From contig CAYVCQ010000001.1 of assembly GCA_964450405.1 (NCBI GenBank), positions 91,858 to 155,857 on the forward strand: a stretch of DNA of 64,000 nucleotides. Reading direction: 5' to 3'. Positions 1 to 64,000 of the stretch are shown here, one piece after another. The position numbers and the translations under genes are program-made. Within the stretch, counting starts at the first letter, position 1. Each line of letters begins with the position of its first letter. The DNA is from an uncultured Leptospirales bacterium (lineage in GTDB: Bacteria; Spirochaetota; UBA4802; UBA5550). Under the pieces are notes generated by a model, which worked only from the letters and a program-made list of their open reading frames with translations, was not told the origin of the DNA and did no database searches.

Positions 1-957
1 TGTAAGTATTACCGCGTCATCCTCCAGCAGCTGCTGGAATGTTTCCATTATTGATGTTGCAACAGGCGCTCCGCCGGACAGTACAGTTTTCATCGTTGGA
101 AGTTTGATATTATTTTCAACTCCGAATTTTCCTACACTGTTGAGCAGTGCAGGTGACGCGAACATTATAGTCGCCTTATAGTGATTTACAGGATCAATAA
201 TATTCATTGGATTAACATGCGCAGGTCTTTGGGGATCTATCACCGGCAATATTGCCGTGATTCCTATAAGTATATCATAAAGGGCAAAGAGTGATAATGT
301 TGCCATATCAATCTGATCAAGAGTTTTATATAAGTTGATCTTCAGGGAATGGAACTCCTCGTTAATCATTCTATGTGTATACTCAACACCTTTAGCAGGA
401 CCGGTACTCCCTGTGGTGAAATTTATTAATGCAAGTTCATCCGTGAGAGTTTCAGCGATGGGATAAACACCGGAATTCTGAACAAGCAATTTCCTGAGAG
501 AGTAGCCTCCCCAGAAAAGCCTTCTCCCTGCAGTTACCCATGTCTTTACAGATTTAAAATTTCGATAGAATAAAATTCTGAAAATATGCGCACGTTTAAT
601 TCCGATAAATGCCTCGGCATTTACACTTTTGTAACAGTGAAGCATCCTTTTGACTCCGAGTCCCGGATCAACTATCACGGGGACTGCACCGACTTTAAAC
701 AGAGCGAATGTGATTGAGAATAATTCGGAACCGGGTTTAACCATGAAAATTGTTTTTGTTCCCTTTGTTATTCCTGCAGATTCAAATCCGGCTGCATACT
801 GATCCGATTCAATGTCCAGTTCGCGGAATGTCTTATGATGATATTTAATAGAGCCGTCTTTATTTTTTCCGGCCGGATATATGATAGCTTTTTTTTCCGG
901 GAATAGAGAGGCGTTCTGTTTAAGATATTTTGCGATGTTTAAGTAAGGGACTGTCAT
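1..957 (-). CDS. AMP-dependent synthetase/ligase (acyl-CoA synthetase or fatty-acyl-AMP ligase family). N-terminal part only; the gene runs off the window start.
   Basis: Hand translation of the minus strand from ATG at 955-957 gives an open frame through to position 1: MTVPYLNIAKYLKQNASLFPEKKAIIYPAG...FTTGSTGPAKGVEYTHRMIN. This contains the AMP-binding signature T(S/T)GSTGxPKG and a VPVxVDPG box. The gene is not in the supplied ORF track because it is open-ended. Confidence 0.75.
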   Translation of the reverse strand, partial: MTVPYLNIAKYLKQNASLFPEKKAIIYPAGKNKDGSIKYHHKTFRELDIESDQYAAGFESAGITKGTKTIFMVKPGSELFSITFALFKVGAVPVIVDPGLGVKRMLHCYKSVNAEAFIGIKRAHIFRILFYRNFKSVKTWVTAGRRLFWGGYSLRKLLVQNSGVYPIAETLTDELALINFTTGSTGPAKGVEYTHRMINEEFHSLKINLYKTLDQIDMATLSLFALYDILIGITAILPVIDPQRPAHVNPMNIIDPVNHYKATIMFASPALLNSVGKFGVENNIKLPTMKTVLSGGAPVATSIMETFQQLLEDDAVILT

Positions 958-1472
958 TTTAATTATTCCTGAGATACGTTTATAGAAAGACTTTGCAATT
1001 ACCAACTTTCACAATCAGAAACATGACAGCTGACCATACGTTTTAGCAGCACAACCTTAGTAATATATTTATGATTTTATTACATTTCAACTTTTAATGT
1101 CTGCAGTGAAAAAAGTTTTTTTTACTTTTAAATTGTTCCAAAAAAACAGATTATGGCCTTACTATTTTTATGCCGTTAAAAACACAAGCAGATTAAATTT
1201 TTCTCTAAAAAAATATTTAAAAAAAGTAGGAATGCTGTAAATGCGGATTTAAAATATCAGAATTTTCAGCTTTACCGACCAATAAGTCAGAATAACTTTA
1301 TATTAACTCTTTTATGCAGTGATTCATCGAAGTGCAGCCTTACCATTATTTCATATGTGTTTGAATGAGGGATTGTATAATTATTCTGACTTTCCATGCT
1401 GCAGGGCAACTATCTGAAGACAAAAAAAAGGCTGCCCTTTAGAGGCAGCCCTTCAATTGGTGCTAAATATAT

Positions 1473-2510
1473 TTACTTGAGCATTCCTGCCATTTTAGCG
1501 TTTGTAGCAACTGCTTCTTTTATTATTCTGTCAATAGTTTCTTTCACTGTTGGCATATCGTGGATCATACCGCAGCACTGTCCAAGAAGTTCAACACCCT
1601 TTTTGTCATAATCTCCTTCCTCTGTAGCTGCCTGGATTTTTCCAAATGCAGTAGCCATATGTGCAAGAGTCATCATCTTGTCAGGCTGTGCAAGCATACC
1701 GAGCATTACTTTTAGAAGAGGAAGCTCCATAGATTTAGCAATCGCAGGACCAACCATCATAGCTTTGAAAAGATTCATACCACCCTTGATTGACTTCTCT
1801 GCAGATGGTGACTTAAGAACACGGCACCATAAACCGTCAAATCTGTCTGAATAGAGTGTGTCCTCGGAAGTTGCATCAAGGTGTGCCTGCTTTGTTCTTG
1901 GATGAACAGGGCTCTCTTTAGTTGTAGCAAGTCTTGAACCCATGGCAACCGCATCGGCACCTAGTGCAAGTGCGGCAGCAAGTCCCTGACCTGTTGCAAA
2001 TCCGCCTGATGCGACAATCGGAATGTCTGTAATTTCTCTTATGGACGGGATGAGACAGAGATTAGCCACTTTTCCGCCATGAGCAGCAGCTTCGTAACCT
2101 GTAACCTGAAGAGCATCCACCCCGCCTTTAATTGCAGCTTTTGCATGTTTTGCGCCGATTACAGTCTGGATTACCTTGCCTTTATAGTTGTGAACTCTTT
2201 TTACTATATCATCAGGTTTACCCAGAGATACATTTATAACAGGAACCTGCATATCGATAAGAACTTCAAGATTCTCTTTTGCACCCGGCATAAGAAGAGT
2301 CGCGCCTGCACCGAAAGGTTTTTTGGTAAGTTCTCTTATTCTCTTGATTGCAGCTTCAGTCTGTTTTGTTGAAAGAGGACCTGTCGCGAGCCATCCGATA
2401 CCGCCGGCGTTACAAACTGCTGCAACAAGTTCCGGTGTACTGATCCAGCTCATTCCCGGCAATACGATTGGATACTTGATTCCAAAAAGTTGTGTTATTT
2501 TCGTCTTCAT
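1473..2510 (-). CDS. Nitronate monooxygenase / 2-nitropropane dioxygenase-like FMN oxidoreductase (NMO family, FabK-like)
   Basis: 345 aa. Begins with the NMO-like N-terminus MKTKITQLFGIKYPIVLPGMSWISTPELVAAVCNAGGIG, followed by a TIM-barrel FMN region IVASGGFATGQGLAAALALGADAVAMGSRL. Confidence 0.7.
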   Translation of the reverse strand: MKTKITQLFGIKYPIVLPGMSWISTPELVAAVCNAGGIGWLATGPLSTKQTEAAIKRIRELTKKPFGAGATLLMPGAKENLEVLIDMQVPVINVSLGKPDDIVKRVHNYKGKVIQTVIGAKHAKAAIKGGVDALQVTGYEAAAHGGKVANLCLIPSIREITDIPIVASGGFATGQGLAAALALGADAVAMGSRLATTKESPVHPRTKQAHLDATSEDTLYSDRFDGLWCRVLKSPSAEKSIKGGMNLFKAMMVGPAIAKSMELPLLKVMLGMLAQPDKMMTLAHMATAFGKIQAATEEGDYDKKGVELLGQCCGMIHDMPTVKETIDRIIKEAVATNAKMAGMLK

Positions 2511-2528
2511 TATTTTACCCCTGTTTTT

Positions 2529-3077
2529 TTATTCAAATTCATTTTTTAAAAACTCTATTGCTTCTTCGCACCATTTAATATGCCCTGTTTCAAAACTTAT
2601 ACCGCTGCGGAGATTCAGATAACGGAACTTCCCCTTAACCGGCAGAGATTTTACATCGGAAAAATATTTTGTTTCATACTCGCGAAAAAGTCTAAGCTTC
2701 TCCTCATGAATAGCTTTCAGCTGAAGCAGTTCCTCAATCAGCATCTCTTTAGGCACCAGAAATCCCACAAACATTTTTACAAGCATATCTTCTTTTATGG
2801 GACTCGGTTCAGATGGCTGTGCAATCCACTGGATAAGATGAGCTTTTCCCTCTTCGGTGACACAATATATCTTTTTATCCGGTCTGTCCTTCTGTTTTAT
2901 CAGTTCAGATGTAACCATCTTCTCCTGATCAAGTTTGGCCAGTTCTCTATATATCTGCTGATGGGTGGTTTTCCAGTAAAATCCCACGGAGCTGTTAAAC
3001 TCCTTCGCAAGATCATACCCGCTGCACGGTTTTCCTCTTCCCACAAGCGTTGCAAGAATTGAATGTGATAAAGCCAT
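2529..3077 (-). CDS. PadR-family transcriptional regulator
   Basis: N-terminal winged helix ILATLVGRGKPCSGYDLAKEF...QIYRELAKLDQEKMV is typical of PadR, with a C-terminal coiled-coil extension. The NMO gene lies directly downstream in the same orientation, so co-transcription is possible. Confidence 0.65.
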   Translation of the reverse strand: MALSHSILATLVGRGKPCSGYDLAKEFNSSVGFYWKTTHQQIYRELAKLDQEKMVTSELIKQKDRPDKKIYCVTEEGKAHLIQWIAQPSEPSPIKEDMLVKMFVGFLVPKEMLIEELLQLKAIHEEKLRLFREYETKYFSDVKSLPVKGKFRYLNLRSGISFETGHIKWCEEAIEFLKNEFE

Positions 3078-3489
3078 ATATTATTTCATTTCAGCAGCAC
3101 TTTCGTCCTGCTCTCCTGTATCGTGATAATTCAACAAGTATTCAACTAGTTGCATATATAAAAGCTGTTGTGATAATGTCAAGAAATTTTACGATTTTTT
3201 TAGGGGGGAAAGATTTTTGATTTTAGGCATAAATCATGATTAAGGGACTAGAGGATTTATTTGATTGAAGATAGAGTTAACAATACTGCATCATGAAAAT
3301 CTTTTAATCATGCGAATCACGATTCAGGTAGAAGATTTTATTTTATAGACAGCACCATAATACTCATTTAATTTTGTTGCCTTAACGGTTTGAGAGCTTT
3401 AAATGATCTGGTTTTAAACGGGTACCAAAATTAAAAGTCATATCAAACTCAAATCTGACAATTTGTTTTAGAGATATAAGGATATTATA

Positions 3490-4680
3490 ATGAAAAAAAT
3501 ACTTACGATAGTTCTTCTGCTGATTTCCATTTTTTTAATTGGATGCAAATCACACACACTTTCAGAAGATCTCAAGCCAATAAATTTAACAAAAAATCCT
3601 GATGCATCCCGTATGGGAGACCTTGGCTGGGCAGCTTATCAAAAGAAAGACTATGATAAAGCCTTGGAGAATTACACAAAAGCCCTGGAGTATGATCCTA
3701 GATATGTTAATGTATATAATAATCGTGGGCTTGTTTATTTAGTTTTAAAAGATTATGACAAGGCAATCTCTGATTTCAGTAAGACAATAGAAATTAATAA
3801 CGAGTTTACCTGGGGCTATATCAACAGAGGGCTATGCTATTTTAATAAAAAGGATTTTGATAAAGCCCTGATTGATTATAAAAAAACAACTGAATTTAAC
3901 CCGAAAGAATATAGAGCTTTTTATGACATCGGGCGTATTTATTATGAAAAAAAAGATTATATTAAGGCCCTTGAAAATCTCGATAAATGTCTGAAAATAT
4001 ATCCTGAACATGAGTGGTCTTTCAACTATAAAGGATTGTGTTATGACATGTTAAAGGATTACGATAAGGCTCTTGAAAATTACAATAAAGCAATTTATTT
4101 AGATTCGAAAGATGATTATGTTTATCATAATATTGGAATAGTTTATTATAAAAAGAAAGAATACAATAAAGCATTAGAATATTTCGATAAAAGTTTAAAA
4201 TTAAACCCCAACTATGTATCCGCAATTAACTTTAAAGGACTTTGTTATGGCTTTCTGAAAGATTCCGACAAAGCCTTAGAAAATTTTAATAAAGCTATTA
4301 AGATTGATTCTAAATATTTTCTGGCCTATTATAATATTGGAAGAATCTATTATGATAAAAAAGAATATTCTACTGCTTTAGAAAATTTAGATAAATGCCT
4401 GAAGTTAAATGCTGAATATGCATGGGCTTTGAACTTTAAGGGAAGGTGCTATCACAGGTTGGAAGAATTTGACATAGCCCTTGAAAATTACAATAAATCA
4501 ATCAAATTAGATCCCAAAATAGCAGATTTTTATAACTCTAGGAGTTATTCATATTTAAAGAAAAAAAATATTAAATCCGCATTGGGTGATTTAAACAAGT
4601 CACTCCAGCTTGAACCGGAAAACTACCACACACTATATGATTTTGCATGTTTCTATTCAGTGCAGAAAAACAAACCTTAA
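3490..4680 (+). CDS. TPR-repeat lipoprotein, interrupted by an in-frame TAA at 4678-4680; the frame stays open to 4848
   Basis: Lipobox LLISIFLIGCKS, then about 10 tetratricopeptide repeats (A..Y..AL..DP....Y.NRG). The same frame continues after the TAA as AFEYLAKAIDKGYSNINHMEEDKDLDNIKSDDRYKTLIAMLKEKAIKNDTGKAKN, the standard C-terminal tail of this protein family. Confidence 0.7.
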   Translation: MKKILTIVLLLISIFLIGCKSHTLSEDLKPINLTKNPDASRMGDLGWAAYQKKDYDKALENYTKALEYDPRYVNVYNNRGLVYLVLKDYDKAISDFSKTIEINNEFTWGYINRGLCYFNKKDFDKALIDYKKTTEFNPKEYRAFYDIGRIYYEKKDYIKALENLDKCLKIYPEHEWSFNYKGLCYDMLKDYDKALENYNKAIYLDSKDDYVYHNIGIVYYKKKEYNKALEYFDKSLKLNPNYVSAINFKGLCYGFLKDSDKALENFNKAIKIDSKYFLAYYNIGRIYYDKKEYSTALENLDKCLKLNAEYAWALNFKGRCYHRLEEFDIALENYNKSIKLDPKIADFYNSRSYSYLKKKNIKSALGDLNKSLQLEPENYHTLYDFACFYSVQKNKP

Positions 4681-4848
4681 GCTTTTGAATATTTAGCAAA
4701 GGCTATTGACAAAGGCTATAGTAATATTAATCATATGGAAGAAGATAAAGATCTGGATAATATAAAATCTGATGATCGTTACAAAACTCTGATTGCAATG
4801 CTGAAAGAGAAGGCAATAAAGAATGACACCGGTAAGGCTAAAAATTAA
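4681..4848 (+). pseudogene. In-frame continuation of the upstream TPR lipoprotein beyond the TAA: either a displaced C-terminus after a nonsense mutation or a sequencing error
   Basis: Same reading frame as 3490..4680. Encodes the expected TPR tail YxxACxYxxxxxxxxAFEYLAKAIDKGY...DPRFKxL-like. Confidence 0.5.
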
Positions 4849-5076
4849 AATAACGAACTAACTGCTTTCACCCTCCCCTAACCCCTCCCATCAAGGGAGG
4901 GGAAAAGCATCATGAAAATCCTTTAATCAAATGAATCACGGTTCAGACAAAATACAGAAACTGAAAACATCTTGAATCAACTTTTTCCACTCACGACAAT
5001 TTATTCCCTTGAAAAAGTCCTGAATTTTAAGTAAATTAAATTCCACAATATCTCACCAAATGCAGGAGCTCTATAA

Positions 5077-6660
5077 ATGGAAGAACATAAAATTCTCGGG
5101 AAGGTTCCGGAATCTCCCACATCTCCGGGGAAGAGTGTAAAAAACAAAAAGTTTGATATTGCCGATCTGTATAACAGCCCGATTAAGGGTGATGAGCCTT
5201 CAGATAGTGCAGATTACGGTCTCGATGAAAAACTCCGCAAAGCTTATTTCTGGATTGCGAACTATGCAATTATAAATCCCTTCTGCGATATTGAATATAA
5301 CGAAACTCCGCCCAATGAATATACAATGGGTGACAGCAAGAGCCGCGTGGTTCTCCCCACGGGGCAGAGCTATACAAGTTTTATTCTTCTGCCGCTGCTG
5401 ACGCTTGTCACAAGAAAAAAATGTCTGCTGGTTGGAGGACCGGGGCGCGGCAAGACTTCAAGTGCTGTGATTATGGGACTCCTTGCCGGTTACTCCATGC
5501 ATGATATTCAGCGCGCGGTGCAGCATGGCCAGCCGCAGATGACCGTGTCCGATCTGCTGGGGAATCCTCTCCCTTCGGATATGGTGAGCGCAAAGAGTAT
5601 GGATGAGATCAGGATTGCCTGGCGAAAATGGCTCGGCATGAGAGTGAAAATTATTGATGAATACAATCGTATCCCCACAAGGACACAGTCGGCGCTGCTG
5701 AACGTTATGAGCGAAAATTACGCCGAGCTTCTTGATCAGGTCTTCGAGTGCCCCGATGCGGCATGGTTTCTCACCGCCAATGATGATGCCGGCGGAGGAA
5801 CATACCAGGTGATTGAAGCTTTAAAAGACCGTATAGATATTGTGGTGAAAGCTCTTCACTTTAATTCCAGATTTTTAAATCAGCTTCTTGAACGGGTCGA
5901 GCAGGGAATAAAACCTGAAGAATCGGTACCGCCGGAGATTATTTTCAGTGAGGATGAAATCAGCAGAATAAATAAAGAGATTCTGGAGGTTAAAATTCCT
6001 CCGCTTTTAATGCGCCGCATTGAATATTTCGCCTCGCAGTTTGAACTCCTCGAGTCGAGCGGTGAACAGCTTGAATATAAAACCAAGGACAATGCAAAAA
6101 CCTCCGGGAGCGATATTGCACAGCTCTTAAGAGACGAAACCGGCAAGGATCAGCTGAAGGATTTATCGTATCAGACTCTTAACGGATTTTCCGTGAGGAC
6201 TTTTATGACAATTTTAAGCTACATCAAGGCACTGGCATACTTCAGAGGGAATAAGCAGGCGGAGTTTGAAGATGTGCGGCATATTCTCCCATTTGTTTTG
6301 CAGGACAAGCTTGCTCAGAATACAGACTCACCGTTTTTTGAGCAGCCGGACAATTCAGTTTACAGGCACGATAAAATCAGCTGGATAAGAAAGATTTTTG
6401 ATCTTTCATGCTCGGAGTTTGACCGTGCGGGACTTGATAAAAATGATCCGGCGGGTAAACTCCTTGAACAGTTCCAGGCTGGCCTTGAGGGTGTGACCGA
6501 AAAAGACGCCATGCAGATTCTTGTGCAGATAGAGAAAATGATGTCAGAGATTTCAAAGGGAAGAAAACTCTACGGTCCGCATCTTGATGATATACTTACA
6601 TTAAAATACCTTCATCAGCGCTACACCGGTTATTTAAGATGGCTTAAATGGAAGGGATGA
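5077..6660 (+). CDS. MoxR-family AAA+ ATPase with N- and C-terminal extensions
   Basis: Walker A LLVGGPGRGKTSSA. Walker B / sensor IIDEYNRIPTRTQSALLNVMSE. AGGAG Shine-Dalgarno 10 nt upstream. At 527 aa it is much longer than canonical MoxR proteins (about 300 aa). Confidence 0.75.
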   Translation: MEEHKILGKVPESPTSPGKSVKNKKFDIADLYNSPIKGDEPSDSADYGLDEKLRKAYFWIANYAIINPFCDIEYNETPPNEYTMGDSKSRVVLPTGQSYTSFILLPLLTLVTRKKCLLVGGPGRGKTSSAVIMGLLAGYSMHDIQRAVQHGQPQMTVSDLLGNPLPSDMVSAKSMDEIRIAWRKWLGMRVKIIDEYNRIPTRTQSALLNVMSENYAELLDQVFECPDAAWFLTANDDAGGGTYQVIEALKDRIDIVVKALHFNSRFLNQLLERVEQGIKPEESVPPEIIFSEDEISRINKEILEVKIPPLLMRRIEYFASQFELLESSGEQLEYKTKDNAKTSGSDIAQLLRDETGKDQLKDLSYQTLNGFSVRTFMTILSYIKALAYFRGNKQAEFEDVRHILPFVLQDKLAQNTDSPFFEQPDNSVYRHDKISWIRKIFDLSCSEFDRAGLDKNDPAGKLLEQFQAGLEGVTEKDAMQILVQIEKMMSEISKGRKLYGPHLDDILTLKYLHQRYTGYLRWLKWKG

Positions 6661-7664
6661 TTAATCCGGAGTTTGTAAAAGCTCTCGAAAGAAACCGCGG
6701 GCAGATAAATGCCGCCTTTGAATTTAACAATTCAGGTGACAGCCATGTGGAGTCATCGGAGATTTTCTCTGCACTTGCCAGGGTGATGGTTCCGTTATTC
6801 GATAAACAATTAACAGTTACCGATAATAATGTTGTCTCGATATTTAAAGGCTTACTTAAACTTCTTTCAAAAAGATTAATCGGAAACAGCAGCAGAGATA
6901 AAGAACTGGAGAATAACTTCTATAGAATCATCGATAAACATAATTCTCTGCTGTCAGAACATGGAGGGAGTTTTCTTTTAGAGGTCTTCAACGCCCTGCT
7001 GAATTTAAAAGAAAAGAAACTTTCCTCTGCCGGAAGATGGAGTGAAATTATTTCGGATCTCCCTGTTGAAATCGACCGGGATACATTCCGTAAATGCGGA
7101 TTTATCGCAGCATGGATCTGCGGAGCTGCAAGTGCCCGGGAAACAGCGGCAGAAATAATTCTGTCTGTCGATCCGGAGATTATCAGACTGATTTTTTCTA
7201 TAGAAACATTTAACAATAAAAAACCGGAAGACTTATCTGGAATAATAAATAAAAATCCATGGAGTAACCCGGTTTCTTTTCTTATAGATAAACATGAAAT
7301 ATCACCAGTTTTTAAAACAGCCGGGGGATTTACTGGATACGGATATGTTTTTCGTAGAGTACCCGCGGTATCGGCCATTCACGATATTTTTTATGCCACT
7401 GACGGAACCGATGTTTTCAGGATATATGCAGATTTCTACGGAGTCGAACTTATCCGGGACTCTGCTGTTAAACCGGAGATGATACAGCCGGGGGGAGTTA
7501 TAAACAGGTTTGTCAAAGGGCGTGACTTCGTCATTGATAAACACAGTTACCCTCTCCCCGCCGAATGGAAAAACAATATAACTTCAATTGCATTTAATGC
7601 AGATACCGTCATTTGGACACTTGCCGACAGCTACAAGATTTATATCGCCGGTGTAAGAGGTTAA
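6648..7664 (+). CDS. Hypothetical protein. Start overlaps the MoxR stop, and translation may begin at ATG 6657, which has a GGAAGGG Shine-Dalgarno.
   Basis: 338-aa ORF in an operon-like arrangement. No recognisable motif. Confidence 0.5.
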   Translation: MEGMINPEFVKALERNRGQINAAFEFNNSGDSHVESSEIFSALARVMVPLFDKQLTVTDNNVVSIFKGLLKLLSKRLIGNSSRDKELENNFYRIIDKHNSLLSEHGGSFLLEVFNALLNLKEKKLSSAGRWSEIISDLPVEIDRDTFRKCGFIAAWICGAASARETAAEIILSVDPEIIRLIFSIETFNNKKPEDLSGIINKNPWSNPVSFLIDKHEISPVFKTAGGFTGYGYVFRRVPAVSAIHDIFYATDGTDVFRIYADFYGVELIRDSAVKPEMIQPGGVINRFVKGRDFVIDKHSYPLPAEWKNNITSIAFNADTVIWTLADSYKIYIAGVRG

Positions 7665-7814
7665 TATGACCATAGAAAAATATTATACCCCGTCCCTTCG
7701 ACAAGCTCAGGGAGACATATATGTTGTCATGCTGAGCCTGTCGAAGCATACTGAAACATTGTATTTCCCGGCCGCAGCTGTGACAAAAATAAATTCCATT
7801 GAAGATTCTTCAAA

Positions 7815-9518
7815 ATGACAGATATAATAAATAAAAATGAAAGTCTTAAAGACCGGTGGCTTGCCAGATGGGATGAAGCTGTAAAACTCTGGAGCCCCTA
7901 TGTACAGCTCCGCACCCCGGTATTCTGCGAATCAGAACGGGATGAATCCATAGAGGGGCTCACCGGTTCCTTCGCGATGATAAGACTTACAGATTTCAGT
8001 GTTGTCATATCCCTGAGGCAGATCCATAATCTTCAGCTTGATGATTATGCCATTGAAATTCTTGCCCACGAAGCGGGTCATCATGTTTACTGCCCAGCTG
8101 ATCTTACAGATTCGGCGAGAATGATTGCACGGATTCAGAGAGCGATACATGGACATGAAAGCAAGGCTCCGATGATAGGAAATTTATACGGCGATCTTCT
8201 GATTAACGATAAGCTGTTCAGGGAGAACGGGCTCAGGATGGATAAAGTCTACATGGCTGTAAAGGCTGAGACCGCTGATAAATTCTGGGATTTCTACATG
8301 CGTACATACGAACTGCTCTGGTCTCTTCCGCGGCAGACTCTGACATTTTCAAAAGTTGAAGATGAAACAGAGGGTGACGCAATTCTCGCAGCAAGAGTAG
8401 TGCGGAATTTTGCAAGACACTGGCTGGACGGTGCCGCTGAGTTTGCATCAATATGTTACCGTTACCTTCTTGAATCATCCGGTCCATCTGAATATGTGAG
8501 TTCATGGATGGATGCAGTAGAACCTGGCGACGGCACTACAATACCCGCCGGAATAACAGAGATTGAAGATAGTGAACTTTCCGGCAAGGATGCTGAAGCC
8601 ATAAGAAAACTTAAAGAATCCGGCATACCATCGGGATCGCAAAGCAGACCCGGTAAAAGCTACAGGGAACCATTTGAATACGGACAGATTTTACGCGCAA
8701 TAGGGATTAACATGAGTGATGAGGAAATTGCCGTGAGATACTACACCGAGCGGGCTATTCCATATCTTATCCCGTTTCCATCTGTAAAGCAGCCTGATTC
8801 TAAAGAACCGAATCCTGAAGGTGTCACCGAGTGGGATATAAGCTCTCCCTTTGAGGATTTGAGTATGTTCGATTCACTTCTTCGAAGTCCCGTGCTTATT
8901 CCGGGATACACAACTGTCGAGAGAGTAACAGGGACATCGCCCGGCGGGGAGCCGTCCCGTGAGCCCTTTGATCTGGACATATATGTCGATTCAAGCGGAT
9001 CCATGCCCGACCCGAGGGTAAATATCTCATACCTGACTTTAGCCGGAGCGATAATCTGTCTTTCGGCACTCAGATCGGGCTCAAAGGTGCAGGCAACGCT
9101 GTGGAGTGATACAAACCAGTTTTATACAACAAAGGGTTTTGTCCGTGATAAAATGGAGATAATGAAAATACTCACCGGTTTCTTTGGCGGAGGAACCGCC
9201 TTTCCGATACATATTTTAAGAGATACATATCTTGACAGGAAAGCATCTGCCAGGAAAACCCACATACTTGTTATCTCCGATGAAGGAGTAACAACGATGT
9301 TCGATAAAGATGAAAAAGGAAACAGCGGATTTGAAATTGCAAAAACATCGCTGTTAAAATGCGGAGGCGGAGGAACTTTTGCTCTTAATATTTATTCTAT
9401 GGATAATGAACTGAATAGGGCTGAAAAGATGGGATGGAATATTTACCCGGTTACAAACTGGGATGACCTGATAGAATTCAGCAAAGATTTTGTTAAAAAG
9501 CATTACGAGGTTAAGTAG
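7815..9518 (+). CDS. HExxH metallopeptidase-like domain fused to a von Willebrand factor A domain (DUF2201_N + DUF2201/VWA architecture, a MoxR partner)
   Basis: ILAHEAGHHVY (HExxH) in the N-terminal half. The C-terminal half has a MIDAS motif DLDIYVDSSGSMPDP (DxSxS) and a downstream THILVISDEG. Confidence 0.7.
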   Translation: MTDIINKNESLKDRWLARWDEAVKLWSPYVQLRTPVFCESERDESIEGLTGSFAMIRLTDFSVVISLRQIHNLQLDDYAIEILAHEAGHHVYCPADLTDSARMIARIQRAIHGHESKAPMIGNLYGDLLINDKLFRENGLRMDKVYMAVKAETADKFWDFYMRTYELLWSLPRQTLTFSKVEDETEGDAILAARVVRNFARHWLDGAAEFASICYRYLLESSGPSEYVSSWMDAVEPGDGTTIPAGITEIEDSELSGKDAEAIRKLKESGIPSGSQSRPGKSYREPFEYGQILRAIGINMSDEEIAVRYYTERAIPYLIPFPSVKQPDSKEPNPEGVTEWDISSPFEDLSMFDSLLRSPVLIPGYTTVERVTGTSPGGEPSREPFDLDIYVDSSGSMPDPRVNISYLTLAGAIICLSALRSGSKVQATLWSDTNQFYTTKGFVRDKMEIMKILTGFFGGGTAFPIHILRDTYLDRKASARKTHILVISDEGVTTMFDKDEKGNSGFEIAKTSLLKCGGGGTFALNIYSMDNELNRAEKMGWNIYPVTNWDDLIEFSKDFVKKHYEVK

Positions 9519-10127
9519 ATGAAAAAGTCCGGTCCGCCGCTTGAAGCATTGATAGATCGTCTTATTGCAATACCTGAGGAATTTACCGGTACAAAAAAAA
9601 AGACCGGTAATTTAGTGGATAAAATAAATATCCCTGCAATTGTAAATGATTTATTAATGGACAATGGCGGAACCCCCCTTAGCGATGAGGAAATTTCACT
9701 CTACTTTCCTGCAAAAAAAGATTTAAAAAATGAAAATAATATTTACCCTGAACTGGTTTCTATACTCTGCTATATTTTTGAAGACAGATTCTTTACTGAG
9801 AACAAAGACTCTTCTGAACTGATAAAGTCTTTTCTTCTATCACCGCAGCTGATTGAACTTTCCAAGACAGTTGAAAAAGCTTATGAGTTTATCAGCGACC
9901 CCGACCGCAGGGAGGAGATCTGCAGAATGGCTCTTGACGCTCTTAATTACTATCCGTATGGGGAAAATGAAAAAAACGCAAAGGATCGCCTCCTTACACT
10001 GGACTCTGTTGAAAGAAAAAAAATTCTTAAAAAAACTCTTGAAGCGCAAGCAAGAGCCAAGGAACTCCGGGAAGCGATGTTGAGAAAAGAAGCTGAAGAG
10101 GCTGCATCGAAAATGTCAAGAGAGTAA
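9519..10127 (+). CDS. Hypothetical protein with a K/E-rich coiled-coil C-terminus
   Basis: Starts 1 nt after the upstream stop. GAGG Shine-Dalgarno. 202 aa. Confidence 0.5.
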   Translation: MKKSGPPLEALIDRLIAIPEEFTGTKKKTGNLVDKINIPAIVNDLLMDNGGTPLSDEEISLYFPAKKDLKNENNIYPELVSILCYIFEDRFFTENKDSSELIKSFLLSPQLIELSKTVEKAYEFISDPDRREEICRMALDALNYYPYGENEKNAKDRLLTLDSVERKKILKKTLEAQARAKELREAMLRKEAEEAASKMSRE

Positions 10128-10145
10128 TTTCAAGGGAGTAAACAG

Positions 10146-11531
10146 ATGGAATATTCAAGGATACCGGAATCATTAAAAACACGGATTCCTCTCTTAAAAG
10201 ATGAGTGGATGGAACTATACACTAAAATGTCCGAGCATCCCCATGCTCCGCAGTGGAATACCGAGTGCGGCGACAGATTGACCGCTGATGATATGCTCTT
10301 TGTCCGGAACTTTGCCGATGATCTGAAAAATAAAAGAGAACCATTCCGGCAGACTCCGCCTGATTCGATTGCACACTGGACAGAAAATATCAGAAAGACA
10401 ACTCAATGGTTCCGGAATAAAATCAACTCTGACAATATAAAAGAAACATGGCAGAACATCTCACCAATGACTAGACAGGATATGCAGAGCAGCCTTGAAC
10501 TCATTGTACCGGAGGATGCCGACTTAAAACGTCTCGTGGTAAATCCAACTTCCGGAACAACCGGTCATCCGATACCGGCACCGAACCATCCGCGTGCAGT
10601 TGGATGCTATGACCCCCTGATACAGTACGCACTTGAAAGACATGGAGTGAAAGAGATCTATAACAGCGGAAAAGTCGCTGCATTACAGATCTGTTCCCAG
10701 AAGAAAACGATAACCTACCGCACCGTGCACTCATACCTTGACGGGGCAGGATTTGCGAAGGTTAACCTCTCGCCGGAAAACTGGAAGTCCCCCGGAAGTG
10801 CAGAAATTTACATAAACGATATGAGCCCCGTATTTCTATCGGGAGATCCATTCTCTTTTATGGAGTATATGCGACTGGGAATATCATACAAACCGAAAGC
10901 TGTCCTCACAACGGCGCTAGCTCTCTCAAAGACTCTCCGCAAAGAGATGGAGGCATACTTTGACTGCCCGATAGTTGACATCTACTCGCTGAACGAAACA
11001 GGACCGGTTGCCTACAGCTGCCCGGCTGATTTATCGCAGTTTCACATTCTTCCGCACGATCTTTTTGTCGAGATACTCGACTATGAGGGCAAACAGCTTC
11101 CGGAAGGTGACTCGGGAGCGATTGCTGTTACCGGCGGAAGGAATCCATACCTGCCGCTGCTGAGATATCTCACAGGCGACAATGCATCAATCAGTTATAC
11201 AAAATGCAGCTGCGGAGAGATAACTCCGGCGTTACGGGGACTGCAGGGAAGAGAGATGGTTCTATACCGCACTCCATCTGGAAAAACAGTAAACTCAATC
11301 GATATCGCGGGGATTACAAGAGGGTATCCGGTTTACTTTTTTAAATTTACTCAGCGAAAAGATTTCAGATGCAGTTTGAGTTTATCCGCCGGAAGTGACC
11401 TCTCACAAAACAGGGAGAATGAATTGAAAACTAAAATCACCCGGCTCTTCAGCAATGAGATTGAAATTATAATTGACAGAGATCTGAACAATGGAGATGG
11501 AAAAAATGTGCCGTTTGTTTCGGAGTTATAA
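10146..11531 (+). CDS. PaaK / coenzyme F390 synthetase-like adenylate-forming enzyme (phenylacetate-CoA ligase family) with an approximately 130-aa N-terminal extension
   Basis: NPTSGTTGHP (the S/TSGTTG P-loop of the PaaK/CapK family). YLTGD core motif. AGGGAG Shine-Dalgarno. Last gene of the co-directional MoxR cluster. Confidence 0.65.
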   Translation: MEYSRIPESLKTRIPLLKDEWMELYTKMSEHPHAPQWNTECGDRLTADDMLFVRNFADDLKNKREPFRQTPPDSIAHWTENIRKTTQWFRNKINSDNIKETWQNISPMTRQDMQSSLELIVPEDADLKRLVVNPTSGTTGHPIPAPNHPRAVGCYDPLIQYALERHGVKEIYNSGKVAALQICSQKKTITYRTVHSYLDGAGFAKVNLSPENWKSPGSAEIYINDMSPVFLSGDPFSFMEYMRLGISYKPKAVLTTALALSKTLRKEMEAYFDCPIVDIYSLNETGPVAYSCPADLSQFHILPHDLFVEILDYEGKQLPEGDSGAIAVTGGRNPYLPLLRYLTGDNASISYTKCSCGEITPALRGLQGREMVLYRTPSGKTVNSIDIAGITRGYPVYFFKFTQRKDFRCSLSLSAGSDLSQNRENELKTKITRLFSNEIEIIIDRDLNNGDGKNVPFVSEL

Positions 11532-11615
11532 TAATTCTTTACTGCTTGCAGTTAACATTGTATCAAACCATGACTCAGGCAGGAGCTTTCCCAAAAGTCT
11601 GATATTTCCGCACTT

Positions 11616-11718
11616 GTCATTCCGGTTTTGCAGCATCCATTCTTGCAAATACCGGAATCTCCTGATGGAATCAGTGGTATGAGATTCCGGCATTCCGTTT
11701 CACTACAGCCGGAATGAC
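11616..11718. repeat. Family-A palindromic intergenic element (MITE-like), copy 1 of 3
   Basis: GTCATTCCGGTTTTGCAG...CTTGCAAATACCGGAATCTCCTG...GATTCCGGCATTCCGTTTCACT.CAGCCGGAATGAC. 10-bp terminal inverted repeats GTCATTCCGG/CCGGAATGAC and two internal TTCCGG..CCGGAA hairpins. Closely similar copies at 35523..35629 and 40193..40295. Confidence 0.8.
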
Positions 11719-11790
11719 AGCGAGCGGACTTTTGTGGCAACCGATGTTTGATAAACAGTTTTTAAAATACTAGCAAACACAGGAGCATCA

Positions 11791-12459
11791 ATGAACTTTT
11801 TCAATATAAATTTTATTCTTTTTACACTTGCCGGATACCCGGTTAGCGCCGTTGAATTGATTGGTACAATTTCCGGATTTCTCTGCGTTATATACTGCGC
11901 CAGGGGTGCAATCATTTCATGGCCTCTGGGAATTGTGAATGCTGTTTTTTTCTTTATACTCTTCTACCAGACGCGCCTCTACCCCGACATGTTTCTTCAG
12001 ATTTATTTTTTTATCACATCTATCTTCGGCTGGTGGAGATGGGCGAATCCTAAAACTGTTTTTGAAGCTGACAGCCGTAATGAGCTTAAAGTTTCAAACC
12101 TGAGTCCCGCCGCCTTTACGGCACTATGTGCAGCTACGATTGCAGTATCAGCATTATCCGGATATTTTATATCGGGGATACATCAGGCACTCCCTGTTAT
12201 CTTTCCGGAACCTTCATCGTTCCCATATGCCAACAGTTTTGTCGCGGTTCTGAGCATCACAGCACAGATACTACTCTCGCTGAAAAAAAGAGAGAACTGG
12301 ATACTATGGATTATTACAGACATTACAGCATCGGTAATCTATTTCAAAAAAGGGATATATCTTGTGGGGATTGAGTACGTCATCTTTGGAATTATCGCCT
12401 CAGCCGGATTTTGGAACTGGAGGAGAATCTTCAGCAGTTATAAACTGGAGGAGGCTTAA
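11791..12459 (+). CDS. pnuC: Nicotinamide riboside transporter PnuC
   Basis: 222-aa multi-pass membrane protein with PnuC-like W-rich motifs (FGWWRWANP, WILWIITD). Immediately followed by nadR. Confidence 0.7.
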   Translation: MNFFNINFILFTLAGYPVSAVELIGTISGFLCVIYCARGAIISWPLGIVNAVFFFILFYQTRLYPDMFLQIYFFITSIFGWWRWANPKTVFEADSRNELKVSNLSPAAFTALCAATIAVSALSGYFISGIHQALPVIFPEPSSFPYANSFVAVLSITAQILLSLKKRENWILWIITDITASVIYFKKGIYLVGIEYVIFGIIASAGFWNWRRIFSSYKLEEA

Positions 12460-12460
12460 A

Positions 12461-13450
12461 ATGAAACAGGGACTTGTAATAGGAAAATTTCTCCCGCTGC
12501 ACAGGGGACATGAAGCTCTTATAAGATTTGCCGCAACACAGTGTGATGAACTTATAGTTCTTCTTGGAGTAAAGAAAGAAGAACCGGTCTCCGGTCACCT
12601 GAGACTTAAATGGCTATGGGAAACTTTCAGAGATGAGCCATCGATTCATATAGAATACACCGATGATGAACTTCCCGACTCTCCGGTTTCATCAAGGGAT
12701 GTGTCGAAGGTCTGGGCCGATTATCTTGCCGACAGGTTTCCGGCGGTACGCCTTATTGTAAGCTCGGAGGAGTACGGTGAATTTTTAGCTGAGTATATGA
12801 GTATTGAGCATAGATACTTTGATGCAGAGAGAAAAGAGTTTCCCGTTTCGGGTACCGTTATACGCGAGTCACCTCACCGTTACTGGGAGTTTATTGCTGA
12901 ATCTGCGAGGGAACATTATGTAAAAAAAATATGCATCTTCGGCCCTGAGAGTACCGGAAAGAGTATACTCACGCAAAGACTTGCAGAGTATTACAACACG
13001 GTCTATGTGCCGGAAGTGGCGAGAGACATGATTGATAAAGCCGGCGGAGATGTTACAATTGATCTTATTGAAAAGATCGGTCCGGCGCACGGCAATGCAA
13101 TACTGCAGAAACTCCCGGCGGCAAACCGTTTTCTTTTTGTAGACACCGACATTGAAATAACTCGGCTTTTTTCTAATCATTATTTTCAGGCTACACCGGA
13201 GTTCCCGCTCTGGATAGAATCGGCGAACAAATTTGATCTCTATATATTTCCCGATACAGATGCTCCCTATGTCGAAGATCCTCAACGGGATTCCGAACAT
13301 ATGCGGGAAATTTTCAGAGAGAGACTACTCTCAGTTCTGGATAAAAAAAATGCAGAGTATGTTATCGTTGATGGGAACTGGGACGAAAGATTCCGTAAAG
13401 CGATCATGGCCATCGAGGAGAGATGGCCGGTGAAGCGGGATTCTAATTAA
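12461..13450 (+). CDS. nadR: NadR-type nicotinamide-nucleotide adenylyltransferase / ribosylnicotinamide kinase
   Basis: MKQGLVIGKFLPLHRGHEALI (the (H/T)xGH nucleotidyltransferase motif) plus a C-terminal P-loop kinase ICIFGPESTGKSIL. GGAGG Shine-Dalgarno before ATG 12461. The track start at 12362 is an upstream in-frame extension overlapping pnuC. Confidence 0.8.
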   Translation: MKQGLVIGKFLPLHRGHEALIRFAATQCDELIVLLGVKKEEPVSGHLRLKWLWETFRDEPSIHIEYTDDELPDSPVSSRDVSKVWADYLADRFPAVRLIVSSEEYGEFLAEYMSIEHRYFDAERKEFPVSGTVIRESPHRYWEFIAESAREHYVKKICIFGPESTGKSILTQRLAEYYNTVYVPEVARDMIDKAGGDVTIDLIEKIGPAHGNAILQKLPAANRFLFVDTDIEITRLFSNHYFQATPEFPLWIESANKFDLYIFPDTDAPYVEDPQRDSEHMREIFRERLLSVLDKKNAEYVIVDGNWDERFRKAIMAIEERWPVKRDSN

Positions 13451-13482
13451 ATAAAACGTTTACTAATTATCAATTATTCTAT

Positions 13483-14121
13483 TTAAAAAGAACGTACAGC
13501 CCGTACCGAATTATTAGATGTCTTAATACCGTTCGTCTGATTACCAATCCCAAAGCCCTGATCCCACGCATTATTTGGATTGGCAATGTCCTCAGATGAA
13601 CTCCAATAGTAGCCGGTAGTAAACCCTCCAATACCGTTAGCACCGAGGTTAACCCATATCTCATTGAGTTCATCTTTTGATGGAAGGAACCAGTCGCTCT
13701 TATTCCCTCCATGATAATCTCTGCATATTTTCGCGGCACTTGCCCCGCCGCTATTCTGGAATATTATTGCATCTGTGTTTGAAGATCCCATGCCAATCCC
13801 GGCTGGCAAAGCACTCACTCCGTTTGCAAATGCGCTGATATTCGTACTAAATGTTTGTGACACTGACAGATCCAATGTGGCCACTTCCAGTCCATGCAGC
13901 CCCCCACTCGTAACATAAAACACAATCCCGCCGCCGGGACCAGTATCTCCTATTTCCAATTTGTTCTGTGCAACCGAATACATATCCTCCCGTTCACAGG
14001 AGAAAAGTAAAAACAACGATGCAAATATCATCAGCGGGATTAATCTGCTGAAATAAATTTTTGATCTTCGGGGAGTTTTTGAAGATAAAGTTAAAAATAT
14101 ATTAAATTCTGAACTTTTCAT
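13483..14121 (-). CDS. DUF1566-like (Lcl C-terminal domain type) lipoprotein, paralogue 1
   Basis: Signal peptide with lipobox RLIPLMIFASLFLLFSC. Motifs GDTGPGGGIVFYV, SDWFLPSKDELNEIW and YWSSSE. ATG at 14121 aligns with the GTG start of paralogue 2. The track ORF extends to 14145. Confidence 0.55.
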   Translation of the reverse strand: MKSSEFNIFLTLSSKTPRRSKIYFSRLIPLMIFASLFLLFSCEREDMYSVAQNKLEIGDTGPGGGIVFYVTSGGLHGLEVATLDLSVSQTFSTNISAFANGVSALPAGIGMGSSNTDAIIFQNSGGASAAKICRDYHGGNKSDWFLPSKDELNEIWVNLGANGIGGFTTGYYWSSSEDIANPNNAWDQGFGIGNQTNGIKTSNNSVRAVRSF

Positions 14122-14235
14122 GAAATTACCGTCCATACTTAACACTTATCATATTAGAATAACAAAAATCATTTTTTTTGTCAATATTGATTTTGTTAAT
14201 TTATGGCATAAAGAGATTCCAAACATTTGTGTTAA

Positions 14236-14375
14236 GCTTTCAGAGAGAGGCTTCTTTTAGTACTGGATAAAAAAAATGCGGAGTATGTTATCGTTGATGG
14301 AGAGTGGGACGAAAGATTCAGTATATCGATAACGGCCATCGAGGTGAGATGGCCCGTGAAACACAATTAGCAGCT
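14236..14375 (+). pseudogene. Diverged duplicate of the nadR 3' end (corresponds to nadR 13312..13450), a relic of a tandem duplication
   Basis: ttcagagagag..tactggataaaaaaaatgcggagtatgttatcgttgatggagagtgggacgaaagattc..ggccatcgaggtgagatggcccgtgaa aligns with the nadR tail. It translates to LDKKNAEYVIVDGEWDERF.., versus LDKKNAEYVIVDGNWDERFRKAIMAIEERWPVKRDSN in nadR. Confidence 0.75.
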
Positions 14376-14403
14376 TTAATTAACGAATAATATTATATAA
14401 AAA

Positions 14404-15048
14404 TTAAAATTTTCGGATTGCTCGAACATTATCTGTTGCAACCTTGCCTGAAGAAGTAAGTGAACCATTAGTAAAATCTATATCGTAAGCCATAACTCCG
14501 CTCTCTGTGGAACTCCAGTATCTATAATTGCTAAAATTTCCAACACCATTATTAACATTCGATCCATTATTAACGAGATTATCCCATATAGCAGTTAATT
14601 CATTTTGTGAAGGAAGAAACCAGTCGCTCTTCTCCCCATATACTAATTGATCGCACAAAAATCCAGCACGATCTGTTTTGCTAGTAACATCCCCGGTAGC
14701 ATCATTTAAATTGCTGTTCAACCAGGCCACAATAATTGCAGTATTTGAACTCCCTGAGCCTATCCCGGAATTTGATGTGCCTATTGTTAATGATGACGAA
14801 CCCCACTGTTTACCTGCCCATTCTGTTGATACCGGCGCAACCTCCAGTCCATGAGCCCCTCCATCCGTAACATAAAAAACAATCCCGCCGCCGGGACCGG
14901 TGTCGCCTATAGCCAGCTTATGTTGTGTGAAGGAATACATATCCTCTCGCTCACAGGAGAAAAGTAAAAATAACGATGCAAATATCATCCGCGGGATCAA
15001 GCGGGTGAGATAAGAAGATTTAGATATAATTAATTCTGAACTATTCAC
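14404..15048 (-). CDS. DUF1566-like lipoprotein, paralogue 2 (tandem duplicate of 13483..14121)
   Basis: Same lipobox RLIPRMIFASLFLLFSCEREDMYS and the same motifs GDTGPGGGIVFYVT, SDWFLPSQNELTAIW and YWSSTE. The 5' 120 nt are about 85% identical to paralogue 1 at DNA level. Probable GTG start at 15048; the track ORF runs to a TTG at 15096. Confidence 0.55.
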   Translation of the reverse strand: MNSSELIISKSSYLTRLIPRMIFASLFLLFSCEREDMYSFTQHKLAIGDTGPGGGIVFYVTDGGAHGLEVAPVSTEWAGKQWGSSSLTIGTSNSGIGSGSSNTAIIVAWLNSNLNDATGDVTSKTDRAGFLCDQLVYGEKSDWFLPSQNELTAIWDNLVNNGSNVNNGVGNFSNYRYWSSTESGVMAYDIDFTNGSLTSSGKVATDNVRAIRKF

Positions 15049-15157
15049 AAATTGCCTTCCAGCTTTTTTTCTTAACAGAAAACAGAGATTACCCAATCAA
15101 TAATAGTGTCAACATGAAATTGTCGTTAATTAAAGCAATTTACAAAATGTTTAGAGC

Positions 15158-15266
15158 CTGTCATTTCGAACCCTTCAATTATACGGGTGAGAAATCTTAT
15201 TAAACTCCAATGAATTAACTGTGCAATAAAGATTTCTCAGTCGCTATCACTTCTTCGAAATGACAG
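15158..15266. repeat. Family-D palindromic element, copy 1 of 2
   Basis: CTGTCATTTCGAACCC..GGGTGAGAAATC...GATTTCTCAGTCGC...CTTCGAAATGACAG. Terminal inverted repeats plus an internal GAGAAATC/GATTTCTC inverted repeat. Second copy at 31989..32129. Confidence 0.75.
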
Positions 15267-15358
15267 TAAGAGTGATAATTCAATAGAAAAATGTTATGGT
15301 CAAAGGAATTTAACCGGGAACTGAAGAAGGTTTTAAATTCACTTATTTCACTCAGAAT

Positions 15359-16519
15359 CTAAGCAAACGATCCGAGATAAGCCTTGAAATCCTCAATATG
15401 ATTTTCATCAATCTTTTCTATTTCAAAACCGGTACGGATAATACCGTTTCCGCCGGGAGAGTTGTGCTTAATCCGCGCAAGAAGATGAACTTTCTTGTTA
15501 TCGGGAATAACCAGATCATAACAGAACTGACTCCCTATTTTAAAATGCCGCGAGTTTTTTTTCTCATGCTGAAGAACCGAAAGACCGGCAGATGAAACTT
15601 CATGTACAATAATCTTATCCGGTACTACGGGAAAAATGTCGAGCTTGTGCAGATACTGCTCAATCGATTTAACATACTTCTCTGCAAGCTTTAAGTCCGA
15701 GTCATTTAAATTTGAATCTTTGGCCACCTTGAGATAACCGTAGGGAATTTTATCTCTATAATATAAGGGGAGTACTGCTTCTGAAAAAGAAAGCTTCCGC
15801 ATTTTAACCGGTTTTTCTACAAGAAAAATATTCTTCATATAGAAATCGTAACCCTCTTTGTCATCAGGATTTGGATCATCGATCTTTCTGATAATAATGC
15901 CCTTTCCGCGTTTTGAGATATACTGCATTCGTATATCATGCTGCCCTTCATTTTTTGTCATAAATCTGACAGTAGAAAAAGTTTTCAGAAGTTCAGTTTC
16001 CGCACGGTTAAAAATAGCACTGAGTTTATTACTTTCAGACAGGATAGAATTTCCGACGATTGTATCAGTTATAAAATCTGTTATATAAACTACTTTTTTG
16101 TGATCTTTATCATGAGATATCCGATGCCGGCTGGAACCTCTTGCAGATACAATTAAATTGCATTTTGTAATATCAAAAATTGTGTTATCGAAATTTGCTT
16201 TCCCGGCTTTTTTGAGATAAAGATGTATTGTTTTATTTTCCAGGGAAGAGTGAACGATTACCGGATCAGGCAGATCTGTTTCAAAGGGGATATCTATGAC
16301 AACTTTACCATTAATGCAGTCGGAGCATTTAACCTTTATGTTTTGTCCGGAATATCTTATATGAGCAGGTCTATTCTTAAGAAATATGTTGTATATCTCT
16401 TCGATCTGGTCCCGGGAAGTAATAGTCTGAGAATCATTAAATGTATTTTTCATTGCCTTTTCCGTCTGATTTATGTAACTGCTCAAAAACCGAGAGTATT
16501 TTGTTTTCCGCCATGACAT
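15359..16519 (-). CDS. Hypothetical protein, possibly with tandem PilZ-like (c-di-GMP-binding) domains
   Basis: 386 aa. RGSSRHRI resembles an RxxxR motif and KHNSPGGNGII resembles a D/NxSxGG motif. The assignment is weak. Confidence 0.35.
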   Translation of the reverse strand: MSWRKTKYSRFLSSYINQTEKAMKNTFNDSQTITSRDQIEEIYNIFLKNRPAHIRYSGQNIKVKCSDCINGKVVIDIPFETDLPDPVIVHSSLENKTIHLYLKKAGKANFDNTIFDITKCNLIVSARGSSRHRISHDKDHKKVVYITDFITDTIVGNSILSESNKLSAIFNRAETELLKTFSTVRFMTKNEGQHDIRMQYISKRGKGIIIRKIDDPNPDDKEGYDFYMKNIFLVEKPVKMRKLSFSEAVLPLYYRDKIPYGYLKVAKDSNLNDSDLKLAEKYVKSIEQYLHKLDIFPVVPDKIIVHEVSSAGLSVLQHEKKNSRHFKIGSQFCYDLVIPDNKKVHLLARIKHNSPGGNGIIRTGFEIEKIDENHIEDFKAYLGSFA

Positions 16520-16863
16520 GGGAACTGCATTTCACCATCGGGTTTTGAGCGATTACAGAATTATATTAGAGTTTTTTATGATTAAAATAAAATCAATCTT
16601 TAAATAAGCCCAAACGGATGAATTTTCAAAAAAAAATACAAAAAATCGGCAATTATTTAAAAAAACAATAAAAATTAGCGCTGATTTTTTAATAACTGTT
16701 AAACTAACTTAAAAACTTTACTTTTCCTGTCACTGTGGTTCAAACCTCTAAAAAATGCAGTTTTTTTACTTTGTAACTGTTTTTATATTTTTCTAATTAA
16801 ATAGATTCCTGATTTGACTTATTTTCTACATCAGCAAAAGTTGTATAAACGAGGTTGTTTCAG

Positions 16864-18003
16864 ATGAACAAATTTAACAAAATTCTTACTTTATTTTTTT
16901 TACTGATTTTAGCTCTATCGGCTCCGCTGGCTGCTGTAGAAAAAAATATCTACGTTGAACAGAGGACATTTGCCCGCGCACTGGTGGAGAAAATTGAGCA
17001 TGTACCGGGTGATGAAAACAATCCCTACGATGTAATGGTGAGGATTCACCTGAAGATACTCGATGGAATAAAAAAGGGAGAAAGAAGTGTTGTCGAATTC
17101 AAGGGTGACGATAACATGCCCAAAGGAATGTTCTATCAGGAGAATGATACAGTCTTTGTCGGAATTGCTAAATATGAAAAATCGAAAGAGATTGATTATA
17201 TCGCAATTTATGATGTCGAGAATACTAAAGGTATAGTAATACTCGGGGTGCTTCTCCTTATCTCGGTAATTGCAGTGGGGAGGCTACGCGGAGTGCTCTC
17301 AATGGCCTCTCTGGTCTCAACAATTTTTCTGCTTTTTTATCTTCTTGTTCCGCTTACACTGAAGGGTAAATCTCCTATACCAATGGCAGTTGCCATATCC
17401 CTTTTTGCAATAATTATAACTATACCGATAATTCTCGGTTTCCAGAAAAAAACCGTTGCGGCAATAATAGGTGCCGGAAGCGGTGTTGTAATCGCCACAC
17501 TTCTTGCCCTCGGCTCCGGATGGATTTTAAGATTAACCGGTATTGTCACAAATGAAATGATGACGGTATTTTATGCATCAAATATAGATATAGATCTTAA
17601 AGGACTCGCCCTCTCGGGAATTATCATTTCGGCACTTGGAGCTATTATGGATGTCTGCATCTCTATAGCATCGGCGACAGAGGAGATATTCCGTGTTCAT
17701 CCCGAAATCTCATTCGGCGAAGCATTCAAGTCTGTAGTAACTGTAAGTTCCGATATGCTGGGAGCGACGATGAATACACTTCTTTTTGCATATGTCGGGA
17801 CATCTCTCCCCCTTGTTCTTCTTATTGCATTAAAACTTGAACCGGGAATCCCCTTCTCTATGGTGCTGAATTACAACCCGGTACTGAGTGAACTTGTACA
17901 ATCTGCCATCGGATGTATTGGAATGTTTTTAAGTATGCCCGCGACGGCTTTAATATGCATCGAACTTCACATGAGATCCAGAAAGAAGGGTAAAACGGTT
18001 TAA
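16864..18003 (+). CDS. YibE/F-family membrane protein
   Basis: Signal/TM N-terminus, a soluble domain, then about 7 TM helices typical of YibE/F. ATG 16864 has a GAGG Shine-Dalgarno; the track ORF starts at an upstream TTG at 16855. Confidence 0.55.
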   Translation: MNKFNKILTLFFLLILALSAPLAAVEKNIYVEQRTFARALVEKIEHVPGDENNPYDVMVRIHLKILDGIKKGERSVVEFKGDDNMPKGMFYQENDTVFVGIAKYEKSKEIDYIAIYDVENTKGIVILGVLLLISVIAVGRLRGVLSMASLVSTIFLLFYLLVPLTLKGKSPIPMAVAISLFAIIITIPIILGFQKKTVAAIIGAGSGVVIATLLALGSGWILRLTGIVTNEMMTVFYASNIDIDLKGLALSGIIISALGAIMDVCISIASATEEIFRVHPEISFGEAFKSVVTVSSDMLGATMNTLLFAYVGTSLPLVLLIALKLEPGIPFSMVLNYNPVLSELVQSAIGCIGMFLSMPATALICIELHMRSRKKGKTV

Positions 18004-18173
18004 AACTATTTTTTTTGCTGGACTTATAAAAAATTTTATTTTATTCTTCCGGCAGACGTATGTAGTATTGAACGCCTGTGCATGACTGTTTAAAATTAAT
18101 TTTAAACCATGTTTTTTAAAAAGGGTATCTAAACCATCGAAACTCATCGGGACTCTATCAACCGGAGGAAATT

Positions 18174-19499
18174 ATGTTTTCAGAAATCGCATATACTCTC
18201 TTTATACTCGCTTCGGCATTTTCAGTAATCTATTTGACATATAGATATAAGCTTAATCCTTTTTACATTCTGATCCCTGGATCATTTATCTTCGGAATGA
18301 TAAGCGGCGTATCTCCGGCAAACACAATCACTGCAGTGCGTAACGGTTTTGGTGCAACTATTGGTTACTACGGCATACTCATCATTGCCGGAACAGCTAT
18401 TGCCGTGGTGATGGAAAAAACCGGAGCAATAATAACAATCACGAATGAAATTCTAAAAATTGCCGGGAAAAAAGAAGCTCCTGCTGCGTTAACAATCGCA
18501 GGAAGCGCACTTACTGTTTCGTGCTCATCTGAATCGGGATTTATTCTTTTTGCACCAATCGGCAGATTTCTGGAGAGAGACAGCGGAAAACGGGCCGGAT
18601 CGGTTACCATTGCACTTGCGGCAGGAATATACATTGTTCACTCACTGATTCCGCTCTCTGCAGGGCCTCTTGCTGCAGCAGGCATACTTGGAGCGGGGAT
18701 CTGGAAACTTCTTCTTATCGGATTTGTATCATCCGCTGCAGGGATTGCTGCATCATATTTCTGGTGTAAAAAATTTGTATCAGGCAAGGGTGACATCACC
18801 AGTCAATTGCCAGACAAAAGACATATCATGGAGAAAGACCTTCCGACTCTTTCTATCTCAGTTCTTCCACTTGCAGCACCTTTATTTTTTATGACACTAA
18901 AATCATTTTCCTCCGCTGCGTCAAAACCATTCGGTTCAGGAAGAATAGCTGCTTTTTTTGAATTCTTTGGAGATCCATCTATCGCAATACTTACAGGTTT
19001 GTTTCTTTCACTTCTGCTTCTGAAAAGAAAAGATTTCGGTAAAACTTTCAGTGAGTGGGCAACGGAGAGTATCGACCGGTCAGCACGACTGCTGATCATT
19101 GCCGGTGCAGGTGGTGCGTTCGGCGCAGTTCTTAAGGCAACATCTATGACAAAGATGATATCGGAGCATTTTGTTTTTACCGGGGCGGGACTGCTGCTTC
19201 CGTTTCTTATAGCTGCGGCGATAAAAACAATAAATGGTTCATCCACTATTGCGATAATCACAGCGTCATCAATATCAGCAACATTTGCAGCAGCAGCCGG
19301 ACTTAATCCTGCATTTACCGCTGCCGCTGTTACTGCAGGTTCCATGGTGGTATCTCACGCCAATGATCCCTATTTCTGGATAGTTTCTCATTACAGCGGT
19401 GTGAGCACCAGGGAGTCATATAAGTATTTTACAACAGCGACTTTCATTGCAGGAGTAGCTTCATTTGCAGTAATCTGGATAATGTCGTTGATTTTTTAA
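18174..19499 (+). CDS. GntP-family (gluconate:H+ symporter-like) permease
   Basis: 441-aa polytopic membrane protein. SHANDPYFW matches the GntP (A/H)xND(S/P)xFW signature. Confidence 0.65.
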   Translation: MFSEIAYTLFILASAFSVIYLTYRYKLNPFYILIPGSFIFGMISGVSPANTITAVRNGFGATIGYYGILIIAGTAIAVVMEKTGAIITITNEILKIAGKKEAPAALTIAGSALTVSCSSESGFILFAPIGRFLERDSGKRAGSVTIALAAGIYIVHSLIPLSAGPLAAAGILGAGIWKLLLIGFVSSAAGIAASYFWCKKFVSGKGDITSQLPDKRHIMEKDLPTLSISVLPLAAPLFFMTLKSFSSAASKPFGSGRIAAFFEFFGDPSIAILTGLFLSLLLLKRKDFGKTFSEWATESIDRSARLLIIAGAGGAFGAVLKATSMTKMISEHFVFTGAGLLLPFLIAAAIKTINGSSTIAIITASSISATFAAAAGLNPAFTAAAVTAGSMVVSHANDPYFWIVSHYSGVSTRESYKYFTTATFIAGVASFAVIWIMSLIF

Positions 19500-19555
19500 A
19501 GATGATCTTAAAATTCATTACGTGAAATACAAAATTCCAGTTTATACTTATTCAA

Positions 19556-19592
19556 ATCCCCCCTGCCCCCCTTTGTTAAAGGGGGTTTTATT
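19556..19592 (+). terminator. Rho-independent terminator after the GntP gene
   Basis: cccccctttgttaaaggggg hairpin followed by ttttatttg. Confidence 0.55.
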
Positions 19593-19752
19593 TGAACAAA
19601 CGGTACATCGTTTAGCTTGTTTTATTCTTCAACAAAATTTAAGCTCCCTTTACCAATGGGGGTGGCCGCAGGCCGGGGGATTTTGTTTGATACCTCTCCC
19701 TGATCAGTAAAAATTCCAATACAAACAGTTAGAGCTGTCCAACTTAATAAAA

Positions 19753-20415
19753 TTACTTCTCTATAATATCTTTAATCTTCGCATCTTTGTATGGAGACTG
19801 AAGAACCATCCGTTTCATGTTATACATGGTGTTATACGGCATATCAATGAGAGAACTGTTTACCAGTGATTCCGGCAGTGAGCCTCCCGGATCGGAGTGA
19901 AGACTGTAGGTTACCCTTACCCGCCCGTTCCCCAGAGGTTCAAATTTCCAGTACCCGTTTAACTTCACCATTCTTACTCTGCCGGATTTAACAGGGATAT
20001 AACCGGGGAGCCCGGTAAGAGAAACAGTAATGGCACCTGTTTTTTTATTCTGCGATGTAATAGATTTTACAGCTATATCCCTCGGGTCAACCGGCCACGG
20101 CAGTGCTGTTACACTATATGTAATTCTCTCATATTCATTCTTTTTCAGAAGAACTGATGCTTCCGAGCATCGGTATATCCACTTTGTATACGAAGAAGTA
20201 TCATCGAGCAACGCAAGTACTGACGATAAACGGCTCTGCACAACTGTTACAGCAAGGAATTCCTTTATTGCCGCGCCGGGAACTGGCCGTGTAAAAACCT
20301 CAATACCGTTATCGTTTTTAACACTCTCCCACTGGTTTTCTGCATTTAGCGCAGAGTTAAATAAAAATAATGCCGCGATAATTGCAGTTGATGTTTTTAA
20401 TATTTTTGTTTTCAC
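19753..20415 (-). CDS. Secreted START/SRPBCC-like lipid-binding domain protein
   Basis: Signal peptide MKTKILKTSTAIIAALFLFNSALNA. Bet v1-like START-domain pattern (WxxVKxxNGIEVFTR...). Confidence 0.5.
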   Translation of the reverse strand: MKTKILKTSTAIIAALFLFNSALNAENQWESVKNDNGIEVFTRPVPGAAIKEFLAVTVVQSRLSSVLALLDDTSSYTKWIYRCSEASVLLKKNEYERITYSVTALPWPVDPRDIAVKSITSQNKKTGAITVSLTGLPGYIPVKSGRVRMVKLNGYWKFEPLGNGRVRVTYSLHSDPGGSLPESLVNSSLIDMPYNTMYNMKRMVLQSPYKDAKIKDIIEK

Positions 20416-20507
20416 TATTTACACCCTATTTTTTTAAAGTTTTAATTTATAGTTAAAATGTGCAGCCATCCCTCAGTTATTTTCAAGAACTATTTTTATT
20501 ATTAGAT

Positions 20508-20611
20508 GTCTGAACCTTGATTCGCAGGATTCAGGGATTTACATGATTTAGAGAGAGTTAACTTCCGGTAAATCATGTAGATCCTTTAATCAAGTGAATC
20601 AAGGTTCAGAT
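20508..20611. repeat. Family-B element, complete copy with both terminal inverted repeats
   Basis: Left arm GTCTGAACCTTGATTCGC. Right arm GTGAATCAAGGTTCAGAT. Nested inner inverted repeat GATTTACATGATTTA/TAAATCATGTAGATC. Core AATCCTTTAATCAAGTGAATCAAGGTTCAGA. Confidence 0.8.
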
Positions 20612-20800
20612 AATTTACCGTTTGCAAAAAGTTATATTTATTCAGTCACCTGCCTGAACATGATTTCGATGATTCAAAAGATTACCATGATTAGACTATA
20701 GACCTCTTTCCACTACAGGTGAAAAAAATATATACAATGCTCTGAAAACAAAATTCAAATAAACCAGCGGGATTCCATGTATTATAAAAATTTCTCTATT

Positions 20801-20842
20801 TAATCCTGTAAATCCCTTAATCCCCGGAATCCTGTTCAGACA
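20801..20842. repeat. Family-B repeat, half copy
   Basis: aatcctgtaaatcccttaatccccggaatcctgttcagacaa. Confidence 0.7.
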
Positions 20843-20972
20843 ATTGACTTGATAAAATTTCATAAACAATAAATCTTCTTCTGTAAAAAATCAAAAAAAA
20901 AAAGGAATTTTATTGCAACAATACAATATAAAGCAGATCATAGTTAACAACTAAACAGTTGAAGGAATAAAC

Positions 20973-21626
20973 ATGAACAGAGATAATACTGCGACACTAT
21001 ATAAAACAGCATTTATATTAAGCATGATTACAATTTTCTATAACATTATCGAGGGCGGAGTATCCACCTGGCTTGGATATGCCGATGAGACCCTGGCACT
21101 ATTCGGATTCGGCATCGACAGCTTCATCGAGGTGATATCCGGAATAGGGATTGCTCACATGATAATCCGATTCAGGAAAAATAATTTTGAAAAAGAGGAT
21201 AGATTCGAAAAGACAGCTCTAAAAATAACAGGGACCTCTTTCTATCTTCTCACCACCGGACTTATAATTACAGGAATTTACAATGCTTTCACCCTCCACA
21301 AACCGGAGACCACATTCTGGGGAATAGTAATCTCTCTGATATCAATCGCGACAATGTACTTTCTTATGCAGGCAAAACTTTCTGTTGGAAGAAAACTACA
21401 GTCGCAGCCGATAATTTCCGATGCGGGATGCACAAAGGTCTGCCTGTACATGTCGGTGATACTTCTTGCATCGAGTGTTATTTTTGAGCTGACAGGAATA
21501 AGTTTTGTCGACTCTATCGGGGCTGCCGGTCTTGCATTCTATTCGTTTAAAGAGGGGAGAGAGTGTTTTGAGAAGGCTGAAAATGTTGAAGCTTCATGCT
21601 CCTGCGGGGGACATTGTGGTGAATAG
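20973..21626 (+). CDS. Cation-efflux (CDF)-like membrane protein lacking the cytoplasmic C-terminal domain, with a Cys-rich C-terminus
   Basis: 217 aa with 5-6 TM helices. ALFGFGIDSFIEVISGIGIAHMI resembles CDF TM2. Ends ...ASCSCGGHCGE. Confidence 0.45.
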   Translation: MNRDNTATLYKTAFILSMITIFYNIIEGGVSTWLGYADETLALFGFGIDSFIEVISGIGIAHMIIRFRKNNFEKEDRFEKTALKITGTSFYLLTTGLIITGIYNAFTLHKPETTFWGIVISLISIATMYFLMQAKLSVGRKLQSQPIISDAGCTKVCLYMSVILLASSVIFELTGISFVDSIGAAGLAFYSFKEGRECFEKAENVEASCSCGGHCGE

Positions 21627-21796
21627 CACTACTTATTTTACATACATATTGTCAGAACACGATTCGTGGGATTCTATAGATTACCAAGATTAGACTACGT
21701 ACCACTTTCCTTTATAGAAATCAAAATGAGCATAGAACTCTTAGACAAAATTTTATTATTCACCAGGATTCCTTAGTTTGTAAAGAGAATCCAATT

Positions 21797-21892
21797 TAAT
21801 CGTGTAAATCCTTTAATCCCCGGAATCCTGTTCAGACAGGTGACAGAATAAATTATGAAAATTTTCAACCAGGTGAATCACGGTTCAGACAA
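21797..21892. repeat. Family-B repeats, two adjacent half copies
   Basis: taaatcctttaatccccggaatcctgttcagacagg and caaccaggtgaatcacggttcagacaattgg. Confidence 0.75.
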
Positions 21893-21955
21893 TTGGAAGA
21901 TGTTTTCTGTAAAACTAACTATTTAAAAAATCTTCAAAGTCACATTTCAAGTCAG

Positions 21956-22807
21956 TTAAAATCTCCGTGCAGGACGCAAGAGGAATGGAGCACCCTTACT
22001 GCCTTCACCGGTTATGCCTGAATTGAAATATATACCATACGCATTCCCATTTGTAGTAGATTCTGTAGAACTCCAGTAAAAAGCATTACTAAAACCTCCA
22101 ACCGAGGATAATTTTAAATTATTGTACATCAATTGAAGTTCATCAATTGACGGCAGATACCAGTCAGTGTACGTGTTATTACTTACTGATAAACAAAATG
22201 TTGCCGCACGATTACCTATATTAGAGTCATAAGGTGAAGTGGGACTGGTTAACCAGTTATAAATCAACAAGGTATTCTCCTTACCTTTACCTATAATATA
22301 TAGTAGTCCGCCCACATATCCTGCTTTGTCTGTCCATAGCAAAGTTGCCTCCTTTGATACAGGTGCTGCTTCCATATATCTCCAGCCATCGGAAAAACTT
22401 CCTTTGTCGTAAAACACAAGACCGCCACCAGGGCCGGTATCTCGGAGGGAATACTTTGGTGCAATTGTTACCGTACACAACGCTGAAATTCCGCTATTTT
22501 CTTTAGATGTAGCAGTGACAGTTGCTGTCCCTGTTGTAACTCCAGTAATCAATCCATTCTGATCAACAGTCACACTGCCGGTTCCGGAGGTAGTGGACCA
22601 AGTTACACTCTTGTTTGCGGTCAATGAAGGGTATACTTCAGCATTAAGCTGCCCTGTTTCTGCCGGATATACCCTTGCGGTCGGACTAAGATATATACTC
22701 TCCACAGGACCGGTTAAATCATTATAAGCACCATAAAAAGTATCAGCACAACCTGTTGTAAACATCAGTGCCGCTATTATAAATAATGGATAAAATATTT
22801 TCTTCAT
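21956..22807 (-). CDS. Lipoprotein with a Big_2 (bacterial Ig-like) domain and a DUF1566-like C-terminal domain, the third paralogue of this family
   Basis: Lipobox FTTGC. Big_2-like VTATSKENSGISALCTVTI. DTGPGGGLVFYDKG, WYLPSIDELQLMYNNL and YWSSTE. Confidence 0.55.
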   Translation of the reverse strand: MKKIFYPLFIIAALMFTTGCADTFYGAYNDLTGPVESIYLSPTARVYPAETGQLNAEVYPSLTANKSVTWSTTSGTGSVTVDQNGLITGVTTGTATVTATSKENSGISALCTVTIAPKYSLRDTGPGGGLVFYDKGSFSDGWRYMEAAPVSKEATLLWTDKAGYVGGLLYIIGKGKENTLLIYNWLTSPTSPYDSNIGNRAATFCLSVSNNTYTDWYLPSIDELQLMYNNLKLSSVGGFSNAFYWSSTESTTNGNAYGIYFNSGITGEGSKGAPFLLRPARRF

Positions 22808-22864
22808 ATTATACTCCTTTTGAAAAACGTTTTTGAAACTACGTGGAAATTATCTTTTCCGTTA

Positions 22865-24289
22865 TTAAAATATATATCCCGCACCAAACAAGCAGCTTAC
22901 AAAACTCATAATACCGCTCTTCTGAAATATCGCACTGTACTCAGCTCCGCCGAATATATGCAGACTATCTGTTATCCCGTAGTCCAGAAACATAGCTCCT
23001 GAAGCCATGGGATTAAATGCATTTTTTGAATAGTTCTCCGGCACTTGCGGATTATCGTGTTTAATATATTCCACCATATTATAACCGGCACCGGCTTTAA
23101 CTACCGGTCTTAGATACAGTGAACTGATTATTGGAAACCTGTAATCTGCAGTGGCAAGAACCGGAATAATTGACATACTCTTCACATCCGTGGCTGCACT
23201 GCTGAAAGTAAAATATCCTGTTTCAATTCCAAAGCTGAATAACCGCACACCCATACAGAAGTCAACCAGTCCGCCGTAACCCGGATCCGCTATAACACCC
23301 ATATCACCAAGCGGTATAAGATAAGAAGCGGAAACACTTGTATATATTATATACCCGGCATCATAGACCGCTTTTACATCCTCGGAATCAGTACCCATTT
23401 CATTTACCGATACCACGGAAAACAAGTGTCTCCCCTTAGCGGGAAAATCTTTTATTACAAACTCTGTGCCTGTTACATTGCCGATTTTTTTTCTATCTTT
23501 ATCATCAAGGTTATAAATTGTGTAAGATTTCACTTTACTCTCGGCATCAGTAACCGGCTTCCATGTCATGGAGAGAGTTACTGTTTTATTGTCAGCTGAG
23601 TATTTTTCTGTCATAACCAGATCTTCCGGCGGATAAGGAGTGGTGCTGGTGATAATCTTTTCACTTGGAAGCGACTCTTCCTCGGTATCACCGATCGCTG
23701 TTACATATACTTCGTAGCTTGAGTTTCTTTTTAAATTTTTAAAAATATATGATGTGCTTCCGGTCTCGGTTATAACTTTGAATTTTTCACCCTTTTTATT
23801 CTCACGCATATATACTTTATATGACTTTGCCGGTTTAAATGGAGGGCTCCATTTAACAAGAATCTTTTCAATTGATGGCTCGCTTATTACATCAGTGGGA
23901 TTGGTTCTGACAATGAACATTACTTTTTTACGATCAACTGTAAACTCTTTCGGATTATTAATCTCTTTACGGAATATGTAGCTGTCTCTGTCCTCATCAA
24001 CCTGATACCCTTCAATAACTTCACCCGATGTCATTCGAACATATATTTTTCCCATATAAAGTTCGGTGTAGAGTATCCTCATAATATCATTTCTATTAAT
24101 CCGTATTGATGCCCCTGCATCATTTTTTACCATCAGAAATGACGGTTCGTCTTTTACTATTGAACACTTAATGATTGAACCGTCTTTCTTAAAAACATAT
24201 TCTGCAAAAAGAGAATGCTCTGACCCCGCGACAAAAATTACAACCGCTGAAACAGCTGTTAACAGTTTTCGTAACATCTTTAATTTCAT
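22865..24289 (-). CDS. Secreted protein with two fibronectin type III-like domains and a C-terminal outer-membrane beta-barrel-like domain
   Basis: Signal peptide. FN3-like segments (ILVKWSPP..YKVYM.., VTLSMTWKPV..YTIYN..). The C-terminal third has alternating hydrophobic residues and a terminal aromatic (..GAGYIF). Confidence 0.5.
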   Translation of the reverse strand: MKLKMLRKLLTAVSAVVIFVAGSEHSLFAEYVFKKDGSIIKCSIVKDEPSFLMVKNDAGASIRINRNDIMRILYTELYMGKIYVRMTSGEVIEGYQVDEDRDSYIFRKEINNPKEFTVDRKKVMFIVRTNPTDVISEPSIEKILVKWSPPFKPAKSYKVYMRENKKGEKFKVITETGSTSYIFKNLKRNSSYEVYVTAIGDTEEESLPSEKIITSTTPYPPEDLVMTEKYSADNKTVTLSMTWKPVTDAESKVKSYTIYNLDDKDRKKIGNVTGTEFVIKDFPAKGRHLFSVVSVNEMGTDSEDVKAVYDAGYIIYTSVSASYLIPLGDMGVIADPGYGGLVDFCMGVRLFSFGIETGYFTFSSAATDVKSMSIIPVLATADYRFPIISSLYLRPVVKAGAGYNMVEYIKHDNPQVPENYSKNAFNPMASGAMFLDYGITDSLHIFGGAEYSAIFQKSGIMSFVSCLFGAGYIF

Positions 24290-24406
24290 TTTAATTTTCC
24301 TGAAAAAAATTTTGCTGCTGCCGGCAAACAGTAGCGGTTTATCTTATATGTTTTGAGATGAACAAATTTACTATTCTAAATTCAGTTTACAGAAAGTAAT
24401 CATTTT

Positions 24407-24470
24407 CTGAACATTGCCGGAACAGGATTTAAATGATTCAATAGATTACCGTGATCCTGTTCAGACAGGT
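24407..24470. repeat. Family-B element, variant with both arms
   Basis: ttctgaacattgccggaacaggatttaaatgattcaatagattaccgtgatcctgttcagaca. Confidence 0.65.
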
Positions 24471-24672
24471 GCAGATTAAATAATTAAAAACAATAAACTC
24501 TATCTCATATAAAAAATCAACCCAAAAAGCATGGGAAGACTTTTTCAAATTTACCCTTCAACTCAATAAAAGAGTATGAAAAACTTGTAAATTATTCAGC
24601 TTGAATGTACATGAATTTAATAAAAGTTCATAAAATCATTTGTGTTTGTTAAGCGAGGCTCAAGATCCTGAA

Positions 24673-25656
24673 CTACTTCAATGTCTTACTCTCATACTTC
24701 GGCTTTCTAAATCCCAGGTCAACCATCACTCCAAAGGTCAGCGCAAGGCGGAGATTTCCGAAAAATAATTCACTTCCCTTTATGTCGGCAAACTCACTGT
24801 CAATTCTATCCTTCCACAAATATTCGGTCCGGGCCAGAACATGCGATGTCGATGGATCTTCGTTGAATGCGTCAATTATCTCACTTCTGAACCGTTCCAT
24901 AAATTCACGGTGATCGTTAAACACAAAGTTTATGTCTTCACTTCCTGAGATAATCCCGAAGTGGCAGAAACCTATAAGCTCAGGATTCATTTTCCGTAAT
25001 TTATCCATGCTTGAGATATAATCTTTATACACAAAGTTCGGAGGCATCGACGTAGGAGTGGAGAGCATTTTACTGTTTGTATAAATTGTCCCAAGCGCCT
25101 CTCCTGCGAAAATAAATAGAGTTTTGTCAGCGCTTACAACAGAAGGTGAACAGTGATCCGCGGTGTGTCCCGGAGTATGAAGGAGTTTTACTCTCTCTCC
25201 TGCAGCAAATTCGATCGGGAGGAATACGTCAGGTTCCACGATGTAGAAAGCCTCTTCCGGAATCGGGTCCATGGTTCCGATAAATTTTCCGAAGGTAGTT
25301 TTGGCACCGCCAAGATGTCCTTCAGCATTCTGAAGATTCCCCTTTGTTATACTGTTTGTATATATTTTAAAATTTTTATTAATACTCTGCATTCGATTAT
25401 ACAACTCGGCACTTCCGCCTCCATGATCAAAGTGGTAATGACTCAGCACAATCCCGACAAGGCTTTCAAACGCAATTCCATGACGGGTGAGAGATTGAAA
25501 CACCGCATCAATATTGTCCGATGTACCAATATCCATAAGGAGCGATTTTTCCCCGTCGCTGTAGCAGTAGACACTGGTAATGGTTTCCATATCAAACTGC
25601 AGAGTGTCAATAAGATAAACATTTCCATGTCTGCACTCTTTTCTGTCAAATGCCAT
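24673..25656 (-). CDS. MBL-fold metallo-hydrolase
   Basis: HYHFDHGGG (HxHxDH) zinc-binding motif, plus downstream His and Asp ligands. Confidence 0.7.
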   Translation of the reverse strand: MAFDRKECRHGNVYLIDTLQFDMETITSVYCYSDGEKSLLMDIGTSDNIDAVFQSLTRHGIAFESLVGIVLSHYHFDHGGGSAELYNRMQSINKNFKIYTNSITKGNLQNAEGHLGGAKTTFGKFIGTMDPIPEEAFYIVEPDVFLPIEFAAGERVKLLHTPGHTADHCSPSVVSADKTLFIFAGEALGTIYTNSKMLSTPTSMPPNFVYKDYISSMDKLRKMNPELIGFCHFGIISGSEDINFVFNDHREFMERFRSEIIDAFNEDPSTSHVLARTEYLWKDRIDSEFADIKGSELFFGNLRLALTFGVMVDLGFRKPKYESKTLK

Positions 25657-25868
25657 TATTAACTTCCTATGATAATTATATTCAGACGTCAGTTAAGTTT
25701 TTTATCATTTATTAGTCCATTTCCAAATGCAGATTACTCGAGGAATCCCCCCGGCGGGTACGCCGACCCCCTTTATAAGGGGGTTAAGATAATTTTGTAT
25801 ATTGGATTCTATCCATTAAATAAATAATTCCCCTCTTCCTTTCAAGGGGGGTTAGGGGGAATTCTTCT

Positions 25869-26159
25869 CTAACAGCAGTTCCCCGAAGATCCGCTGCAGT
25901 CGCAGTTTGGCTCTGTCCCTCGAATCATGCCGTTAATAACCGCTGCTGCGCATCCAACTCCCGCATTGACAGAAACCGCACCATAGTCACAGTTCTTTTC
26001 ACACGCACCGCACTCCATGCATCGGTCTTTATCCAGAATTGAAACTTTTTTATTTTCAAGTTTAAACACCGAATGAGGACACACCTCTACACACATTCCG
26101 CATCCAGTACACTTCTCCGGAAAAATCTGTAGTGTAGTAATATTCTTCAGATATTTCAT
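25869..26159 (-). CDS. hgcB: HgcB, the 2x[4Fe-4S] ferredoxin partner in mercury methylation
   Basis: Two CxxCxxCxxxCP clusters (CTGCGMCVEVCP, CMECGACEKNC). C-terminal Cys-rich tail ending ...CDCSGSSGNCC with the vicinal CC pair characteristic of HgcB. 4-nt start/stop overlap with hgcA. Confidence 0.8.
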   Translation of the reverse strand: MKYLKNITTLQIFPEKCTGCGMCVEVCPHSVFKLENKKVSILDKDRCMECGACEKNCDYGAVSVNAGVGCAAAVINGMIRGTEPNCDCSGSSGNCC

Positions 26160-27370
26160 ATCAACCCCCAGTCAGAAATCTTGTATAAAATCAGAAATAT
26201 AAATGACAGCACCGCACCGGCAATATAAACAGGGAAAGCTATTTTAATCTCTCTCTTTACACCAGATAAACTTGTATAGGTTGAAGCTCCGGTAAACTGA
26301 AGCGCCATATACGATGAAAGAAGCGGGAAGATAATCATCATCGATATAATCAGATATATTTTGTACAATTCAAAAACGTCAGCAAAATAAAACAGAGAGG
26401 CAAAGAGCACAACTCCTGCGACCCATCCCTTAACCGCAAATGCCCTGAATGGAATAAAAGGTAGAAATACAGGAGTAAAAAAAGCACCTGTAAAAATAGA
26501 AAATAATCCCGCAGCAATAAAAGGATACCCTTTCACAATCGAATCTCTGAATATTATTCCCTGTGGTGTTAGTCCGAAAAATATAAAAACAAAAAGAAGA
26601 AAAAGTGGAAACTTCGAGAAAATCTGACGCAGTTCAATTGGTGTAAGAATCAATCTATCTATAATATCAAACCTGACACTACGCATTTCAGCGTCGCACT
26701 TATATCCGTTATTTACATATGCACTTAAATCCTCTGCACGTACAGGTCCGTAGGCAACTCTGAAGCCGCTCTTTCTCCTCACCTCGCCCGAATCAATACC
26801 CGGCGCACCAAGTTGCGGGACTATCAGTTTTTTGTGCGAAACAATTTCCGCCAGTCTCACAAGGGAGATCCGTTTCACCAGTTCTTCTGTACCAAATGTC
26901 CCTTTCCCCGCAGCGCACCATACGTTTATACCGTTTGTATCCAGAACAAGAATCCATGCGTTTATACCGTTTAATGAAGCACGAACCGCATCAAAACTCA
27001 TTTTGTAATTTGCTGTTACAAAAACTTCACTGCTCTGACCCGGAGCTCCAACTGCATAGAGTCCCGGCTTCAAAGTATAATTCATCCTGAAGGAACTAAT
27101 CCTGGCCTTAACCGTTTCCCACTTGTCACGAAAAGAGAGAACCGTTGATACCACAGGCAGATCTGCCGCAGCGGTATGAACATAGCCTGTAATAAATGGA
27201 TAATTATACCGGGTCAGAGCATCATTTTCTCTGCCAGGGGTCAGAGCCCCGTTATTTGAGACAGAAATAGTACCGGGGTCAGAGCATCCGCATGAAGATT
27301 TGACCGGAGGTTGAGTTTTAATCACCGGAGAGATCCGTTTATCGGAGGTATTTAACTTTTCAAATTTCAT
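26156..27370 (-). CDS. hgcA: HgcA, the corrinoid protein of mercury methylation (CFeSP-like cap-helix domain plus C-terminal transmembrane domain)
   Basis: Hallmark motif NVWCAAGKGTF = N(V/I)WCA(A/G)GK with the strictly conserved cap-helix Cys. Five predicted TM helices in the C-terminal half. ATG at 27370 is preferred; the track extends to a TTG at 27406 that overlaps arsR. Confidence 0.85.
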   Translation of the reverse strand: MKFEKLNTSDKRISPVIKTQPPVKSSCGCSDPGTISVSNNGALTPGRENDALTRYNYPFITGYVHTAAADLPVVSTVLSFRDKWETVKARISSFRMNYTLKPGLYAVGAPGQSSEVFVTANYKMSFDAVRASLNGINAWILVLDTNGINVWCAAGKGTFGTEELVKRISLVRLAEIVSHKKLIVPQLGAPGIDSGEVRRKSGFRVAYGPVRAEDLSAYVNNGYKCDAEMRSVRFDIIDRLILTPIELRQIFSKFPLFLLFVFIFFGLTPQGIIFRDSIVKGYPFIAAGLFSIFTGAFFTPVFLPFIPFRAFAVKGWVAGVVLFASLFYFADVFELYKIYLIISMMIIFPLLSSYMALQFTGASTYTSLSGVKREIKIAFPVYIAGAVLSFIFLILYKISDWGLI

Positions 27371-27380
27371 ATGCCGCCTT

Positions 27381-27770
27381 TCAACATTTACATTCACTAT
27401 TTTCAATTTTTATTGACCCTAAGAGAGCACCCAGGAGCAGAGACATCTCGGCTATACCCTCAATATTAAGGCAGTAACAGGATCTGGGACCGTCTATCAC
27501 ACCGGAGATCAATCCGACCGATTTCAGTTCCTTTAAATGCTGCGAAACCGTCGACTGAGCAAGGGGAATTTCGAGGACAATCTCACCGCAGATACAGCTG
27601 TTCCTCTGTGCAAGGATTTTCAAGATTTCTATGCGTGCAGGATGAGCGATTGCCTTTGCAAAATCGGCCGTTTTGAGGGAATTTTTGCTGAATATTTCTT
27701 TCTTATTATTTATCATAGTTATCGTATATCGCAAATATACGATAATGTCAAGGAATAATTTTACAGGCAC
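27381..27770 (-). CDS. ArsR/SmtB-family transcriptional regulator directly upstream of hgcAB
   Basis: HTH region FAKAIAHPARIEILKILAQRNSCICGEIVLEIPLAQSTVSQHLKELKSVGLI with a CxC metal-site-like motif. 10-nt gap to hgcA. Confidence 0.75.
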   Translation of the reverse strand: MPVKLFLDIIVYLRYTITMINNKKEIFSKNSLKTADFAKAIAHPARIEILKILAQRNSCICGEIVLEIPLAQSTVSQHLKELKSVGLISGVIDGPRSCYCLNIEGIAEMSLLLGALLGSIKIENSECKC

Positions 27771-27799
27771 TCGGAAAAAGTAGAAAATACAGCTACTGG

Positions 27800-28390
27800 C
27801 TAAAAATAAACAGCAATCCGCTTTAAATATGCCTCTTCGTAAAATAAAAAATTTTTAACACATTCTTTAAATGAAGACCCTAAATTTATAAAGTAGTAAT
27901 GAAGGGTAAACTTAATCTCAAATTCAACATTTTCATCCAGATAACAGTTAATAAAACCAATACTGTTTTTTCTTGGATCTCGCGACAATCCTTTCCTGAC
28001 AGGATTATATCCTATGTACCAGAGTAACCATAAAAGATATTGTTCAGGATTATCAGATTCTTCTATAATTGTAGATCCAAAGCGTTCATTCCAGAATGCC
28101 CCTGTCTCACCCAATGCGCGGTTATATTTCTCAGCTATTCGCGATTTAATGTACTGCATAATCCCTGAAATTGTTTGTTTATCCTCAAGAGTTCGGATTA
28201 CAAGGTGAATATGATTACCAACCGTTTCTGCAGCAATCAGCTCGAAATCATATTTTTCCTGGCACATCTTTACAGCTTCAATAAAATATATATTAGCATA
28301 TCTGCTTCTTAGCAAGTCTCTTTTACCGTGGCATCTTGTAAAACAGTGATATGTTGCTCCCTGAATTATTTTTCTTAATGGTCTCGGCAT
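27800..28390 (-). mobile_element. REP-associated tyrosine transposase (RAYT; IS200/IS605-like TnpA, Y1 HUH family)
   Basis: 196 aa. HUH motif HIHLVI. Typical Y1_Tnp / transposase IS200-like fold signature (YHCFTRCHGK...GNHIHLVI...YIGYNPVRKGL). No adjacent tnpB. Flanked by GGGTCAGAGC-type inverted repeats. Confidence 0.7.
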
Positions 28391-28447
28391 TTATTTCTCC
28401 GTTTTATTCTTTATACGTCTGCGGGACTGAAAAAATAAAAAAAAAGA

Positions 28448-28510
28448 GGGTCAGAGCAAAAAAAATAGAAAATGAGGCTCTGACCCCTTTTTTAGAATAT
28501 GCTCTGACCC
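28448..28510. repeat. REP-like cluster upstream of the RAYT gene: inverted pair GGGTCAGAGC ... GCTCTGACCCC plus a third GCTCTGACCCC unit, each followed by a T-run
   Basis: agagggtcagagcaaaaaaaatagaaaatgaggctctgacccctttttt...tgctctgacccctttttttta. Confidence 0.7.
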
Positions 28511-28570
28511 CTTTTTTTTATTGACACAACTCTTCCTCATTCCTTTTTATAAAATTATAAAGGAAAACAC

Positions 28571-38053: not shown

Positions 38054-38353
38054 TCACAAGCCCGAGAGCTGGTCGTCCATATTTAAAAGCTGAAAGCATT
38101 TAAGAATATTTTCGTTGTAGTTTATGACTCTCAGTAATCTTCCGCCAAGATTCATTTTAATTCTGAACCTCAGCATTATTGATAAGAACATCGAGTCTAC
38201 GCCTTCGAGATTTCTCATGTCAAAGACAATATCCCTGTGGTCATTTTTGATGAAAATCTCTACATCCTCTTCAAATAATCTGATATGCTGGAAAATATCA
38301 AATTCTTTCAGCACGTAGATCTTTTCACTTTCATTTTCAATTGTTTCGAACAT
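38054..38353 (-). CDS. STAS-domain protein (anti-sigma-factor antagonist-like)
   Basis: 99 aa with a SpoIIAA-like pattern (..FDMRNLEGVDSMFLSIML..). Confidence 0.5.
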   Translation of the reverse strand: MFETIENESEKIYVLKEFDIFQHIRLFEEDVEIFIKNDHRDIVFDMRNLEGVDSMFLSIMLRFRIKMNLGGRLLRVINYNENILKCFQLLNMDDQLSGL

Positions 38354-38506
38354 TCTTTTTTTATATATATTCTCAAATTTTAATCAAAAAAAGTCATCCC
38401 GGAGCGCATAAGTACAATAAACACCATACTATTAGAAAAGCAAGACATCGGCTGACATGTCAGAGATTGACCATAAAAAAACGTAAAAAAACACCAGTTT
38501 TATGAA

Positions 38507-39028
38507 TTAAATATCCACAAGACTGCTTTTAAATCTTCTTCCGTTTTCTACATAATGTTTTGCACTAGCTTCAATTATTTTTATCTCTACTTCAGTTATC
38601 TCGCGGATTATTCTTCCCGGAGAGCCCATTACAACAGAACCGTCTGGAATTATCATTTTTGACTTTATCAGAGCATTAGCTCCAATAAGGCAGTTTTTAC
38701 CTATTACCGCCTCATCGAGAACCACTGAGTTTATTCCAATAAGAGAATAATCTCCAACAATACATCCATGAAGCATCGCCAGATGTCCAATTGTTACACC
38801 ACGCCCGATTTCGAGTCTATTCCACGCCTCGGCATGAAAAACACATCCATCCTGAACATTGCTCTCATCTCCGATAATAATTTTACTTGAATCACCACGT
38901 ATCACAGCATTAAACCATATACTTGAACCGGTTCCGATCTCTACATCACCTATTACATGCGCGCTCTCTGCAATATAATAATCATCACTTTTAAAGCTGA
39001 CTCTTTTATCACCAAGATTGTATATCAT
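38507..39028 (-). CDS. Gamma-class carbonic anhydrase / hexapeptide-repeat (LbH) family protein
   Basis: IAESAHVIGDVEIGTGSSIWFNAVIRGD...GHLAMLHGCIVGD left-handed beta-helix hexapeptide repeats. Confidence 0.7.
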   Translation of the reverse strand: MIYNLGDKRVSFKSDDYYIAESAHVIGDVEIGTGSSIWFNAVIRGDSSKIIIGDESNVQDGCVFHAEAWNRLEIGRGVTIGHLAMLHGCIVGDYSLIGINSVVLDEAVIGKNCLIGANALIKSKMIIPDGSVVMGSPGRIIREITEVEIKIIEASAKHYVENGRRFKSSLVDI

Positions 39029-39401
39029 ACATCCTCCATGTGCTTTTTAACTATAATCTCTCCTCTGTATGCTTCATAAGAGGTTTATACAATTTAACAA
39101 ATTTCTTTAGAACAAGCATCATTAAAATTGAAAATTGATAATAAAATTCAAGGTAATAGAAAAAAAATTTACTTCATCATAATTCAAAACTCACCCCCGG
39201 CTACTGCCGCGCCCCTCTCTTTAAAAAGAGAAGGGCTGATTAAATGTGAAATTTTTTGGTTATACAGCCTCCCCCTCTTTTTCTTTTTAAAGAGAGGGGG
39301 ACCAAGGGGGTGAGTTAACTGTTTCATGTAGTTTTATTTATTCTAAAAAAAAAGTAGACATCAGATTCTCCTTTCACCCTAGATAGTACCGGTAGAAAAA
39401 A

Positions 39402-39617
39402 ATGAAAAGATATGATATACTCCATGAGATTTTCCATAAAGCCGGAACTGAAAAGTTTATTACACTTTATGAGCTTGAAACTGAAACCGGTCTTTCCGGG
39501 GGAACACTCCGGCCGATGCTCGAAGATCTGAAAGAGGAGAGCCTTATAGTTGAACACTCTGAGGGATTCCAGGTTTCCGAAAGCGGTTCACATTTCTGTA
39601 AAAGACGCTGGGTTTAA
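39402..39617 (+). CDS. Small hypothetical protein (71 aa), possibly a winged-helix type
   Basis: ORF only. No Shine-Dalgarno. Confidence 0.3.
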   Translation: MKRYDILHEIFHKAGTEKFITLYELETETGLSGGTLRPMLEDLKEESLIVEHSEGFQVSESGSHFCKRRWV

Positions 39618-39674
39618 CTGCAGCCATGTCTGCAGGAACAAAGCTCCTATAACTACAAAATAAGAGAGGTTAAT

Positions 39675-40139
39675 ATGCCGGTAGAATGGCTTTCAGAGGA
39701 AAAATGTAAAAAAATGCTTGGTCCGCAGATTTACGGAAGACTTGCCACTTGCGGAAAAGATAACATCCCCTATATTACACCTGTAAATTACGCATATCTT
39801 AATGATGCAATTTATATACATTGCGCTATGAAAGGTAGAAAACTCAGCAATATTGCAGAAAATCCCTCAGTCTGTTTTGAGATAAGTATGTCGGGGAATC
39901 TTTACACATCTGAAAGAGCCTGCGGTTTCAGCATGAGATACTGGTCAATACTGATTAACGGTAATGCAGAAATTGCAGAACATCTTGAAGAAAAAAGAGA
40001 AGCTTTGAACGCCATTATGAAAAAATACGCAGGGCAGTTTGAGTACAGCGACCCCACAGATGATGAACTTGGAAAGGTTAATGTAATAAAGATAAATGTC
40101 GAAAGTATCAGCGGAAAAATGGGGATAGATCCTCAGTAA
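39675..40139 (+). CDS. Pyridoxamine 5'-phosphate oxidase-like FMN-binding split-barrel protein
   Basis: 154 aa. N-terminal ..CKKMLGPQIYGRLATCGKDNIPYITPVNYAY.. is typical of the PNPOx-like family. Confidence 0.55.
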   Translation: MPVEWLSEEKCKKMLGPQIYGRLATCGKDNIPYITPVNYAYLNDAIYIHCAMKGRKLSNIAENPSVCFEISMSGNLYTSERACGFSMRYWSILINGNAEIAEHLEEKREALNAIMKKYAGQFEYSDPTDDELGKVNVIKINVESISGKMGIDPQ

Positions 40140-40192
40140 ATTGACGCTATCACTAAAGGGGTCTGATTTTTGATTCTTTTATTTCAGCATTT

Positions 40193-40295
40193 GTCATTCC
40201 GGTTTTGCAGCGTACATTCTTGCGAATACCGGAATCTCCTGATTAAATCTGGCGTATGGGATACCGGCATTACGTTTCACTTCAGCCGGTATGAC
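40193..40295. repeat. Family-A palindromic element, copy 3
   Basis: GTCATTCCGGTTTTGCAGCGTACATTCTTGCGAATACCGGAATCTCCTG...GATACCGGCATTACGTTTCACTTCAGCCGGTATGAC. Confidence 0.8.
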
Positions 40296-40650
40296 AGCTA
40301 GTAAACTTTTAGTTCATCCGCAAAATAGCATTCAATTTAAACCTGAAAAAAATAATTCCTAACAAAACTGGACTTAAAATATCCAACTTATGTAACAATA
40401 CACCACAGCATTTTTCATATTAAAAAATGGAGTTTAATATGAAAAATGAAAATATAAATGAAAACCCTATTCTTTCCGGAATACCTGTCGAATTTGAATG
40501 TGACGAGCCATGGAGAAAAAAAAGACTTTCGTGCTCAGGTGCGGGGATAGTTGAAAAAAATTTTGACCGAAGACATTTTGAACATATGACAAAATATCAT
40601 GGCGGAAATTCATCTGATGGAATCGAAAATGAAGAAGAATCAGGCGGGAA

Positions 40651-41424
40651 TTAACCAAGAGAGGAATATAACCTCTCTCCCCGTTTGAATACCTCAATCT
40701 TTCTTTTAAAGAGAGAACTAAAAATGTTCTTTTCAATTGCATAGTCAACTGTCCCGTTAAAAAAACATTTACCGTCATCAATAACAAATATTCTTCCAAA
40801 GACCGGAGTAATCTCCTCTACATGGTGAGTTACGTAAATCAAAGAGTGATTTCTCCCCTTCATTAAACTTTTTATCGAATCGAGAAAATCCTCGCGGGCT
40901 CCTATATCAAGTCCTGTAGTCGGTTCATCAAGTATCAGTAAATCCGGGTCATTGATTAAAGCACGGAGCATAAGCACCTTCTGCTTCTCTCCATCGGAGA
41001 GATGACTGATTACATCATTTTCACGTCCTGCGAGATTTGTTTCGCCTAGCAGTGCCCGTGCTTTTTTAATATCATTTGCTGAAGGCCTGGTGTAGAGCCC
41101 GATTGATGCGTATAATCCGCTAAGAATAGTATCAATTATTCTTTCATCTCTATTAAACTTTTCCCGCAGCGCGGAGCTTACATAACCGATGCGCTTCCTG
41201 ATCTCACGAATATCCGAGCCAATATGTCCGTAGCCGAATCTTGTAACGTCACCCTCAGTAGGAAACAGATAACCGGTTATAATCTCCAGAAGCTTAGTCT
41301 TGCCGGAACCGTTTCTTCCGAAGAGAATCCAGCTCTCCCCTTTCTCTATGTGCCAGTTTATATCACTGAGGATTCTTCTTTTACTGCCGTATATGTCGAG
41401 AGATATGTTTTCCAGTTTTATCAT
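40651..41424 (-). CDS. ABC transporter ATP-binding protein
   Basis: Walker A GRNGSGKT. Signature LSDGEKQKV. Walker B LILDEPTTGLD. Confidence 0.8.
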   Translation of the reverse strand: MIKLENISLDIYGSKRRILSDINWHIEKGESWILFGRNGSGKTKLLEIITGYLFPTEGDVTRFGYGHIGSDIREIRKRIGYVSSALREKFNRDERIIDTILSGLYASIGLYTRPSANDIKKARALLGETNLAGRENDVISHLSDGEKQKVLMLRALINDPDLLILDEPTTGLDIGAREDFLDSIKSLMKGRNHSLIYVTHHVEEITPVFGRIFVIDDGKCFFNGTVDYAIEKNIFSSLFKRKIEVFKRGERLYSSLG

Positions 41425-41603
41425 GGGTTTTTCCTTTTGAGTACAATAAATAATTTAAGACTGAGAGTGCAAGTAAATAGCGGATTATATTGAGATTTTT
41501 TATTCTACACTTCCAGTGTTTCGGTATGACAGCATTTCGTCCGAACCATGATTTGCATGATTTTTGGATTAGCCTGATGTTGCGGGGAAAACATTTTTGT
41601 ATT

Positions 41604-41647
41604 TAATCAAGGAAATCATTTAATCCTTGAATCAGGGTTCAGACAAC
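41604..41647. repeat. Family-B repeat, half copy
   Basis: aatcaaggaaatcatttaatccttgaatcagggttcagacaa. Confidence 0.7.
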
Positions 41648-41728
41648 TGCAGAATTCAGAACTCTGCAATTTACAGATTTTTCTGATAACAAATAGAAAG
41701 TTCCAAGATAAATTCGATCATATCTATT

Positions 41729-42472
41729 TTATATTTCAAGATCAAAAAGATCCACCGAAGCAATAGATTGCGGAAACAAGGCCTGTGCTATCTTTTCAGC
41801 ATCCCCTCTCATCTTCAGAGTGGTGTATCGTGCTGCATCAAAATGGGCAAGAACAAGCTTTTTTGCTCCTGCTTCAATTGCTATACGCGCCGCAGTTTCC
41901 GGGTTCAGATGCGGCCACTCTTCATTCTCTTCGCCGGGAAGAAAGGCACATTCAGTAATAAGAAGATCTGCATTCAGTGCAAGTTTAACCGCATTTTCAC
42001 AGTAACCTGTGTCTGTACAGAATGTCAATATACGATCATCGACCGTTATGCGGTACCCGAGACAGTAATCGGAATGGAGCAGAGGAAGAAATTCAACTTC
42101 AAAAGGGATCTTATTTCTATCTGCAGGAAGTTCCAGCAGCTCTGTATTGTACTTCAGCTTATCAAGAGGAACTGTAAAAGGTTTGTTCACCAGATGACTG
42201 ATCACACCTCGAGTCCCCTCCTGCCCTACAATAAATAATCCCTTCGGGCAGTTTATTTTCGAGAGACCATGAAGCCCGGAGATATGATCCATATGAAAAT
42301 GACTTAAAAAAAGATAAACCGGTTTCGTACCGTCAATATATTTATCAAGCTTAAAGAAACCGCTCCCTGCATCAAACACTATGTCATAATCAATTGTCTT
42401 GATCAATACACAGAGAGTGTTCCCGATTTCAGTTTCAAACCAGCCGTTTGTTCCGAGAAATACTGCATTCAT
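41729..42472 (-). CDS. MBL-fold metallo-hydrolase (RNase Z/BN-like)
   Basis: LSHFHMDHISG HxHxDH motif. 247 aa. Confidence 0.65.
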   Translation of the reverse strand: MNAVFLGTNGWFETEIGNTLCVLIKTIDYDIVFDAGSGFFKLDKYIDGTKPVYLFLSHFHMDHISGLHGLSKINCPKGLFIVGQEGTRGVISHLVNKPFTVPLDKLKYNTELLELPADRNKIPFEVEFLPLLHSDYCLGYRITVDDRILTFCTDTGYCENAVKLALNADLLITECAFLPGEENEEWPHLNPETAARIAIEAGAKKLVLAHFDAARYTTLKMRGDAEKIAQALFPQSIASVDLFDLEI

Positions 42473-42480
42473 TAATTTTT

Positions 42481-43386
42481 TTATTTGTCCTGCGATTCAA
42501 AATCGATACTATAAAGTTTATCCCCTATAAAATAAAAAAGCATTTCATAGTGTACAATAAACCGGCTGCAGTATTTCACTATTTTATATGAATTCTGTGT
42601 GCCGAATCTTGTATCAATTTCAACTGCATAAATAGATCCGTCGTCAAACTGAACGATAAATGAATCGTCTCGCTTTGGATAAAAATCAAAAGCAGTTATC
42701 TTTTTTTCAGGAGTATAAACAAGCTTCTTTGACATAGTGTTTATAAAGAATGGCAACTGTTCCTTCTTGCCTATCCACTTAACATAAAGTTTATTACCTT
42801 CATTGCTTAAAAGAATCTTCCCTTTCAGTTTTCTCATAGGTCCGAGTTTCAGTGCTGTTATCTCTTTACTATTCCATATGGGAAAAATGCTCTTAGCAGG
42901 CTTCTTCGCTGCTTTGAAGAGATCAAGTACATCGGTGTAATCTTCATTGAGTTCGGGCTTAGGACGTTTTGCACCTTTTTTATTCTGATCGTATTTCTCA
43001 ACCGCTATGTATTTAGGAATCTCATTGATTTTAAATTCTGACGGTACAAGTACAGGAAAGCACACCTCAACCAGTTCCTCCTGAACCTTTACATATTTTA
43101 CCCATGGACGGTATCCTTTTTTTTCTACATTAACAGTATAATTTCCGGGCTTTACGTTCTGAACAAGCATATTACGTTCAATCAGACCGGTAGATTTCTT
43201 CAGCTTTCCGTTTAACAGAACGGATGCGTCTGTCTCATTATTTGCTATATATATCCCGCCGGTCTTAACGATTTTAAAGTTATCGGAAAGACGATAGCCG
43301 AATGTATAAAATATTATCAGAGGTATTACAATAATAAATACGGCGAAAAGTCCAAGCATATATAAACGCTGTTTTTTTGGTGTCAT
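42481..43386 (-). CDS. Membrane-anchored PEGA-domain protein
   Basis: N-terminal TM helix. IYIANNETDASVLLNGKLKKSTGLIERNMLVQNVKPGNYTVNVEKKGYRPW matches the PEGA pattern. Confidence 0.5.
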   Translation of the reverse strand: MTPKKQRLYMLGLFAVFIIVIPLIIFYTFGYRLSDNFKIVKTGGIYIANNETDASVLLNGKLKKSTGLIERNMLVQNVKPGNYTVNVEKKGYRPWVKYVKVQEELVEVCFPVLVPSEFKINEIPKYIAVEKYDQNKKGAKRPKPELNEDYTDVLDLFKAAKKPAKSIFPIWNSKEITALKLGPMRKLKGKILLSNEGNKLYVKWIGKKEQLPFFINTMSKKLVYTPEKKITAFDFYPKRDDSFIVQFDDGSIYAVEIDTRFGTQNSYKIVKYCSRFIVHYEMLFYFIGDKLYSIDFESQDK

Positions 43387-43475
43387 AAAATCTCCCTCGA
43401 TTCTTTTGATAGCCTAAAACTTGCTGCCATCCTAGGGATAGCATGGATTTGTTGTATTATTAAACTAAAAAGTAT

Positions 43476-43542
43476 GTCATGCTGAGCCTGTCGAAGCATA
43501 GACTCCTGAAACTAAACACCCTTCGACATGCTCAGGCTGACA
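43476..43542. repeat. Family-C hairpin element, copy 2, between the GT2 and PEGA genes (copy 1 at 7694..7750)
   Basis: GTCATGCTGAGCCTGTCGAAGCATA..(loop)..CCCTTCGACATGCTCAGGCTGACA. The arms pair over about 15 bp. Confidence 0.7.
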
Positions 43543-43603
43543 ATGATTTAAATCTGACAATCTCTGGAAATATCAGCACATATAATTGCCTGACACTTCC
43601 TGT

Positions 43604-45142
43604 TTACTCTGAACGATGCTTTGGCGTAACCCAGAATCCCATATATCTGCCGAACATCAGTCTTGTCTGTGCATCAAGTGCAGGTATTGCCCCAAAAATA
43701 GTAATTGTAAACGGCACAAGAAGCCACTGTATTATATGATAAAACTTCTTAGGTCCTCTTTTTGTTTCAGGATCGCTCGGCATAAGACTCACCGCAACCA
43801 TAGATGACAGAATAAGATTACTCATCGTAACCATCATTATATCCCGTGTAATATATGGAAGATTAAAACTCACCATGGTTGTGTTGAACTCTCTCCCCCC
43901 TAAAATAATAGGGAGCCATCCCAGAAGAAAAATCATAAGCGGATTTGTCGCTAACGACCAGTAACCGTCAACATTTATAGCAAAAATTTTAAATTTTTCC
44001 CATTTTGGAATCTTTTTGTTTTTTGTAAAATTAAACATTACATATGCGAAATTTTCAACTCCATATGCCCAACGCCTCTGCTGCTTATATATGTTCTTCA
44101 TTGTCTGCCAAAAGTTATGAGCAAGCGGAGCATCCATAGAAACGGGATAAGCCATTGGTGTTACAATGTAATCTCCATCAAACTTCATGTAGCAGTTCCA
44201 GAATATTCTCGAATCCTCGCTGACCATATTGCTCTGCCAGTAACCGACTTTGTAGAGTGTACTGAACGCCACGGAGTGAGAGCTGAATGTTGCCATACGT
44301 TTCTGACGTTCCTGCTGAACCATCTGCCAGAACGTTCCGGAGAAAGCAACGACTCGCGATATTGCCGGAGCTTCAAAAATATTATTATTGAATACCGGTA
44401 CCGGCTGAAATGATGTATTATAGGGCTTCTCGTTTGCAAGAAACATCCAGGTAAGACATGCAAAATACTGACTATATACAACTGTATCAATATCAAACGC
44501 AGAGACAAGAACATCATCATAGTTAATCTTCTTCTTATCCAGAACCAGTTTTCTGGCCTCTTCAGCTGCATATGATATATTTGAACCCTTACCCGCCATC
44601 TCTCCGACAATCCCATCGGGATGCACTGTAACAATGAAGTGACCGAAAACCTTGCCGTATTTTTTCTTCATTCTTGCCGCAATTTCCTGAGGTTCCTCCC
44701 CTGCGCGTGCCTCGGCAGCAAGAACAATTATCATTCGCTTGCTGTTATATTCGCAGTCAAGGAGAGATTTAAGAGTTTTCTCAATGAGCTTTTCATCCTC
44801 TTTATAAAACGGCAGCATTATCATATGGTAGAGATGATCATATTTGAAGTGTACGAGTTTTTCCACCCAGTTGGCAGCTGTGTGCTCCTTGATCCGTTTC
44901 CAGTTAGCCTTCAAGTGAAGAGAGAGGTATGCTGTTTTCAGAAGCCAGAAAACATCGAAGGATATAATAAATAAAGCTGTGTAGAGCGGATAAAAATATG
45001 AAAGAACAACTGCCATTATAATAGTAAACCACGATAAAAATCCTGGAAGTATTTCAAAAAATCTGTAAAGGAGGTAATCTCCACCAGAGACTTCATCTCC
45101 CCGTCCAATCCTGTAGTTTTCGTATATGTATTCCTTAGACAC
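43604..45142 (-). CDS. Processive family-2 glycosyltransferase (cellulose/chitin/hyaluronan-synthase-like) with integral membrane domain
   Basis: QQRRW (QxxRW) motif, D,D,D-type catalytic region and multiple TM helices. 512 aa. Confidence 0.65.
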   Translation of the reverse strand: MSKEYIYENYRIGRGDEVSGGDYLLYRFFEILPGFLSWFTIIMAVVLSYFYPLYTALFIISFDVFWLLKTAYLSLHLKANWKRIKEHTAANWVEKLVHFKYDHLYHMIMLPFYKEDEKLIEKTLKSLLDCEYNSKRMIIVLAAEARAGEEPQEIAARMKKKYGKVFGHFIVTVHPDGIVGEMAGKGSNISYAAEEARKLVLDKKKINYDDVLVSAFDIDTVVYSQYFACLTWMFLANEKPYNTSFQPVPVFNNNIFEAPAISRVVAFSGTFWQMVQQERQKRMATFSSHSVAFSTLYKVGYWQSNMVSEDSRIFWNCYMKFDGDYIVTPMAYPVSMDAPLAHNFWQTMKNIYKQQRRWAYGVENFAYVMFNFTKNKKIPKWEKFKIFAINVDGYWSLATNPLMIFLLGWLPIILGGREFNTTMVSFNLPYITRDIMMVTMSNLILSSMVAVSLMPSDPETKRGPKKFYHIIQWLLVPFTITIFGAIPALDAQTRLMFGRYMGFWVTPKHRSE

Positions 45143-45667
45143 TTTTACTCTCCCTGTATCTGATCAGATTTTTTATATATATTATTGCAGCTTTAAGAAC
45201 TCTTTTTTTAAATAGAATCCGCCATTAAAAGGAAACATATTCAGTATCTTGAGATATGTAAACCTATACAGATTACTCATCTTTGTCTGCAATAGAAAGG
45301 AGTCCCAAAAACTAAAACTTTAGCTATGCCTCTTTACAAACCCTTCAGAGCTCCCTTCTTTTTCATAAACGGAATTTTTAGAACCGCCCAGGATACAATC
45401 AAATAATAAGATAATCTTCCAGAAGGAAAATTACCAGTTCCATTAATAATTAAGTTAATAATATTTTAAATATATAAAAGAATAAAACTGTGAATTCTGT
45501 CAAGAATTTGTATTAATTCAAAAAAATATCTTTTCCTGAAACCAGACAAAAGCTCATAAACTGAATGCAAAATGTATTTCCCCCACGCCACAAGCTGTGA
45601 GTGAGCATAAATATATCTGTTTTTAATCAGTTAAGATATTTTGATAGCAAATTATTTTTGGGGGCAC

Positions 45668-45765
45668 AGCGCTCCGCGCTGTGCTAAAAATGGGGGATTA
45701 CGGGGGCGTTGCCCCCGTAATCCCCCATTTTTAGCGTATGCGAAGCATACGCACTCTCGAAAATA
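45668..45765. other. Three consecutive perfect hairpins in a 730-bp divergent intergenic region
   Basis: gcacagcgc-tcc-gcgctgtgc (9-bp stem). ctaaaaatgggggattacgggggc-gtt-gcccccgtaatcccccatttttag (24-bp perfect stem). cgtatgc-gaa-gcatacg (7-bp stem). Confidence 0.7.
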
Positions 45766-45875
45766 AATTGCTACCGATATTTTGGTAATAATGAAAAATT
45801 GTTATTCTTGACAAAAAAAAACAGCAATGGCATAAATAAATCTCAGTTTATTAAATAATTACATAAGGAGTTTTT

Positions 45876-46412
45876 ATGAAACGCAATCTTATTGCAGTAT
45901 TGGGATCTCTATTAATTACACTTGCAGGATTTGTTGCATTACATGCATTATCTGCCGGTCAGGATGTATCAAACCCCTCTATTAAAGATGTAAACAGTCA
46001 GCCTGCATCTATTCCGGATTTTGGCGCGAAGGTTCTCACAGTAGTTTATAGTGATTCCGATGCATCAGACATCAGTGACCCTATATCAGATGCTCTAAAA
46101 GCTAAAAAATTCCCTGAAACAAAAAACAGAGGAGTTGGTATAGCAAATCTTAAGGATTCACCTGTTCCAAACTGGATTATCCGTAAAATTGTTAAAGGAA
46201 AAATCGAAAAATATCAGGCAACAATTCTTCTTGATGAAGATCTTACTGTTCCTGGAGCATGGGGTCTTGGCAATGTTAACAATAAATCTGTATTTGTAGT
46301 TATTGGAAAAGATAAGAAAGTAAAATATATTAAAATGTTTGATAAGAATAATAAACCAAATCAGGGCGATATTGATACTGTAGTTAATCTTGTTGCAGGT
46401 CTTGTTAAATAG
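45876..46412 (+). CDS. Exported hypothetical protein
   Basis: AAGGAG Shine-Dalgarno. Signal peptide MKRNLIAVLGSLLITLAGFVALHA. 178 aa. Confidence 0.5.
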   Translation: MKRNLIAVLGSLLITLAGFVALHALSAGQDVSNPSIKDVNSQPASIPDFGAKVLTVVYSDSDASDISDPISDALKAKKFPETKNRGVGIANLKDSPVPNWIIRKIVKGKIEKYQATILLDEDLTVPGAWGLGNVNNKSVFVVIGKDKKVKYIKMFDKNNKPNQGDIDTVVNLVAGLVK

Positions 46413-46760
46413 TACACCAGAATTCCGGGATGTCAGTACTTTTTGGTGCTGACATCTCAGGAACTTTTCATTCATCAAGAAAATTTTTTAGATTTCACAA
46501 ATGTCAATAATGCCTCAATCAGGCCATCCTTTTATAATCCGTAAAAATATGAAACACCTGCCTTAATTCTCACTCCGGTCGGCAATTTATTCTAAAGAAT
46601 TTGCATGCTCAGCATAATCGAGGAATGAGGAAAGCGCTTGCCCCGAAATTAATTTGCATCCCTCAGTTCGAATGTGTAAAAATATATTTTGACAAAAATC
46701 AAAGCCTCTAAACGATGTAATAAGCAATTGAACAGCAGATCCGGATAGAGGTAAAACACT

Positions 46761-47423
46761 ATGAAAGTAACAGATGAAGTATACTCCTATGTTTGGAAGG
46801 GAGTTTTTGAAAATAACTGCAACAGTTTTTATTTCGGAGAGCCTCTGAACATTCTCTTTGATCCGGGTCTTAAAAACTATACTGATACGCTTCTGAGTCA
46901 GATGGAAAAAGACGGGATTGATATTGAAAAAATAAGTTTTGTAATCAACACACACAGTCATCCCGATCACTTTGAGGGTACAGTAAACTTTACAAAATAT
47001 GATATCCCTGCAGGTATGCACAAAGATGAAATAAAATTTCTCAATGAACAGGGGCCTCTCTTCTTTCAGATGATGGGAATGCAGTTCCCTGAAGTGAAAT
47101 TCGACATGGAACTCGAAGAGGGATTTCTAAAAATAGGCGACATTGAACTTGAAGTTATAAAAACACCGGGCCACTCACCCGCATCAATATGTATTTACTG
47201 GAGAGAGAAAAAGACCCTCATCTGCGGCGACCTGATTTTCAACAACAGTTTCGGCAGGGTTGATTTCCCTGGAGGAAATGCTGCTCTTCTCAAAGAAAGC
47301 ATCAGAAGAATATCTGAACTTGACATTGAATATCTACTCCCGGGACATATGGAGATAGTCGAGGGGAAGGAGAATGTACAGAAGAACTTTAAACAGGTGA
47401 TGGAATACTTCCCGCATTTTTGA
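46761..47423 (+). CDS. MBL-fold metallo-hydrolase (glyoxalase II-like)
   Basis: INTHSHPDHFEG HxHxDH motif. The antisense ORF 46587..47021 is rejected. Confidence 0.7.
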   Translation: MKVTDEVYSYVWKGVFENNCNSFYFGEPLNILFDPGLKNYTDTLLSQMEKDGIDIEKISFVINTHSHPDHFEGTVNFTKYDIPAGMHKDEIKFLNEQGPLFFQMMGMQFPEVKFDMELEEGFLKIGDIELEVIKTPGHSPASICIYWREKKTLICGDLIFNNSFGRVDFPGGNAALLKESIRRISELDIEYLLPGHMEIVEGKENVQKNFKQVMEYFPHF

Positions 47424-47764
47424 ATAGAGATGAAATGATGATTCTCAAAAATAAAACTTTTCCGGCACCTCTATCACTTCGTGACATTTCACTCATCAGC
47501 CCCCTATCCCCCGGAGGGGGCAACGAGTATATCAGTTATATCGCTGCTAGTTTTATTCTTATCATTTCTTTTACAATTCCAATACTCATCCCGAATTCAT
47601 CCCTGTATCTATCGTATTCTTTTTGTATATCATGAATTAACTAAAAATTTCCCTCTTGAGTGCCCCCTCCGGGGGACAGGGGGCCGGGGAGTACGGGAAA
47701 CAACGGGTTCTTTTCAGAAATTTTTATCTGTAAATTACTGGGTAAGGAATCCAATCCCATACCC

Positions 47765-49468
47765 CTACGGCACAAACTTCTTCACCAGAGGAATCCTTCT
47801 CCCGATACCGAAGGCCTTCGATGTAACCTTCAGTCCCGGTGCCGCCTGGAATCTTTTATATTCGTTGATGTTCACAAGACGGAGAACAAAGTCCACTGTC
47901 TCGCGGCTGTATCCAAGCTGTTCAATTTCATCGGCCGACATTCTCTGTTCGATATAGAGTTCCAGTATACCGTCAAGTATATCATATGGCGGAAGAGAAT
48001 CCTGGTCTTTCTGGTCAGGGCGAAGTTCAGCCGAAGGCGCCTTCTCAATTATTGCACGGGGTATTATCTCTCTTCCCGCTTTTCTGTTTATATGCTCAGA
48101 AAGTTCATACACAAGAGTTTTAGGCAGGTCGGAGATCACGGCGAGTCCTCCGCACATGTCGCCGTACATGGTGCAGTAACCCGTTGCACACTCGGACTTG
48201 TTCCCTGTTGTTAAAAGCATTGCGCCGGTTTTGTTGCTCACCGACATCAGCAGAGTTCCGCGTATCCTCGCCTGGATATTCTCCTCGGTAACATCCTCCG
48301 CCATGCCGTGAAACAGAATATCAAGATCATTATTGAACTGATCATAGAGCCCTTTAATCGCAATAGTCTCTATCCTCATCCCTAAATTTTCCGCAAGTGC
48401 ATACGAATCATCAACACTCCCCGACGATGAAAAGACCGACGGCATTGTGATACCAAATACATTTTCTGCACCCAGCGCATCACAGGCAATAGCCGCAGTG
48501 AGAGCTGAGTCTATTCCGCCGCTGAGACCTAGTACACATTTTTTAAATCCGGATTTGTGCATATAATCTTTAACGCCAAGAGCAAGCCCCTTCCGGATAT
48601 CGTCAAGATCATCCACCTCAATTTTCATCTCACTGCCCGAGTCGAGCTCAACATACAGCAGAGCCTCCTCAAATCCCTTCGCATGTGCATAAATCTCTCC
48701 GCTTCTATTAATACAGAAACTGTTCCCGTCAAAAATCAGACTATCATTACCTCCAGCCTGATTGGCATAAATCACTGAAACTCCATGTTCAGATGCAAGA
48801 CGCGACAGCATCTCCATCCTCACCTGTCTCTTCCCTTTAATATATGGCGACGCGGAGATGTTTATAATAACCTCTGCTCCCTTCTCTATCAGAATTTTAA
48901 CCGGATCAGCATGATATCTCCGCTGCTCCATAAATCTGCTGTTATCAGTGTTAAGCGCAGACCAGATATCCTCGCATATCGTAACTCCGATCTTCCTCCC
49001 CATAAATTCAAATACTGAGGAGGTCTTTGCCGGGGAAAAATACCTGTACTCGTCAAAAACATCATACCCAGGAAGCAGAGTTTTATCCTGCCTGAAAATA
49101 ATTTCCCCATTTTGAATAACAGCTGCGGAGTTAAAAAGCATCGGAGGATTTTCCATATTGTAATCTACAAATCCAAGCACCACTGTACATTTTACTGTTC
49201 TGCAGAATTCCTTTATCGTTTCCAGAGAGCGGAGATTATCATCAACCAGCTTGCTGTTCTCAAGAAGATCCATGGGAGGATATCCCACAGTTGACATCTC
49301 CGGAAATATTACAAGATCTGCCGATTTAGACTCTGCGCTTTTTATAAAAGAGATAATCTTATTTTTATTCCCTTCGATATCTGCTATTACCGGATTTATC
49401 TGTGCTATTGCTATTTTCATTGTTGTATCCTTTATTGATTTATCTGGAATCAGCCTTTTCTTCTTCAT
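47765..49468 (-). CDS. nadE: Glutamine-dependent NAD+ synthetase (N-terminal CN-hydrolase domain plus NAD synthase domain)
   Basis: Nitrilase-like N-terminus KIAIAQINPVIADIEGN. PP-loop VLGLSGGIDSALTAAIA. 567 aa. Confidence 0.85.
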   Translation of the reverse strand: MKKKRLIPDKSIKDTTMKIAIAQINPVIADIEGNKNKIISFIKSAESKSADLVIFPEMSTVGYPPMDLLENSKLVDDNLRSLETIKEFCRTVKCTVVLGFVDYNMENPPMLFNSAAVIQNGEIIFRQDKTLLPGYDVFDEYRYFSPAKTSSVFEFMGRKIGVTICEDIWSALNTDNSRFMEQRRYHADPVKILIEKGAEVIINISASPYIKGKRQVRMEMLSRLASEHGVSVIYANQAGGNDSLIFDGNSFCINRSGEIYAHAKGFEEALLYVELDSGSEMKIEVDDLDDIRKGLALGVKDYMHKSGFKKCVLGLSGGIDSALTAAIACDALGAENVFGITMPSVFSSSGSVDDSYALAENLGMRIETIAIKGLYDQFNNDLDILFHGMAEDVTEENIQARIRGTLLMSVSNKTGAMLLTTGNKSECATGYCTMYGDMCGGLAVISDLPKTLVYELSEHINRKAGREIIPRAIIEKAPSAELRPDQKDQDSLPPYDILDGILELYIEQRMSADEIEQLGYSRETVDFVLRLVNINEYKRFQAAPGLKVTSKAFGIGRRIPLVKKFVP

Positions 49469-49472
49469 CCAA

Positions 49473-49859
49473 TCAGACCAGGCGCACCGGTCCGGGATAT
49501 TGCGCCACCAGTGAATCTGAAGTCAGCAGCACGATACCTTCAACAGTTGCCTGTGCAACAAGAATGCGATCAAAGGGATCTTTATGAATTTGAGGTAAAG
49601 TATCTGTAGCTACTGCATGCTCACTATTGATGGATAGTTCTCTATAACCATTATCAAAAAGTCCTCTGCGAAGAATTCTCACATTTACCTGAAAATCTGC
49701 CCGACCAATTGCATTTTTAACAGCAATTTCCCATATACTGGCAGCACTGAAAAACAGTTCATTCTCCGGATCATTAAGCAATGAGCGCGTATCTTCTGAT
49801 AACCTATCCGATTTACCCGCAGCCCATAAAAGAAGATGAGTATCCAGCAGCAGCTTCAT
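49473..49859 (-). CDS. vapC: PIN-domain toxin VapC
   Basis: LLLDTHLLLW, SIWEIAVK and DPFDRILVAQA acidic triad arrangement. Confidence 0.75.
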   Translation of the reverse strand: MKLLLDTHLLLWAAGKSDRLSEDTRSLLNDPENELFFSAASIWEIAVKNAIGRADFQVNVRILRRGLFDNGYRELSINSEHAVATDTLPQIHKDPFDRILVAQATVEGIVLLTSDSLVAQYPGPVRLV

Positions 49860-50113
49860 CAGTTGCCCCCGAAAAGCTGCTCAATTTCTGCACTGCCCAT
49901 CCGGTCAAAATCATCAGGTACTGAGATCTGGTTATCGAGGAAACCGATCCGTTTTTCGTGACCGGGCTCCTGTGAATCAAAGGCCATAACTTTAACAAGC
50001 GGCTTACCAGCCTTTGCAATAACGAACGGTTCACCCTTAACCGCTTGCTCTATCAATTTCGATAGATGCGTTTTAGCTTCATGAATATTGACAATTTGCA
50101 CGGGCTCCTCCAC
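49859..50113 (-). CDS. Phd/YefM-type antitoxin (VapB partner)
   Basis: 84 aa: IVNIHEAKTHLSKLIEQAVKGEPFVIAKAGKPLVKV. 1-nt overlap with vapC. Imperfect palindrome cagacttagttcattaaacttagtctg immediately upstream. Confidence 0.7.
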   Translation of the reverse strand: MEEPVQIVNIHEAKTHLSKLIEQAVKGEPFVIAKAGKPLVKVMAFDSQEPGHEKRIGFLDNQISVPDDFDRMGSAEIEQLFGGN

Positions 50114-50283
50114 AGACTTAGTTCATTAAACTTAGTCTGTTATTAATAAAAGTCAATATTTTTTTGAAAAAACTGCCTATATTTTCATCCACAGGAGTTA
50201 AAAAATCAAAAACTTGACATTTTCATACTTGTTATTAATTGTGGAAGTTTCCTAAAAATTGCATGTTCACAGAGGAGAATCAG

Positions 50284-51582
50284 ATGATTCCTATTAAAAA
50301 ACTGAAAGATCTAAGTGCGGTCGAACTCGATCTGCTTTTTAACAGATTCGGAGAAGACTTCAGTTCTATCATGATAAATACAGTTGTCCCCATTGTAAAC
50401 GATGTAAAGCTTAACGGTGAGGATGCTGTTAAAAAATACACAGAGAAGTTTGATGGCGTTAAACTTGAACATGTAATCGCCACACAGGAAGAAATTGACG
50501 AAGGACATAAAAACACTCCGAAGGATGTGCTTGAAGCTTTTATGAGAGCAAAGGCAAATGTCGAGGAGTTCCACAGAAGACAACTTAAAGACAATTCAAT
50601 ATATACACGTGAAGACGGAATTACCCTTGGTGTTAACTACCAGGCGATCGAAAGTGCCGGCATATATGTCCCCGGCGGAAAGGCGTCATATCCCTCATCA
50701 GTGCTTATGGGAGTTTTACCAGCTCAGATTGCCGGAGTTAAAGATATCACAGTAATTACTCCTCCGAACAAAAACGGAAAGGTGCCGGATATCATTTACG
50801 CCATCTGCAAAGAGTGCGGAGTTAAAAATATTATCAAATCCGGCGGCGCACAGGGAATAGCCTTTGCAGCTTTCGGATCGGACAAACATAAAAAGTCCGA
50901 TATAATTGTCGGTCCGGGAAACATTTTTGTCACGGCGGCAAAGACATATCTCTTCAGCATGGGTGTAATCCAGATAGACTCAATGGCGGGCCCCAGTGAA
51001 GTTCTTATAATTTCAGATGAAAAATCAAATCCGAAATGGGTTGCGTGGGATCTTCTTTCTCAGGCGGAACATGAGGAACGCGCGCTTGCGGTACTTGTTA
51101 CTACATCGGAAAAACTTGCTAAAGAAGTAAAAGAAGAGATAATCAAAGATATCGATTCCGGCTGCGGAAGACATGAAATAAAAAAGACAGCGATTCAAAA
51201 AGGTATTATCATAACTGTAGACTCGCTTGATGAAGCAATTGAATTCAGCAACAACTACGGTCCTGAGCATATGGAGTTCATGGTGGATAATCCCCTTGAG
51301 TATATCGGGCGGATTAAAAATGTCGGATCTCTCTTCCTTGGAAGATACGCTCCGGTTGCAGTGGGAGATTACTACTCGGGAACAAATCACATTCTTCCAA
51401 CGGGCGGCGCGGCGAGATTTTCATCTGGAACATCTGTTGAAACATTTTTAAGAAGAACTACTTTTCAGCTTCTTAATGAGGAATCATTGAAAAAAACAAT
51501 GCCATATGTAAAACTTATGTCCGAGTACGAAGGCTTTGACGACAAGCATGGCGGTTCTGTCGAGATCAGATTTAAAAAGTAA
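50284..51582 (+). CDS. hisD: Histidinol dehydrogenase
   Basis: HisD-like throughout, including the ..AQAEHEERA.. catalytic region and a C-terminal HGGSVE. Start at ATG 50284; the track start at 50239 is an upstream extension. Confidence 0.85.
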
Positions 51583-51600
51583 TTTAAGCGGAGAAAATAA

Positions 51601-52680
51601 ATGAGTAAAAAAGCCTGGTTAATACTTGAAGACGGCACTGAATTTGAAGGAAAGATGTTCGGCTATGAAGATGAATCAATCGGAGAGGCTGTATTTAACA
51701 CTTCAATGAGCGGTTATCAGGAGGTACTGACAGATCCCTCTTACAGCGGACAGATAGTTACCATGACATATCCCATGATAGGAAACTATGGAGTAAACAA
51801 AGAGGATGTAGAATCTGACAGAATTCATGTTGCAGGATTTGTCGTTAAAGAGTACAGCCGGACATACTCAAACTTCCGGGCAACAGGTTCACTTGGTGAT
51901 TACCTGAAAGATGGAAAAATTTCCGCCATAGAAGGGATCGATACAAGAATGCTCACCCGCCATATAAGAGACAAGGGTGCAATGAAAGCGGGAATTTTCT
52001 TCGATAAAAAAGATGCACGCGATAAACTCATGGCACATCCTTCCATGGAGGGGCTTGACCTTGCCTCTAAGGTTTCCTGCAAAACAAAATACGTTTTTGG
52101 TGAATGTAAAACAGGAAATCCGGAAGTTGCGGTTTTCGATTTCGGTGTAAAAACAAATATATTACGGCTTCTGAACGAATCAGGATTCAACATTACCGTT
52201 TACCCGGGAAATACTCCGCTGAAGGAAGCAATGAGCAATGGAGCAAAGGGTGTTTTTCTATCTAACGGTCCCGGAGATCCGGCGGCAGTTGTTTACGCGA
52301 AGGCTCTTGTAGAAGATGTCATGAAGGAAAAAATTCCATGTTTTGGAATATGTCTTGGACACCAGATTATGGGTATCGGATTCGGCGGTAAAACATACAA
52401 GCTGAAGTTCGGACATCGCGGTGGTAACCAGCCGGTAAAAAATCTTGAAACAGGTAATGTTGAGATTACATCTCAGAATCATGGATTTGCCGTTGATATG
52501 GAATCTCTGAAGAAAATGAGCGACGTGGAAGTAACTCACATAAATCTTAATGACAATACAGTGGAAGGGATTCAGCATAAAAAGTATCCTATATTTTCAG
52601 TACAGTACCACCCGGAGGCAAGTCCCGGACCTCACGACTCGCAGTATCTTTTCGGAAAATTCAGGAGTATGATCTCTTAG
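51601..52680 (+). CDS. carA: Carbamoyl-phosphate synthase small (glutamine amidotransferase) subunit
   Basis: N-terminal CPSase small-subunit domain plus class-I GATase (GICLGHQIM, catalytic Cys-His). Confidence 0.85.
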   Translation: MSKKAWLILEDGTEFEGKMFGYEDESIGEAVFNTSMSGYQEVLTDPSYSGQIVTMTYPMIGNYGVNKEDVESDRIHVAGFVVKEYSRTYSNFRATGSLGDYLKDGKISAIEGIDTRMLTRHIRDKGAMKAGIFFDKKDARDKLMAHPSMEGLDLASKVSCKTKYVFGECKTGNPEVAVFDFGVKTNILRLLNESGFNITVYPGNTPLKEAMSNGAKGVFLSNGPGDPAAVVYAKALVEDVMKEKIPCFGICLGHQIMGIGFGGKTYKLKFGHRGGNQPVKNLETGNVEITSQNHGFAVDMESLKKMSDVEVTHINLNDNTVEGIQHKKYPIFSVQYHPEASPGPHDSQYLFGKFRSMIS

Positions 52681-52686
52681 GAGATA

Positions 52687-53040
52687 CTACTCCCTGTCCC
52701 ACTCTTCCGCTTCATAAGCCAGCCTGTTAAGGGCGCTCTTAAGCTTTTTATTCCGCTCCTCAGCCGGTGGAAATTCTATACCGGAATATCTTGTCATAGC
52801 TTCAATCGCCCGTGCAAGAGTAGTATCACCCTTTGCATCATTGAAAAAACTCATAATCAGAGCCCTGCCGCTTGTGCTGGTTGGGTGGACAATTAAAGCC
52901 TCCGTCGCGTGAAAGAGAGCCTCTTTGAATTCTTCTTTTCCCAAAGTTTTATCCTCTGTTTTGTAATTAAGCAGAAAGATATTAATCTGTCCATTAAATA
53001 ATGCGAGTATAAGTACTCCGGAGAAAAATTTTTTATTCAT
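52687..53040 (-). CDS. Small exported hypothetical protein
   Basis: Signal peptide MNKKFFSGVLILALFNG. 117 aa. Confidence 0.45.
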   Translation of the reverse strand: MNKKFFSGVLILALFNGQINIFLLNYKTEDKTLGKEEFKEALFHATEALIVHPTSTSGRALIMSFFNDAKGDTTLARAIEAMTRYSGIEFPPAEERNKKLKSALNRLAYEAEEWDRE

Positions 53041-53526
53041 GAATCAGCAATAACACACTGTGAATACTAATACAACTCTCTATAGCATGAGGGGTCACAA
53101 GGTTCGTCTGTTGCTAATGTACAAGCTTGTACTGAGCTGCACCGAAATAACGTTCAAAAAAAATGCCGACCTTGACAAAACTCTTCAATGCGACCAGTTT
53201 GAAAAAACAATTTTTTCCTTTTATTTAATTACTATTATCCTGTAACTAACGCGATGCTCACCTTCGTTCTGTCGCAGAATACCTTTTTCTAAAAGTTCCG
53301 CAAGTTCTCCCTGAGCAGTAGCCCTGATTGAAATCAAATACCTTTAAAATACTTAATAATTGTTAAGATAAGCATTCATTATACACAGTATTTTAATAAA
53401 TATTTTAGCCCCTTTTTTTAATATGAAAATCTTGACATTCCATTAACAACGTGTCACATTATGATGCTTATTTTTTGAAATATTCTTATTATTCCAGTCC
53501 AGACTATTAACAGATCGAGGTATTAA

Positions 53527-55413
53527 ATGAAAAGGATAATCATCACATTTGTCACAATTATACTGGGTTCTTCTAGTATTATCTTTGGCATGGAAGTATA
53601 TGACAGTGTTACTATTTTTATTCGCTATGCGGATACAATTAAAAGTGAATGCATGTCCGGTGACTGCATAAACGGAAAAGGAGTAGCGCAGTTCGGTGAA
53701 ACAAATTTACACTACGATGGGGATTTTAAAAACGGCAGGATGGATGGAAATGGTACATTAACCAACCAGGGCTGGTCATATACCGGCCAGTGGGAAAAGG
53801 GACTTATGCATGGCCAAGGCATTCTAACTTATGAAGATGGGAAAACTGATGAAGGCAGCTTTCTTATGGGAAGGTACACAGGAAAATGTGAAACGGGCGA
53901 TTGTAATAGCGGTAAAGGTACACTCACCTGGGCTGATGGCAAGAAGTATGAAGGTTATGTAAAAGATGGCATGATGGATGGAACCGGTACATTAACATGG
54001 GATATTTTAATGTACCCCAAGGGTGCAATAATATATACAGGTCAGTTTACAAAAGGCCTGCGTAACGGACAGGGAACAATGACTGATCCCAACAATACCT
54101 ATAATGGCCAATGGAAAGATGATAGTAAGAATGGCCTGGGAACATTAGAAAGTTCAGGGTATACCTATAAGGGGGAATGGAAAGATAACATGATGCACGG
54201 ACAGGGAGTAATGTTATACTCTGACGGCAGCAGGGATCAGGGACGCTTTGTTAAAGGCAGATATACAGGTAAATGTGAAGCAGGTGACTGTAAAAACGGC
54301 AAAGGCACACTTACGTGGGCCACTGGTGGAAAATATACCGGTGAAATTAAAGACGGCATGATGAATGGAACAGGTACTTTTATCTGTAATAATTATACCT
54401 ATACCGGTCAGTTCAGGGATGGCCTCATACACGGCAAGGGTAAATTCATTGGCAAGAAAAATGATATAGTTATGCCAGTTGAAGCGAAATACGATGGAGA
54501 GTGGAAAGAGGGTGTACTGGTAAAGGCCACAGGAACCATTACAAACTACGCTGGAACTTATACAGGTGAATTTAAAAATGGAAAAATAAACGGAAAAGGA
54601 ACAATGATTTTCAAAAACGGTTCCAGCTATAAAGGACAGTGGGAAAACGAAAAAATGCACGGTGAAGGTGTTTATAAATATGCCGATGGCAAAACCGATT
54701 CAGGAAATTTTAAAAACGACAGATTCCTTGGCAAGTGCATATCCGGCAACTGTACTAACGGCAAAGGCACGGCAATCTGGTCAGACGGTTCTAAGTATAC
54801 AGGTGAATTTATAGAAGGAGAAAAACGCGGTCAGGGCATAATGATTAATGCTGACGGCAGCAAATATGTGGGTGAATTTTTCGGTGGTCAATACTACGGC
54901 AAGGGAACACTTACAGAAAAAGATGGTACAGTTAAAACAGGACTTTTTTCTTTAGGTGATTATGATGGCAATTGTAAAAAGGGTGACTGTGAAAACGGTT
55001 ATGGTGAATTTGATTATGCGGACGGCACATCCTATAAGGGTGAATGGAAAGACGGACACTATAACGGTAACGGCACATATAAAGGTAATGAATCAAAAGA
55101 TAATGATCCCGAAGAGGATTACGACGACGGTATGCATCATATTTATTACAATAACAGTACATATATTGGCCAGTGGAAAGACGGACAGAAAGATGGTGAA
55201 GGACTTTACACAGGTTCAGGCGGTGATACATATGACGGTCAATGGAAGAATGACAAAAAGAATGGCAAGGGCACAATGGAATGGACTGACGGTTATAAGT
55301 ACATCGGTGATTGGAAAGATGACAAGCAAGATGGTCTGGGAATTTTTTATAATTATGACGGGACAATATCCCAGCAGGGCCGCTGGAAAGATGGTAAATT
55401 CATCGGAGAATAA
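53527..55413 (+). CDS. MORN-repeat protein (628 aa) built from repeated CxxGDCxNGKG / GxYxGxWKDxxxxGxG modules
   Basis: N-terminal TM/signal. At least 20 MORN-like units (YTGQWEKGLMHGQG, YEGYVKDGMMDGTG, ...). Seven recurrences of GKC(E/I)(T/S)GDC(N/K)(S/N)GKGT. Confidence 0.7.
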   Translation: MKRIIITFVTIILGSSSIIFGMEVYDSVTIFIRYADTIKSECMSGDCINGKGVAQFGETNLHYDGDFKNGRMDGNGTLTNQGWSYTGQWEKGLMHGQGILTYEDGKTDEGSFLMGRYTGKCETGDCNSGKGTLTWADGKKYEGYVKDGMMDGTGTLTWDILMYPKGAIIYTGQFTKGLRNGQGTMTDPNNTYNGQWKDDSKNGLGTLESSGYTYKGEWKDNMMHGQGVMLYSDGSRDQGRFVKGRYTGKCEAGDCKNGKGTLTWATGGKYTGEIKDGMMNGTGTFICNNYTYTGQFRDGLIHGKGKFIGKKNDIVMPVEAKYDGEWKEGVLVKATGTITNYAGTYTGEFKNGKINGKGTMIFKNGSSYKGQWENEKMHGEGVYKYADGKTDSGNFKNDRFLGKCISGNCTNGKGTAIWSDGSKYTGEFIEGEKRGQGIMINADGSKYVGEFFGGQYYGKGTLTEKDGTVKTGLFSLGDYDGNCKKGDCENGYGEFDYADGTSYKGEWKDGHYNGNGTYKGNESKDNDPEEDYDDGMHHIYYNNSTYIGQWKDGQKDGEGLYTGSGGDTYDGQWKNDKKNGKGTMEWTDGYKYIGDWKDDKQDGLGIFYNYDGTISQQGRWKDGKFIGE

Positions 55414-55425
55414 CCCGATGTAAAG

Positions 55426-55832
55426 ATGTACCACATAAAGGAGTTACTGATCATTTTAATAATGCTAATCTTGGGCTATTCTGCAGTAATTTTTGACCAC
55501 AATCTTGAAAGCGATGAATCTCAACTCATCTCAGAACTACAGTTTCCTGATGCTCAATGTACATCAGGAAACTGTATCAACGGACAGGGAGTCAAGCTGT
55601 TCGGTTACACTGGCAATGCAGGCAACAGGCAATTCGACCGTGTAAAGTATGAAGGTGAATTCAAAAACAGCATGATTCATGGAATCGGAACATTGACCAC
55701 AGCTGACCGCACGTTTATGGGTGCATGGAAGGATGACATGATGCACAGACAGGGTACGATGGTTTAATCGACGGCAGTAAAAATGAAGGACTCTTTGTGA
55801 TAGGAAGGTACTGCGGTAGATACGCTTATTAA
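55426..55832 (+). pseudogene. Truncated MORN-repeat paralogue with a -1 frameshift near 55755
   Basis: Frame 1 ends ...AWKDDMMHRQGTMV*. Frame 3 continues YDGLIDGSKNEGLFVIGRYCGRYAY*, which matches the downstream module of the neighbouring gene (..SDGSRDQGRFVKGRYTGKC..). Confidence 0.55.
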
Positions 55833-56153
55833 GAAAAGTTCAGACAATAAACAGTAAACACCCTCTCTTTTGACAATTTTTTGCGGTTTTTTTCTGCATC
55901 ATGCCATCGTGATGAAACTAATCCAGCGAATCATCATGCAAAAAATATTTTTTACTTCAGCTGACAGGATAGCGATCTCGAAAAAAAGTATTCAACACAA
56001 CCTGTATTAAAATAAATTTTAAAAAAAATAATAAACTTCCCGAAAACAATACATATATTATTATAAAGTAATATCACTTTTTAAAACCGGCAACGGGTTG
56101 ATGACTCTTTAAAATAATATCTCAGGAATAGAAGGAGAATAAGGTTAAAACAA

Positions 56154-56435
56154 ATGGAAGTAATACATGACAATAAAAAAAAGTCTTTCTACATCAGTGA
56201 TGAAAAGATTATAGCTGAAATGACATACATCAATTCAGGAAGTAAAATTATAATAGAACATACCCTGGTTGATTCAAATCACCGCGGTGAAGGATTGGGC
56301 AATGTTCTTCTGGATGGAGTGGCTGATTTTGCAAGGAAATCAGGAATAAAAGTCACCCTGCAATGCCCATATGCACAAAAATTGTTTAAGGATAACCCTG
56401 AATTATACGGAGATGTTCTATCGCTGGATAATTAA
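56154..56435 (+). CDS. Small GNAT-family N-acetyltransferase (YjdJ-like)
   Basis: HTLVDSNHRGEGLGNVLLDGVADFARKSGIKV resembles the acetyl-CoA-binding motif A (R/Q-x-x-G-x-G/A). GAAGGAG Shine-Dalgarno. Confidence 0.6.
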   Translation: MEVIHDNKKKSFYISDEKIIAEMTYINSGSKIIIEHTLVDSNHRGEGLGNVLLDGVADFARKSGIKVTLQCPYAQKLFKDNPELYGDVLSLDN

Positions 56436-56604
56436 TTGTTTCAGACTCTTATGCTTTACTGTTTCTTTCAAGTAATTGTTTTTCTATTCTCCGGTCAGGT
56501 ACAAGCCAGATAACCGCGATTAAAACTATAATTATAATTGAAATAAACGGCAAGTAGAATGCCGCAGGAATTGACACAGCATATGCTGCAACCGGCAATT
56601 CTGC

Positions 56605-57042
56605 TTATTCACAAATTCTTTTTAAAATTCCCAGAGCTTTAGGCCAGGTGCCCTGCATGTATTCTTCAAATTCATCAATTACTTTTATATCCACTTTCAA
56701 TTCAGTGACACCTTTTGATTCGTTAAAAGTATAATTCTCAAAAGACTGCCCCCAGCTCCTAGCTTCCGGACTATCGAAATCTTCAATTCCATTTTTTATG
56801 ATACCCAGATGCTTGATAGAAAGAAAAGTATAAGGTTTATTCACAGCAATAGTCGACGTCATTCCTCCGCTTCCGTCGGGGCCTAAAAATTTTATTTTTG
56901 AACCTTCATCCCATGAGCCTTCAAAATATGATCCAGGTGAAAAAGTTTCGGTCCATATTTTATAGGTTTCTTTATCGAACATTTTATCCCAGACTTTTTC
57001 CTTTGGCGCATTTATCTTAATTGAGTATTGTAAAGTTTTCAT
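56605..57042 (-). CDS. SRPBCC-superfamily protein (AHSA1/START-like)
   Basis: 145 aa. ..YSIKINAPKEKVWDKMFDKETYKIWT.. opening is typical of the family. Confidence 0.55.
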   Translation of the reverse strand: MKTLQYSIKINAPKEKVWDKMFDKETYKIWTETFSPGSYFEGSWDEGSKIKFLGPDGSGGMTSTIAVNKPYTFLSIKHLGIIKNGIEDFDSPEARSWGQSFENYTFNESKGVTELKVDIKVIDEFEEYMQGTWPKALGILKRICE

Positions 57043-57503
57043 AATTTCCTCCTTACTAAATGTACAGGTTCACATATGAAATTTTTTCTTTAGTAAAGTT
57101 ACTGAAGAAAACCAAAAGATTTTACAAGCTTTCGATTATGAATTTTCTTTTTACCTGATTAGCATAATATACTAAACAAAAGGAAATACGGAAAGGCCAT
57201 TTTTATTTTTAGATAATTTTTTCTAATCGTTTTTGATATAGTAATTTTCGACAATCAGTAGAAAGTAAAAACGATATTCAAAGATCATAATGAATATTAC
57301 CAGAAATTCAATTCCTTATCATTCTTGACAATAATTCTTCAATACCCCCTGCTTAAATTAAATTTTTAAAAGAGTAAATTGTGCCCTTTAAATGCTGAGC
57401 AGTCACAAACCCCGCCGCCTTTGGAGGCGGGGAAATAACTAACAAGAAAGTTCTAAATTTAAAATATTAAGCCAATTACTTATGGGTGATCAAGGAGAGA
57501 TAA

Positions 57504-58163
57504 ATGGAAAATATAGAATTAAAACCCTGGAATTGGCAGAAAGTAACCGGTAAAGATCGGCTTCACTGGCAGACTCCGGCAATGGAAATATTTCATTTTG
57601 CTAACATACTTCACAGGGAAGGCAAAAAGAAGGTGTATGATATTGGATGCGGACTTGGACGCAACTTTTTCTATCTGCTTGAACAGGGCTTTGAATTATA
57701 TGGTTCTGAATATTCCATTGACGCTGTAAATGAAGTGAACAATCAGCTGGAGCAAATAAAATATGCAAATAGAATAAAACATGAATGCATGACTGAATTA
57801 TCCGAACCGGATAATCATTATGATGCTATTATCGCTTACAATGTGATCTACCATGCTTTACGACCAGACCTAGAAAAAATAATTGCTAAATTGAAGAGCA
57901 TACTTAAACCCGAAGGACTTCTCTTTGCCACATTTCTTGCAAAAGGGGATAAACCTATCACATCAAAAATTATTGCACCGAACACATTTGTTAAAGAGGG
58001 TGGAGAGGAAGATGGAATCCCTCATCACTTAATAACTCGCGATGAAATTCCTTTATTGATTGATGGCTTTGAGTTAGTACAACTTTGGGAAAGAATATGG
58101 GAGTATGATAATTTTTCAAAAAAAGGTCATCATTACTGTGTTATTGCCAGAAAGCGTTTGTAG
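57504..58163 (+). CDS. Class I SAM-dependent methyltransferase
   Basis: VYDIGCGLGRN motif I. AAGGAGAG Shine-Dalgarno. Confidence 0.7.
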   Translation: MENIELKPWNWQKVTGKDRLHWQTPAMEIFHFANILHREGKKKVYDIGCGLGRNFFYLLEQGFELYGSEYSIDAVNEVNNQLEQIKYANRIKHECMTELSEPDNHYDAIIAYNVIYHALRPDLEKIIAKLKSILKPEGLLFATFLAKGDKPITSKIIAPNTFVKEGGEEDGIPHHLITRDEIPLLIDGFELVQLWERIWEYDNFSKKGHHYCVIARKRL

Positions 58164-58250
58164 TTTTTTATTTAGAGTAACAAATGATCCTTCTAAGCAA
58201 TAAAGAGAGATAAATACCTGAAAGCTTCCCATTTTGCATAATTAATTTTT

Positions 58251-58291
58251 GTCTGAACCATGATTCGTATGATTGAAGGATTAAATGATTT
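58251..58291. repeat. Family-B repeat, half copy in reverse orientation
   Basis: gtctgaaccatgattcgtatgattgaaggattaaatgattt. Confidence 0.7.
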
Positions 58292-58449
58292 AGTCGTGTG
58301 ACAGCAGTCTTTATCAAGAAAATATTTTAATTCTTACACAGATAAATTCATTAATATTCTTGAGTCAATATTACCAACATCTACTGTAATTAAATTTAAC
58401 CATAATAATAATTTATAATCAAACATCAAATCTGCAGTTCAGTATTCTT

Positions 58450-58833
58450 TTAATCATTCTGAGCTTGAAGGTAATCAATTTTTCTAATTCTAATTGTCTT
58501 TGGTGTTACCACGGTAAATGCCTGCAATAACTCATTACTGTAATTTTTCAGAACACTTGATATAAGCTCAGCTTTTTCGTTATTTGATATTCCAAAAACA
58601 CGAAAAAGCACAACTCCCGTCGTAATCATTTTTTTACGGAACACGAGTTCTCCGAAATCCTTATCAGTGGTAAGTAAAAGTGCATCATTACGGTTAGCAA
58701 TTTCCATAACTTTATCGTCAGAAATTCCACGATCCATATCAAGGACATACCAGATTTTATATCCTTCATTTTTAAGAGCATCGGCAATGGGTCTGTCTAT
58801 GCTTTCATCCAATATCAGTTTCATTTTAAGCAC
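58450..58833 (-). CDS. DUF5615-like (PIN-like) protein, the putative toxin-like partner of the DUF433 protein
   Basis: 127 aa. N-terminal ..KLILDESIDRPIADALKNEGYKIWYV.. is typical of this family. 8-nt overlap with the upstream DUF433 gene. Confidence 0.5.
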   Translation of the reverse strand: MLKMKLILDESIDRPIADALKNEGYKIWYVLDMDRGISDDKVMEIANRNDALLLTTDKDFGELVFRKKMITTGVVLFRVFGISNNEKAELISSVLKNYSNELLQAFTVVTPKTIRIRKIDYLQAQND

Positions 58834-59053
58834 TGACTGGATATATGATATCGGATTTTAATGCCCTTGCCGCAAAATTTAGTGCAGCAAAAATTGATTC
58901 CTGAGTCAGTTGAGGATGGGCCTCAAGAATCTGAGCAAAAGATTCTCCATAAGAAAGCTTTTCAAGGATTAATTCTACAGTTATTCTTGTCCCTGCTACT
59001 ACAGGTTTACCCATCATTATTTCCGGATCAGATATTATTAAATTTAAATTCAT
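58826..59053 (-). CDS. DUF433-domain protein (putative antitoxin-like partner)
   Basis: ..ISDPEIMMGKPVVAGTRITVELILEKL.. is the DUF433 signature. Start at the internal ATG is preferred; the track runs to 59098. Confidence 0.5.
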   Translation of the reverse strand: MNLNLIISDPEIMMGKPVVAGTRITVELILEKLSYGESFAQILEAHPQLTQESIFAALNFAARALKSDIIYPVSA

Positions 59054-59267
59054 AAGACTCACCTTGTAAAAAGTCGTATTCATTATTTTAAAAAACAATG
59101 CTATACTATTAATGTCTATAATTTAAGCATCTATACTTTATTCTGTCCATAAAAAAACATGTTCCAAGCTTTAATTCGCTTGATTGAAGGTCTTTCATGA
59201 TACATGACTGAAATCACCTGATTTTTGAATTAACATGACAGAATTACAAATTCTATCTTCAATCAGG

Positions 59268-59300
59268 AAAATCCTTTAATCCCTTAATCATGGTTCAGAC
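59268..59300. repeat. Family-B repeat, half copy
   Basis: aaaatcctttaatcccttaatcatggttcagac. Confidence 0.7.
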
Positions 59301-59423
59301 TTCCTTTATCCTTGACAAAATATGATCATATCTAGAAATTCAATTTAACTTAAACAAAAATTAACAAGTCTTGCCATACATTTTTTATACTCTGTCTTAA
59401 AATTTATACTATGGAAAACCAGA

Positions 59424-60326
59424 ATGAAAACAGATATACTAGGCACAATCGGCAATACTCCCCTGGTACAGATCAACAGATTAAATCCGAACAAAAATGT
59501 CACCATCCTTGCCAAACTTGAAGGATTCAATCCTACGGGAAGTATCAAAGACAGGATAGCTCTTAAGATGATTGAACAGGCCGAGCATGAAGGAAAGCTG
59601 AAAAAGGGACAGACGATAATTGAGCCCACATCGGGCAACACCGGAATTGGACTTGCCATGATCGGCGCGGTTAAGGGATACCCGGTTGAGATTGTAATGT
59701 CAAAATCTGTATCGATAGAGCGCCGTAAAATGATACAGGCATTCGGAGCAAAAATTATTCTTACAGAAGCAAAGTTTGGCACAGATGGTGCTATTACCAG
59801 GGCACGGGAACTCTCCGCGCAGCATCCGGATAAATATTTTATGCCGGACCAGTTTTCAAATGAGTTCAACAAAATGGCTCACTACCGCACAACGGCAAAT
59901 GAAATATGGAAACAGACTAAGGGTAAACTTGACTACTTCGTATCCTCCCTTGGAACTTCCGGAACTATAATGGGAATCGGCAGATATCTGAAAGAGAAAA
60001 ATTCAAAGATTAAAATTGTCTCTGCTCATCCTGAAAAAGGGCATTATATCCAGGGCCTTAAAAATATGGAGGAGGCAATTGTTCCCGCAATCTATGACCC
60101 ATCAATGATTGATGAAACAATTATGATAGAGAGCAACAAGGCTTTTGAAATGGCCCGCCGTATAGTAACCGACGAAGGGATCTTCGTCGGGATGAGCAGC
60201 GGTGCGGCTTTAATTGCGGCGATTGAGGTTGCTAAATCAATTAAAAAAGGTACTATAGTTGTAATTTTTGCCGATCGCGGAGAGAAATACCTCAGCACAG
60301 ATCTGTTTAATGTGGATGGAGATTAA
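59424..60326 (+). CDS. cysK: Cysteine synthase (O-acetylserine sulfhydrylase, PLP-dependent)
   Basis: NPTGSIKDRIA PLP-lysine motif. GNTGIGLA and SSGA(A)L motifs. 300 aa. Confidence 0.85.
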   Translation: MKTDILGTIGNTPLVQINRLNPNKNVTILAKLEGFNPTGSIKDRIALKMIEQAEHEGKLKKGQTIIEPTSGNTGIGLAMIGAVKGYPVEIVMSKSVSIERRKMIQAFGAKIILTEAKFGTDGAITRARELSAQHPDKYFMPDQFSNEFNKMAHYRTTANEIWKQTKGKLDYFVSSLGTSGTIMGIGRYLKEKNSKIKIVSAHPEKGHYIQGLKNMEEAIVPAIYDPSMIDETIMIESNKAFEMARRIVTDEGIFVGMSSGAALIAAIEVAKSIKKGTIVVIFADRGEKYLSTDLFNVDGD

Positions 60327-60491
60327 TCTTCATTTCAAATATTTAATCAAGATATATCAAATATTCCCTCTGAATCATCCCCTATATCACACTTTTAAAA
60401 GATATTCACAGCTATTTATACACTAATAATTTGATTTTCCCCGGGGCAGTGTTATATTTAATTCAAAACTATCAATTCGAGGAGGTTTTAA

Positions 60492-60857
60492 ATGGAAACT
60501 ACAAGATCTTTATCTTCAGAATTGAGAGAAGTTGCTCATTCTTTCCGGAGAAAAATCAATCATGCAGAAGACAGGATAGATCTCATGAATTCATTTTCAC
60601 TTGCTGCTCTTGAGATTGTTAAAAAGGGTATTAAAAATAATGTCGATGTCCGGATTGAAGATATCATTCTGAATATCGATTCCCCTAAAGGATTTAATTA
60701 CAGTGAAAGGATCAATTCCATCCCTGAATTTAAAAATCTTCTTAAAGAAACAGATATTGAATCACAAATTATTCACCTTGCAGAGGCTGCTAAACACAGA
60801 TGTAAACATCTGTCTAAACATACGGAGAAAACAAATTTAAAAATACGGAGCCGTTAA
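60492..60857 (+). CDS. Hypothetical protein (121 aa)
   Basis: GAGGAGG Shine-Dalgarno 6 nt upstream of the ATG. Confidence 0.5.
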   Translation: METTRSLSSELREVAHSFRRKINHAEDRIDLMNSFSLAALEIVKKGIKNNVDVRIEDIILNIDSPKGFNYSERINSIPEFKNLLKETDIESQIIHLAEAAKHRCKHLSKHTEKTNLKIRSR

Positions 60858-60939
60858 AATATTATTTCTGTGCAACAGGATTTTCTTATTTTAGAAAGCT
60901 GATTTCATTTTTTAAATTTTCATATAGAGGTGAATAAAA

Positions 60940-61899
60940 ATGAAAACTTTGAAAATTATTTCCTGCATTCTTTTATTTTCTACATTGTACATTTTCATAA
61001 TAGATGTAGATTCTTACGCGCAACAGAGCAACTTTCAGATAGCTCCATCCCCGATTGCGTATCCATATTTTACCGATGGCCGCAGTGACGGATTACTCGG
61101 AGCTAGTTTCATCAGTATCACCTCTCAGTATATGACCCTTACAGGTGGTGCGGCTGAATTTAAAGGTAGAACTGCATTCTCAGATTATACTGCGATAGAT
61201 ATCGACTTCGGTATGGCAGGAATGGGCGGATCAATGCCGGGGATTCCTCCTATTTCTCCGATTTATACATCAGGTGCATTTCATGTACCATATTATACCC
61301 AGGTGGCGGGTGATGCCACATTGTCATTCCTGTCTATGAGGATGAGTGCCAACCTTGAACTTCAGCTGCTTCATGATGATATCGGCAGCCTTATATTATT
61401 CGGCGGTCCCAATTTAAACTTTTCCCAGTTTACGATTACAACACCTTTTAACCTTATTGTTCCTCCACCATGGGGTAATGCAGGAACGGTTTACAAAGGA
61501 TACACAGATACTCTTACAATTAACTCAACGCTGACCGGATGGCAGATGGGCATGCAGATGGATATTGCCCTTGCCACCGACTTCAGGCTTAGCCCGTTCT
61601 TTATGATAAGCTCATTTTCCGGTACTGCAAACTTATCTGACACAACAACTGCATCCGGTACGGTGAACACTTCTCTTAGTGCTGATATCCCTGCCGCATC
61701 GTCTATGTCTTTCGGGATGGATATAGTAATCGGTGATTTCAGCGTAGGATCTCTTATTCAGCAGATGAAGAAAAGTAAAAGTTCAGATCAGGATGTCAGA
61801 GTAATTATGATCTCTGTCAGCTATCATTTCTCTGAAGGAGCGGAAACTTCACCTGCCGCAGAGGAAAATGCAGGCAAAGATTCAGAGGGAGTAAAATGA
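60940..61899 (+). CDS. Exported hypothetical protein, possibly outer-membrane
   Basis: Signal peptide MKTLKIISCILLFSTLYIFIIDVDSYAQQ. GAGGTG Shine-Dalgarno. 319 aa. S/T/G-rich. Confidence 0.5.
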   Translation: MKTLKIISCILLFSTLYIFIIDVDSYAQQSNFQIAPSPIAYPYFTDGRSDGLLGASFISITSQYMTLTGGAAEFKGRTAFSDYTAIDIDFGMAGMGGSMPGIPPISPIYTSGAFHVPYYTQVAGDATLSFLSMRMSANLELQLLHDDIGSLILFGGPNLNFSQFTITTPFNLIVPPPWGNAGTVYKGYTDTLTINSTLTGWQMGMQMDIALATDFRLSPFFMISSFSGTANLSDTTTASGTVNTSLSADIPAASSMSFGMDIVIGDFSVGSLIQQMKKSKSSDQDVRVIMISVSYHFSEGAETSPAAEENAGKDSEGVK

Positions 61900-62253
61900 T
61901 CTTTCCTGAATGCAGAAGACCAGGAATAAGAAACTTATAGGAATCTGATTTTATGCAAATAAGTGAATTGTATTAAATTTGCAGACTCATTCTATGTCTG
62001 CATAAAAATTGCATGTAAATTTACATCTTGACAAAATAATTCTTCATGAATTATTCACTCTTACCAACAGCACTTGACGACTATAATAGAACATAATCAG
62101 TCATATAGAAGAAACGATATCGATTGAGAAATCTGATTTTTAAAATAAAAGATTTCTCACTGGATTTTACCCTGAGCCTGGTGAAGAGTTTGAAACAATA
62201 AGCTCCAGCTTAATCGTTAACTGTTATAATATTTACATATCCGGAGAATCCCG

Positions 62254-63978
62254 ATGAATACTTACAGCAAAATCAAAGAATTTGACTATGATAAAAACTA
62301 TTATCTTTTCATGATTATCGGATTCTGCATTGCACTTAGAATTTTTACTCCACAGATAATCGGTGTCGGAGGAGGCGATGCAGTTGAGTCATGGGCTGTG
62401 TCGCGTAATCTTTTTTTTGATGCAGATTATTTCCTAATTCATCGTACCGCGAGATTCGGCACAATAGTTCCGATCTTCCTGACCCAGGGCCTATTCGGAA
62501 CACACCCTCTGGTGTACTACATAGCACCTGCAATTGCATCGGTAATCCAGACAATATTCTTTTTTAGAATTGCTTCTCTTGTCAGCGGTCAGTTTTTTGC
62601 CTTTGTATGCAGTCTGGTCTTTCTCAGTTTTCCGCAGATGATACGGGATGTATCACACCCCAGAGTATCGGTTTTTGCCTCGATGTTTTTTCTAATTTCA
62701 CTTTATTTTGCATTAAAGTTTTACATGGACAGCTCGAAAGAAGATGATAAAAACAATATAGATAAACCGCAGATCAGAGATCTTTTCATATCTGGAATAA
62801 ATATTTTTTTTATGTACATGGCAAAGGAGGACAGTCTTTATTTTCTGCCGGCAATAATGCTTATTGTTTTCATGAGCCGAAAAAGATTCTCCGACCTGAT
62901 TCTCTTCGGAATAGTCCCCTTTTCACTTTTTATAACTGAAACATTGCTTTATCACTTCCTGACTAATTTTAAAATGGGGAGATTATCTATAGTTACCGAC
63001 AAAACTCATTTTGATACAGTTGCCCCTCTTGCTTCATGGAGTTCTCTTTTTGACCGTTTTAAAGGTGAACACCTAAGACCATATTTCCGGTATCCTCTTT
63101 TAGTTTCTTTATTCGGCGGGATTTATATATGTATAAAAAAAAGAATGGATGAACGTTCGCGAATCAATCCTGTTTTTTTTATTGTTATCTCTCTGTTTAT
63201 ATATGTTTTCCTTCTAACTTTTCTGATAAAAAGTATTCACCCCATTATTCCAGTTAACACTTTCCGGACAAGATATCTTAATATTATTATCCCTCCAATG
63301 ATTCTGATAATAATGTACACCATATATGAAGCATGCAGCCTGTTGAGTGAAACAGGTTTTCCACGGAATTTTTTAAAAAAAATTCCCGCCATCATTTCTG
63401 TTTACAGAAAATCGTTCTTATTTCTTTTTATTCTTATGTATACTTCAATTACCGTTATTATTTTTTATGCTGTTTACAAGAAGGATACATACAAAGGGAG
63501 AAATGAGACCTATTATCAGATGCACCCGTTTAAACTGGTTTATCAATATAACAATATAATAAACGACCAGTATAATTCAGGTAAAGCCTTTATAGTCCAG
63601 GGAGAAAAATCGAGAAACAACCGATTTGACGATGTTCTGAAAACTATAGATGAATGGATTGCATCAGGAATGACTGTTAAACAGGCATGCGGTAAATATG
63701 GAATTACAACTGAACAGTATAGTTTATATAAAGCATCTACAGAAGAGATAATATCTTATGAAGCAGCAGACTATCCGACACAAATATTTTTAAATCCAAA
63801 TATAAAAGTTTCCGGTCTGCAATTCTTCGACAAAGAGGTAAATGGAAAATTCTACAGATTTTTCTACAACAAAAATCTGACAGATAAAGATAAAATTCTT
63901 GATGATTTAAAAAAAAGCCAGGCTGTTTACCCTGAAATAATTTATTCCCCGCTTGAGGTGGTTTTTACGAAGATTTAG
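62254..63978 (+). CDS. Polytopic membrane protein, possibly an ArnT/PMT-like (GT39/GT83-type) glycosyltransferase with a C-terminal soluble domain
   Basis: About 11 TM helices. Loop region VGGGDAVESWAVSRNLFFDADYFLIHRTARFG has the acidic D/E-rich first-loop pattern of GT-C enzymes. The assignment is weak. Confidence 0.4.
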   Translation: MNTYSKIKEFDYDKNYYLFMIIGFCIALRIFTPQIIGVGGGDAVESWAVSRNLFFDADYFLIHRTARFGTIVPIFLTQGLFGTHPLVYYIAPAIASVIQTIFFFRIASLVSGQFFAFVCSLVFLSFPQMIRDVSHPRVSVFASMFFLISLYFALKFYMDSSKEDDKNNIDKPQIRDLFISGINIFFMYMAKEDSLYFLPAIMLIVFMSRKRFSDLILFGIVPFSLFITETLLYHFLTNFKMGRLSIVTDKTHFDTVAPLASWSSLFDRFKGEHLRPYFRYPLLVSLFGGIYICIKKRMDERSRINPVFFIVISLFIYVFLLTFLIKSIHPIIPVNTFRTRYLNIIIPPMILIIMYTIYEACSLLSETGFPRNFLKKIPAIISVYRKSFLFLFILMYTSITVIIFYAVYKKDTYKGRNETYYQMHPFKLVYQYNNIINDQYNSGKAFIVQGEKSRNNRFDDVLKTIDEWIASGMTVKQACGKYGITTEQYSLYKASTEEIISYEAADYPTQIFLNPNIKVSGLQFFDKEVNGKFYRFFYNKNLTDKDKILDDLKKSQAVYPEIIYSPLEVVFTKI

Positions 63979-64000
63979 TGACGTAAAAAAATGGTGAGAA

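Follow-up and report, generated by a model that had tools for sequence, protein, structure and literature searches.

Family A repeats of an uncultured Leptospirales bacterium are head-to-head dimers of GTC-tagged REP-type hairpins

Tagged hairpin repeats and the placement of family A

REPs have been sorted into two superfamilies, one tagged with GTAG and the other with CGTC (Di Nocera, De Gregorio and Rocco 2013, PMC3733652). In the CGTC class the tag is often TGTC, with CCTC tolerated, the stems are of 8-9 bp and almost always start with complementary A and T, and a short unpaired tail of 3 nt (consensus CCA) follows. Loops are of 4-5 nt in the families CGTC-1 to -4, with longer ones in Bradyrhizobium CGTC-1 and in two CGTC-3 hosts. 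Dimers with the tags outside predominate, their spacers span 20-100 bp, and heterodimers are frequent. The hosts belong to five phyla that include the Spirochaetes, and Turneriella parva, a member of the Leptospirales, is in the strain list. Unlike the GTAG class, the CGTC class has no associated transposase (PMC3733652).

Hairpins of this kind are also the substrate of a nuclease in Neisseria, where the NTS (CGTCATTCCCGCGMAVGCGGGAATCYRG) contains dRS3 (Chenal et al. 2025, PMC11893778). SsnA, a small GIY-YIG nuclease, binds and cuts the NTS only as single-stranded DNA and does not bind RNA. The three bases 5' of the palindrome govern cutting and the C directly 3' of it is the most critical for binding; cutting also works with the stem halves on two separate oligonucleotides. 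Motifs lie near 71% of ssn homologues (on both sides in 42%), and the Neisseria Ssn system lowers the integration of transforming DNA (PMC11893778).

Two published descriptions of this hairpin class exist already, under the names CGTC-tagged REPs (2013) and Ssn-related motifs (SRM; 2025). The repeat reported here, family A, is a new family of this class, a GTC-tagged REP-type head-to-head heterodimer, and is present in three copies in the window (the whole 64-kb stretch of DNA that was analysed). We predict, with a probability of roughly 0.6, that these copies are head-to-head heterodimers of CGTC/TGTC-tagged REP hairpins, related to the Ssn motif class, that are nicked as single-stranded DNA by an Ssn GIY-YIG nuclease encoded elsewhere. 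The partnership of family A with Ssn is inferred from the published work on the class.

Family A shares with the CGTC-tagged REPs (CGTC-1 to -4, dRS3 of Neisseria, and RPE-4/RPE-6 of Rickettsia) the (C/T)GTC tag, the 8-bp stem led by A-T/T-A, the short tail, head-to-head dimers with a spacer in the 20-100 bp range, heterodimers (H1 differs from H2), intergenic sites and hosts among the Spirochaetes. Not shared is the loop of 4-5 nt: the loops of family A are of 16-24 nt, with a second inner stem in H1. The tail of family A is CTC(C) rather than CCA, so that the CCA consensus is matched only approximately, and the dimer is part of a larger unit that also contains a spacer hairpin and complementary arms at its outer ends. 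Approximately 40% of the family A copies are found between divergent genes, whereas CGTC REPs are mostly downstream of genes.

The determinants of NTS and SRM are invariant in family A (GTC before the palindrome, a palindrome led by AT, and C directly after it), and the base of hairpin H1, ATTCC...GGAAT, is that of the NTS. The tail after the family A stem, CTC(C), does not fit the CYRG consensus either. The published SRM pattern, HGTCWYN(0-2)YYVSBRHN(0-5)WNVSBRGN(0-2)RNCYNB, has no match in the window and none in 112 kb of spirochaete loci, because the family A loops (16-24 nt) exceed the 0-5 nt permitted at the centre of the pattern; our implementation was verified on the Neisseria NTS, which matches.

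Structure and conservation of the unit

The cores of the three copies were located at positions 11616-11718 (copy 1), 35524-35630 (copy 2) and 40193-40295 (copy 3), with hairpins and full units listed in Table 1. The original prediction had named the same three sites, exactly for copies 1 and 3 and one base off for copy 2 (35523-35629). Chance is excluded by shuffles and by nhmmer E-values. The GTCATTCCGG 10-mer, with at most one mismatch, occurs 14 times in the window against 2.9 expected, a count reached by none of 100 shuffles. A profile built from the units of related Spirochaetota MAGs plus the three window copies themselves gave nhmmer envelopes of 11576-11756 for copy 1 (E = 7e-50), 40153-40332 for copy 3 (3e-46) and 35489-35663 for copy 2 (6e-33), and found no fourth family A copy in the 64-kb window. 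A literature search with the 10-mer returned only coincidences with primers.

With the cores and 20-nt flanks aligned, mean column identity among the three window copies is 82%, in line with the 80-85% proposed earlier. All three are intergenic, and the Pfam annotation agrees with the flanking genes as they had been named (PaaK-like, rsmA, MCP, PNPOx). Copy 1 lies between genes for a weak AMP-binding/PaaK-like protein and an NMN transporter, copy 2 between RrnaAD (rsmA) and MCP genes, and copy 3 between genes for a PNPOx-type protein and an ABC ATPase. The sequences that flank the three copies are mutually unrelated.

The element had been taken to be about 105 bp long. The repeated unit is in fact ~175-181 nt, with ~35-40 nt of partly decayed outer arm on either side of the core. 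In related Spirochaetota MAGs the core sits in a sharply bounded unit of 163 nt, the arms of which (GGGGCTGTCYCAAAAGT... on the left, ...ACTTTTTGGACAGCCCC on the right) pair over ~15-17 bp. These arms are still recognisable in copy 1 (GGAGCTTTCCCAAAAGTC ... GGACTTTTGTGGCAACC), while copy 3 retains less of them and copy 2 very little.

The half-sites of the core are in the order ATTCCGG, CCGGAAT, ATTCCGG, CCGGAAT, that is, two adjacent hairpins, H1 and H2. Two folds can be drawn, one with the hairpins side by side and the other a single long nested hairpin. The side-by-side fold is favoured because the eighth stem pair is T-A in H1 and C-G in H2, and because the third pair of H2 is changed on both sides (T-A to A-T) with H1 unchanged. 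This compensatory change is shared by copy 3 and 11 related copies; in the alignment of 14 copies, the corresponding H2 pair (108/136) is A-U 12 times, U-A twice and never unpaired.

H1 has the form GTC-ATTCCGGT-(inner stem TTTGCA/TGCAAA plus loop)-ACCGGAAT-C, and H2, on the opposite strand, GTC-AT(T/A)CCGGC-(16-nt loop)-GCCGG(A/T)AT-C. Thus written, GTC-AT...AT-C is present in all six window hairpins, with stems of 8 bp, tags facing outward and, in six of six, C directly 3' of the palindrome. The base preceding GTC in copies 1 to 3 is T, A and T for H1 and T, C and T for H2 (minus strand). The 3' tail of H1 is CTC in all three copies and that of H2 is CTC, CAC or CCC(A), the first base always being C. 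The loop of H1 is 24 nt with an inner 6-bp stem, and that of H2 16-17 nt. H1 and H2 are separated by a spacer of 23-26 nt and are head-to-head in all three copies. The spacer holds a further small hairpin (CTGAT-GGA-ATCAG in copy 1), which is conserved as CCTGATT-A-AATCAGG in the copies of a Leptospirales MAG and lost in copy 2.

GTCATTCCGG is therefore the tag plus the 5' stem half of a REP-type hairpin and not a transposon end; the unit continues beyond it. The palindromic sites first described as GTCATTCCGG terminal inverted repeats and two internal TTCCGG/CCGGAA hairpins do exist, but they are not separate parts; both descriptions refer to H1 and H2.

Table 1. Positions of family A and family C features in the window (H1 and H2, first and second hairpin of the dimer).
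Feature	Position	Strand	Remarks
Copy 1, full unit (left arm, H1, spacer hairpin, H2, right arm)	11571..11746	+	bounds from flanks common with the orthologous L199 spacer
Copy 1, bounding flanks	TCAAACCA ends 11570; TTTGATAAACAG begins 11747		shared with L199
Copy 1, outer arms	11582 GGAGCTTTCCCAAAAGTC; GGACTTTTGTGGCAACC 11742		mutually pairing
Copy 1, H1	11616..11659	+	GTC, 8-bp stem ATTCCGGT/ACCGGAAT, inner TTTGCA/TGCAAA, 1-nt bulge, then C
Copy 1, spacer hairpin CTGAT-GGA-ATCAG	11662..11674	.	between H1 and H2
Copy 1, H2	11683..11718	-	GTC-ATTCCGGC...GCCGGAAT-C, 16-nt loop, tag on minus strand
Copy 2, full unit	35495..35669	+	exact 175-nt block, absent in L116/L117; arms most decayed of the three
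Copy 2, H1	35524..35567	+	
Copy 2, H2	35594..35630	-	
Copy 3, full unit	40153..40332	+	nhmmer envelope; absent from the syntenic L116 spacer
Copy 3, H1	40193..40236	+	
Copy 3, H2	40260..40295	-	compensated stem ATACCGGC/GCCGGTAT
Family C dimer, first copy	15160..15264	.	GTC-ATTTC...GAAAT-C, spacer, inverted hairpin ending GAAATGAC
Family C dimer, second copy	32002..32127	.	

Across 14 aligned copies the hairpins are 99-100% paired (helix 2 of H1, 100%). GTC is invariant in both hairpins in 14 of the 14, the H1 tags of the copies from outside the window being fixed by the search pattern and the H2 tags free. Among the three window copies, which were not chosen by the search pattern, identity is 1.00 for the tag and stems of H1 and 0.93-0.94 for those of H2, against 0.74-0.82 for the loops, 0.49 for the spacer and 0.32-0.38 for the arms. 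The arms belong to the inserted block of copy 2 (see below), and uniform neutral decay therefore cannot yield this contrast between tags and stems on the one hand and arms on the other. The hairpins are either preserved by selection for a role as binding sites or made uniform by exchange between copies (gene conversion). Survivorship bias could underlie the contrast instead of selection; it inflates the contrast, but it cannot create one inside a single copy.

The predicted folds are strong on both strands, with z-scores of -2.3 to -8.0 when folded as RNA and of -5.4 and -7.3 for full units folded as DNA. Folding of this strength, together with the one compensatory pair in H2 and the proposals that REPs in other bacteria act in transcripts, could indicate that the unit acts as RNA, either as a repeated small RNA gene or as a cis element (terminator, mRNA stabiliser) co-transcribed with its neighbours. 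We consider this very unlikely. No Rfam family reached the gathering threshold in the window, and none of relevance was found at E <= 1 in six loci that included the full unit. Terminator-like sites were not found in or beside any copy, and promoter-like matches are no more frequent than chance predicts. The gene context of 15 copies is mixed (~6 divergent, 3 convergent and 4 co-directional) with no preference of orientation. Equal folding of either strand is what a palindrome at the DNA level would give, and the characterised partner enzyme does not bind RNA. Thus, the alternative of a structured RNA-coding repeat, raised in the original prediction, finds no support in Rfam, in terminator and promoter scans, or in gene context.

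Family A is not the only tagged dimer in the window. A tolerant detector of GTC-AT...AT-C hairpins finds 11, against 1.8 in shuffles (maximum 5), and ten of the 11 pair into five dimers, three of family A and two of the sister family C. An early hint that other families starting with GTCAT share an enzyme with family A fits these results, since the GTC-AT...AT-C grammar is common to them.

Gain, loss and distribution of the unit

Comparison with relatives shows that the family A unit comes and goes as one block of ~175 nt, with no target duplication. We identified two metagenome contigs, L116 and L117, in which rsmA is 85% and 81% identical to that of the window and which are collinear with window positions 32.3-45.2 kb and 33.2-39.0 kb, respectively. 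Copy 2 is absent from the rsmA-MCP spacer of both. Homology ends at 35494 and resumes at 35670, so that 175 nt in the window correspond to 7 nt in the relatives. Three more distant contigs (L120-L122), which align to rsmA and the MCP gene, have no family A match by profile. Copy 3 is missing from the syntenic spacer of L116, where divergence is too great for the exact junctions to be placed. In a relative with a 4.95-Mb sequence (OW818666.1, L198) the orthologous PaaK-like/pnuC spacer lacks copy 1, and the same spacer of L199 carries a family C dimer where the window has copy 1. Short-read contigs of the same organism break within copy 1 from both sides: L001 ends at window position 11643, and L196 and L197 begin at ~11690.

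Direct target-site duplications are lacking both at the 35495/35669 junctions of copy 2 and in 11 bounded copies, so that the duplications looked for as a sign of transposition are found neither in the 11 copies nor at the filled-versus-empty site. Several bounded copies have flanks that are mutually inverted, not direct (TATC|GATA twice, AAAAT|ATTTT).

The unit had been described as a MITE-like element with terminal inverted repeats, a reading in which an IS transposase would mobilise it. As a classical MITE, family A would be the deletion derivative of an IS, with a DDE transposase acting in trans on the outer arms (GGGGCTGTCYCAAAAGT... / ...ACTTTTTGGACAGCCCC) and the tagged hairpins as passenger. 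The sharply bounded 163-nt unit of related genomes, which has complementary ends of 17 nt, the discrete 175-nt insertion or deletion at copy 2, and the reported richness of Spirochaetes in candidate MITEs are consistent with this. DDE-derived MITEs such as Correia/NEMIS share with family A small size, terminal complementarity, intergenic dispersal and presence/absence polymorphism. We nevertheless consider a MITE origin unlikely. Unlike DDE-derived MITEs, family A has no target-site duplication (11 copies plus the copy 2 site) and no parent IS was found for it: a search of the window and the collected loci with the outer arm (GGGGCTGTC...) re-found only the units, and no full-length IS with the same terminal inverted repeats was present in these or in the plasmid collection. 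At 0.32-0.38 identity, the ends that a transposase would have to recognise are less conserved than any other part of the unit, whereas the "passenger" hairpins are nearly invariant, and dimers of the same hairpins are found in other phyla with no such arms. The partner known for the class is a GIY-YIG nuclease of single-stranded DNA.

Homologous units were identified in at least five other Spirochaetota MAGs, with 8-9 loci from one Leptospirales MAG. Outside the Spirochaetota, units that can be aligned over most of the family A core occur in a Cytophagia MAG, Melioribacteraceae, Ca. Zapsychrus and KSB1. A scan for GTCATTCCGG-N(20-32)-CCGGAATCTCC, with one genome per species, gave at least 114 matching stretches, where we estimate that ~3-4 would be expected by chance. 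The hosts among the matches listed include Bradyrhizobium, Rhodopseudomonas, Tardiphaga, Afipia, Cytophagales, Cyclobacteriaceae, Bacteroidales, Fibrobacter, Melioribacteraceae, Ignavibacteriaceae, KSB1, Calditrichaceae, Gemmatimonadota, Omnitrophota and five Spirochaetota/Leptospirales MAGs. Near-identical hairpin bases are common to Spirochaetota, Bacteroidota, Ignavibacteriota, KSB1 and Omnitrophota.

Among the matches listed, the base GTC-ATTCCGG...CCGGAAT-CTCC recurs in many phyla, mostly as head-to-head dimers; in other phyla the dimers occur without the outer arms of family A. The 119 hairpins of these listed matches have 101 distinct interiors, with stems of exactly 8 bp in 105, and were classified as head-to-head (62), tail-to-tail (6), head-to-tail (7) or single (45). 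Partner hairpins, again among the matches listed, were also sought with no tag required: GAC follows in 45 of 78, G (the C after the palindrome on the other strand) precedes in 50, and the palindrome starts with AT in 49. The same pattern had no match in a viral contig collection and thus gives no sign of phage carriage, and blastn of the full unit against a plasmid collection (72,556) found no match.

With only three copies visible in the window, one might suspect a segmental duplication confined to this region, or similarity by chance, in place of a dispersed family. The probability of this is negligible: homologous units are present in at least five other Spirochaetota MAGs and related dimers in other phyla, the flanks of the copies are unrelated, the orthologous sites of relatives are empty, and chance is excluded by shuffles, nhmmer E-values and hairpin detector counts. 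Family A is a dispersed, non-coding palindromic repeat; a lack of further copies, which according to the original prediction would have pointed to such a duplication, is not what the other genomes show.

A candidate nuclease partner and its implications

We searched for Ssn, a family of single-domain GIY-YIG proteins (cd10448), with jackhmmer and a 120-sequence profile in ORFs of at least 40 aa, covering the window and ~200 loci. No GIY-YIG or Ssn-like ORF of this size is encoded in the 64-kb window or in the examined loci of its relatives. Three GIY-YIG ORFs (PF01541) were identified in the scanned loci. Two of these, in a Cyclobacteriaceae locus (L025) and a Bacteroidia locus (L029), are single-domain GIY-YIG genes bracketed on both sides by tagged hairpin dimers. 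The Cyclobacteriaceae locus also holds the canonical CGTCATTCCCGCGCAGGCGGGAATCC, and the flanking hairpin of the Bacteroidia locus (GTCATTCCGGA-35 nt-TCCGGAATCTCC) is of the long-loop form, with a base nearly identical to that of H1. The two proteins belong to the GIY-YIG family in Pfam and match UPF0213 structures weakly; sequence searches of NCBIfam and PDB returned no subfamily for them. The protein family is huge (7,979 clusters at E <= 1e-5 among 8,000 scored). The third gene, in a Spirochaetia locus (L066), appears YhbQ-like and is not bracketed by tagged hairpins, and a different tandem repeat follows it.

In the Leptospirales MAG with family A, a canonical short hairpin, GTCATTCCCGCGCAGGCGGGAATCC, is dimerised with a very long-loop ATTCCGG hairpin. 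Thus, both loop lengths coexist on one stem base.

We envisage that, where the DNA becomes single-stranded (during replication or repair, or as incoming DNA), each hairpin would fold and expose its GTC tag, the A-T/T-A base of its stem and the C that follows the stem, so that a small single-domain Ssn GIY-YIG nuclease encounters them together. The nuclease would bind the hairpin and nick the strand that bears the tag, a few nucleotides 5' of GTC. Long loops should be of no consequence for the cutting, because the Neisseria enzyme cuts with the stem halves on separate oligonucleotides. The unit itself behaves as a non-autonomous repeat, both spreading and being lost. The cut sites predicted for Ssn fall just beyond the ends of the ~105-nt core, yet the block that moves extends ~35 nt further on each side. 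Mobilisation is not explained by Ssn cutting alone.

A different enzyme is invoked if the unit is a REPIN, an inverted REP doublet copied via single-stranded DNA by a Y1 (HUH) transposase (RAYT or a TIR-associated variant) present once per genome. The architecture is that of a REPIN: two inverted REP hairpins and a spacer, ~100-180 nt in all, in dispersed intergenic copies with no target duplication. REPINs and RAYTs (Bertels and Rainey 2011, PMC3116915) share with family A the inverted hairpin doublet as the unit of duplication, as well as a presumed single-stranded hairpin recognised by a small single-copy enzyme. The tag, however, is (C/T)GTC and not the RAYT-linked GTAG, and none of the tyrosine transposase genes examined in CGTC-positive species is flanked by CGTC repeats (Di Nocera, PMC3733652). 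The outer arm GGGGCTGT misfits the GGGGWSAS motif of TIR-associated enzymes. No transposase-like small ORF adjoins any of the window copies, where ORFs are annotated in part, or any of 15 analysed copies. ORFs bracketed by the hairpins in the examined loci are either housekeeping genes or GIY-YIG genes, the latter being the only small enzyme genes so placed. The associated enzyme class would be GIY-YIG rather than HUH-Y1. Furthermore, REPIN families are lineage-specific and vertically inherited, whereas the hairpin base of family A is common to several phyla. We judge a REPIN origin decidedly unlikely and prefer tagged hairpins nicked by an Ssn-type nuclease.

A more far-reaching version of the Ssn reading is speculative and rather unlikely. 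The 175-nt unit of four helices (outer stem, H1, spacer hairpin and H2) might as a whole be a non-autonomous mobile element, with copying started by Ssn-type nicking, spread between phyla, and hairpins kept intact through use by the host. If so, the pair of Ssn and hairpin would be a transposon-like system distinct from DDE, serine, tyrosine and HUH transposition. The transformation-limiting role of Ssn in Neisseria has no known counterpart in Spirochaetota.

Family A adds to the class a family from uncultured Spirochaetota that has long loops and outer arms and escapes the published motif pattern; censuses that use this pattern therefore undercount such repeats. The clean filled-versus-empty sites bear on how tagged hairpin repeats multiply. 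Should this genome contain an Ssn gene with family A or family C hairpins on both sides, it would provide a test case for long-loop Ssn specificity. The invariant tags and stems, set against the decayed arms, suggest that each copy stays functional as a predicted protein-binding site.

Sites of the family A copies and the sister family C

Copy 1 of family A, the GTC-tagged hairpin-pair repeat unit, interrupts assemblies built independently from short reads of the window's organism (SRR13723393, SRR13723396 and SRR13723397), all of which break within it: one contig (L001) ends at approximately window position 11643, and two others (L196 and L197) start at approximately 11690. Breaks inside the copy are as expected from a multi-copy repeat. 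The empty site of copy 2, identified on contigs of two relatives (L116 9334-9360 and L117 3426-3452), includes 7 nt without a window counterpart, TCCGGTT and TCCGGAT respectively (locus orientation). In L117, these nucleotides make up part of a 10-nt palindrome, AATCCGGATT.

Family C dimers follow the same grammar as family A, with the layout GTC-ATTTC...GAAAT-C, then a spacer, then an inverted hairpin with GAAATGAC at the end. The PaaK-like/pnuC spacer, which holds family A in the window, is occupied by a family C copy at the orthologous location in another relative (L199).

Enzyme genes in other genomes

A gene for an IS110-family transposase (DEDD_Tnp_IS110 and Transposase_20 domains; L198 17435-18523) is located 7 kb away from the empty copy-1 site of the 4.95-Mb relative (OW818666.1). 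REP and dRS3 hairpins are targets of IS110 relatives in other bacteria. Spirochaetia bacterium UBA5763 encodes a YhbQ/UPF0213-like GIY-YIG protein (L066 7400-8000), and directly after this gene is a tandem array of ~120-nt hairpin-containing repeats that lack the GTC tag.

Other repeats and genes in the window

Two short GTC-tagged hairpins of a type other than families A and C, CCCTTCGACAAGCTCAGGGAGAC and GTCATGCTGAGCCTGTCGAAGCAT, share the loop GAGCYTGTCGA and lie immediately upstream of an ORF starting at 7815. An unrelated dispersed repeat family is recognized by the motifs AATCATG... and ...GGTTCAGAC; a near-perfect palindrome (51+51 nt) belongs to it. One inverted repeat (GCTAAAAATGGGGGATTACGGGGGC...) has 25-nt arms that match perfectly around a loop of 3 nt, and a G+C-rich inverted pair of 32 nt has its members 138 nt apart. 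The coding repeats comprise a MORN-like unit, present in ~ten copies, and a set of seven TPR-like units at 102-nt spacing. Tandem paralogous segments, with 77-83% identity across aligned stretches, are probably two neighbouring copies of one gene. Two adjacent PF07603 (Lcl_C) genes were called on Logan contig L196, ~1-2.6 kb downstream of pnuC, and by coordinate conversion fall in the region 13284-15013.

Features identified in the window
Feature	Position	Strand
Family C dimers	15160-15264, 32002-32127	
GTC-tagged hairpin pair, other type	7688-7750	
AATCATG.../...GGTTCAGAC family	3232-3336, 4909-4955, 20504-20613, 20765-20865, 21761-21892, 41535-41646, 58247-58295, 59239-59295	
Near-perfect palindrome	20509-20610	
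Inverted repeat and inverted pair	45683-45735, 47491-47692	
Coding repeats	53710-55770, 3661-4521	
Paralogous segments	13284-14056, 14210-15013	
tRNA gene	30929-31001	minus

Mosaic units in other genomes

Two family A copies in the Spirochaetota MAG CTOTU18388 (L007 628-719, and L058) share one ~90-nt insertion, which consists of further small hairpins and takes the place of the 5' half of the second hairpin (H2). Elsewhere, H2 is deleted (L082) or the spacer between the hairpins contains an insertion (L023). Thus, family A units are mosaic.

Follow-up and report, generated by a model that had tools for sequence, protein, structure and literature searches.

What are the short palindromic repeats that recur between the genes of the 64-kb stretch of DNA analyzed here (the window), and what spreads them? 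The original prediction was of a dispersed repeat of the MITE/REP type with at least 11 copies, among them a complete one at 20508-20611. Here, we identify the repeat unit as a directional half-element of ∼45 nt. The palindrome, which had been taken as the unit, consists of two such halves; solo halves make up approximately half of the copies and are conserved as well as paired ones. We lean towards the explanation that the repeats of the window are gene-less, MITE/REPIN-like derivatives of a widespread selfish element associated with genes for GxxExxY proteins. A selfish element with these ends has apparently not been described so far.

Several observations support the repeat family in the window as real. 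The pattern AATCN5AATCNNGGTTCAGAC, searched with up to 3 mismatches, has 9 matches in the window compared to 0.26 expected, and none of 100 shuffles reached 9. An nhmmer profile of the half-element detects 13 halves, with E-values down to 1e-9, at ∼10 loci over 56 kb (Table 1). In a total of 1.24 Mb comprising the window and fetched loci, the same profile gave 377 matches and in dinucleotide-shuffled or reversed sequence none. Full copies are 61 to 190 nt long and have inverted termini. In agreement with the original prediction, the copies are dispersed, extending over 3.2 to 59.3 kb of the window, and every one is intergenic, between long ORFs. All copies that had been listed are genuine; the list lacked three arms (41539-41579, ∼21651-21700 and the decayed 3232-3288), and with the first of these included, 41539-41644 is also a complete palindrome, the second in the window. 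The copy at 20508-20611 has the terminal inverted repeats and nested inner palindrome ascribed to it and reads GTCTGAACCTTGATTC...GAATCAAGGTTCAGA(T). It scores as a gapless, 51-nt inverted repeat that is 80% complementary and forms a single long hairpin when folded as ssDNA (−28.2 kcal/mol, z = −8.7 compared to shuffles). The expectation that the repeats cause assembly problems was also borne out: two independent Logan contigs from the same strain (L001 and L002) both stop at window position ∼20582, inside this palindrome.

Table 1. Positions of repeat copies, half-elements and a bracketed gene pair in the window, and of AATTC-variant ends at three GxxExxY loci
Feature	Sequence	Position	Strand	Description
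Decayed palindromic copy	Window	3232..3329	.	Left arm 3232-3288: GATT units, no terminus; right arm 3289-3329 ends GATTCAGGT
Solo half-element	Window	4908..4948	+	Best consensus match; four AATC units + GGTTCAGAC
Complete palindromic copy	Window	20508..20611	.	Left arm 20508-20551: GTCTGAACC + four GATT units; 18-nt loop; right arm 20568-20611: AATC units + GGTTCAGAT
190-nt subfamily copy, conserved interior	Window	20652..20841	.	Left arm 20652-20700 (GCCTGAAC...); right arm 20800-20841 (...CCTGTTCAGAC)
Second 190-nt subfamily copy	Window	21651..21837	.	Left terminus degenerate (GTCAGAAC); 87.6% identity to L221 6707-6908
Partial solo right arm	Window	21846..21890	+	Tandem, just after the 21651-21837 copy; ends GAATCACGGTTCAGAC
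Internally deleted 190-nt subfamily copy	Window	24405..24466	.	Left arm with three GATT units joined straight to right terminus CCTGTTCAGAC
Second complete short palindrome	Window	41539..41644	.	GTCCGAACC...GGTTCAGAC; in ABC/MBL spacer
Solo half-element	Window	58251..58291	-	Terminus (GTCTGAACC) faces left
Two-gene DUF433/DUF5615 (PIN-like) toxin-antitoxin-type cassette	Window	58450..59098	-	Between outward-facing halves 58251-58291 and 59258-59300
Solo half-element	Window	59258..59300	+	124 nt upstream of cysK
Halves detected by nhmmer, first six	Window	3289-3327+, 4908-4950+, 20507-20551-, 20577-20610+, 20659-20693-, 20800-20843+		Strand given after each position
Halves detected by nhmmer, other seven	Window	21796-21838+, 21870-21892+, 24423-24455-, 41543-41579-, 41604-41646+, 58249-58290-, 59260-59300+		Strand given after each position
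AATTC-variant ends	L176	156-225, 2932-2963, 3431-3463		
AATTC-variant ends	L181	2938-2970, 3389-3420		
AATTC-variant ends	L189	3402-3434		

The window is an ordinary chromosomal setting with nadE, hisD, cysK, chemotaxis receptor genes and tRNA-Phe, and its NadE is 88% identical to proteins of "Spirochaetota bacterium" MAGs. It also contains a second, unrelated dispersed repeat with three intergenic copies (11598-11733, 40175-40310 and 35524-35571; 136 nt at 85% identity), the 48-nt core of which, GTCATTCCGGTTTTGCAG...ACCGGAATCTCCT, has an inverted repeat inside. Two other structures, a perfect palindrome at 45683-45735 with 25-nt arms (GCTAAAAATGGGGGATTACGGGGGC and its complement) and a G+C-rich 32-nt inverted repeat at 47491-47692 with its arms 138 nt apart, are likewise unrelated to the AATC family. 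The remaining large direct-repeat families in the repeat scan of the window are due to two adjacent paralogous genes for Lcl_C-domain proteins (13483-14145 and 14404-15096; DNA ∼80% identical) and a gene for a MORN-repeat protein (53527-55767).

The half-element has a precise anatomy. It contains four AATC motifs with a spacing of 9-8-9 nt; the final motif is fused to GGTTCAGAC(AA), and the motifs start at −15, −24, −32 and −41 relative to the terminus GGTTCAGAC. Most halves contain three to four AATC units; of 342 halves, 313 have the start of their last AATC at a distance of exactly 15 nt from the terminus, and AATC-to-AATC distances of 9 nt (n = 563) and 8 nt (n = 211) reflect a preference for the 9-8-9 register. 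In 148 anchored copies, information is concentrated in two parts, the AATC tetranucleotides and GGTTCAGAC with its adjoining AA, and similarity among copies ends abruptly directly after GGTTCAGACAA. A half-element by itself is a direct array and is not self-complementary. Neighboring halves preferentially have their termini facing outward (68 "-+" vs. 17 "+-" arrangements), mostly with gaps of 0 to 117 nt, and tight outward-facing pairs account for 114 of 239 halves. Full units composed of two halves have a median length of 107 nt, and the TT...AA that flanks them prolongs the inverted repeat of the ends. The interiors of gene-less copies vary from 0 to 120 nt in length, are highly variable in sequence, and gave no ORF remnants in blastx. 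At three loci (L104, a Calditrichota MAG, ∼1-400; L139, 1402-1588; L018, 6300-7040), palindromic units form head-to-tail arrays in which they are 7 to 28 nt apart, similar to BIME-like clusters.

The pattern of conservation points to recognition of the half-element by a protein. There is almost no variation in the AATC motifs and the terminus, and the spacers vary both among copies in the same genome and from one arm of an element to the other; at 16 variable positions, identity is 0.55 within an element compared to 0.36 between loci. Moreover, solo halves, which are incapable of forming a hairpin, are conserved equally to paired halves, and G·U-compatible mismatches have no strand bias (31 and 39). 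These findings argue for protein recognition rather than base-pairing and suggest that the half-element is a phased row of short sites read by a protein, a pattern unlike that expected from structural selection on an RNA or hairpin. At the spacers, complementarity between the arms is often poor; for this reason and because of the unbiased G·U-compatible mismatches, we rejected an RNA or hairpin constraint. The elements also lack the features of a terminator, a function that had been suggested for testing. Intrinsic terminators have a GC-rich hairpin and a T-run; here, AA rather than a T-run comes after the terminus on either strand, and a terminator scan found no terminator-like site at the elements. 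At the gathering threshold, Rfam 15 detects only the tRNA-Phe in the window and no family for the elements, and permissive settings add only sub-threshold matches to generic miRNA hairpins. Finally, in 64 full copies, direct repeats of 2 to 8 nt are not found above the shuffled-partner control, i.e., the elements are not flanked by target-site duplications.

Comparison to related genomes points to turnover of the copies. In the closest available relative, GCA_964419435.1 (DNA ∼80% identical), the START/cation-efflux spacer, which in the window (20445-20936) contains the copy at 20508-20611 and three more halves, consists of 231 unrelated, element-free nt (L221). Similarly, the ABC/MBL spacer is 304 nt long and includes the palindrome at 41539-41644 in the window vs. 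77 element-free nt in this relative. The relative nevertheless carries 190-nt subfamily copies at other, nonorthologous positions: the window copy at 20652-20841 aligns to 21651-21837 of the window and to L221 6685-6908 and 9706-9951. Because elements are missing from orthologous spacers and copies are present elsewhere in the relative, the family is dispersed and turns over between species. The ends are also present in OW818666.1, a relative from the Spirochaetota. One half, at 59258-59300 upstream of cysK, is kept at the orthologous site (L217 4248-4287), and a TTGACA box just downstream of it is conserved; the region beside this half differs, with the DUF433/DUF5615 pair in the window and a DUF3303 gene in the closest relative. 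At ∼80% identity, the spacers have diverged to the extent that they cannot be aligned. Comparison with the closest relative gave no exact empty site, the indels being larger than the elements, and element boundaries are, therefore, not confirmed by empty sites.

The ends are distributed far beyond the Spirochaetota. We searched 596 Gb of sequence, with each species represented by a single genome, for AATC-N4-5-AATC-N4-5-AATC-NN-GGTTCAGAC, a pattern of 21 specified bases for which 1 to 2 chance matches are calculated in a data set of this size. The pattern occurs at at least 120 loci (at least 150 matches) in at least 13 phyla, where the loci are a sample rather than a census and groups were assigned by record title. 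Bacteroidota contribute at least 64 loci, including cultured Mucilaginibacter, Chitinophaga, Spirosoma, Pontibacter, Segetibacter and Paraflavitalea, followed by Poribacteria (at least 14), Desulfobacterota (at least 9), Chloroflexota (at least 7), Ignavibacteriota (at least 5) and Nitrospirota (at least 4). Fibrobacterota, one "Williamsia" MAG and unclassified "bacterium" records account for at least 3 loci each, Spirochaetota for at least 2, and Armatimonadota, Acidobacteriota, Planctomycetota, Cloacimonadota, Calditrichota and Gammaproteobacteria for at least 1 each. Complete genomes with the ends include Paraflavitalea speifideaquila CP135920 and Poribacteria OZ244616. With an end sequence common to at least 13 phyla, the repeat is not species-specific and, contrary to what had been proposed, does not make a useful genomic signature. 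If coding regions of relatives are set aside, the window matches the at least 120 pattern-derived loci at the nucleotide level only in the palindromic element itself: positions 20509-20623 are 77% identical over 116 nt to a palindromic copy in Spirochaetae bacterium HGW-Spirochaetae-5 (L113 2186-2298). Among the matches listed, 89% of the copies are intergenic and the neighboring genes are unrelated. No transposase, recombinase or integrase family recurs near the ends among the at least 120 loci listed, and none was found in the window. A set of 2.9 million viral contigs contained only 14 matching stretches, and we therefore rejected a phage or plasmid as the vehicle. Neither the repeat nor its connection to GxxExxY was described in any text found by full-text literature searches, the coverage of which is partial so that an earlier description is possible. 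Searches with the end sequences returned unrelated matches only, several of them papers on Neisseria; the Neisseria uptake sequence, GCCGTCTGAA, overlaps GTCTGAA, and we take this overlap to be a coincidence.

The ends are linked physically and evolutionarily to GxxExxY genes. Among the matches listed, only one small ORF recurs at the inner side of the ends, and it codes for a protein of ∼125 aa that matches TIGR04256 ("GxxExxY") and PF13366, of the PD-(D/E)XK type. As an independent test set, we used 80 GxxExxY genes from metagenome contigs chosen by protein similarity alone. Ends are present in 61 of these 80 loci, with an outward-facing end within 250 nt upstream of the gene in 40, downstream in 44, and on both sides in 26. 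Within 250 nt of the gene, the density of ends is 3.32 per kb compared to 0.14 per kb elsewhere in the same loci, corresponding to a 24-fold enrichment. The orientations agree with the prediction: 40 "-" and 20 "+" ends are upstream, and 47 "+" and 15 "-" ends are downstream. A gene-bearing unit is ∼475 bp, contains a gene of ∼125 codons, and has its termini facing outward. In the compact units of L089 and L123, the last GATT abuts the start codon and the stop codon lies within the AATC array. In the copies that encode P0020, an upstream KilA-N gene terminates in the left end and a downstream MmeI-type restriction-modification gene starts directly after GTTCAGACA; all 10 contexts displayed (24 contigs read) have this same operon, and because the context is always the same, this copy shows no sign of recent movement. 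Doubled left termini lie just upstream of the GxxExxY genes in L131 and L162, and in L193 the gene is flanked by whole palindromes and not by single arms. No GxxExxY gene is present in the 64-kb window or in ∼110 kb of relatives.

Variation in the ends follows variation in the protein. In L176, L181 and L189, AATTC replaces AATC in every unit of both arms. The GxxExxY proteins encoded at these loci are mutual nearest relatives (82 to 87% identity vs. at most 76% to all others), and the AATTC variant is confined to this one protein clade. L176 also contains a gene-less palindrome with the same AATTC variant 2.7 kb away. Because both share the variant, gene-bearing and gene-less copies in the same genome act as a single system. 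Simple linkage could also explain why AATTC is inherited together with one protein clade.

GxxExxY proteins form a family of 22,502 clusters at 50% identity (E up to 0.001), in the alignments of which a D...ExK triad (D71, E81 and K83) is invariant. PF13366 was listed as a family of unknown function with multiple interphylum transfers in a 2012 superfamily survey (PMC3424549). A PDB sequence search found no relative of GxxExxY. Because the AlphaFold model is of moderate confidence (pLDDT 71) and a Foldseek search with it against PDB returned nothing significant, the predicted nuclease function is based on Pfam PF13366 and the conserved triad. Tandem two-domain fusions of 250 to 275 aa with two matched stretches exist (P0392, P0397, P0407, P0410, P0435, P0450, P0455 and others). 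These fusions fit with a dimeric enzyme and suggest that single-domain GxxExxY proteins act as dimers. Some GxxExxY units are wedged in restriction-modification or defense operons (L224-L233, gene 2001-2420; L089/L123; L154/L169), either between a KilA-N and an MmeI-type gene or between genes read as hsdS-like and hsdR-like. In these operons, the stop codon of the preceding gene falls within the left end, and the ATG of the next gene comes immediately after the right terminus. Membership in a known defense system was rejected, as PADLOC gave no match save a very weak Cas4 similarity of one divergent member.

Our preferred explanation can be phrased as a working model. Two outward-facing ends bracket either a GxxExxY gene or, in the copies of the window, a short noncoding interior. 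A multimeric protein, for which the GxxExxY nuclease acting in trans is the most probable candidate, would bind along the AATC array, with the motifs serving as equivalent sites, and cut or exchange strands at the sharply defined terminus. In this way, copies would be moved or copied without target-site duplication, and gene-less copies would be propagated by GxxExxY; junctions of moved copies would fall exactly at TTGTCTGAAC...GTTCAGACAA. A nuclease alone is insufficient to explain rejoining or integration, for which one may speculate that a cruciform is resolved at the base of the palindrome or that copying is mediated by repair. A bolder version, which we advance only tentatively, is that GxxExxY proteins are the mobilizing enzymes of an unrecognized class of minimal transposons of ∼475 bp and of its gene-less derivatives. 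According to this version, a small dimeric PD-(D/E)XK nuclease would line up on the phased AATC sites and cut at the palindrome base, e.g., by resolving an extruded cruciform, and the element would be released or copied without a footprint.

The main rival to the preferred explanation invokes two separate parasites. In this scenario, GxxExxY would be an invader resembling homing endonucleases: it would cleave palindromes that lack a gene and, when these are repaired, be copied into them with the arms as homology, and the repeats would spread otherwise. An ORF that lies exactly between the arms and fills the interior is what such an invader would leave, and the lack of target-site duplications and of ORF remnants in gene-less interiors is compatible with it; the doubled left termini in L131 and L162 suggest insertion into existing ends, and whole palindromes rather than single arms surround some genes, as in L193. 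We still consider this scenario unlikely. Gene-less interiors vary in length and sequence and, hence, offer no conserved central target, solo halves are as conserved as paired ones, and the conservation of AATC register and terminus across phyla would be left without a reader protein. The other readings are less likely. That the elements are cis elements useful to the host, i.e., arrays for nucleoid or regulatory proteins or hairpins for mRNA stabilization or processing, with a secondary GxxExxY association, strikes us as quite improbable. In favor of it, 7 of the 13 halves in the window point at a start codon 93 to 163 nt away, the half upstream of cysK is kept at its orthologous site together with the TTGACA box, and the motifs are under purifying selection in every copy. 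However, among the at least 120 loci, the elements are not preferentially oriented toward downstream genes (same strand in 66 cases vs. opposite strand in 76), which led us to reject a promoter-proximal regulatory element; neighboring genes are unrelated; a T-run, an Rfam family and RNA-type strand asymmetry are all absent; elements are missing from orthologous spacers of the closest relative; and the 24-fold enrichment at one selfish-looking gene family is hard to explain in this way.

An ordinary lineage-restricted MITE descended from an insertion sequence with a DDE transposase, as originally envisaged, would account for small, AT-rich, intergenic hairpins with terminal inverted repeats and for the similarity of the 190-nt subfamily over its full length at several sites. 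It has very little probability in our view, given that 64 full copies lack target-site duplications, that no transposase family recurs among the at least 120 loci listed or in the window, and that the ends, the conservation of which spans at least 13 phyla, have the form of arrays with internal repetition and not of simple inverted repeats. To the idea that the ends are attC-like or Xer-like sites at which a site-specific recombinase swaps small cassettes, we give the least credence of all. It draws on the outward-facing halves around the DUF433/DUF5615 pair (proteins of 90 aa and, for the DUF5615/PIN-like one, 127 aa) and on the different neighborhoods of the cysK half in the relatives. This pair may be cargo or may owe its place to coincidence; in L044, a distant outward-facing pair simply flanks recR, showing that distant pairs can be coincidental, and the same may be true of the toxin-antitoxin "cargo." Integron attC sites have RYYYAAC...GTTRRRY cores, an integrase and cassette arrays in one direction; here, GTTCAGA breaks the GTTRRRY core at position 4, copies are scattered among housekeeping genes, no integrase or recombinase was found nearby, and GxxExxY is the sole recurrent cargo among the matches listed.

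Among known systems, the closest analogue of the elements is REPIN/RAYT, with bacterial MITEs next and transposon ends that have several subterminal binding sites third; each differs from the elements in at least one defining test. The assignment to the MITE/REP type holds in that the copies are dispersed, intergenic and hairpin-forming, and fails on features that define MITEs and REPs. REP/REPIN elements and their RAYT transposase were reportedly described by Nunvar in 2010 and by Bertels and Rainey in 2011. As in REP/REPIN systems, the repeats are short, multicopy and intergenic, the replicating form would be a hairpin-folding inverted doublet, inverted copies bracket the gene of an associated protein, target-site duplications are lacking, solo units are common, and inverted doublets prevail. 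By contrast, REP sequences are species-specific, 20- to 40-nt imperfect palindromes tagged by a GTAG-type head, whereas the ends described here are directional arrays of four AATC motifs and a terminus that are conserved across phyla. The partner also differs: no gene for a Y1/HUH RAYT flanked by repeats was seen, and the flanked gene codes for a ∼125-aa TIGR04256/PF13366 protein, predicted to be a PD-(D/E)XK nuclease, in place of the HUH/Y1 transposase of REPs. Moreover, RAYT is a single, vertically inherited gene, while GxxExxY is a huge, horizontally moving family.

With MITEs such as Correia/NEMIS, RUP and ERIC, the elements share a length of 60 to 200 nt, a noncoding, multicopy and dispersed nature, terminal inverted repeats, hairpins, intergenic locations and assembly breaks. 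They differ from MITEs by lacking target-site duplications and a parent with a DDE transposase, only the GxxExxY gene sharing the ends among the loci listed, by the phased array in their ends, and by their cross-phylum distribution. The transposon ends bound by IS607 TnpA and Tn7 TnsB and those of Mu contain multiple subterminal protein-binding repeats. The likeness consists in several equivalent short direct sites beside a defined terminus and, for IS607, in the absence of target duplication; however, IS607 does not have inverted ends, the transposases of these systems are absent here, and the sites described here are 4-nt cores with a period of 8 to 9 nt. The intervening sequences of 23S rRNA contain small ORFs bracketed by inverted repeats, and genes for PD-(D/E)XK homing endonucleases can be free-standing. 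Both resemble the GxxExxY units in having one tiny ORF, for a nuclease or a protein without known function, inverted repeats, and a sporadic distribution with insertion free of duplications, and differ in the protein family and in that the elements described here are mostly gene-less and between ordinary genes. Neither of them is known to have array-type ends. The window copies have the AATC register and the GGTTCAGAC terminus that characterize the ends of the proposed GxxExxY-associated element.

In practical terms, the 45-nt end would, if our explanation holds, serve as a simple marker for annotation, explain some of the contig breaks in metagenomes, and flag intergenic spacers with quick turnover between related species. 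The natural AATC and AATTC variants are a ready-made pair for specificity swaps. If our explanation is correct, it would provide a function for GxxExxY, a very large "unknown" family of 22,502 clusters with many horizontal transfers. It would also reveal a new mode of DNA movement that operates without a canonical transposase or target duplication, in the bolder version a new transposition chemistry in at least 13 phyla, and unite the repeats of Bacteroidota, Poribacteria, Desulfobacterota, Chloroflexota, Spirochaetota and others in one common family.
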